Assembly (NCBI GenBank): GCA_963788655.1
Contig: CAWBHS010000047.1
Span: forward strand, 1-43,960
DNA length: 43,960 bases
Reading direction: 5' to 3'
DNA from: an uncultured Verrucomicrobiae bacterium
GTDB lineage: Bacteria > Verrucomicrobiota > Verrucomicrobiia > Limisphaerales > JAFGQR01
Positions within the stretch are counted from its first letter, which is position 1. Every line of letters begins with the position of its first letter. Made by a program: the position numbers and the translations under genes. The notes beneath the pieces are model-generated. The model saw nothing but the letters and a program-made list of their open reading frames with translations. It had not been told where the DNA came from and ran no database searches. Shown in pieces: positions 1 through 43,960 of the stretch.

Positions 1-19
1 AGCGCTCTGTTTAGGCCAC
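1..19 (-). other. Start of third attC site (R'' box), truncated by window edge
   Basis: Minus strand GTGGCCTAAAC overlaps the stop codon of 11..424. It complements the start of the same cassette (GTTAGGCCAC, 444-435) apart from one extra A. Confidence 0.6.
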
Positions 20-424
20 ATTGTCATGCCTCTTCAAAATCTGATAAAACTCAAACCAAAGCAATCCGGCGATGGCTACACAGCAAGCCAAAAGAATCAA
101 AGGCATGTGCCGAGGAATGGCTGAATGAAGCTCCGGCGGCAAGCCGACAAACTGGAATGCAAAATAACCGCCCGCCAATATCACAAAGACGCCGCCTGAA
201 CCCAAAGCAACCAGCTTGGCTCTGCGCTGCAATCGCGGTGAGAGCACTGAAAAGCCGAACGTGACAAGACCACCTGCGATGCCAATGACTGCAACCAACA
301 GCAACCGATGCGGCTGCTCCGAAAAATAGTGAATCGTGTCGTTGGCAATAAACTCGCGGATGGTGTCCACAACGGCGAAAACCGCGAACGCCACGACCAA
401 AATAATGCCAATCAATCTTTTCAT
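11..424 (-). CDS. Integron cassette gene, hypothetical membrane protein (~4 TM)
   Basis: 137-aa ORF with four hydrophobic segments. ATG lies 13 nt after GTTAGGC and the stop lies inside the R'' box. Confidence 0.8.
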   Translation of the reverse strand: MKRLIGIILVVAFAVFAVVDTIREFIANDTIHYFSEQPHRLLLVAVIGIAGGLVTFGFSVLSPRLQRRAKLVALGSGGVFVILAGGYFAFQFVGLPPELHSAIPRHMPLILLACCVAIAGLLWFEFYQILKRHDNVA

Positions 425-437
425 ATGCGGTCGAGTG

Positions 438-563
438 GCCTAACGACCGAACTGAGCGACAGCCGCCGACGGTGACGGCGCAGCGCACGAGGTGCTCCTG
501 CACTGCCGCCCGGCGTCGAGCGGAGAAGCTGGGCGGCTGTTCGCTCCAGTGACCTGGTTAGGC
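438..563 (-). other. attC site (126 bp)
   Basis: GCCTAAC (563-557, overlapping the TAA of 558..899) to GTTAGGC (444-438). Internal arms CTGAGCGACAGCCGCC / GGCGGCTGTTCGCTCCAG pair with extrahelical bases. Confidence 0.9.
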
Positions 564-899
564 GGGTCGTGAGAACACTCTGGACCAGTAATCATAAGAG
601 AAAAACAGAAGTGTGTGTAGCACCTGAATACTAAGAATCCAAAGAAATATCCTGTCGTGTCTGCTTGCGACTTTGCGAACGAGAACGCGCATGAGCCTCA
701 CCAACGAATAAATGCTGAGCAAAGCAAAACTTAATGCTGAGACCGCAAGCACGCAGAGAAGAACTGTGCCTCCGCTGTGCATCAATGAGAAGCCAAGCAT
801 CTGTGGGCCACTGAAAGCGGTAAGGACATACATCTCGAAACTCGTCTCCAAAAAAAATGGAGCGGATAATGCCGCCAAGATGTAGCCGAGTTTGGTCAT
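558..899 (-). CDS. Integron cassette gene, hypothetical membrane protein (~3 TM)
   Basis: 113-aa hydrophobic ORF between two attC sites; stop codon inside R''. Confidence 0.8.
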   Translation of the reverse strand: MTKLGYILAALSAPFFLETSFEMYVLTAFSGPQMLGFSLMHSGGTVLLCVLAVSALSFALLSIYSLVRLMRVLVRKVASRHDRIFLWILSIQVLHTLLFFSYDYWSRVFSRPA

Positions 900-912
900 A
901 CGTGCTGATGCC

Positions 913-1022
913 GCCTAACGACAAGACCACCGACAGCCGCGAACTATGAAAAAGCCACAACACGAAACGCCAGTCTCAACTGACAGGCGGGTCGGCTGTT
1001 CGGTGCGTCGCTTGGTTGGGGC
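913..1022 (-). other. attC site (~110 bp)
   Basis: Minus strand GCCCCAAC to GTTAGGC. Arms CACCGACAGCCG / CGGCTGTTCGGTG resemble those of the 438-563 site. Confidence 0.85.
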
Positions 1023-1099
1023 TTTTGATGATTGGCTGCCACGAAACAAAACTATCCGATGGTGCCTGATGATAACAGCCGTGGGATGGGTGATGCAAA

Positions 1100-1390
1100 T
1101 CATAGCAATAATCCGGCGAGCCCTATGAGAATGCTCGCGATTGCAATAACCTTGAAAAGAAGCTGCGTCTTTTGGTTCTGCTCGTTCAGCGCATGGATAA
1201 CCTGAGCGGTCTGAATATGGTTGATTGTCAGCGCCTGAATAATAGCAACATGACGAATCCGATCATTGACGATGCCCTCAGTGGCGAGAAAATGGAGACA
1301 CGCTTGCAGTGTCTCAGGCGATGCGGAGTAGATACTCCGGTCCTCAAACATCTTTTTAATGGTGTCAAAAGACATGGACTGCGTGGTCAT
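1100..1390 (-). CDS. attI-proximal cassette gene, hypothetical protein with C-terminal TM anchor
   Basis: 96-aa ORF starting 7 nt after GTTTGGGC, with a hydrophobic C-terminus. Confidence 0.75.
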   Translation of the reverse strand: MTTQSMSFDTIKKMFEDRSIYSASPETLQACLHFLATEGIVNDRIRHVAIIQALTINHIQTAQVIHALNEQNQKTQLLFKVIAIASILIGLAGLLL

Positions 1391-1397
1391 GTGTGTT

Positions 1398-1440
1398 GCC
1401 CAAACAGTATTAATAAACGAAAAATTTTCGGTTTATCCGA
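1398..1440 (-). other. Candidate attI site
   Basis: Minus strand TCGGATAAACCGAAAATTTTTCGTTTATTAATACT-GTTTGGGC lies directly before the first cassette and between the array and intI. It has no attC-type stem. Confidence 0.65.
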
Positions 1441-1579
1441 TTTGGTGCGTTAACGTTCCCGCCCCCGTCTTGCCGCGTCAAGCCCAAAGTCGATTTTTCT
1501 TGCCTCCCCGCCCGCTTAGTTGTTGACTCCCAACGGTAGGTGTCTTGGGGATCCGAGTCGGATTTGCCAGGGAGCCTTC

Positions 1580-1610
1580 CGGATAAACCGAAAACTTTTC
1601 GGTTTATCCG
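1580..1610. promoter_or_regulatory. Perfect 31-bp palindrome upstream of intI remnant; putative protein-binding site
   Basis: CGGATAAACCGAAAA-C-TTTTCGGTTTATCCG has 15-bp arms. A degenerate copy sits at 1413-1440. Confidence 0.55.
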
Positions 1611-1641
1611 ACGACGATTGGACCATCAATTGCGAAAACCA

Positions 1642-1912
1642 ATGGCAACAATCCACTTCCCCAATTGGCCCGAGTGGTTGGCCAACGCCGACCTCCCCGA
1701 AGGCCACCAACGCAGTTTCGCCATCACCCTCCACTGGTACCTCAACTTCTGCCGTCGGGCTCGCGGCGAGGTCAACCATGACTCGGCCCGCGACTTTATC
1801 GCCTGGGCCCAGGCCCACCCCAACGATGCCCGCCTGGAAAACGGCGTTCCTCACGGTCCTCCGGCGCCGGCAGTATTCGTATCGTAAGGAGCAAACCAGC
1901 GATTTGTATTGA
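1642..1912 (+). pseudogene. intI: Integron integrase remnant (N-terminal part only; frame change and 3' truncation)
   Basis: MATIHFPNW...WYLNFCRR...ARDFI, then in another frame WKTAFLTVLRRRQYSYRKEQT, which matches the IntI N-terminal R-x-x-H-Y-S-x-R-T-E-x-x-Y motif. There is no tyrosine-recombinase catalytic domain. The fragment is divergent from the cassettes. Confidence 0.75.
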
Positions 1913-1989
1913 GGATTGAGAGTTGAGGGACAGAATCCGGAAGTCGTCAGGGATTTGCGCCGGCCACTTAGCCGAAAGAATTCAGTTCC

Positions 1990-2141
1990 ACCACGAATGC
2001 ACATTCATGTACACGAATAAGAACAGCCTCTTTATGGTTGAAAAACGGTAGCAGGCAGTCACTGAATGGTGACCGTAGAACAACTCAAGTTCCGGCGCCG
2101 GTGCCTCGGATAATTCGTGTGCCTTCGTGTCCATTCGTGGT
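1990..2141. repeat. Inverted-repeat element (CCACGAAT...ATTCGTGG type)
   Basis: ACCACGAATGCACATTCATGTACACGAAT ... ATTCGTGTGCCTTCGTGTCCATTCGTGGT. Confidence 0.65.
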
Positions 2142-2539
2142 TTTTTCCTGAATAATCACGGCTAAGCCAGCCGTTTTCGGGACCACCGACGCGGGCGCCC
2201 CGCATGAGGCGGTTCCCTTGCAGACCCAACAGCAGCGTGAAATTGAGTGGTGTTTGGTGAATGCTTTGTAACCAAGGGAGTTGGGCCGGCGGGTTCATGT
2301 TTGACAAGCGGGCCGTGGTTCAAAATATTGCACCGCCCAGTTTTGAAACGCACGCGAATCAACCAAGTCACCATGTCGGTGACTGATGCCAACAACCGGA
2401 TGCCAGCTCCGGTAGAGCGGTGCTTTGCCCTGGTCCAGATATGCTGCCGACGGCGAAACCGCCGAGACGAAGCGGCGGAGCTGATGCCCACTGACCGGGT
2501 TCTGCCTCCTTGCGGCGGCGGCCAGGTGCCCGATTTCCA

Positions 2540-4012
2540 GTGAAACGATTCCGCTTCTGGCAACCCTTCCTGCTGGTGACGCTGGGCACATCCTGCGTCA
2601 CATCGCCGCCGCCGCAAACCGGACGGGCCGGCGTGGTAATTCCCGCTAAATGGACGGCGGGCGCGGCATCGTCCGCCCCGATTCAAGAGCGGTGGTGGGA
2701 GAGTTTCGGCTCGAGCAATCTGAATACGCTGGTCACCGAAGCGTTGCAGCACAACTATGATCTGCCAATTGCCGCCGCCCGCCTCGAAGCCTCGCTGGCG
2801 CAGGCCCGAATTGCCGGGGCGGATTTGTATCCTTCCCTGAACGCCGGATTTGACGCCCAACGCAGCAAACGGAATTTCATCGGCTTTCCCATTCCCGGCC
2901 AGAATGGCAAGGTGCTCAGCAGTTTTTCCACGACCTACGGCATTTCCCTCAATACCGCGTGGGAAGTGGATGTCTGGGGACGCATCCGCTCCGGCGCGCG
3001 GGCGGCGCTGGCGGAAGTGCAGGCCAGCGAAGCCACGTTCGAAGCCGTGCGGCAATCCATCGCGGCCCAAACCGTGAAAGGTTGGCTGGCGGTCAGGGAA
3101 GCCCGCCTCCAGGTGTCGCTGGCCGAAAACACAGTGCAGAGCTTCCGCGTCACCGCCGAACAGAATCGACGGCGGTACGAACGGGGGCTGCGCGACGCGC
3201 TTGATTTGCGGCTGGCGCTCAATGCCCAGGCCGCGGCGGAAGCCACCCTGGCCCAAAACCGCGCCACTCTCGACCGTGCCACCCGACAACTGGAAGCCTT
3301 CCTCGGACGTTATCCGGCGGGCAAGGCCAAGGGAACGGAGCTGTTGCCCGAGGCGCGCCTGGAGATTCCCCCCGGCTTGCCTTCCGAACTGCTGACGCGC
3401 CGACCGGACTTGGTGGCGGCCGAACGGCGGCTGGCGGCGGCGGATCAACGGTTGGCCCAGGCGAAAGCGTCACTCTTTCCGCGCCTCAGCCTGACCGCCA
3501 GCGGCGGCACGAGCACCCAGGAGTTGGCGGACCTGGTTTCCAGCGACTTCAGTGTGTGGACGCTGGCCGCCAATTTGGCACAACCCATTTTTGAAGGCGG
3601 TCGTCTGCGCGCGGGAATCAAGTTGTCCCGGGCCGGCGTGCGCGAAGCGCTGGCCGCCTATTCGCAGGCAGTGTTAAAGGCGTTCACCGAGGTGGAGACC
3701 AGCCTGGCGGCGCTCCGGTTGCTGGCCGAACGGGAAGAACATTTGCGCGAAGCACTGGATCAAGCGCGGGCGGCGTTGCGGTTGGCGGAAGACCGTTACG
3801 CGGCGGGATTGGAAATTTTCCTGACCGTGCAGGAAGCCCAGCGCCGCGTGTTCAACAATGAAACGCAATTGCTGGCGGTCCGCCGTCAGCGTCTCGAAAC
3901 GCAGGTGGACTTGCACCTGGCGTTGGGGGGCGGGTTTGGGGCGGCGGGAACGAATGTGGACGAGCAACCCAATGCCGGACAGCCATTGTCAAAGACGGAC
4001 ACACCGCAATGG
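2540..4012 (+). CDS. RND efflux outer membrane factor lipoprotein (NodT/OprM family); 3' end uncertain
   Basis: GTG start, lipobox LGTSC, and motifs WWESFG, WEVDVWGRIR, GLPSELLTRRPD, LALGGG. No in-frame stop occurs before the MFP. Confidence 0.85.
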
Positions 4013-4042
4013 ATGATCGACTCGTTAATGGCCTCCGAACGT

Positions 4043-4188
4043 CGCGAAGCGTGGGGAGGGCGTGGAGCTTGCTCCCGCTTTCTTTTGAAGAAGGGCGGTC
4101 AACTGACAACGCAACGCACGCCAGAATTTGATCGTCGTTCACCACGCGAAAGCGCCGGCAAGCCGGACGCACTCCAAACGCTGGCGCG
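4043..4188. repeat. REP-doublet/MITE-like element, family A
   Basis: GCGTGGAGCTTGCTCCCGCTTTC ... GAAAGCGCCGGCAAGCCGGACGCACTCCAAACGCTGGCGCG. Related copies at 16510 and 38377. Confidence 0.8.
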
Positions 4189-4257
4189 AAAATTTGCAAG
4201 CCGTTCCAAAAGGGTGCTAGCCCTGAAATTACACACCCCGCTTAAAACGCCGACAGC

Positions 4258-4330
4258 CGTAGCCGCCGACGTGAGGAGGCGGAGCGCGGCCGGGTTGCAT
4301 CAGGTCCGCCTCCTCACGTCGGCGGCTACG
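4258..4330. repeat. GTAG-type REP doublet, family B
   Basis: GTAGCCGCCGACGTGAGGAGGCGG ... CCGCCTCCTCACGTCGGCGGCTAC is a perfect inverted pair. A copy lies at 29473. Confidence 0.85.
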
Positions 4331-4363
4331 CGTTGCAAACGCATTCATAGACATCTGGCAGTG

Positions 4364-5572
4364 ATGAAATCTCGTGTTCAATTTTTTCTGGTGCCTCTGG
4401 TGCTCGTGCTGGGCGTGGCAGTGGCGGCGTTCATGATCGCCAATCGCAAGCCGGTGCAGCCAAAACCTCCGGAGGTGATTTTGCCGCTGGTCCGGGTGCT
4501 GACCGTGGCACCGACCAATGCGCAACTCGAAGTCCGGAGCCAGGGCACCGTCGCGCCGCGCACGGCCATCGATCTTTCGTCGGAGGTGACCGGTAAGGTG
4601 GCGTCGGTGGCGCCATGCATGGCGGCGGGCGGATTCTTCGAAGAAGGCGAGGTGCTGGTAACGATTGATCCGCGCGATTTCGAGTTGTCCGTCGTGCAAG
4701 CTCGGGCCCAAGTGGCGGCGGCGGACGCGCGCCTGGCCCGGGAACAGGCCGAAGCCGAAATTGCCCGCCAGGAATGGGATGATTTGAGCCCCGGCAAAAA
4801 TCCGTCGCCCCTGGTGCTGCGGGCCCCGCAGCTCAAGGAGGCGCAAGCGGCGCTGGCCTCCGCGCAAGCCGCGTTGGAGGTGGCGGAACGCGACCTGGAA
4901 AAGACCAAGATTCGCGCGCCATTCGCCGGGCGGGTGTTGAGCGAAACCGTGGATGTCGGGCAGTTTCTGAACCGCGGTACTGCGATCGCCCGGCTTTACG
5001 GGGCCGATTATGCGGAGGTGCGCCTGCCGGTACCGGTTGAGGATATGGCCTTCCTTGATTTGCCGTTGGCGTATCGCACAGACACCAATTCCTCTCCCGG
5101 ACCAACCGTGCACTTGCGCGGCCAGTTTGCCGGGCGGGAAAACGTGTGGTCCGGTCGCGTCGTCCGCACGGAGGGCGAAATCGATCCGCAGAGCCGCATG
5201 CTGACGGCGGTGGCGCAAGTGGCCGATCCGTTCGCCCGGAAGGCGGACAGTGAACTGCCGCCGTTGCCGATGGGCTTGTTTGTCGAAGCGGTCATCATGG
5301 GGCGCCGGGTGGAGAAGGTGTTCATGGTGCCGCGCATTGCGTTGCGCAGCGGCGACCGGGTGTTGGTGGTGGACGAAGAAAACAAATTGCGCTTTCGCAA
5401 CGTGACCATCCTGCGCCCGGAGCGGGACCAAATCCTTCTGCGCTCGGGCCTGGCTACGGGCGACCGGGTGGTGCTGTCGCCATTGAACACCCCTGTGGAC
5501 GGCATGGCGGTACGGACCTTCGACGAAATTACGGAGGCCGCCCCGCAGGAGTCGGAAACCAGCGCGCGATGA
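4364..5572 (+). CDS. RND efflux periplasmic adaptor (membrane fusion protein)
   Basis: MKSRVQFFLV N-terminal TM, SEVTGKV lipoyl half, hairpin, IRAPFAGRV. Overlaps the permease start (ATGA). Confidence 0.9.
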   Translation: MKSRVQFFLVPLVLVLGVAVAAFMIANRKPVQPKPPEVILPLVRVLTVAPTNAQLEVRSQGTVAPRTAIDLSSEVTGKVASVAPCMAAGGFFEEGEVLVTIDPRDFELSVVQARAQVAAADARLAREQAEAEIARQEWDDLSPGKNPSPLVLRAPQLKEAQAALASAQAALEVAERDLEKTKIRAPFAGRVLSETVDVGQFLNRGTAIARLYGADYAEVRLPVPVEDMAFLDLPLAYRTDTNSSPGPTVHLRGQFAGRENVWSGRVVRTEGEIDPQSRMLTAVAQVADPFARKADSELPPLPMGLFVEAVIMGRRVEKVFMVPRIALRSGDRVLVVDEENKLRFRNVTILRPERDQILLRSGLATGDRVVLSPLNTPVDGMAVRTFDEITEAAPQESETSAR

Positions 5573-8500
5573 AACGCCTGATTGAATGGTTTGCCCGGAA
5601 TGGCGTCGCCGCCAATCTGCTGGTCATTGTGATCATGATAGGCGGACTGCTGACCCTGCCACACATCCGGAAGGAGATCTTTCCGGAATTCTCTTCGGAC
5701 ATGATCATGGTAACGGTCGAGTATCCGGGCGCGGCACCGGAGGAAGTGGAGGAAGGCGTTTGTGTGCGCATCGAGGAAGCGGTGCAAAGTCTCGACGGCA
5801 TCAAGAAGATCACGTCGCTGGCCAATGAGAACGTGGGCACCGTCAACATCGAGTTGCTGCCCGGCATGGACGTGCGGGAAATGCTGGACGACGTCAAAGC
5901 CCGGGTGGACGCTATTGACACCTTTCCGGAGGAAACGGAGAAACCGCTGATCAAGGAAATCACCGTCCGCAAGCAGGTGTTGAACGTCGCCGTTTCGGGC
6001 GAGGGGGAGGAAGCGGTGTTGAAGCGGCTAGGCGAACAGGTGCGGGACGAATTGGCCGCCCAGCCCGGTATCACGCAAGTGGAACTGGCCAACGCGCGGC
6101 CCTACGAAATTTCGATTGAGCTTTCCGAGGTGGCGATGCGGCGCTTCGGGCTGACGTTTGAAGAGGTGGCGCGGGCGGTGCGGCGGTCGTCCCTGAATTT
6201 GCCGGGCGGTTCGGTGCGCACCCGTGGCGGCGAGATTCTGTTGCGGACCAAGGGCCAGGCCTATCGCGGGCCGGAGTTTGAAAAGATCGTGCTGTTAACC
6301 CGCCCGGACGGCACCCGGCTGTTACTGGGTGACGTAGCGCACGTGGTGGACGGCTTCGCCGAGACCGACCAGTCGGCGCGTTTTGATGGCAAACCGTCGG
6401 TGTTGGTGCAGGTGTTTCGCGTGGGAGAAGAAGACGCGCTGAAGATCTCCGATACCGTGCGGCGCTACATCGCTGAAGCCCAGCGCCGCATGCCGGCGGG
6501 CATCAAGCTGACGATCTGGCAGGATGACTCGAACTATTTGCGCAGCCGCATGGACTTGCTGCTGCGCAATGGATTGTACGGGCTGGTGCTCGTGTTGCTG
6601 ACCCTCGCGATGTTCCTGCGCTTCCGGTTGGCGCTCTGGGTGAGCTACGGGATTCTGATCTCGTTCCTCGGCACGCTCTGGCTCATGCCGATGCTCGACC
6701 TTTCCATCAGTTTGATCTCGCTGTTCGCCTTTATCCTGGTGCTGGGCATTGTGGTGGATGACGCCATCGTGGTGGGCGAAAATATTTACACGTTTCAACA
6801 GAAATATCACGAAGGGCTGAACGGCGCCATCCGCGGCGCGCAAGAGGTCGCCATCCCGGTAATCTTCGGGGTGCTGACAACGGTGGCGGCCTTTTTCCCG
6901 CTCATGCTGGTGTCCGGCAACACGGGCAAAATCATGAAGGTCATTCCGTTGGTCGTGATTCCCACGCTGCTTTTTTCGCTGCTGGAATCCCAGGCGGTGC
7001 TGCCGCATCACCTGAGTCACCTCCGCCAGGACCGCGATGGCCAGGCGCGGGGGCTCTGGCGGCGCTTTCAAGGGGGTTTCGCCAGCCGGGTGGAGTGGTT
7101 CATTCGTCACGCGTACCAGCCTTTGTTAGAACACTGCCTGCGTTTACGCTATTTGACCATTGCCGGGTCGATCTTTGTTTTAATGCTGACGCTGGGATTG
7201 GTGGGCGGCGGCTGGATCAAGTTCACGTTCTTCCCCAACGTCGAAGGCGACAATGTGATTGCGTTTCTCACCATGCCCCTGGGCACTCCGGCGGAAGTCA
7301 CCGCGGAAGCCGTTCATCAGTTGGAAGCAGGCGCGCTGAAATTGCAGCAGGAATTGGATGCGGAACAAGACGGCGGGGATCAGAGCGTGTTTCGGCATAC
7401 GATGGCTTCGGTGGGCGAGCAACCGTACCTGGCAGCGTCACGGCAGGGCGGCGGCCAGGCGATCCAGCGGATCACCGCGTCAAACATCGGTGAGGTGCAA
7501 GTCGAACTGGCGCCGTCCGAAGAACGGCCAGAAGGCGTGAGCAGCGAGGAAATTGCACAGCGTTGGCGTGAGTTGACCGGGCCGGTGCCGGACGCCGAGG
7601 AGCTGACCTTCACGGGAGCTATTTTTACGCCGGGCGATCCGATTGATATTCAATTTACCGGTTCGGATGTCGAGGAACTGCAGCGGGTGGCCGACACGGT
7701 CAAAGCCAAGCTCGCCGCGTATCCCGGTGTGCGCGATATCGCTGACACATTCCGCGCCGGCAAACAGGAGATCAAACTGCAAATCAAACCCGAGGCGGAA
7801 GCCCAGGGCTTTTCGCTTCAGGATTTGTCCCGCCAAGTGCGCCAGGCGTTCTACGGCGAGGAGGCGCAACGCATTCAGCGCGGGCGGGACGAGGTTAAAG
7901 TCATGGTGCGCTATCCGGCGGACCGCCGGCGTTCACTGGGTGATCTGGAAGATATGCGGATTCGCGGTCCAGGCGGGAAGGAGGTGCCGTTTTCGACGGT
8001 GGCTGAAGCAGACCTGGGTCGCGGTTACGCTACGATCACACGCGTGGATCGTCGCCGGGCGATCCGGGTCACCGCTGACGTGGATAAAACCAAAGCCAAC
8101 GCGAACGACATCATCGCTGATTTGCAAAGTAACTATCTGCCCACGTTGCGAGCCGAGCATCCGTCCATTCTCTATTCGTTCGAAGGCGAACGGCGCGAGC
8201 AAAACGAAACGTTGGGAGGCGTGATGCGCGGGTTTATGCTGGCGGTGTTGATTATCTATGCCTTGCTGGCGATTCCCCTACGTTCCTACTTGCAACCATT
8301 GCTGGTGATGATCGCGATTCCGTTCGGCGTGGTGGGTGCGGTTTGGGGGCATGTGATCATGGGTCTGGACCTGACCATTCTTTCGATGTTTGGCCTCGTG
8401 GCGCTGGCGGGCGTGGTGGTGAACGACAGTTTGGTGCTGGTGGATTTTGTGAATCGCAACGTGGACCGAATGCCGCGCTTGCAGGCGGTGCGGCAGGCGG

Positions 8501-8751
8501 GCGTGGACCGGTTCCGCGCCATTTTGCTCACGTCGCTGACGACCTTTGCGGGACTGACGCCGTTGATCCTGGAGAAAAGCCTGCAGGCCAAATTTCTCAT
8601 CCCAATGGCGGTCTCGCTGGCGTTCGGTGTGATCTTTTCGACCGCCATTTCACTGCTGTTGTTGCCCGCGTGCTACCTGGTGCTGGAGGATATCAAGGGG
8701 TGGTTTAAAGAACCGGAAGCCGAGCCGGTGGGGGAGGCGGTTGCCAAATGA
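5569..8751 (+). CDS. RND efflux permease (AcrB/AcrD/AcrF family)
   Basis: 1060 aa. Proton-relay motifs GIVVDDAIVVGENI and GVVVNDS; RFRAILLTSLTT. Confidence 0.95.
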   Translation: MKRLIEWFARNGVAANLLVIVIMIGGLLTLPHIRKEIFPEFSSDMIMVTVEYPGAAPEEVEEGVCVRIEEAVQSLDGIKKITSLANENVGTVNIELLPGMDVREMLDDVKARVDAIDTFPEETEKPLIKEITVRKQVLNVAVSGEGEEAVLKRLGEQVRDELAAQPGITQVELANARPYEISIELSEVAMRRFGLTFEEVARAVRRSSLNLPGGSVRTRGGEILLRTKGQAYRGPEFEKIVLLTRPDGTRLLLGDVAHVVDGFAETDQSARFDGKPSVLVQVFRVGEEDALKISDTVRRYIAEAQRRMPAGIKLTIWQDDSNYLRSRMDLLLRNGLYGLVLVLLTLAMFLRFRLALWVSYGILISFLGTLWLMPMLDLSISLISLFAFILVLGIVVDDAIVVGENIYTFQQKYHEGLNGAIRGAQEVAIPVIFGVLTTVAAFFPLMLVSGNTGKIMKVIPLVVIPTLLFSLLESQAVLPHHLSHLRQDRDGQARGLWRRFQGGFASRVEWFIRHAYQPLLEHCLRLRYLTIAGSIFVLMLTLGLVGGGWIKFTFFPNVEGDNVIAFLTMPLGTPAEVTAEAVHQLEAGALKLQQELDAEQDGGDQSVFRHTMASVGEQPYLAASRQGGGQAIQRITASNIGEVQVELAPSEERPEGVSSEEIAQRWRELTGPVPDAEELTFTGAIFTPGDPIDIQFTGSDVEELQRVADTVKAKLAAYPGVRDIADTFRAGKQEIKLQIKPEAEAQGFSLQDLSRQVRQAFYGEEAQRIQRGRDEVKVMVRYPADRRRSLGDLEDMRIRGPGGKEVPFSTVAEADLGRGYATITRVDRRRAIRVTADVDKTKANANDIIADLQSNYLPTLRAEHPSILYSFEGERREQNETLGGVMRGFMLAVLIIYALLAIPLRSYLQPLLVMIAIPFGVVGAVWGHVIMGLDLTILSMFGLVALAGVVVNDSLVLVDFVNRNVDRMPRLQAVRQAGVDRFRAILLTSLTTFAGLTPLILEKSLQAKFLIPMAVSLAFGVIFSTAISLLLLPACYLVLEDIKGWFKEPEAEPVGEAVAK

Positions 8752-8779
8752 ACAACCGCGGACAGTGCAGAGGTTTGTG

Positions 8780-8846
8780 GCGGCGCTTCGGTAGAGCGCC
8801 GGCATCTTGAGACCGGAGAGTTTACGGCGCTCGGCCGAAGCGCCGC
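8780..8846. repeat. REP-like inverted repeat between convergent genes
   Basis: GCGGCGCTTCGGTAGAGCGCCG ... CGGCGCTCGGCCGAAGCGCCGC. Confidence 0.65.
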
Positions 8847-8858
8847 GACGAGGCAAAG

Positions 8859-9605
8859 TTACTTCTTCCGAAACACGATGATGTGCTGCCGGGGCAGGGC
8901 CTCGAGAGTTTCGACATGTTCCAGCGGTTGCACAGCCATTTCTTTGCGGACTTGGGCGACGGTCATTTTGTGCAGCTTCTTGATGGGCACTTTGGGATCT
9001 TCGCCACGATATTCCGCGAACACTATGCGGCCTTTCGGTTTCAAGGCACGGCAGAGGGCTTGCACCATTTCATACGGGAACTCGAATTCATGGTACACAT
9101 CGACCAGCAACACCAAATCCACGGAAGTCTCGGGGAGTTTGGGATTCTCGATGGTGCCCAAAATGGGTTGGACGTTGGTGATCTGAAGTTGGGCCATGCG
9201 ATTGGTCAACTGGCGCAGCATTTCTGGCTGGATATCGACCGCAAACACTTTTCCCCTGGGGCCGACTTTCCGAGCCAAGCGCCGGCTGAAATATCCGGTG
9301 CCCGCCCCGATGTCGGCCGCCACGTCGCCTGGACGGAGTTTCAGTGTCTCAATGAGTAGGTCCGGTTTTTCTTCTTCGGCGCGTTCGGGTCGTTCCAACC
9401 AGTCCGCGCCCTGGTGGCCCATCACGAGAGCAATCTCACGGCCCATGTAGAATTTGCCGGTTCCGTCGGGGTCGTGCAGCGAATGGAATTCGTAGCGCGC
9501 CGTGGGCGAGGGAAGTTCCGCGGCGCTGGCTGGGCTGCGTTTTGGAAGAGAAACAGCCATTGCGACCAGTAAGACGGCACCAATGAAGGGTGTTGATTGG
9601 TGCAT
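8859..9605 (-). CDS. Class I SAM-dependent methyltransferase with signal-peptide-like N-terminus
   Basis: VAADIGAGTGYF motif I, AVDIQ, VDVYHE, LKPKGRI. The start could be further upstream (9650 or 9668). Confidence 0.85.
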   Translation of the reverse strand: MHQSTPFIGAVLLVAMAVSLPKRSPASAAELPSPTARYEFHSLHDPDGTGKFYMGREIALVMGHQGADWLERPERAEEEKPDLLIETLKLRPGDVAADIGAGTGYFSRRLARKVGPRGKVFAVDIQPEMLRQLTNRMAQLQITNVQPILGTIENPKLPETSVDLVLLVDVYHEFEFPYEMVQALCRALKPKGRIVFAEYRGEDPKVPIKKLHKMTVAQVRKEMAVQPLEHVETLEALPRQHIIVFRKK

Positions 9606-9684
9606 CGTTGGAAAGCCAGTTGCAAGGTCAGGTCGGCTGCCAGTCTTCATGAAGTTCCGTTCTCCCACGTGTGGGCCTCGACGA

Positions 9685-10101
9685 TCATTCCTTGTCCAAA
9701 TAGGGAGCGAGCAAGGTGATCAATTCGTCGGGCAAGCGCTGCGGTTTGTCCTCGAGGGAAGTGCAAGCGTGCAGGGTGGTGGCTTCGAGGATCAATCCAT
9801 TGGTTTGATTGATGATGCGGTACGCAAAGGTCAAACGCACGCGGCCCAAATCGGTCAGCCACACTTCGAGGCTCAATAAGTCGTCATAGTGCGCCTGGCT
9901 TTTGTAACGGAGGCGGCATTCGACGACCGGTAACAAGACGTTATCCTGCTGCCAACGGATGAACGGCACGCCAAGGTGGCGAAACAACTCACCTCGGGCC
10001 GTTTCCAGGAGTTCCAGGAAACGACCATAATAGACATGATCGCCGACCGTGCAGTCGGCGTAGGTCACGCGATACGGATGCCGAAATACTTGCGCTGGCA
10101 T
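9685..10101 (-). CDS. Acyl-CoA thioesterase (YbgC/FadM hot-dog family)
   Basis: RVTYADCTVGDHVYYGRFLELLETAR and RYKSQAHYDD. The longer ORF call extends into a REP. Confidence 0.85.
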   Translation of the reverse strand: MPAQVFRHPYRVTYADCTVGDHVYYGRFLELLETARGELFRHLGVPFIRWQQDNVLLPVVECRLRYKSQAHYDDLLSLEVWLTDLGRVRLTFAYRIINQTNGLILEATTLHACTSLEDKPQRLPDELITLLAPYLDKE

Positions 10102-10222
10102 GCGCGAACCATAAGGGAGCACCGTGCGTTTGCCAACTGCGGACCGGGGCCGGCCGAAAATTCGCAGGACGGCGCTGTAAACCGAAAGCCGAATGGCTGT
10201 CGCTGGAACCATGCGAATGGCC

Positions 10223-10320
10223 GCCAGCGTCTTGGAATGCGGCAGTCCTCTGCCGTTTTCGAAGCCACTGTCAGTCATCGAAAGCGGCAGAGGACTGCCG
10301 CACTCCAAGACGCTGGCGCG
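10223..10320. repeat. REP doublet, family A variant
   Basis: GCCAGCGTCTTGGAATGCGGCAGTCCTCTGCCGTTTTCGA ... TCGAAAGCGGCAGAGGACTGCCGCACTCCAAGACGCTGGC. Confidence 0.85.
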
Positions 10321-10454
10321 GCAACGCCAGTTTCAAGCCGTGGCGAAGTCTTGCAACAAAGGTACGGTTTGGTCCAGTCAGCCCTTTGCACCGGATGGAA
10401 GCGTCGAAAAACTCAGGGCGCCAGGAAGCTGGGGGCAAGAAACTTAGTTGCGTG

Positions 10455-10688
10455 ATGGCAAAGGCGGATTATCTTGCCGCTGTGGTTTGGCAGGAAATCA
10501 TAGTATTGACCATCGTGGCGGTAACCGTGGGGCTGTTTGCCCGGAGTTATCTTCGCCGCGGCAAATTCCGGTTCGAGCGTCAGACGCATTGTGGTTGCGG
10601 TGCCTCATCGCTGCCACGCCCGCAGGAATCGATTGTGTTTCGGGCACGCAAAGGAGAACAACCGGAGATTATGGTCAAAATGAGATAA
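10455..10688 (+). CDS. Small membrane protein with TM and HCGC motif
   Basis: WQEIIVLTIVAVTVGLF TM followed by THCGCG, reminiscent of FeoB-associated Cys-rich membrane proteins. Start uncertain. Confidence 0.6.
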   Translation: MAKADYLAAVVWQEIIVLTIVAVTVGLFARSYLRRGKFRFERQTHCGCGASSLPRPQESIVFRARKGEQPEIMVKMR

Positions 10689-10695
10689 GTGATGC

Positions 10696-10724
10696 TTGCA
10701 GCAACGCGCTTCGTAGTTTAGTCT
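10696..10724 (+). promoter_or_regulatory. Possible sigma70-type promoter for hsp20-lon
   Basis: TTGCAG-17 nt-TAGTCT, 16 nt upstream of the hsp20 ATG. Confidence 0.3.
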
Positions 10725-10740
10725 CAGGCATTGGATCGCC

Positions 10741-11157
10741 ATGTGCAAAGTGAATCCGTCGGAATATTTTATTCATAAAGCAGCGGTGACGACCCGTCGA
10801 ACATCCGCTGGCGAAACTCACTGGATCCCCAACACGGACGTGTATGTGGCGGGGAACGAACTTGTTATTAAGGTGGAGCTGGCCGGCATGAGCCGGGAGA
10901 ACCTGGAACTCACCGTCGAAGGCAATCGCCTGATGATCAGTGGGCACCGGCCGGATGGAAGCCGCACGTGCAAGTGCAATTTCCTGGTCATGGAAATCAA
11001 CTATGGCCACTTCGAGTGCGTGATTGAAATTCCCCCCGGCTACGACCTGAGCGCCGCCAAAGCGGCTTACCAAAATGGATTTCTCCAAATCAACCTTCCG
11101 CGCGCCCAATCCAAACCCACCAAAAGTTTCCTCGTTCCCGTTTCTGAAGAGCAGTGA
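10741..11157 (+). CDS. Hsp20/alpha-crystallin small heat shock protein
   Basis: WIPNTDVY, VELAGM, EINYGHFE, AAYQNGFLQINLP. Confidence 0.92.
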   Translation: MCKVNPSEYFIHKAAVTTRRTSAGETHWIPNTDVYVAGNELVIKVELAGMSRENLELTVEGNRLMISGHRPDGSRTCKCNFLVMEINYGHFECVIEIPPGYDLSAAKAAYQNGFLQINLPRAQSKPTKSFLVPVSEEQ

Positions 11158-11202
11158 AGCGTGCGCCCTTCAGGCGGCCGGGGTCACTAACGTCAGCCCC
11201 TC

Positions 11203-13616
11203 TTGACGATGACTTCGCCCGACACTGAGATCATCCACATTCTTGGCGCTTCTCCCGGAGATTCCGAGGGCCCGTCCGCGCGTCCGCCGGCGCGTCCACT
11301 GCCGGAAGTGCTCCCCATTCTGGGCTTGGCGGACATCGTGATTTTCCCGGGCATGGTGGCCCCCTTGCTGGTGGATACGGCCCCGAGCATTCGCCTCATC
11401 GACGACGTGGTGGAAGGCGACCGCTTATTGGGACTGGTTCTGCAGCGCAAGCCGGAATCCGACAATCCCACCCCGGAAGAACTGTGGGAAAACGGTTGTG
11501 CGGCGCGCGTGCTCAAGATGCTCAAGTTCCCCGACAACACGGTGCGCGTGCTGGTGGAGGGACTGTGGCGTATGGGCATCCGGGAGTATGAAACCCAAAC
11601 GCCATATTTGCGGGCCAAGGTCAGCATCCACAAAGATGTCATCCAGGAATCGGTTGAACTAACCGCGCTGGCGCGCTCCACGCAGCAGAAGTTCGAGGAA
11701 ATCATCAAGCTGTCCCCCGCGTTGTCGGATCAGGTCAAAGTGGCGGCGTTGAACACGGAAGCCCCCGGCACGCTTCGCCGACTTGGTGGCGGCCAACATG
11801 AATCTCAGTCTCGAGGAACGGCAACGCTTGCTCGAACTCCACGGCGTGGAGGAACGCTTGCGCCGGCTCCGCCGATGATGGACCGGGAGAACGAAGTGCT
11901 GACCATCAGTTCCAAGATTCAGAACGAAGTCGCTTCGAGCATGGCCAAGAGCCAGCGCGATTTTTTCCTGCGCGAGCAGATCCGCGCCATTCAGCGCGAA
12001 TTGGGCGAAGGCGATCCCACCGCCGTCGAGGTCAACAATCTTCGCGAAGAGATTGAAAGCAACCGCCTGCCCGAAGAAGTGCAAAAGGTGGCCTTCAAAG
12101 AGCTGGATCGACTGCAGCAAATGCCGCCCGCCGTGGCCGAATACGCCGTGACGCGGAACTATCTCGATTGGCTCATCAATCTGCCGTGGACCAAAACCAC
12201 CGAAGACAACGTCGATCTCGACACCGCGGAAGCCATCCTGAACGAACAGCATTACGGACTTAAGAAGGTCAAGGACCGGCTGCTGGAATTCATTGCCGTC
12301 ATCAAGCGTCGCAAGCAGAACTCAAGGGCCCGATCCTTTGCCTGGTCGGCCCGCCCGGCGTGGGCAAAACGTCGCTGGGCACGCAGTGTCGCCGATGCAT
12401 TGGGCCGCAAATTTGCGCGCATTTCGCTGGGCGGCATGCGCGACGAAGCGGAGATTCGCGGCCACCGCCGCACTTATGTCGGCGCGATGCCGGGGCGCAT
12501 CATTCAAACCCTGCGCCGCGTGGAAAGCCGCAATCCGGTGATCCTGCTGGATGAAATGGACAAGGTGGGCGCCGATTTTCGCGGCGATCCCGGCGTCGGC
12601 ATTGCTCGAAGTGCTGGATCCGGCAGCAGAACAACACGTTCACCGACCATTACCTGGATCTGCCGTTTGACCTGTCGCACGTGCTGTTCATCACCACCGC
12701 CAACTGGCTCGATCCGATTCATCCCGCCTTGCGCGACCGGTTGGAAGTGATTGAGCCTGCCCAGCTACACGGCGGACGGAGAAACTCCAAATCGCCAAAC
12801 GCTATCTGGTGCCGCGGCAGATCGAGGAACACGGGCTGAAGCGTAAGCAATTGAGGTTGCCGGACGGGACCATCCGGCGGTTGATCCACGAATACACGCG
12901 CGAAGCCGGCGTGCGCCAACTGGAACGCGAAATTGCCGTCATTGGCCCGCAAAGCCGCGCGTAAACTGGTTTCGGGCGATGGCAAACATCAACCGCTGGT
13001 GATCGCGTCCCAAGCGCTGCCGGATTATCTGGGCCAGCCTCAATTCACTGCGGAGACCGCCGAGAAGATCACTGAAATCGGCATTGCCACCGGCCTGGCC
13101 TGGACGCCGGTCGGCGGCGAAATCTTGTTCATCGAAGCCACCCGGATGCCCGGTTCGGGCAAGTTGATGTTGACCGGTTCGCTGGGTGATGTGATGAAGG
13201 AAAGCGCCCACACCGCATTGAGCTATCTGCGCAGCCAGGCCAAAATGCTGGGTTTGGAAATGGTCGGCTTCGAAAAGATCGACATTCACATTCACGTGCC
13301 CGCGGGGGCGACGCCCAAGGACGGCCCCAGCGCCGGCTCGACCATTGCGGTGGCGCTGGCGTCATTGCTGACCAAGCGACTGGTCCGTTCCGAAGTGGCG
13401 ATGACCGGGGAAATCAGCCTGCGCGGGCGCATTATGCGCGTGGGCGGCATCAAGGAAAAGGTGCTGGCCGCGGCGCGTTCCGGCATCAAGCAAGTGATCC
13501 TGCCGGAGCAAAACAAAAGCGATTGGTCCGAGGTGCCCGAGGAAGTTCAGCACAAATTGAAAGTGCATTTCGTGAAGCACATCTCGGAACTGATCAAACT
13601 CGCGCTCAAACCGTGA
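11203..13616 (+). CDS. lon: ATP-dependent Lon protease, split by multiple frameshifts (probable sequencing errors)
   Basis: LON N-domain ([10 protein letters not shown]), Walker A GPPGVGKT in an alternate frame near 12350, [22 protein letters not shown], catalytic PKDGPSAG and GGIKEK. Indels near 11776, 11870, 12318, 12381, 12590, 12622, 12755, 12776 and 12945. Confidence 0.92.
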
Positions 13617-14386
13617 TGTCGCGACTGCCCCTTGTTCTCCTGCTGACTGCGTTCACCCCGTGGCTGCGCGCCCAGGACAGCGGTCCTTACCCGCCGATTG
13701 CCAATCCCGAAGCCACTGGCCGCCAACTGGCCGAGCGGGTGCGCACGATGCCACCAGCTCAGAACGCAGAATTCACCGGCGTACTGCGCATATTGGCCCG
13801 CGACGTGGCCCCACGCACGGTGCCCGTTTCCTGCACCCTCAACGTCGGTCCGGTCCGGCCGGGCTCAACCAATTGGGATGCGGTTTATCACACGCAAGCC
13901 GTGCCAGGAACGCCGGCGGAAACGCTCGTCGTGCGGTACTATGTTGGCTCTTCCAACCAGTATTTTTTTGCGAAGACCAACCTGTCCGAGGAGGGCTCGT
14001 TGACCCATTACCGAGTTACCGGCGCGCAATTGGACACGCCGCTGGCCGGCTCGGATTTCTGGCTGGGCGACTTGGGTTTGGATTTTCTCTATTGGCCCGA
14101 CCAAAAGGCGCTCAAAACCGAAATGCGCCGCGGACGGGTCTGCCGGATTCTGCAAAGCATCAATCCGCATCCGTCCGCACAGGGCTATGCCCGGGTGGTG
14201 TCCTGGATCGACGTGGAAACGGGAGGATTGTTGCAAGCCGAGGCCTACGACAAAGACGATCGACTGCTCAAGGAATTCAGCCTGGGCAGCTTCAAGAAGG
14301 TGGACGGCCAATGGCAGTTGCAGGACATGAAGATAGTGGACGTTCGCGGGCACAGCCGCACTTGGCTCGAGTTCGATTTGAAATAG
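13616..14386 (+). CDS. Outer membrane lipoprotein-sorting (LolA-like) protein
   Basis: Signal peptide [10 protein letters not shown]..., motifs LAGSDFWLGDL, YARVVSWID, AEAYD..RLLKEF. Overlaps the lon stop (TGATG). Confidence 0.75.
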   Translation: MSRLPLVLLLTAFTPWLRAQDSGPYPPIANPEATGRQLAERVRTMPPAQNAEFTGVLRILARDVAPRTVPVSCTLNVGPVRPGSTNWDAVYHTQAVPGTPAETLVVRYYVGSSNQYFFAKTNLSEEGSLTHYRVTGAQLDTPLAGSDFWLGDLGLDFLYWPDQKALKTEMRRGRVCRILQSINPHPSAQGYARVVSWIDVETGGLLQAEAYDKDDRLLKEFSLGSFKKVDGQWQLQDMKIVDVRGHSRTWLEFDLK

Positions 14387-14560
14387 GGCCTTCCTCGATC
14401 CGGTTGGCGACGGTCAATTCACCACCGCCCTGAGCCTTGGTTTTAGTTCACAAGTAAATTGCCATCGCTTCATTAAGCCCAACGCGGCCTGTCAGGAAGT
14501 CATGGCGCGCTGGCGCCAGGGCCAGTGAGCGGCATCGAACAATGGCCGGGATAAACGCGG

Positions 14561-16423
14561 TCAAATCTCGTAGTCCAACGCTTCGCCGGAATCCTCAGCG
14601 GGCCGGTTGTCGTCCGTGGAACCCATCCGTTCATAGAAAAGGCGAACCTCCGCGCTTTGCTGTTGGAGCAGTTCCCGCGCGCGCAGCAGAGCGCGGCGGG
14701 TAGAGATGGTGGGATTCCTATCCGTGGGGAAAATGTTCTCCTCGCGGATGCGCCGTAAAAGGCCGCTGTTGCGCAATACGCGGACGACGTCCGGATTGCA
14801 GCCGCTGATGAGCAGGTGACGGTGCGTCTGGCGCAAATAGTCGTGCAATGATTCCAGTGCCATAACGGTCGAGGCGTCGAGGTGCCGGGCGTTCTTCATG
14901 CGCAGGATAAACACGCGGATGTTTTCGTCCTCGGCCTGGCGGCGCACCTCGTTCTGAAACAGATCCGCCGCGCCAAAGAAGAGTTCGCCTTCGACGTGGA
15001 TGATGGAGATTTGCGGATTGGGACGCTGGCTCTTGTCCGGCAGCGCCATGAGGTGCCCGGTTTCGTTGAAAGTGTATTCGACGAGACTGGGGGTGCTGGT
15101 CTTGCGGAGAAACAGAACCAGCGCGACGCCGATGCCGACGTAAATGGCGGTTTCCAGATTCACGAACAGGGCGGTGGCCAGCGTGATGGCCAGCACGGCG
15201 GCATCGGAGCGGGTGGCGCTCCAGGCGACGCGGAGTTGCGGCCGGTTGATCAGCTTGTAGCCCACGCGGATCAGGTGCGCGGCCAGGGCGGGCACGGGAA
15301 TGTAGTTGAACACCGGCGTGACAAACAGCAACACCAGCAACACCACCACGCTGCTCAACATCGACGATAACTGCGTGGCGGCGCCGGTTTGGTAGTTGAC
15401 TGCCGAGCGGGTGAAGGAGGAGGAGCCGGGATTCACCCCAAACAATGCGCAGGCAATGTTGCCCGCCCCCATGCCGAGCAGCTCCTGGTTCGGATCCAAC
15501 CGCTGGCCGCTGCGCGCGGCGAGCGACTTGGTGATCGCCGTGGCTTCCAGCATCCCGATGATGGCGATGGCGATGGCCGTGCCGGCCAGCTTCGGCAACA
15601 GCGCCAGGTGCTCCTGCCACGCCGGCAGACCGGCAAAAGCCGGCAGGATAATTCCAAGCACGCCTTCGTCCCGCACCATGCGGAAGGGCACGTGCGGATG
15701 CGCCAGGGCATAGACTCGGGCCGCGATGCCCAGCACCGTCAAACCGATCAACGCTTCCGGCCACGATGGACGCCAGCGTTTGACCGCTTCGAAAATGACA
15801 AGCGTCAACAACCCGATGCCAATGGCCCAAAAGGAAAAGTTCCCTGCCTCCAGAGCGCCCGCGACTTCCCGCAGCACGCGCACAAATCCTTCGCCTGACG
15901 GGCTCGGGAACCCGAGGAAATTGTGCAGTTGATTTACCATCAGCAACACGCCGATGGCCGTGGTGTAGCCCACCACCACCGACCGTGAAATAAACTTGGT
16001 CACGCTGCCAAAGTTCAAGAGGCCGGCCAGGAATTGGGTGATGCCGATCAGGAAGGCGAGGAAGGCGGCCAACTGCAAGGACGGCAGTCCGGCGGTGACG
16101 TTGGCAGCCAGGGTGGCGGCGACGATCAACGACACCGAAGTGGTCGGCCCGAAGACATGGTGCCGCGAGGAAAAGAAGAGCGACCCAACAAACCCGCCCA
16201 CCATGACCGAGGTGATCACCGGGGTGGGCGGCAGTCCCAGAATCAGCGCAAAACCGATGGCCTGGGGAATGGAGACGAGCGTCAACGTGGCGCCCGATAC
16301 CAAGTCCCGATGAAACTTCTTCCAGGAATAATGGCGCAGCTCACGGAGAAAGGGCAGGCGCACTCGTGGCATCGTCAACCCGAGCTGCGTCGCCCCATTC
16401 GAATGATCCGTGATCAAGCCCAC
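14561..16423 (-). CDS. SulP/SLC26 inorganic anion transporter with STAS domain
   Basis: IPQAIGFALILGLPP, GPTT, NQELLGMGAGN, SSSFTRSAVN, and STAS GELFFGAAD/LDAS. Alternative start at 16372. Confidence 0.93.
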   Translation of the reverse strand: MGLITDHSNGATQLGLTMPRVRLPFLRELRHYSWKKFHRDLVSGATLTLVSIPQAIGFALILGLPPTPVITSVMVGGFVGSLFFSSRHHVFGPTTSVSLIVAATLAANVTAGLPSLQLAAFLAFLIGITQFLAGLLNFGSVTKFISRSVVVGYTTAIGVLLMVNQLHNFLGFPSPSGEGFVRVLREVAGALEAGNFSFWAIGIGLLTLVIFEAVKRWRPSWPEALIGLTVLGIAARVYALAHPHVPFRMVRDEGVLGIILPAFAGLPAWQEHLALLPKLAGTAIAIAIIGMLEATAITKSLAARSGQRLDPNQELLGMGAGNIACALFGVNPGSSSFTRSAVNYQTGAATQLSSMLSSVVVLLVLLFVTPVFNYIPVPALAAHLIRVGYKLINRPQLRVAWSATRSDAAVLAITLATALFVNLETAIYVGIGVALVLFLRKTSTPSLVEYTFNETGHLMALPDKSQRPNPQISIIHVEGELFFGAADLFQNEVRRQAEDENIRVFILRMKNARHLDASTVMALESLHDYLRQTHRHLLISGCNPDVVRVLRNSGLLRRIREENIFPTDRNPTISTRRALLRARELLQQQSAEVRLFYERMGSTDDNRPAEDSGEALDYEI

Positions 16424-16509
16424 AAAACCAGTTATTCAAAGGACGCAGCCGCACCTTTGGCAAGCTCAGTTGTCAGGGCAGGCAACGCGCGAACGCGCAA
16501 ACAATCTGT

Positions 16510-16634
16510 CGCGCTGGCGTTGGGAGTGTTTCCCGCTGGCCGGTGCTTCTGATTGGAGAGCGTTGCTCAATCCTTGAGTATCCACCCTGTGAACGAAAGC
16601 GGGAGCAAGCTCCACGCACTCCAGACGGTTCGCG
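16510..16634. repeat. REP family A doublet with degenerate left arm
   Basis: Right arm GAAAGCGGGAGCAAGCTCCACGCACTCCAGACGGTTCGCG at 16595-16634. Confidence 0.65.
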
Positions 16635-16660
16635 ATTTTCGAACACCGTTCTTCATCGTT

Positions 16661-16686
16661 TCTGCCGGCGGGACGCCGGCAGCACG
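16661..16686. repeat. Solo arm of REP family C
   Basis: TCTGCCGGCGGGACGCCGGCAGCACG is identical to the right arm of the third unit in the 40840-41304 array. Confidence 0.75.
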
Positions 16687-16704
16687 TTGGGGGGAACCAA
16701 AGAA

Positions 16705-16734
16705 GAAACCGGGAGCAGGGGCGCTCCCGGTTTC
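16705..16734 (-). terminator. Intrinsic terminator of the giant protein gene
   Basis: GAAACCGGGAGC-loop-GCTCCCGGTTTC is followed on the minus strand by TTCTTT, about 65 nt after the stop. Confidence 0.65.
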
Positions 16735-16798
16735 CCTATTCTTTCCCAATCCGTGGGCGGGTTGGCAGGCTGCGGTCAGCCGGTACCTCTGGAATTGA

Positions 16799-19700
16799 TC
16801 ATCGCCAGCCCATGCAAGCGCACGGCGCGTAGGCGTCAATCACCGCTTGCGATCCGTCGATCAGCCTCTGCGCCGTCTCGTGATCGATCAGTTGCTTGGC
16901 GCTCTTGCGCTTCTTGCTCGGGCTCTTGTAGAACTCGTCGTAGTTCCGCACCTTGTCCTGGAAGGACTGCAATTGCTTCACCCCTTCCTGGCATCTGCCC
17001 TTGGCCAGTTTCTTGCACGCGTCCTTCAGGTGCTTGTTGAACGTGCTCTTGAGTTTTGCGTCGATGTTGCTCTGTTCAACCAGCAACACCAGTTCTTCCA
17101 CGGCTTCGCAACCGTCGATCACGGTCACCATCGTCGTACCCGTGCTCGACGTGCCTTCACCCGCACACTCGCCGGTGCCGGGATTCCCGTCATCGACGGT
17201 CAGCGTGACTTCGTGCGTGCCCAGGGGCAGCATGGTGCTCAGAATCGCTTCATTGCCCACCGGCAGGCCATCTACCTGCCACACATACGTCAGCGCATTG
17301 TTCTCCGGATCGGAGCACAAGGTGGCGTCCAACACCACTTCGGCCGTCTGGTTGTCGCAAGAGAGCACGAGGTTTTCGGTTACGTCGGGCGTGATCTGGA
17401 GCAACGGGCCCACCACGATATGGCAGACCGGGCCGTCATTGGCCAGCTGGACCTGGATGCTCACCACCGCCGGATCGGAGACACACTCGCCATCGGTCGC
17501 CGTGAAGGTGAAGCTATCCATGCCGTTGTAGTCGGTGGCCGGGGTGTAGGTCACGTTCGGCGCCGTACCGGTCAGGGTGCCGTGAGCCGGTTGCGAAGCG
17601 ATCGCAAAGCTCTGGAGGGTCGGCCCGCAGCCGTTCTCATCCGGATCGCTGCCGGTCAGGGTGATGGCCACCGGACTGTCTTCGCAGGTGGTCACCAGTT
17701 GGGCGTCGGCCACGGGGCATTGATTGACGCCGTGGACTTCAATGGTCACGGTGCCGCGGCTGAAGCAGATGCCGTCGTCCACAAGGAACACGAAGCTGTC
17801 CGAACCGCAGTAATTCGGATTCGACATATACGTCAGATTCGCACCCATCCCGCGCAGTTGCCCGTGCGAGGGCGGAATCACCCAGAAGCGGAAACTTGGC
17901 AAGTCGCAAGTCGCATCCGGATCAATGGCGGCCAGGGTGATGGGCACGGCGGAACCTTGATCGGCGATGACCGACTGATCCATCGCCACCGGACAATCCT
18001 CGGTTGGATTGACCGTGAGATTCACGACGCTGGCTTCCTCCGCGGTACACTCACCGTCGCTTACCAAGTAGGTGAAGCTATCCGCCCCGCAATAATCCGG
18101 ATCGGGCGTGTACACCAGATCCGGCGCCTCTCCCGTCAGGATGCCGTGTGCGGGCGGGGTGATAATCTGATAGGTGAAGTCCACCGAACCGCAGCCACTC
18201 ACGCGGTCGGCATCGTCCACCGCGAGGGTCAGCGGCACCGAAGTGTCTTCGTCGCTGACCACCGCTTGCGTCGTGGCCACCGGGCAGGCATTCACATCGA
18301 AGATCCAGATGGTGAACGTTGCCGGCTCGGAGGTGTTGCCGCCGCACGCAGGATTGATGGCCGCCCCACCATTGTCTTTGGCCACGATGGTGATGTTGGC
18401 GCGGCCGCACACGTCGCCCGCGCTTTCGTAGGTCAACGTGCCATCCGGCGCAATCGCCAACGAGGCCAAGAGGCCCGGATTGTCGTTGTTCACAATGTCG
18501 AAGCCCATCACCGTCTGGCTGGCCTCGCTGGGCGGACCGGCGCTGAGGTTCAGCGCCAGCGGCACGGTTTGCACTGCGGCGCCCCGCGCGGACGCCACGA
18601 GGTTGGTGCTCAGGTCGAAGGTGGGTGAATTGTTCTGGACGGCATTGGCCATCGCCGGGGCCTGTCCGACGACGACCCCGTACATGTTTCCTCCGGCATT
18701 TTGGTCATACAGGGTGAAGGTTCCCGCGGGCACCACTTTGGCGTAGATATTGAACCGTTGGTTGATGGAATTATCCGCACCTTCGTCAATCCCCACCTCA
18801 TCGGGGATGCTCTTGTCCGCGGTACGATTCGCTCCCGTCATCATGGCCGTGAATCCTTCGCTGGCTAACCACGCGGGCGGGGGATCATTGCGCTGGTCCC
18901 AAAGGAAATACACGGTGGCGGGCGCATTCACCGTCACATCCAACTGGTACCCGGCTTGTTTATTGTCGTTGCCGCTCATGATGTATTCCTGGTTCAGGAG
19001 ATACAACGGAATGGGCAGGTTGACATCCGCCGCGAAGTAAGCATGAGAACGGTCCACGTAAGCGGGGGCCTTGTTTCCAAAATAGCCCACCGTGTAAGGC
19101 GCGTCCGCGCTGGTGTTTCTAACCGGCTCGTCGGCGACGCCAGTGACAAAGGTCTGGCCCGTCCATTGGGCCACAATGGTGTCGGTCGCCTCGTTTTGTC
19201 CTCCAGTCTCCACCACATTGGCGATCAACTGCGGACGAGGATTGCGGCCAATCACCACGCCATACATGTTGCCGCCAGCATTTTGATCGTGCAGGGTGAA
19301 CGTTCCCGCAGGAACCACCTTGGCGTAAATGTTGAACCGTTGGTCAATCGTATTATCCGCACTTTCGTCGATCCCCACCTCATCCGGGATGCTACTGTCG
19401 CCGGTGCGATTTGCGCCCGTCTTCATGGGCACGAATCCGCCGTCCAGCACCCATGCGGGTGGGATGCCGGAATTGTTCCGCTGGTCCCATAGGAAATAGA
19501 CCGTCGCCGCGGTATTTACCGTAACATCCAACTGGTACCCCGCTTGTTTATTGTCATTGCCGCTCATGATGTATTCCTGGTTCACGAGATACTCCGGAAT
19601 CGGCAGGTTGACGTCCGCCGCGAAATAAGCATGAGAGCGGTCCACGTAGGCCGGCGCCTTGGCCCCAAAATAGCCCACCGTGTAGGGAGCGTCCGCGCTG

Positions 19701-22700
19701 GTGCCTCGCACCGGCTCATCGGCGACGCCAGTGACAAACGTCTGACCAGTCCATTGGGCTTTGATGGTATCGGTAGCCTCGTTCTGTCCACCCGTTTCCA
19801 CGACATTGGCAATCAACTGGGCAAACGGAAACGGAGCGACTACCACCCCATACATGTTGCCCCCGGCATTCTGGTCATAGATGGGGAAGGTTCCCGCCGG
19901 AACCACTTTGAAGTAAATGTTGAACCGTTGGTTAATGGAGTCATCCGCATTTTCGTCAATGCCGACTTCGTCGGGAATGGTGCTGTCCCCAGGACCGATT
20001 GGCTCCCGTCCTCATGGGCGCGAATCCTTCGCTGGCCAACCATGCAGGCGGCGGATTGTTCCTTTGGTCCCAAAGGAAATAAACCTTGGCGGGCGCATTC
20101 ACGGTTACATCCAACCGGTACCCGGCTTGTTTATTGTCATTGCCGCTCATGATGTATTCCTGGTTCACGAGATACTCCGGAATGGGTATGGCGCCATCGG
20201 GAGCGAAATACGCATGCGATCGATCCACATAAGCGGGAGCCTTGAAGCCAAAGTAACCCACCGTGTAGGACGCGTCAGCGCTGGTGCCTTTGATTGGCTC
20301 GTCGGCGACGCCGGTGACAAAGGTTTGGCCCGTCCATTGGGCCACAATGGTGTCGGTCGCCTCGTTTTGCCCGCCGGACTCCGCTACGTTGGCGATCAAC
20401 TGTGGACGAGGGTTGTTACCAATCACCACGCCATACATGTTATTGCCGGAACCGCCCCGCTCATACATTGAGAAGGAGCCGGCCGGAACGGCTTTCGCGT
20501 AAACCGCGAAGTAACTATTGATGTCATTATTGGCGCCTTCATCCAGGCCCAGTTCGTCGGGTTGACTAAAGTCGCCCGCGCGGTTCTGTCCGGTCTTGAC
20601 CGGAACCCAGCCGTTGTCGGCCACCCACGCCGGCAGTGCCATCCGCTCGTCAAACAGGAGATAGGCAACGGCGGGCGCGTTCACGGTGATATCCAACTGG
20701 AAGGAATCACGGTCACGGTTGTCATTGCCAATCATGAGGTACTCCTGGTTCACCAAATAGGGTGGAATCGGCAGCGCGGGCGTCGAGGAGAACCACGCAT
20801 GTTCCCGATCCACAAAGGCCGGCGCCTTGTGCCCCATATAGCCCACCGTGTAAGGCGCGTCGGCGGCCGTAGCTTTAACCGGTTCGTTGGCTACGCCATT
20901 CACGAACGTTTGGCCGGTCCACTGGGCGACAATTGTGTCGGTCGCTTCATTGTACCCGCCGGTTTCCACCACGTTGGCGATCAGCGTTCCACTCTGGCCG
21001 AGCGACAGGCCAAGGAAGACGTCAGCGACAGCCGATTCCGTCGCGGCCCCCAGGCAGCCGTTGAACACGCCGTCCACGGTGACGAGGTAATTGCGGCACG
21101 GAAAATCCTCCAGTGCCGGATCCACCGTCAGGGTTACCACTTGGCTTGCCGAATCAATATTGACGCCGGTCACCACGGTATTGTTGTTGACCTGATAGTT
21201 GAGCGTATCCGTCGCGGACGCCGGATTTAGCTTACGATCAAAGGTGAGAATGATCTGGGCGGGATTCCCAATTTGACGCGCGGCGATGACCACCCGCGGG
21301 GGTACGGTGTCGGGCTGTATGGCCAGGACGGCAACATCACTGGTGGCCGACACGGCGGCCGGAGTTGAAACGATTACCCGAAACGCGGGGGAGCCTTCGC
21401 ACTGATCCACCAGAAGGTTGTAGGTCGCGTCCGTTGCGCCCGGAATATCCATAAAACCCGCGCCATCATCCCGCTGCCATTGATAGCTCAGCGTGGCGGT
21501 GTTGCCAAAGCAGTCCGTGTTGAAAGCGGCCACTCTGAAGTTCGCGGCGTTGAAGGCGGTCACTTCAATGCTTTGCGGTTGCTCGGTGAACGTAATAGCC
21601 GACACCGGGAACTCGATGGCGGCATCAGGGGCGATGGGATTTCCCACCAAGTCCTCAATATTGTACACCTCCAAGGTGTAGGTGGCGCCCGGTGTCTGGG
21701 GAGTGGTGGTGAGGACGACGGTGTCTGGGCTGGCCACGACCGCGTCCCCCACTATATTCAAGCCCGCAATGAAATAGTTGAACGCATCAATTGCCAGCGA
21801 CTCATTGATTGGCTCAGAGAATTGAACCCGCACCTGGGTGAGTCCAATATCGCCGCAAGCGGCCACCAGCGTTGGCGGGACGGTGTCCTCAATCACCGAG
21901 ATGGTCGCCACGGCTTCGGTGCGTTTGCCGGGCACGAGGGCCACGGACTTGATTTTGATGCCGTTCTGAGCCAACGACAGCATCGGAATGGCCACCGTAT
22001 TTTCGTATTCCCCGGCCAATAATTCAAAGCATCCCGAATTGGGGGCCGATTCCAGGTACCAGCGATATTCCAACAATCCCTCCGGCGCCCCCGTCACGGT
22101 GGCGGTGACGGAGAAAGTCGCGGTCTTGTTCTCGGCAATGGTCTTGTCGGCCAAGCCGCTGAGCGTCAGGTCGGCATCGGGATAAGTGGTGAAGTCCCCG
22201 TAGTCTTCGAAGTCGGCGGTCGTCAGGCTGCCTGCGAGATGGGAGTTGACCGCCAACCCCAGTAACACTGGGCCGCCAAGCCAGGGCCGATTGATTGAGT
22301 CTTCGCTGGCAATCGAAGCCCATGTGGTTCCATCCTGGGAATACAGGTACTCGAAAACGGTTCCCGTACGTTTGAGCCGCAACCACGCGGGATATTGATC
22401 GACATTCGGGGGCGTCTGGGGGTCGATACCAGTCGGGGGACTCGTTAAACTATACGAGCTGCCTCCTTGGGTATCCCGGAATTGTACGTTGTAAGTGTTT
22501 CTTCCAGGCGCATCCACCGGGAACATCATTGCGATGGTATTCGGGCTGGCGGCATCCAGGCTGACCCGAGCCATGATACCGGCCTTGGCGGCGCCATCCG
22601 TTGCGTCCAACCGGTTCACCTTGACCTTTACATCGAAGTCGGCGGCGCGAAGATTGTAGAGATAATTGAATTGGTCGGAGGTACCAAAAATATCCGTGCC

Positions 22701-25700
22701 GTCGGCCTGCACCTGAACGACCCCTTCCTGGCTCGAGAAATGGCCGCCCAAGGGACTGGAGCCGCCAATGCCTGCCTCGAAGGACGCCCACACGACACCA
22801 TTCAGAGTGACGGACACCGGATTGCCCCCGGCATCGGTGACACCGTTGACAACCAGTTCGTATCCGTCCGCCACCGGCGTTGCGGGATTCAACGTCAGCA
22901 TTACTTTCGAAGGGCTGTAGAGCGCAATGCTGTCGATCGTTTTAGAGCCGCAAGCGTCACTGACCGTCCAATGGGAGGGATCAGTCGCTGACGCGACGTT
23001 CAAAGCCTCGCTAAATTCGACACCAATCTGAGTGCTGCTGGCCGCAGCGGTGGACAGCACTTCCGGCGGGGTGACATCCAGCGTGACGGTCAACATCGCG
23101 GAGTCGCTGATTACCGAGGCTCCCGGCACGGAGACCACGACATCAATCATGGCGCCATCGTCCGCCTGCTGCACCGATGCGATGGTATAGGTGTCGTTGT
23201 TGGCGTTCGGAATATTGATGCCGTTCTTGCGCCATTGATAGCCCTGCGTGACACCCTGGTCGTTATTCGCGACCACGGTAAAGCTGGCGGCCCTGAATTC
23301 TTCTATCGCTGCCGCTTGCGGCTGCTGCTCAATGGTGATGGTGGCCACATTAGCCGGATCCGAGGCGGCCGCCAGGTTGGATCTCGGGATGGGGACGAAC
23401 ACGCCCGGATTGCTGGGGGTGGCCCAACTGATCACCAGGTAATCGCCTCCGGTGCCTTCCTGCATCAGGGCTTCGGTGTAGTACATTTGGCCGGCCGTCA
23501 GGTTGTAGGTCAGCGGTCCGATCGGCTGCGTGCAACCGCCGCAGTCGCCCTCGACCAGGATCACCGTTTCCTTCGTGGCGGGATCATCGTCGGTGGGGTT
23601 GAGCAGCAGCCAACCCGAGTCATCACTGTGCAATTGGAACTGATACAATCCCGATTCGGACGGAATGATGAACCCGAAGACCTTAACGCCATAATTGTCT
23701 CGCCCACTGTCACCGAGAGCGGGATTCACCGCATATTGCGGAAAGTAATCCGTCAGATCGGGATGGCTTGGCCATTTCGGGCTGTTGGTGAGGGTGCTGA
23801 AGCCGTTGGTTCCCGATAAGTCGTAATAGAACTCCCGGGCCATGAATCCGGGACTCCATACCCAGGAGGTGAAGTCAATTGCCGTCGGATCGGCAATCTG
23901 ATTTTGGTTGTCGGAAATGTCTCGGACATTGAAAATCTCCAGAGTGTACGTGGTGTTCGGGGTCTGGGGATCGGTTCCCAGCAGCACCGTTTGCGGATCC
24001 AGTTGGACCGCGGTGTAAACGGTGAAGCTGGTATTGAAGAAATTGAACGCATCTTTCGCGTCGTCTGGGTTGATCGCTTCGGAGAACGTGACGACAATCT
24101 GCCGCAGGGTGGGATCGCCGGACACGGATACCACGGTGGGCAAAGTCGTATCCGGATTAACCGTCAAGGTCGCTGTGTCGCTCGTCACAACACCCCCGCT
24201 CTGCGCGGTCACGACGACGGAATAGTCACCCGCGTCGGCGAATTGAGCCTGGGGAATGGCATAAGTATCCTGGATCGCATCCTGGATCGGTGCCTCGTTG
24301 TAGTACCATTGAGAGGTGTGGGGCGGGCCCTCCACCTCCACGGAGAAGCTCACCGGATGGCCTTGCTCGATCGTCTGACTTTGCGGTTGCAGGACGATGG
24401 TATTGGTTTCCTTGGGCACCGGCCCGACGACGAGGCCATACATGTTGTTCCCTGTGCCCCCGCGTTCGTGGGTGATGGCAACGCCGGCTGGGGCGACTCG
24501 CGAGTAAACATCGAACCAATTGTTGATGGTGCCATCGGCACTTTCATCAATGCCCACCTCATCAGGTGCCGCCAGGCTGCCCGCGCGATTGGCGCCGGTG
24601 GAAACGGGAGTGAAGCCATCATCGGTCACCCATGCCGGCAGCGGCATCCGATTGTCAAACAGCAGGTACAGGATCGCATTGTCGTTCAGGGCGATATTCA
24701 ATTGGAAGGCGGCATCTTCGCGACTGTTGTTGGCCATCATGATATATTCCAGCCCATTCAAGTAGGACGGGATTCCCACCAGCACATCCGCCACGCTGTA
24801 TTCGTGAGTCCGGTCAGTGTAAGCCGGCACGTTTTCATTGAAGTAAGGCACGGTGAAGCCGGCGCCAAGGTTGGGGTGGTCAAATGTTTGTCCGGTCCAC
24901 TCCGCTTGCGGGGTAACCCCACCGGTTTGCACCACGTTGGCGATGAGCGGTGGGGGCAACGTGCCCGACATGTATTGCACCGCTTGCAGGAACATTTTGG
25001 CGCCGTCGTCCGTCAGGTCATAAATGCCGGCGCCTTCCGAGGTTAGGCCGTCATGCTCGCGGCTGCCGCTGAAGAAAACCAACCGGTGCCCCGCCAGCAC
25101 GTCGGCGGTGCCATCGGCCATGACAGCGCCTGCTTGCCATTCGCCGATCATCATGCCGCCCTGCGCCGGGTCGCCGGCGGTTCCTACCGTGGCCAGTACC
25201 GTTCCGCCGCCCGCCACGGGATCGGTGTTCACCGAAATGCCGCGTTCGGTCGTGCCATTAAAATCCGCAAGGCCGGCAAAGGCATTGCGCATCGTTTTAT
25301 TCCCATTGAGCGCTATCCCGGCAAAGATTGGATGCGTGGGGACATTGACCGTTAAGCTCACATCGCCGGCAGTGTCCGGAACGGTCGCACCGGTGGTGTA
25401 GCCCATACGGCTGTTCCGCGTGGTGTAACCGTTCATAACAATCATCGGCGCCGTAATGCCATTCCAAGCGGTGGCGCCGGCATTCTGGTAGTGCGTGCTC
25501 GAAGTTGACCGGCCGATAATGACCAAGTCGAACGTATTCAACAGACCCGCGTCGGGAGTCACCGAGGTGATGATACGAGTGACCGTGTAGCCGTTGTCTT
25601 CCAAAAACCGGGTGTAGCCCGCATCGGGCGCCTCGGTAAAGCCGGCCGCGGCGGCATTGGCCGACGGCGTGTCGTCGGCGGGATGGAACGTCACCCAGGC

Positions 25701-26726
25701 AATCTTTCCCGCCGTGGCGGGCTCGGGCGTGTAAATGCCCGGTTTGTAACCGTAAAAGTCCGTGTCGAAAGCCGAATACTGCGGCGTGGCGCCCGCGCCG
25801 AAGGCCATCAACGTGAGGTCCCCGAGCGTGCTGTTCTCGTCGTGCGTGCCGGCAGTGACGTGGAAGACCGAAGGAGTCAGCGAACCGTCCATGTAGATTT
25901 CCACACGGTGGGTGCCACCACCGGAAGTATCACCGACGATGGTGATCCAGAATTCATGCCACTCCGTCAGGCTCTCATCGCCGATCGGCAGAATATTGGG
26001 TGTGCCAGCCTCCCCTGCGTCAACGTCACCCGTTTGCGTGGTGCCATTCAGGTGGTTCATGGCCAAGCCGCCGCCGGCCGCGTATTCGGCATTGGCGCCG
26101 CTGTTGGCCAGCGAGAAGGCAATCGCCTCGCCATTCCCAATCTGCCGGATGTGGAAATTGTCTTTCGCATTGTCATGGATGTAGGTGCCATTGCCCAGCG
26201 CCGGCCAGGCGAACGGAGCTGAACCGTCGGCCGGATATACCATAGGGTCCAACGGCCCCGTCGCCGTAGTTGCCAACCGCGCCCGGAAGGTGATGGTCAC
26301 GCCATCATCCAAAATCGTCGGGCTGACGCCTTCAGCGGTCAGATTATGATGAAAACCAACCTTGCGGTTGGAAGGATCGCCCGCTGTAAATCCGTGTTGG
26401 CGGGGATCCCCAGTATCCTGGATGCGCAAGAAGGTGGTGCCGTCCCCTGCGGTGACGGTCATCGCTCCTCCCGGCAAGCCGCCGCCGATCTGGGATCCGT
26501 CCCACGCGCTATTGCCCGTACCGTGAGTCCACGTCCCATCGAGCGCATCATAAACGGCGCCGCCCGCTCCGGCGGCGTCACCCACACCGTCATAAAGATA
26601 GGACCAGCCGCCCGGCGGATTTTGGTACGCGACGCCCGCAAGCGCGGAGTGGGGCGGGAAGAACAAGGCCAACCATACAAAGATGGGCACGAAGAGAGAC
26701 AACTTCTTGAAGCGTGTTGTTTGCAT
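16799..26726 (-). CDS. Giant secreted multidomain surface protein (~3,308 aa after removing one base near 19991): Ig-like, PA14, ConA/DUF1349-like, five ~190-aa repeats, Big_9/cadherin-like, helical C-terminus
   Basis: Sec signal MQTTRFKK...SALA. PA14 (SDDSGWLLL...EGTGGD). Ig QPQ...YQW. Big_9 PAHGTLTG..YTP..Y.G.DSFT. ORFs 19956..26726 and 16799..19906 join inside a repeat copy once a single extra base is removed. Confidence 0.85.
18665..20984 (-). repeat. Four tandem ~585-bp intragenic repeats (LIANV...MYGVV); a fifth, shorter copy at 24423-24947
   Basis: Copies start at 20984, 20399, 19816 and 19228. Differences are largely at synonymous positions. Confidence 0.9.
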
Positions 26727-27466
26727 AACGGTTATTCTGTCTGATTATTTTCCGACGCGCCGCCAGCTTGCCGCTCGATAAACGAACGCAGGCGCCAATA
26801 ATGCGCCGGACATGCCTGTTACAGGAGTGACGTATTTAAACCACAGTTTTCAACCTTTGGCAATCAGAAAAACTACAAAACTGTAACAGGAATTGTCCCT
26901 TTCGCGCGCCCCCGGCAAATTCAACCTTCTTCGGTTCATGCTCGTCATTATGGAAGCGCCTGTTTTCATGGCGGGCGGCATGAGGCCATATCACCACGTT
27001 TGACCAGCCGGGCCGGATCAGGCGTAAACATCCGCACCGATTGGTGAAAGTCTCGCTTCGAGGGCGCAATTTTGAACATTGAACCGGTTCTTGGCTGGGC
27101 CGTGGGCTCTGAGAACTGTTGGCCAAGGTTCCGAATCCAACGGACGTCACCGTTCTCATGACGGACACCCCTTTGCCACGAGAGTGGTATCCGGTGATCG
27201 AAGGTCGCGATCGATACCGCGTGAGCCTGGAAGAACGGTGGGCGGTCAAACCTTGCTTTACTTCCCCAAGGCAGCGTATTGATCTCCGTCCGACCAAGCG
27301 TTGACCCGGGAGGCCCGGGCCTCGTTGGGCGGGACTTTTTTAGAATTGCAGCCGCGGCCTGACAACCACCAGCGGGGTAGTTTGGAGGTTGGGGGACCTC
27401 CAACGCCGAAACCACCGTGGTTTCCAGCGACCCGGCGAGGCTGAGCGCCGGCGTTCGGGATTAACT

Positions 27467-27496
27467 TTGACGGATCGAAAAGCGGTCGCGTACAAG
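27467..27496 (+). promoter_or_regulatory. Possible sigma70-type promoter for DUF4956-hlyD
   Basis: TTGACG-18 nt-TACAAG, about 50 nt before the ATG at 27549. Confidence 0.3.
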
Positions 27497-27548
27497 AAAT
27501 TTTTCTTCCCAAACGCGAGCCCAGAGTTTTAATTAACGAAGAATCACC

Positions 27549-28232
27549 ATGAATTTTGATTGGATAACTCAAGGCGAGTTTGGCTCGGGCCCCGCTAACT
27601 GGCCGTTAATGATGCTCGGGCTGCTGCTGGCCTTTGCGTGTGGGCACGTCATTTCGTGGGTGTACATGATGACCCATTCGGGACTGTCGTATTCGCGGTC
27701 CTTTGTCAATTCCCTGATCCTGCTGCCGCCCATTGTAGCGCTGGTGATGATGGTGCTGGTCAACAATCTCATCACCGCGTTCGGCATGATGGCCGTGTTT
27801 GCCATCGTCCGCTTCCGCAATATTCTGCGGGACACGCTGGATACCACCTACATTCTGATCAGCCTGGTGATCGGCATGGCCACCGGGACTTACAAGTTCT
27901 CCAGCGCGGTCATTGGCTGCGCGATGGTGTGCGTAACCCTGCTTTACCTGTGGTACGCCCATTTCGGGATCCGCCACCGTTATGATTTGATCGTGAGCCT
28001 GCTGTGGTCCCGTTCCAGCGCCGAAAAGCCCGATCTCGAACGCGTGCTTCGGCGGCACAGCATTACCAAACTCATGCCGAGTGAACGCTCCAGTGAAGAG
28101 GGCACGCTGCTCTCCTACCGCTTGTTGTTGCGGGACGCCAACCGTTCCGACGAACTCAAAGACGAACTGGAACAGGTGCCGGGAGTTTCCCGGGTCAACG
28201 TGATGCATGCCGAAGACGAATCTGAATTGTAA
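27549..28232 (+). CDS. DUF4956 family membrane protein (MgtC/SapB-like TM part, ACT-like C-terminus)
   Basis: THSGLSYSRSFV, NNLITAFGMMAVFAIVRFRNILRDT, IGMATG. Confidence 0.85.
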   Translation: MNFDWITQGEFGSGPANWPLMMLGLLLAFACGHVISWVYMMTHSGLSYSRSFVNSLILLPPIVALVMMVLVNNLITAFGMMAVFAIVRFRNILRDTLDTTYILISLVIGMATGTYKFSSAVIGCAMVCVTLLYLWYAHFGIRHRYDLIVSLLWSRSSAEKPDLERVLRRHSITKLMPSERSSEEGTLLSYRLLLRDANRSDELKDELEQVPGVSRVNVMHAEDESEL

Positions 28233-28235
28233 ATT

Positions 28236-29360
28236 ATGGAAGAGCTCCCTCCCATTCCAACGCCGTTTCACCAACGCTGGCGCGAATTCCGCATCCAGGT
28301 GCTGCCGATCATCGTCTTTCTGATCACGCTGGTGACCATCGTTTACCTGTGGCGCAACTATGTCCATCCTTCCGAAGTCGTGGGGCAAGTGCAGACCAAC
28401 TCCGTCGCCGTCATCACGATCAACCAAGGATCCGTGGCGGATGTAATCGTCAATCCCTTCGAGACCGTGGCTAAAGGCCAGCCGATCTGCCGCATTGACA
28501 TCGGCAATACCGCCGTCATGGAAGCCGCGCTGGCCGCCACCGCGGCGGATTTGAAGGTGATGCAAGCCCGGATAAACCTCGATAAATTCCGCAACCAGGA
28601 TTCGCTGGTGCGCATGCGGTTGGATCTGCTCACCGAGCAGGTCGCCCAGAGTTTGGCGGAAATCCGATTGAAAAACGCGGAAGCCGAACTGAAACGGGCG
28701 ACCGTTTTGTACGACCAGAAACTCATCACGGAAGGCATGCCGCTCAACCAGGGCATCGGCGTGGATGCCAGCCGGTTCGAATTCGGGCTGGACGTGGCGC
28801 GCCGTGACCGCGACATCCTGCAAGCGGAAGTCACAAGCCGCTCCAACGTCGTCGTCGAATTGCAAAAGGAAATCAAACAGATGGCCGGCTCTCAGATGGT
28901 GCAGACGGGCCCTTCCGATCCGGCCATTGAAGAGGCCATCCGCACCAAACAGGAGGAAGTGCGGCTCCTCAACCAGCCCGTCGTCCTCAAAGCACCCATT
29001 GATGGCGTGGTAACGGTCATCAACAAACACGCGGGCGAAAAAGTCGTGCGCGGCGATGCCATTGTGACCATCAGCAGTGCCAAACCCTCCTACATTGTTG
29101 GTTACATTCGGCAACCTGTCGGCCAACTACCCCGGACCAATGATACGGTCACCGTCAGCACCCGCGCGCACCGGCGGCAGTCGGGCAAAGCCGTCGTCCT
29201 GAAGGTCGGCGCCCAACTCGAACTCATCAACCCGCTCCTGATTTCTCCTGACGCCAGCCGGCAGGAAATGGGGTTACCCTTCCTGGTCAGTGTGCCCGAG
29301 AAGATGCGCTTGATCCCTGGCGAATTCGTCGATCTGAAACTCGAATACGCCAAGAAATAA
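28236..29360 (+). CDS. HlyD family secretion / membrane fusion protein
   Basis: N-terminal TM, lipoyl halves (QGSVADV..VAKGQPI; LKAPIDGVV), coiled coil, LIPGEFVD. Confidence 0.85.
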   Translation: MEELPPIPTPFHQRWREFRIQVLPIIVFLITLVTIVYLWRNYVHPSEVVGQVQTNSVAVITINQGSVADVIVNPFETVAKGQPICRIDIGNTAVMEAALAATAADLKVMQARINLDKFRNQDSLVRMRLDLLTEQVAQSLAEIRLKNAEAELKRATVLYDQKLITEGMPLNQGIGVDASRFEFGLDVARRDRDILQAEVTSRSNVVVELQKEIKQMAGSQMVQTGPSDPAIEEAIRTKQEEVRLLNQPVVLKAPIDGVVTVINKHAGEKVVRGDAIVTISSAKPSYIVGYIRQPVGQLPRTNDTVTVSTRAHRRQSGKAVVLKVGAQLELINPLLISPDASRQEMGLPFLVSVPEKMRLIPGEFVDLKLEYAKK

Positions 29361-29472
29361 CGCCCCGCCAAAGCGCGGAGGCCTTCAGCCGCATGTTTCG
29401 ATTCCAAGCCAGCCGATCGGGCAGTTGCGAGCTTTAGCCCGGATATTTCCGAGCTTAAAACACCGACAACCG

Positions 29473-29541
29473 GTAGCCGCCGACGTGAGGAGGCGGAGTA
29501 AAGGAAGAGGCGTCAGGTCCACCTCCTACGTCGGCGGCTAC
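29473..29541. repeat. GTAG-type REP doublet, family B
   Basis: GTAGCCGCCGACGTGAGGAGGCGGA ... TCCACCTCCTACGTCGGCGGCTAC. Confidence 0.8.
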
Positions 29542-29631
29542 AGCTTTTCCGGGAGCTCCCCCAAGTTCTCGTTCGGCAATCGGGCCGAATTTGAGCGTTC
29601 CCTCAGCGCGGGTTGCAGCTATGTTGCCGCC

Positions 29632-31008
29632 ATGCGCATAACGAATTTGAATCCGGATGCGGACATCGGGGCCAGCGCGTGGTTTGTGGAAGTGGAGGAC
29701 CACCGTTTGCTGCTTGATGCCGGCACCCATCCCAAACGCGAAGGCCGCGCGAGTCTGCCGATGTACCACCTCATTGCCGAGCAGGAGGTGGACGCCATCG
29801 CGATCACGCACTGCCATCACGATCATGTGGGCTCGCTGCCGGTGGCCGTGCGTCACTTTCCCCGCGCCCACGTGCTGCTCACCGAACTGAGCTATTTCCT
29901 GGTCGAACGCGTGTTGCACAATTCCGTGAACGTCATGACGCGCCAGCGGGACGAACTGGGCATCCGGGAATATCCCCTCTATTCGCACAACGAAGTGGAC
30001 GAAATCGCGCCGCTCTTTCAAGGCTTCAAATACAACCGCGAAATCGACTGGGCGGCTTTTCAGAAAACACGGGCGGGCTTTGGCTCGCCCACGCTCGAAT
30101 TCTACGACGCCGGCCACGCCCTCGGTTCCGCGGGCATCATGGTGCGCGGCAATCGCGAGACGCTCTTTTACACGGGCGACGTTTCGTTTCGCGATCAAAC
30201 CATTCTGAAAGGGGCGCGTTTTGAAGGGGTCGAAGCCGAGATTCTGATTCTGGAAACCACCCGCGGCAGTCGGGTCATTCCGCCCGGTTTCAACCGCCCG
30301 GCGGAAATCGAGCGGCTCACCGCGGCCATTCGGGCCGTGCTCGCGCGTAAAGGCAGCGTGCTCATTCCCACCTTCGCGCTGGGTCGCACCCAGGAAATTC
30401 TGGCGTTGCTGGCGTTGTTGATGAAGGAAGGCAAGTTGAAACCCCAACCGGTTTACATCGGCGGGCTGGGCCGGGTGTTTACGGAGATCTACGATTTGGA
30501 AGCGCACCGCACCCATCGGCAGCACAGCAACCTCCAGCTTCACGAAGCCCTGAACCTCGTCGTGCTGGACAGAAAACAACTGGAACAGATGAAACTCACC
30601 GGCAGCCGTTTGTTTGTGCTCACCGCCGGCATGATGACGGAAAAAACCGGCGCGCACGAGCTGGCCCTGCGTCTCGTGGGCGATGAACGGCACGCGGTCT
30701 TTTTCGTCGGATACACCGATCCGGATACTCCGGGAGGGCGCCTCAAGGTGGCCCGACCGGGGGAATCGTTCTTTTTCAGTTCGTCGGGTGGCGAACTGGT
30801 CCCTCGCTGCGAAATGCAAAGCTTTGATCTCACCGCCCATGCAAATCGGGAGGAACTGCTGGACTTCGTCGGCCAGGTTTCGCCGCGCGTGGTGTTGCTC
30901 GGGCACGGCGAAGAGACTTCCCGCCAATGGTTCGCCGAGCAGATCCGTCAAAAGCACCCCCGGATCAAAGTCCTCCAACCTGCCCCGGGTGAAACGGTGG
31001 ACGTGTAG
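29632..31008 (+). CDS. MBL-fold beta-CASP metallo-hydrolase (RNase/CPSF73-like)
   Basis: IGASAW, LLDAG, THCHHDHVG, AGHALGSA, YTGD, LIPTFALGRTQE, AHAN, GHGE. The longer ORF call runs through a REP. Confidence 0.9.
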   Translation: MRITNLNPDADIGASAWFVEVEDHRLLLDAGTHPKREGRASLPMYHLIAEQEVDAIAITHCHHDHVGSLPVAVRHFPRAHVLLTELSYFLVERVLHNSVNVMTRQRDELGIREYPLYSHNEVDEIAPLFQGFKYNREIDWAAFQKTRAGFGSPTLEFYDAGHALGSAGIMVRGNRETLFYTGDVSFRDQTILKGARFEGVEAEILILETTRGSRVIPPGFNRPAEIERLTAAIRAVLARKGSVLIPTFALGRTQEILALLALLMKEGKLKPQPVYIGGLGRVFTEIYDLEAHRTHRQHSNLQLHEALNLVVLDRKQLEQMKLTGSRLFVLTAGMMTEKTGAHELALRLVGDERHAVFFVGYTDPDTPGGRLKVARPGESFFFSSSGGELVPRCEMQSFDLTAHANREELLDFVGQVSPRVVLLGHGEETSRQWFAEQIRQKHPRIKVLQPAPGETVDV

Positions 31009-31298
31009 GCTGGCAAGCTCCGCAAGAAAACCTTTCGCAATGGGCACTACCACGCATTATGCCGGCTGCACCCCACCAGCGCGTAGCCGTGGTTATTCGC
31101 AACTTCATGGCGTCATCTTAATCCGCCCGACGGACGGGCCAATTCCGTCCTCTTCGCAACGTCCCCAGTTCTGGTGACTGGTGGAGGACAATGGAACTGT
31201 TAAATTGAGCCCGTTGTTAGCGATGCAGAAATGCAGATTCTGTGTGAAAAAGGCGTAAAACTGCGGCGCCGCATCGGGTGGAATAAATTTGTTCTCAG

Positions 31299-31335
31299 GA
31301 AAGGGCCGGATTCAAATCCGGCCTTTCTGTTTTTC
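31299..31335 (+). terminator. Intrinsic terminator
   Basis: GAAAGGGCCGGATT-CA-AATCCGGCCTTTC followed by TGTTTTTC. Confidence 0.65.
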
Positions 31336-31375
31336 AGGATGCGTTCGCCGTATGTCCGACAGGTTTCACCGGGCC

Positions 31376-31588
31376 ATGAGTGAATTGGGCAAAATGCTGG
31401 TGATCGTGGGCGCCATGCTCGTCGTGGTGGGACTGGTACTATGGACCGGCTTTGGTAAAGGCTGGCTGGGCCGTTTGCCCGGCGACATCCATTTCAACCG
31501 GGGCAATTTCAATTTCTATTTCCCGATTGTCACCTGCCTGCTGATCAGCATCGTGCTGACCATCATTCTTTGGTTTTTCCGCAAGTAA
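31376..31588 (+). CDS. DUF2905 family small membrane protein
   Basis: LGKMLVIVG...WLGRLPGDI...FYFPIVTCLLISIVLT signature. Confidence 0.9.
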   Translation: MSELGKMLVIVGAMLVVVGLVLWTGFGKGWLGRLPGDIHFNRGNFNFYFPIVTCLLISIVLTIILWFFRK

Positions 31589-31696
31589 AGGATTGATTGG
31601 AGTTGAAACCATGGATGCCCCGGAAGGCCATGGAGAACAGCTTGGCCGTGACGATTCAATGCGACGAATCCGCAAGAACCTTGGACAACTCCATTC

Positions 31697-31764
31697 AACC
31701 CCAAAGGCACGAAGCGCGCAAAGATGCTGCCAACATCCTTTGCGCGCTTCGTGCCTTTGCGGTT
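31697..31764. repeat. Inverted-repeat hairpin element between convergent genes
   Basis: AACCCCAAAGGCACGAAGCGCGCAAAG ... CTTTGCGCGCTTCGTGCCTTTGCGGTT. Confidence 0.7.
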
Positions 31765-31968
31765 AATCAGGTCACTCGCCCACGTCACAACGTCTGGACT
31801 CGATTCTCGTCACCCAGGTTGCAGCCCGCTGCCCTCGGTTTCTTCGTGGTTGCCCGACCGGTCAGCACGAGATTCCCCAATCGCAAAAGTTTTCCAACGC
31901 CCCCCTTCAACTCTTCAACGCGTTAACCCTTCAAGCGCGGTCCCGGCTCTGCCCCGTTGGTGGAGTTC

Positions 31969-33182
31969 TCAACGGTGTTTCCAAGGTGAGGTTAGGAAAC
32001 CCACCAACCGGCTCGCGCGATCGGCGATGGCGTTGAGCGGCACGTGCCGGGCCAGCCAGGGTTGGCGTAACTGAATGCCGTGCGACGGGCAAAACTCATG
32101 GCAGCAGTAACATCGGATGCAGCGGTCATCATCGACGCGCTGACCCGGTTCGGCCCTCGGCTGAATGGCCGAAGGTGTGACCGGGCAACCGCGTTCGCAA
32201 ATCCCGCATACCGTGCAACGCCCGTCAATGATCTCGGGGCGAACCGTCCATTGGCGCCGGACCCAATTCAACATCGGCTTGGGCAGCGGCAACAACCGGA
32301 GCACGTCCACCGGTTGTTCCACTTTCTCAAAATCAGCCACGCGCAGCGATTCCCAGTCGTCACCGTCACCTGGATTTGCTCTAATTCGGTCTGCCCAAAC
32401 TGTTGCTCGCGGGCGGCGACGAGCAAGGGCACGCGCAGCGGATTCAGGCCAATCAAATGGCAGGCTAACGTGTCGGCGGCGGCAAGGTCGCAACTGGCGA
32501 TCAACGCTCCCAGGAAACGCGGCCTGCCGCTGGTGGGGCCCAACCCTTCCATGGCCGTGATCGCGTCCATGATCACCAGCGCGGGACGGGCCACGCGATT
32601 CACGTCAAGAATCAAGGAGGCCAGCCATTCCGGTTGTTGGAGGCGGAAATGCCACTGGCTTTTGAGCGCGCCGGGAATGCAGCCATACTGGTTTTTGAGC
32701 GCGCCGGTCAGGGTCATTTGCGCGTGCGTTTTGAGCTTGGGCAGGGTGATGAAAACGTCCACCGCCAACAAAGCCTTCGCGAGCGTCAACCGCCGGGCGA
32801 GCACACTGTCCGGCGCCTCGAACTCGTGCGGTTCGCTAAAATCGAGCAGTTGCGCTCCGGTCGCTTCCATGACTGGCGCGAGGCCGCTGCCGCGAATGGC
32901 CTGGGGCAAACTCGCCATGGCGGGGCTGTCACCCACCCACGCCTGGCCGCCGGCCTCCTGCACCAACTGGATCGCGGCGCGCACAATGGATGGATGCGTC
33001 GTCACGGCGCGTTCGGGCGCGAAGCCACCCAAGAGATTGGGTTTCAGCAGAACCCGCTGGCCTGGTTGCACAAAACGTTTCATGCCGCCCAACGGTTCCA
33101 AACCGGACCGCATGGCCGCCAGCACCCGATCCGGATCGTAATCCGCAACCTTCCGAAGACTGACCATGGCGGGATCGTTCAT
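31969..33182 (-). CDS. DUF362 protein with C-terminal 2x[4Fe-4S] domain, frameshifted near 32370
   Basis: VLLKPNLL, TTHP, PKLKTH..TLTGALKN, MEGLGP. CTVCGICERGCP and CIRCYCCHEFCP lie in the adjacent frame. Confidence 0.85.
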
Positions 33183-34477
33183 GCGGTAGCCAGGGAAGCT
33201 GGTTTCATCGGCCGCAGCAGCAACGCTCCACCGGCGCCCGGAATCAAGGCGACCAATCCGGCGGTCACAAATGCCGCCGCAAATGAATGGGTGGCATCAG
33301 CAATCTGTCCCGCCAGCCACGGACCCAGCGCCTGCCCGACCCCGAATACAATAGTCATCAAACCCAACGCGGCCGGTGCCAGGCGCGCACCGAAAATGTC
33401 GCCGGACAACGCCGCCATCAAGGCGGGAATACTCCAGGCCGTCACGGCGAACAATCCCGCCGACAGATAGATCACCGCCAGATGATGGCTCAAGCCAAAC
33501 ACCAGGAACGACAATCCTTGGAGGCTGAACACCCAGAGCAATGCTACGCGTCGTCCCCATCGATCCGAAATTGCGCCCCAAATAAATCCGCTGATGGTGG
33601 ACACCATGCCGATCTTCAGCCAGAGCAGTCCGGCCTCCGGGCCACTGAATGCCGCCTCATTGACCAGGTAGCGAATGAAAAACGTCGAGTAGATGATGTA
33701 AGAAAAGCCAAAGGCAAAATAGATGGCCGCCAGATGCCAAAGCATGGGAGACTGATAAACCAATGCCCAGTTTAGCGACGAGGCCCGTTTCTCCGCCCCG
33801 CACTGCGCGCGCTCCGCACCAGTATCGCCGACGGGCGTTAATCCTACGTCCGCCGGATGGTTGCGCAGAAATACCGCGCACAGCAGAAACACGCCGAACG
33901 TGATCCCCGCCAGCACATACCATGAGATACGCCAGCCCTCGGCGCCGTGTTGCGCCAGGATGGCCGGGACAAGCGGTCCGGTAACCATCAGACCGATGCT
34001 CGAACCACCCACGCCGGCCCCGGACGCGAGCCCGCGCCGCCGGGCGCCAAACCAGGCGGAAACCAGTCCCATGGCCGGAACGTTGCCGCCGGCGCCGCCC
34101 ACGCCCGCCAGGAAACGCCCAAGCCGCGCGCCATCGAACGTGGGAACTAATCCGGTCAATGCCATGCCCAGCGTGGTGATGAGCAGCGCCATTGAAATCA
34201 CAATGCGCGGCCCAAAACGCGCCGCGAGCACTCCGGCGAAAACCACAGTGACGAGGTAGCCGAACAGGTTCCAGGATTGCAGCGCACCGGTCTGAGTGTT
34301 GGTGAGTTGCAGACTCTCCTGCATGGCGGGCAGGATGCTGGTGTAGCCAAAGCGCGCCAGGCCCAACGACCCGAACACGGCCAACACGATCAACGCCAGC
34401 ACCACGAAGCCATAATGCATGCGCGTCACCGGTTTGGGCAGAGGTGTTTTGGAACGTGTCGATGCCGGCGAGCTCAT
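33179..34477 (-). CDS. MFS transporter (YbfB/YjiJ-like)
   Basis: 12-TM pattern, GLARFGYTSILPAMQ, GAISDRWGRR. Overlaps the DUF362 start by 4 bp. Confidence 0.9.
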   Translation of the reverse strand: MSSPASTRSKTPLPKPVTRMHYGFVVLALIVLAVFGSLGLARFGYTSILPAMQESLQLTNTQTGALQSWNLFGYLVTVVFAGVLAARFGPRIVISMALLITTLGMALTGLVPTFDGARLGRFLAGVGGAGGNVPAMGLVSAWFGARRRGLASGAGVGGSSIGLMVTGPLVPAILAQHGAEGWRISWYVLAGITFGVFLLCAVFLRNHPADVGLTPVGDTGAERAQCGAEKRASSLNWALVYQSPMLWHLAAIYFAFGFSYIIYSTFFIRYLVNEAAFSGPEAGLLWLKIGMVSTISGFIWGAISDRWGRRVALLWVFSLQGLSFLVFGLSHHLAVIYLSAGLFAVTAWSIPALMAALSGDIFGARLAPAALGLMTIVFGVGQALGPWLAGQIADATHSFAAAFVTAGLVALIPGAGGALLLRPMKPASLATA

Positions 34478-34566
34478 GATGAAGGCTATTTTGAGGCAAC
34501 CTCTCGGGGAAGCAAATTCCTTTTGTGATCAAATGGCTCTGGCCGCCACGACAATGGCGGCCCCAG

Positions 34567-34680
34567 CGAGCTGCTGGCATCCTGCCGGCAGATCGAACGG
34601 AGGAATCACTTTCGAACCGAGGTCAGATGATCGAGCCCATTTGCCGCGTCCAATTCTACCGGCGGGACGCCGGCAGCACG
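34567..34680. repeat. REP family C doublet
   Basis: CGAGCTGCTGGCATCCTGCCGGCAGA ... TCTACCGGCGGGACGCCGGCAGCACG. Confidence 0.75.
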
Positions 34681-34858
34681 TTGGCCGGAGCGCTTCGCCG
34701 CAAATTAACTTCATGCGCCCTATCAGAGGAATGGCTCGCAACGACAGAATACCCCTCACTCGCGAACTTCCAGATTCACCTCCGAACTCAGCGCCGCTCG
34801 CATTTTTGTCGTGTTTGGTAGCGGAAGTATTAAGAATGTGCCGTTGCACAGCAAACAA

Positions 34859-37800
34859 ATGAAATCAATCTTCATTGCCATTGGATTCGGTTTGGCGGCG
34901 GCCAGCCTCGCAGCGTTGGGCCAGGAAGGCGAGGTGGCGATTCAGAATGTTGTTCTTCGGGTGAGTTACGACCGCGCCACCGGTGGCATCACGCTGCTGG
35001 CACGACAAACCGGGAAGACGTTCTTTCATGAGACGCCCCCGAGCGACACTCAACGCGCCGCCCAAGTCGTAGCCGTCTCCGACAAGACATTCGGCTCCGG
35101 CCAGGCCATCGAACTCAAGTTCCCCAACGGCAGCCGTCAGGTCGTGCAACTGTTTCCTGGACTACCGTTCGCTTTGTTCCGAACCAGCCGGCACAACGGC
35201 GGAACGGAAACGGCCGTCCTCCGGCAAGTTCGCACGCTGGCCGGCGGAATTTCTTTGGACAAACCGGCCGCGGAACTGGTCACGCTTGGCACCGGCGGAC
35301 TGCTTGCGCCGGACAAGAATCCGGGCAGCTACGTCTGGCTGGCCATCGCCGAACCGCAGAGCCGCAATGGTGTGGTTTGTGGCTGGCTCGACTCAGGACC
35401 GCGGGAGCAGCGTAGTGTTCAGCAAGGTCGAAAACGATCAGGTGCGCGTGGAAACCCAGATCGACTACGGGCGTCTGCGCCTTGAACCCGGCGCGACGGA
35501 GGAGTTGGAGACGCTGGCGGTCGGTTACTTCGACGATGCCCGGCTCGGATTGGAATCGTGGGCAGACGCGGTCGCCAAAGTTTACGACATTCACCTGCGC
35601 CCGCAACCGGTGGGTTATTGCACCTGGTATTCGCAACCTTACGGTGGGGCGTCCGATGAAGTTCACCTGCCCGAATTGGCGACCTTCGCGGCGAAACAAC
35701 TCGCGCCGTTTGGATTTTCGGTGGTACAAATTGACGATCATTGGCAAGCCGGCATTTCCACGAACGGCCCCAAGCGCAATTTCACCACTCACGCCGCCCA
35801 GGGACCATTCCCGAGCGGTATGAAAGCGATGGCCGACAGGATCAAGGCCAACGGATTGGTGCCGGGGATATGGTTCATGCCGTTTGCCGGGACGTATTAC
35901 GATCCGTTCTTCCAGGCCCATCCGGATTGGTTTGTGAAACGTGCCAATGGCCAGCCTTACGAAACCGCCTGGGGCGGCACTTGCCTGGACATGACCGAAC
36001 CCGGCGCGCGCGAATATCTCGCCGGCAACGTCCGACGCATCGCCCACGAGTGGGGCTACCAGTATTTCAAAATGGACGGTCTGTGGACTGGCACGGCCAC
36101 CAAACAGATTTACGTCAACACCGGCTACCGCGACGAAGGCATTGGCGACGCGGTGTTTCACAATCCGAAGAAGACCAATCTCGAAGCGTACCGCTCCGGT
36201 CTGAAATTGGTGCGGCAGACGGCCGGCGCGAAGGTCTTCTTCCTCGGCTGTTGCGCGCCGCAAAACATGCGTTCCTACGGCGGCGCCTTTGGTCTGGTGG
36301 ATGCCATGCGGATTGGCCCCGATAATGGCTCGGGTTGGGGCGGCTTGCTGCGCGGACCAACGTTCGGCTCGCGCCACTACTTCCTGCACGGTCGGGTGTG
36401 GTACAACGATCCGGATCCCGTGTATGTGCGCGCCAGCATGCCCTTGGCGCACGCCCAGGTGATTTGTTCGTGGGTGACGCTCAGTGGGCAGTTGAATCTC
36501 AGCAGCGAGTGGCTGCCCGGCTTGCCGCCGGAACGGCTCGATATTTTGAAACGCGCCATGCCGTCGCACGGTCTGTTGCCACGGCCGGCTGACTTGTTCG
36601 AGGAACCCATACCCCGCGTCTGGTTGTTGACCGATGATCGTCGCTCCCCGCGCCGGGACGTGATTGGTTTGTTCAATTGGAGCGAGGCCCCGCTCGAGTT
36701 CGATGACTCGTTGGCGCGGATTGGGCTGGCTGGTGACCGGGAATATGTCGCCTTCGATTACTGGCAGAACCGTTTTGTGCCGCCGTTTGCGGGCCGACTG
36801 AAATCCACGTTGCCCGGTCAATCCTGTCAGGTGCTCGCCGTGCGCCCGAGATTGAATCGCCCGCTGGTGATCAGCACCTCGCGGCACATTACCCAAGGCA
36901 TCGTGGATCTGGTGGAAGAGAATTGGGACGAGGCCGGCGACGTGCTGAGTGGCCGGAGCAAAGTGGTCGGCGGTGATTCGTATGAACTTCGCACCGTGGC
37001 ACTGGCCAAGGATAAAGGCTGGTTGGTCAAGGCTGTCGAGGTGTCCGACGATGACAAGTCCGCCGGCGTCAAAATTCGATTCAAGGAAAGGAATGGGTTG
37101 GTGCGCGCCACCATTGAATCGCCCGTCAGCCGTGACGTGTCGTGGTCTTTGCATTTCGGAACGACGGATCGGGCCGCCGCCAAAACCGCAGCCGTCACCG
37201 GGCTTCAAGCCGAAGCTTTGGAACCTACCGCAGTGACTTTGCAATGGGACGGGGAGGATGGAGTGGTTTACGAAGTTCGCCGCAATCAGTCGGAGGCCGT
37301 TGCGACCACGGCGGCCAACTTGCGCCAGGACGGACTTCAGCCGGGAACCACATACCATTTCGCAGTGACGGCCGTGGGCTGGTCCGGCCAGCGATCGGTA
37401 CCGCGGGAACTCACCGTGGCTACACCTCCCATTCCGAAACTGCCGCCGCCACCGCCCCAACCCCAAGTCCGCCTGACCTCGCTTCGGCCGCTCAAGGCCA
37501 CGACGGGATGGGGCCGGGTTGGCACCGGCAAATCAGTGGCCGGCGGCCCGCTGCGGATTGGTGAACAAACATACCCGGACGGCATCGGCGTACACGCCGT
37601 TTCGGAACTGGTCTATGACTGCCAACCGGAATACCAGCGGTTCGTGGCCGTAGCGGGCTTGGACGAAGAGATTCGCAGTAACGATCGCAGCAGCGTGGTC
37701 TTTAAGGTGGTTGCCGAGACGCCGTCTGGAGCCAAAACCCTCGCGGCATCGCCCATCCTGAAATTCGGCCAGATCGAATTCTGGCACTTCGATGTACCGC

Positions 37801-37910
37801 TGCCCGCCGACTGCCGCCGGTTGCACTTGTGGGTGGACGATGCCGGCGATGGCATCAATTCCGATCATGCGGACTGGGCGGCGGCTGGCTTCATTGTTGG
37901 TGACAAGTAA
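34859..37910 (+). CDS. Secreted clan GH-D (GH36-like) alpha-galactosidase-family hydrolase with FN3 and NPCBM domains; frameshift near 35393
   Basis: Signal peptide, GYCTWY, QIDDHWQ, YFKMDG nucleophile, RIGPD, NDPD, FN3 LQPGTTYHFAVTAV, NPCBM GIGVHA...DHADWA. Confidence 0.85.
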
Positions 37911-37955
37911 ACTCGGATTGAAGACACCTATGGCACAAACAACAAAATCCATTCA

Positions 37956-38300
37956 ATGAAAGTCCAACGTTACGGCATGGTGATCGGGCTGCGGCCTGAA
38001 ACGATCAAGCATTACAAGAAACTGCACGCGGCGGTCTGGCCCGGCGTGTTGAAGATGATCCGGCGGTGCAAGATTCGGAATTACTCGATCTATCTGCACC
38101 AACTGCGGAAGAACCAATACTACCTGTTCAGTTACTTCGAGTATCTGGGGCGGGACTTCAAGGCGGATATGGCCGTGATGGCCGCCGACCCCACCACGCA
38201 GGAATGGTGGAAGCATTGCGAGCCCTGTCAGAAGCCGCTCTCGAACCGGAAAAAGGGCGAGTGGTGGGCGACCATGGAGGAAGTGTTCCACGCGGATTGA
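37956..38300 (+). CDS. rhaM: L-rhamnose mutarotase
   Basis: YKKLHAAVWP, IRNYSIY, LFSYFEY, TQEWW, MEEVFH. Confidence 0.88.
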   Translation: MKVQRYGMVIGLRPETIKHYKKLHAAVWPGVLKMIRRCKIRNYSIYLHQLRKNQYYLFSYFEYLGRDFKADMAVMAADPTTQEWWKHCEPCQKPLSNRKKGEWWATMEEVFHAD

Positions 38301-38376
38301 ATTGAGGAGCGGCTCAGGGTATTCGGCGTTCAACATCTGCGGTAGCTGCTCAGAGTGGCCTGTGCCAATCGAATTT

Positions 38377-38589
38377 CGCGCCAGCGCCTGGAGTGCGCGG
38401 AGCTTGCTCCCGCTTTTGTTTGATGCCGACGCGCGAAGGCCGATGCAGCGCGATTGGAGATTTGACCTCGCCTTCCCATACGAAAGCGCCGGCAAGCCGG
38501 GCGCACTCCAAACGCTGGCGCGACGTTCCGACTGACCGTGCTGATCCTCCGGCCAGCGCCTGGAGTGAGCGGAGCTTGCTCCCGCTTTC
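38377..38589. repeat. REP family A doublet (38377-38522) plus a solo arm (38552-38589)
   Basis: CGCGCCAGCGCCTGGAGTGCGCGGAGCTTGCTCCCGCTTT ... GAAAGCGCCGGCAAGCCGGGCGCACTCCAAACGCTGGCGCG. Confidence 0.8.
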
Positions 38590-38718
38590 GGTATTCGGAT
38601 TTCCCTTGGGGTTTGGGGTTCGGGCTTCGGCCGTTGGCGCCGGACGGGTGGCCGTTTAGCGCCGTCAAATTAAGCCTTTACAGCATTCTCCCCCCTCCGC
38701 ACATTTATTCGTGTGTCG

Positions 38719-40778
38719 ATGACATCCGTTGAAAGGTTGAAACCAAGTGGAGAACCGGCGTCCACGGAATCAACCCCCCCAGCCACAACCGATCTGGAAA
38801 CCGCGCTTCAGCGGTCGCGCGACTATTTGCTCGGCGCGCAGAAATCCGAGGGCTATTGGGTTGGCGAATTGATGGTGGATTCCACGCTTGGTTTCCGACA
38901 TGGTGGCCTACCACCATTGGAACGGCAAGGTGGATCCGGAATGGCAGCGCAAGGCGGTCAATCACATCTTCTCGCTGCAACTGCCGGATGGCGGCTGGAA
39001 CATTTATTACGGCGGCCCCGCGGAGGTAAACGCCACCATCAAGGCCTATCTGGCGCTGAAACTGGCCGGCGTTCCCGTCACCGATCCGCGCATGCTCAAG
39101 CGCGCGCGAAGTGGCCTTGAGCTTGGGCGGCGTGCCGCGCATGAACACCTTTTCCAAGCTCTATCTCGCGTTGCTGGGGCTGTTCCCGTGGGAATACGTG
39201 CCCACCATCCCGTGCGAAGTGCTGCTCATCGGCAAATGGTTTCACGTGAACTTCTGGGAAATGAGCAACTGGTCGCGCGCCATGCTCGTGCCGCTGGCCA
39301 TCATCAATCATTTCAAGCCCACGCGGCCGCCGAGCAACAACGTCACACTCGATGAGCTTGTATCCCGAAGGCATTCACGAACGCGACCTGGCGCTGCCCC
39401 CGATCCGGAGACGTTTCACCTGGCGCAACTTTTTCCTCTGGCTCGGACCGCCTGCACAAGTTTGCCGAAGTGGTTCGCCCAGCACGGGCATCCATCCGTT
39501 CCGCCGCCGCGCGCTGAAAAAGGCCGAGCAATGGATGCTCGAACGCTTCGAAGGCTCCGACGGCCTGGCGGCGATTTTTCCGGCGATGCTGAATTCGCTC
39601 ATTGCCCTCAAGGCCTTGGGCTACCCGGACGACCACCCGCAGGTGCGCGCGAGCGGAACGCGAGTTGAAGAAGCTGCGAGCACGAAACCGCCGACAGCGT
39701 TCGCATCGAGCCCTGCTTCTCGCCGGTGTGGGACACGGCCATCGTCTGCGATCTGCCTGCGCGAATCCGGCGTGCCCGCCGATCATCCGCAACTGCAGAG
39801 AGCCGGCCGAATGGTTGATGAACAAGGAAATCCGTTTCGCGGGCGACTGGCAGTCACAAGAACCCGGCCAAGGTCGAGCCCAGCGGCTGGGTGTTTGAAT
39901 TCGAAAACAAGTGGAATCCGGACGTGGACGACACGGCCATGGTGTTGCTGGCCTTGCGCCAGGTGCCCACCGACAATCCGCAGCAGCGCGACGAATGCTT
40001 TCAGCGCGGGCTGAACTGGATGATGACGTTCCAGTGCAAGGACGGCGGCTGGGCGGCGTTCGACAAGGATTGCACCAAGAACATTCTCGAGAAGGTGCCC
40101 TTCGCCGACCACAACGCCATGCTCGATCCCGAATGCGCCGACATCACCGCGCGCATTCTGGAACTGCTCGGCTACGAAGGCTGTACGCCGTGGACCATCC
40201 GCAGGTGCAGAAGGCGCTGCGATTACATCCGCGACGCAGCAGGAGGACGGACGGTTCCTGGTACGGGCGCTGGGGCGTGAATTACATCTACGGCACCTGG
40301 CAGGTGCTGCGCGGATTGCGTGCGCTGAAGATCAACATGAACCAGCCGTGGCTGCTCAAGGCGCGCGCACTGGCTCGAAAGCGTGCAGCACCGAGGACGG
40401 CGGCTGGGGCGAACGCTGCAACACCTACGACGATCCGGTTTTCAAAGGCCAGGGTCCCAGCACCGCCTCGCAGACCGCCTGGGCGGTCATGGGCTTGTGC
40501 GCCTTTGACGATCCCGCATCGCCCGAGTCTCCAACGCGGCATTGAATATCTGATTCGCACCCAGAACCCGGACGGCTCCTGGACGCGAAGACGAAATCAC
40601 CGGCACCGGTTTTCCGAAGGTCTTCTACCTCAAGTACGACATGTATCGCAACGCCTGGCCGTTGCTGGCGCTGGCGACCTACCGGAAGCTCCGGCAAAAA
40701 CACGGTGCAAAGCACGCCGAACCGGTGAACGGCCAGTCGCACCATTTGCCGAAAACGCTCGCCAAAGCGAACCGGTAG
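38719..40778 (+). CDS. shc: Squalene-hopene cyclase, split by many frameshifts (probable sequencing errors)
   Basis: QW motifs (QKSEGYW, QLPDGGW, QCKDGGW, QNPDGSW), catalytic PDVDDTA, DGSWYGRWGVNYIYGT, and C-terminal FYLKYDMYRNAWPLLAL. Confidence 0.92.
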
Positions 40779-40839
40779 CCAGCCGGCCTCCCCGCGTTAC
40801 GATCCCTTTCGACGGAGCACAGCTTCAGCCGAGCATCAA

Positions 40840-41304
40840 CGTGCTGCCGGCATCTTGCCGGCAGAGCGAACGGAAGAAGACGCTGCGAATTGCCAAGCAA
40901 CCCCGAGCGCACCAGGCACTTCGGGCGCCGGCAACGGTTCGAACGTTTCTGGCGTGTTCGTTTCTGCCGGCGGGACGCCGACAGCACGTTGCGTCAGCGT
41001 GCTGCCGGCATCTTGCCGGCAGAGCGAACGGAAGAAGACGCTGCGAGTTGCCAAGCAGCCTCGAGCGCACCAGGCACTTCGGGCGTGGGCCAAGGTTCAA
41101 ACGTTTCTGGCGTGTTCGTTTCTGCCGGCGGGACGCCGACAGCACGTTGCGTCAGCGTGCTGCCGGCATCTTGCCGGCAGAGCGAACGGAAGAAGACGCT
41201 TCGAACCACCAAGCAGCTTCGAGCGCACCAGGCACTTCGGGCGTGGGCCAAGGTACGAATGTTTCTGGCGCGGTCGTTTCTGCCGGCGGGACGCCGGCAG
41301 CACG
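40840..41304. repeat. Three tandem palindromic elements (REP family C), period 158 bp
   Basis: Units start at 40840, 40998 and 41156. Each 149-bp unit is bounded by CGTGCTGCCGGCATCTTGCCGGCAGA / TCTGCCGGCGGGACGCCGRCAGCACG, with a 9-bp linker TTGCGTCAG. Confidence 0.92.
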
Positions 41305-41439
41305 CTGACTGAGCGCCGTCGCCATTTCCACGCACCTTTTCGCGGGCTTGCTCTTCGGAGTGAATGCCCGCATGTTTCACTATGCGCTCGCAGCAGTGAG
41401 CCAAACCAGGTCCCTGCCAGGCGAGCCGGCATTCTTCCA

Positions 41440-43839
41440 ATGAACGCAAATCGATTGGCTTTGGCGGCCGTTTTGGTGGCCGGGATCTTGAGCGGCATTT
41501 TGGCAGATCGAATGATACTGCCCCACGGCAATGGCCGGGCCGCCGGCGATAATTCTGCCAGCGCTTCGTCCGCGCCTCCCGCTATCGCGCAACGGTCGAT
41601 CCGCACAACGATTGCGCCGGCCACCGCCAGCGTTGCCCCCACCGATCCGGAGGCGGTCATTCGCGCCGCGCTCCGGGAACCGGATTATCAGGCCCGGTAT
41701 CAAGCCCTGATGCGCCTGGCCGACCAATTGGACTTCCGGTCCATCCCACAGGTGCTGGCGTTGGAGCGTCTGATTCCCAATGGCAGTTTGCGTTACAGTT
41801 TCCGTGGCCAATTGCTGACCCGGTGGGCCACGATGGATCCGACCGCCGCGCTCAAGCAGGTTGAGGCGTTGCCCGCCGGGGCGGATCGCAATCAGCAAAT
41901 TCAAGCGGTCCTCAAGGGGTGGGCGCAAGTAGATCTTGCCGGGGCGAATGCCTGGGTTCAACGACTGCCGGTCGGGAAGCTCCGCATGGATGCGTTGAAC
42001 ATAGTCGTTACCCAAATGGCGGAAAGCAACCCGCAGGTCGCGCTGGATTTCGTGCAAAAGACCAGCAACTCCGTCGAACAACTGTCGCTTTACCGCAACT
42101 TGTTTCGTGCCTGGGCTGCCACTGATCCAGCGACGGCCGCCGCCCGCGCGTTGCTGCTTCCCGCGGGAATCCGGCGTAACGAGGTACTGGAAACCGTCGC
42201 CGGGCAGTGGGCGGAAACCGATCCTGAAGCGGCGTGGGGCTGGATCAAGACGCTTCCCGAGGGCCAGGTCAAGCAACACGCCATCTCCCGTGTCGGCAGC
42301 ATGCTCGGGCAATCCAATCCCCAGGCCGCCATTGCGCTGGCCACGGCCTTGCCCAAAGGTTCGACCCAACGCCAGTTGTTGACCTCCATTGTCGGCACCT
42401 GGGCGAATCAGGATCTGAACGCCGCGCTGGCCTGGATTCAGCAGTTTCCCGATCGGGCGACGCGGGAGCAGATTTTGCAACGCGTCAGCTACCAATGGGC
42501 GCAGGACGATCCGCAGGCCGTCGTCCAGTATGCGATGAAGCAGCCGGCGGGCAAAGCCCGCGACGTCCTCCTGGCGACGGCGGCCGGCCAATGGGCAAGC
42601 CAGGATGTCAACGCCGCGCTGGCCTGGGTCCAAACGCTTCCGGCCAACAAGGGCCGCTTGGATGCCCTGCGCAATATTGTTTCCACCTGGGCCCGCTCCG
42701 ATCCGCAGGCCGCCATGGGTTACGTCCAAGCGTTGCCGCCGGGCCAGGCGAAAGTGACCGCCACACAAAACATTCTGTCGTCCCTGGCCTATTCCGATCC
42801 GCAGACCGTCGCCACCATGCTGCAAACGATTCCGCCCTCCGAAGCGAAGACCTACGTTTACAACACCGTCGCCGGCCAATTGGCCGCCAGCGACGTAACG
42901 GCCGCGCTGGAATGGTACCAAACCCTGCCCGCCGGCCCGGCGCAGCGCGAGGCCGCCCGGGGGATTGTCCGGCAATATGCGAATCAAGATCCGGCAGCGG
43001 CAGCGGACTTTGCTTTATCCATGCCCGCCGGGCAATCGCGCGATGAGTTGATCGGTTCCGTGGCTTCGCAATGGGCGAACAACGATTTCAGTAGCGCCGT
43101 GGACTGGATCAAAGAATTGCCGGACGGCCGCGGCAAACAAAACGCGTTAAACAGCATCAGCCATCAATGGGCCCAGAACGATCCCCGAAGTGCGGCCGCG
43201 TTTGCCGCCGATCTTCCTGCAGGCAACACCCGCAACAATTTTCTCAACACCGTGGCCAACCAGTGGGCGGCCAATGATCCTGCCGCCGCGGTGCGTTGGG
43301 CTAATTCATTAACGGACGAAACCATGCGCGATCAGGTCTATGCCAGCCTGAGTGCCGGTTGGGCGGAAGTGGCGCCGGACAAGGCGGCGGAATTCGTGTC
43401 AGCGCTGCCCCCGGGGGAGGTCCAGAAATCCGCCGTCCAACGGGTGGTCACTCAGTGGGCATCCGCTGACCCTCAGGCGGCCGCCCAATGGGCCTCATCC
43501 TTTCCGCAAGGCGAGACACAGGATAAGGCCTTGCGAACCGTTGCCGAGCGGTGGGGTAGTTACGATCCGAGTTCCGCGGCCGACTGGCTCGACAAACTTC
43601 CCGCGGGCACGGGTCGAGAATCGGCCGTGGTGGCGTTTGCCGATTCCATTGCCTACAACTATCCAGAAACTGCCATAAGCTGGCTGCAAAGCGTGAGTGA
43701 CGAAAAGACCCGCAACCGCCAACTTGAATCGGCGGCCCGGCGCTGGCTGGACAGCGATCCTGCCGCCGCCCGGCAATGGGTGCAACAGTCATCCTTGCCG
43801 GACACCGTGCGCCAACGGCTGCTGGATCGCTCGCCGTAA
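41440..43839 (+). CDS. Exported or membrane-anchored alpha-helical repeat protein (~21 x 32-aa W-A-x-x-D-P-x-A-A repeats)
   Basis: ATG at 41440, hydrophobic N-terminus, Ala/Pro/Ser linker, and periodic WAxxDPxAAxxWxxxLPxGxxR. The upstream extension of the ORF call lies in the tandem repeat. Confidence 0.85.
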   Translation: MNANRLALAAVLVAGILSGILADRMILPHGNGRAAGDNSASASSAPPAIAQRSIRTTIAPATASVAPTDPEAVIRAALREPDYQARYQALMRLADQLDFRSIPQVLALERLIPNGSLRYSFRGQLLTRWATMDPTAALKQVEALPAGADRNQQIQAVLKGWAQVDLAGANAWVQRLPVGKLRMDALNIVVTQMAESNPQVALDFVQKTSNSVEQLSLYRNLFRAWAATDPATAAARALLLPAGIRRNEVLETVAGQWAETDPEAAWGWIKTLPEGQVKQHAISRVGSMLGQSNPQAAIALATALPKGSTQRQLLTSIVGTWANQDLNAALAWIQQFPDRATREQILQRVSYQWAQDDPQAVVQYAMKQPAGKARDVLLATAAGQWASQDVNAALAWVQTLPANKGRLDALRNIVSTWARSDPQAAMGYVQALPPGQAKVTATQNILSSLAYSDPQTVATMLQTIPPSEAKTYVYNTVAGQLAASDVTAALEWYQTLPAGPAQREAARGIVRQYANQDPAAAADFALSMPAGQSRDELIGSVASQWANNDFSSAVDWIKELPDGRGKQNALNSISHQWAQNDPRSAAAFAADLPAGNTRNNFLNTVANQWAANDPAAAVRWANSLTDETMRDQVYASLSAGWAEVAPDKAAEFVSALPPGEVQKSAVQRVVTQWASADPQAAAQWASSFPQGETQDKALRTVAERWGSYDPSSAADWLDKLPAGTGRESAVVAFADSIAYNYPETAISWLQSVSDEKTRNRQLESAARRWLDSDPAAARQWVQQSSLPDTVRQRLLDRSP

Positions 43840-43960
43840 GGTCCCGGGCGAACAGTTCCGGGAACCGGCAGAAGTTGTTCGGATCGCCTGTGTAAGGCGT
43901 GGCAGTGAGCAGCAGGTTCAGCCAACCGGTTTGGTTATGGTTGACTCTGGAACCTGGTGC

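Follow-up and report, generated by a model that had tools for sequence, protein, structure and literature searches.

An integron platform with attI and cassettes kept and the integrase gene probably lost in place in an uncultured Verrucomicrobiae bacterium

The window that we analyzed, a whole stretch of 43,960 nucleotides, is the entire contig C47 in the assembly of an uncultured Verrucomicrobiae bacterium (8.96 Mb in 115 contigs; completeness 86%, contamination 5.6%). Its left end is very probably an integron platform that has kept attI, two complete attC-bounded cassettes and a damaged third, with an integrase gene (intI) that was likely destroyed in place. As no full-length intI with catalytic residues lies by the array, the locus is not a complete integron; it has the composition that defines a CALIN, with an intI pseudogene. 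Decayed integrons are already well described, and the locus is a clean example of the known route from integron to CALIN. An earlier note, based on the letters alone, had seen here an integron caught in transition. Loss of intI in place from a complete integron is supported by the occurrence of the same platform beside intact intI elsewhere and by a sequence pattern from the 3′ flank of the gene, whereas "caught in transition" is not supported, since nothing dates the loss. The features of the locus are:

1 to 16, minus strand: start of the third attC (R″ at 16-10, spacer, first part of L″), truncated where the contig ends
11 to 424, minus strand: cassette 3 ORF, 137 aa, hydrophobic, no known family, stop codon within R″
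438 to 563, minus strand: attC of cassette 2, 126 bp, crossover between G444 and T443, 61.4 bits with model R1 (E 5.7e-12)
558 to 899, minus strand: cassette 2 ORF, 113 aa, no known family, stop codon within R″
913 to 1022, minus strand: attC of cassette 1, 110 bp, crossover between G919 and T918, 67 bits with model R1 (E 3.1e-13)
1100 to 1390, minus strand: cassette 1 ORF, 96 aa, no known family
1398 to 1456, minus strand: putative attI region, with crossover between G1405 and T1404, half-degenerate box at 1439-1412 and conserved short palindrome at 1456-1448
1580 to 1610, no strand: perfect 31-bp palindrome with 12-bp invariant arms and a 7-bp variable middle, a predicted protein-binding box
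1642 to 1818, plus strand: intI remnant part 1, residues 1-59, most of the extra N-terminal domain
1817 to 1897, plus strand: intI remnant part 2, residues about 116-142 in a different frame, covering the beginning of the normal SAM_4 domain
1887 to 1931, plus strand: likely 3′ end of intI and downstream flank, brought beside codon ~139 by a ~900-bp deletion

The three minus-strand ORFs, one per cassette, all run in the same direction; the first stops 78 bp ahead of its R″, and the second and third stop inside theirs. No above-cut-off match was found in Pfam for any of them, nor in NCBIfam for that of cassette 3. The cassette 1 ORF has one other homologue (66%), the cassette 2 ORF has five (43-78% identity), and the cassette 3 ORF has 54 others (40-84% identity), two of which are labeled DMT-like permease at source, the others being hypothetical or unnamed. 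A search of sequencing runs matched one DNA run, with a 195-base piece of cassette 3 only, and listed no RNA run.

The attC sites were identified with R1, a covariance model whose 20 source sites all lie outside the window (6 from this genome and 14 from others) and for which we set the base pairing from the alignment. Paired cells make up 94.8% of that alignment, as against 72.5% when shuffled and 24-45% when slid, and 13 of the 20 pairs show two-sided change (covariation). On the expected strand, R1 recovered both sites proposed earlier, at 913-1021 (E 3e-13) and 438-563 (E 6e-12); the next-best independent match inside the window has an E of 0.08. Both window sites have the marks of an attC, namely AAC/GTT cores, paired L boxes, and two bases left unpaired in the bottom strand. 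The first shares 83-85% identity with counterparts on C9 and C100, and the second 88.7% with one on C100. When folded, 438-563 was clearly more stable than shuffles (z -4.1/-3.7, about -4 on either strand); the result for 913-1022 was weaker (z -1.7 to -1.9). A de novo scan for attC patterns was noisy, missed 438-563, and was kept only for picking 18 seeds. An Rfam search of the whole window gave no match.

The earlier description of the attC cassettes as intact is true of two attC sites and not of the third, in which R″ (16-10) reads GCCTAAA. Either a substitution or an additional A has broken its AAC at a distance of 10 bases from the end of the contig, and the break may reflect decay or, so near that end, an error. 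The bases after this R″ match attC starts on C22, C59, and C62. The proposal to extend left of position 1 meets the end of the contig, since the window holds all of C47, with no sequence to the left; the array leaves the contig on that side. C48, however, starts within an attC at the family-consensus point where C47 stops, a fit that is unique among 230 contig ends, and we think it somewhat probable that C48 continues C47. Within the attC on C48 sits a 1.7-kb element that encodes an IS110-family transposase and divides the site in two; were C48 to continue C47, the third attC would have been damaged twice over. This element (L078:100-1806) is inserted backwards, and at the same attC position on C27, C49, and C59; in this it resembles the known IS1111-attC group (PMC11187229).

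The start of each cassette had also been said to complement its own R″ beyond the core, as expected of circular cassettes inserted by IntI. All the strings quoted for this are found in the window at the positions given. For cassette 2, the start (919-911) is an exact complement of 565-557, reaching six bases past the GTT/AAC core. For cassette 1, described as nearly pairing, GTTTGGGC (1405-1398) and GCCCCAAC (1022-1015) agree at 7/8 positions, and at 4/5 bases beyond the core. In cassette 3 the complementarity takes in seven flanking bases, but the two quoted strings differ in length (10 and 11 bases) and the AAC core is broken. Among 59 cassettes genome-wide, taken from consecutive attC sites <1.5 kb apart after more distant or core-less pairs were dropped, the mean was 4.08/5 matching bases, compared with 2.50 when shuffled (sd 0.11), and none of 10,000 shuffles reached the real mean. 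A 5/5 match was found in 30/59 real pairs of R″ and start, against 2.9% of random pairs from the same genome. The footprint is thus real, but generic: nearly all cassettes carry it, and it is the normal mark of cassette insertion.

Judged by conservation across ten aligned platforms, an attI heads the array. Eight platform copies in the assembly agree up to the G of the crossover and diverge past the next TT, and in an alignment of ten platforms drawn from six genomes or contigs (five from this genome and five from other genomes) conservation likewise ends at the G and T of the crossover. The attI candidate is thereby substantiated, with its crossover mapped to the point where the copies stop agreeing. 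Our literature search found no description of attI sites for this integrase group. In the platform copy at C56:104-135, 7-8 bases are missing just 5′ of the crossover, and cassettes still follow. A consensus scan of the minus strand found no sigma-70-like cassette promoter (Pc); the TTGACG at 1481-1476 is common to three copies and is without a clear -10. Two LexA motifs were sought in 1301-1700 and neither is present.

The perfect palindrome at 1580-1610 ends 31 bp ahead of the intI start and, with its half-degenerate copy at 1439-1412, about 170 bp away, flanks the intI-attI interval. It is kept beside intact intI at loci L049 and L077. The full palindrome has seven copies in the assembly, and the candidate identity of a host-wide operator was rejected because all seven are at integron platforms. 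A hairpin role for the copy at attI was likewise dropped, as it folds no better than shuffles (z -1.4). The available parts of PMC8565304 and PMC8876359 hold nothing on such boxes.

The integrase had been called destroyed, and indeed only 86 of 438 IntI residues align (80% identity overall to the IntI on C49) and the catalytic domain is absent: the gene has lost four-fifths of its length, likely via two deletions. The remnant had been placed at 1826-1912; its actual span is larger, 1642-1897. From an ATG at 1642, divergent from the cassettes, residues 1-59 are identical to the 438-residue C49 IntI at 47 of 59 positions. A first deletion of about 165 bp, with short shared bases at the junction, shifts the frame, and 1817-1897 then matches C49 residues 116-142 (21/27 identical), where similarity ends. 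The Phage_int_SAM_4 similarity expected at this position proved only partly visible: neither 1817-1909 nor 1826-1909 alone matches in Pfam, and 1817-1897 aligns to the C49 IntI, in which the SAM_4 match begins at residue 125. Nor did Pfam or NCBIfam give an integrase match for the remnant pieces, which are too short for them, so direct alignment was used. A second deletion, of ~900 bp, appears to have taken the catalytic domain and spared the 3′ flank of the gene; the C49 gene has 904 bases beyond the break point. A 15-base pattern at 1916-1931 has only one other occurrence in the assembly, immediately past the end of an intI on C59, which points to an internal deletion, and a related 10-mer occurs at eight places, one of them behind the end of intI on C93. 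The pattern sits in a short-repeat family with 12 looser matches, and having been defined after both sequences were seen, it is good, not final, evidence. Private changes in remnant codons 1-59 are few and mostly silent, so that decay is visible in the deletions, not in point changes, and is undatable.

An intact IntI of 428-499 residues adjoins the same platform at L049, L077, G055, and G083, which fixes the ancestral layout. On the favored reading, the cassettes would have arrived as circles at the window attI while intI was intact, and the internal deletions of ~165 bp and ~900 bp would then have removed the remaining gene. The array would probably be frozen for insertion and still able to lose cassettes to another integrase.

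It is unlikely, in our estimate, that the platform instead arrived already truncated and that a sister integrase added the cassettes in trans, in which case no complete integron ever stood here. The assembly holds 46 attC clusters, this locus among them, of which eight have this platform upstream (at least eight platform copies), and 5′-only intI pieces are many. Moreover, the remnants C39, C49b, and C59a (C39:300-480, C49:288090-287900, C59:7350-7540) have one common interruption near codon 64, a pair of inverted repeats and then identical following sequence, from which it follows that broken copies have been duplicated or converted. The deletions of the window copy, however, are absent from every other platform copy compared, the shared codon-64 interruption is absent from the window, and the 3′ flank of the gene is seemingly kept. 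To the right of the locus lies an efflux operon, and none of 11 loci with homologues of the neighboring efflux gene has an integron within 1.5 kb, as a platform that came from elsewhere would have it; but these homologues are at most 56% identical and belong to other families, the best match in the genus mate being 34%, and therefore say little about the ancestral site. In this operon, an outer-membrane efflux gene and an HlyD-type gene form a single open frame of 1020 codons (2510-5572), with a repeat-like stretch between the two parts; this is a fusion or a chance read-through. Short dispersed inverted repeats with many genome copies lie at 1990-2150 and 31693-31768.

Very improbable, too, is an origin of the broken gene and scattered copies in errors of assembly or binning. 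The assembly is of metagenome type, with the contamination given above, and the array reaches a contig end; yet both deletion junctions are unique and lie 1.8 kb inside the contig, the first with short shared bases, and the platform-bearing contigs are at genome-typical GC (0.586-0.600). Least credible of all is that the truncated N-terminal piece is still made as a box-binding repressor, the remnant being a regulator: codons 1-59 are open, with their few and mostly silent changes, and several remnants in the genome retain just the N-terminal domain, but the piece stops short of the predicted fourth helix (residues 64-84) and enters an unrelated frame, and its sister remnants have stop codons in this piece.

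Loss of intI in place thus remains our preferred reading, and it was further suggested that the array could still be mobilized in trans. A genome search for a full-length intI gave no intact gene of the same type, but one intact short IntI on C69 (314 residues; 274.8 bits against a TIGR02249 cut-off of 265). This IntI shares 37% identity with the long type, and the attI-like sequence that comes after it is a different one and lacks the boxes. All long-type copies found in the assembly are broken, mostly to fragments; since the assembly is incomplete and contaminated, it may lack an intact same-type integrase that the organism has, and some platform copies are possibly another strain's. The C49 long intI has one internal stop, one copy on C59 has a stop and an inserted GIY-YIG gene, and a further IntI on C59, the third, is interrupted by a stop close to the beginning. 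In the available text of PMC2095811, attI is recognized by its own integrase and attC sites are shared. On that ground, excision of the window cassettes by the C69 IntI is plausible, through attC x attC recombination, and insertion at this attI is doubtful.

Several side observations concern these broken genes. The small GIY-YIG gene that interrupts the C59 intI (C59:67904-68190, L005) has short inverted ends, and at C49:288883 that same codon of the C49 intI shows a stop and an insertion of three bases, which look like the footprint of a GIY-YIG-type element. Tandem intI copies lie at C59:66134-68725, C49:288078-289677, and C81:135046-135509, the second copy starting with the right half of the palindrome, which makes the box look like a duplication breakpoint. 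A REP-like palindrome (C49:289410-289370 and L049:4320-4375), of which this genome has 59 exact-pattern copies, falls in frame within the linker that joins the two N-terminal domains of the long IntI. Among named relatives of the integrase, the nearest belongs to an uncultured Verrucomicrobiae genome, and two collection scans returned one locus each. With R1, this genome yields 78 matches among 86 scored candidates and 40 genomes of the same order yield 0-48, a gap that is overstated because R1 was built partly from sites of this genome.

Residues 1-85 of the long IntI have no Pfam family match. The predicted structure of C49 residues 1-85 has four helices (pLDDT 85.9), and the model aligns with the core-binding domains of XerD (Z 9.7, rmsd 1.9 over 74 residues) and a Vibrio integron integrase (Z 9.3). 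In this comparison, the best 17 of 17 matches are tyrosine recombinases or their kin, with Z values that are modest for a helical domain. Foldseek gave nothing at an E of 0.001 or better, its best 12 matches all being Cre or Vibrio integron integrase, and a language-model search indicated SAM-like integrase domains. The structural Z values and the language-model search make it likely that the long type carries two core-binding (SAM-like) domains in tandem.

The boxes also appear to vary with the integrase. Among 14 loci in other genomes, five have 4-5 half-sites of the palindrome kind, eight more distant ones have none of these but 2-5 related half-sites at the same positions, and one has no half-site of either kind; both kinds are also absent from five loci in this genome that are of the short type or of other types. 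The loci with palindrome half-sites form one branch (99/99) of an integrase tree of 14 sequences, two truncated loci having been left out. That the box sequence before intI and beside attI changes with the integrase subgroup is a lead, not proof, as the motifs were defined on the same sequences and there is a single change on the tree. We tentatively propose a model in which the remnant comes from a Verrucomicrobiota group of tandem-domain integrases whose extra domain reads the dedicated box; such an integrase would shut down expression of intI by itself, LexA-free, and would use the box beside attI as an accessory site to hold attI. Binding of the box by an integron-specific host factor is also possible. 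The window resembles attI1, with its accessory direct repeats DR1 and DR2 (PMC9892861), in having extra repeated sites upstream of the crossover, but the unit here is a palindrome, present once by attI and once before intI, and the integrase type here has an extra domain. DR1 and DR2 are bound by IntI1. In the open-licence literature, we found no account of an IntI that represses itself or has its core-binding domain duplicated, and our literature search found nothing on the extra-domain fold or boxes of the long IntI. Nemergut et al. (2008; PMC2426708) described, in the part that was available, a "clade 15" IntI from Deltaproteobacteria with an undefined gene fusion, which is likewise group-conserved and about 120 residues longer than other IntI; the fold of the extra part and a linked DNA box are not given in that part.

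Broken integrase genes are themselves familiar: the same text has intI broken in about one third. Cury et al. (2016; PMC4889954), as far as the available text goes, list intI loss among the origins of CALINs, discuss mobilization by another integron, and report half of CALINs on IntI-encoding replicons. The window is alike in that its attC sites number at least two, that the array has no working intI beside it, and that an IntI is encoded elsewhere in the genome; it differs from their CALINs in its preserved attI, mapped by comparison. Their screen with the C-terminal domain found pseudogenes near 15/279 CALINs, and a 5′-only remnant like the one here would escape it. The inactivated chromosomal integrons of Xanthomonas (bioRxiv 10.1101/2025.06.18.660453, available part) show intI stops, frameshifts, and large deletions, with the array left in place as in the window, but consist of one ancestral locus and a few CALINs, in contrast to the many attC clusters and repeated platforms of this assembly.

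A single locus alone has little significance. It does provide a mapped attI for an integrase group for which we found none described. In addition, 5′-only intI remnants slip past catalytic-domain screens, so that intI loss may account for more CALINs than the 15/279 recorded. If the extra domain binds the boxes, this would be a new mode of controlling and aiming an integron integrase, and since the boxes would outlast gene loss, many dead platforms could be docked by a single surviving integrase.
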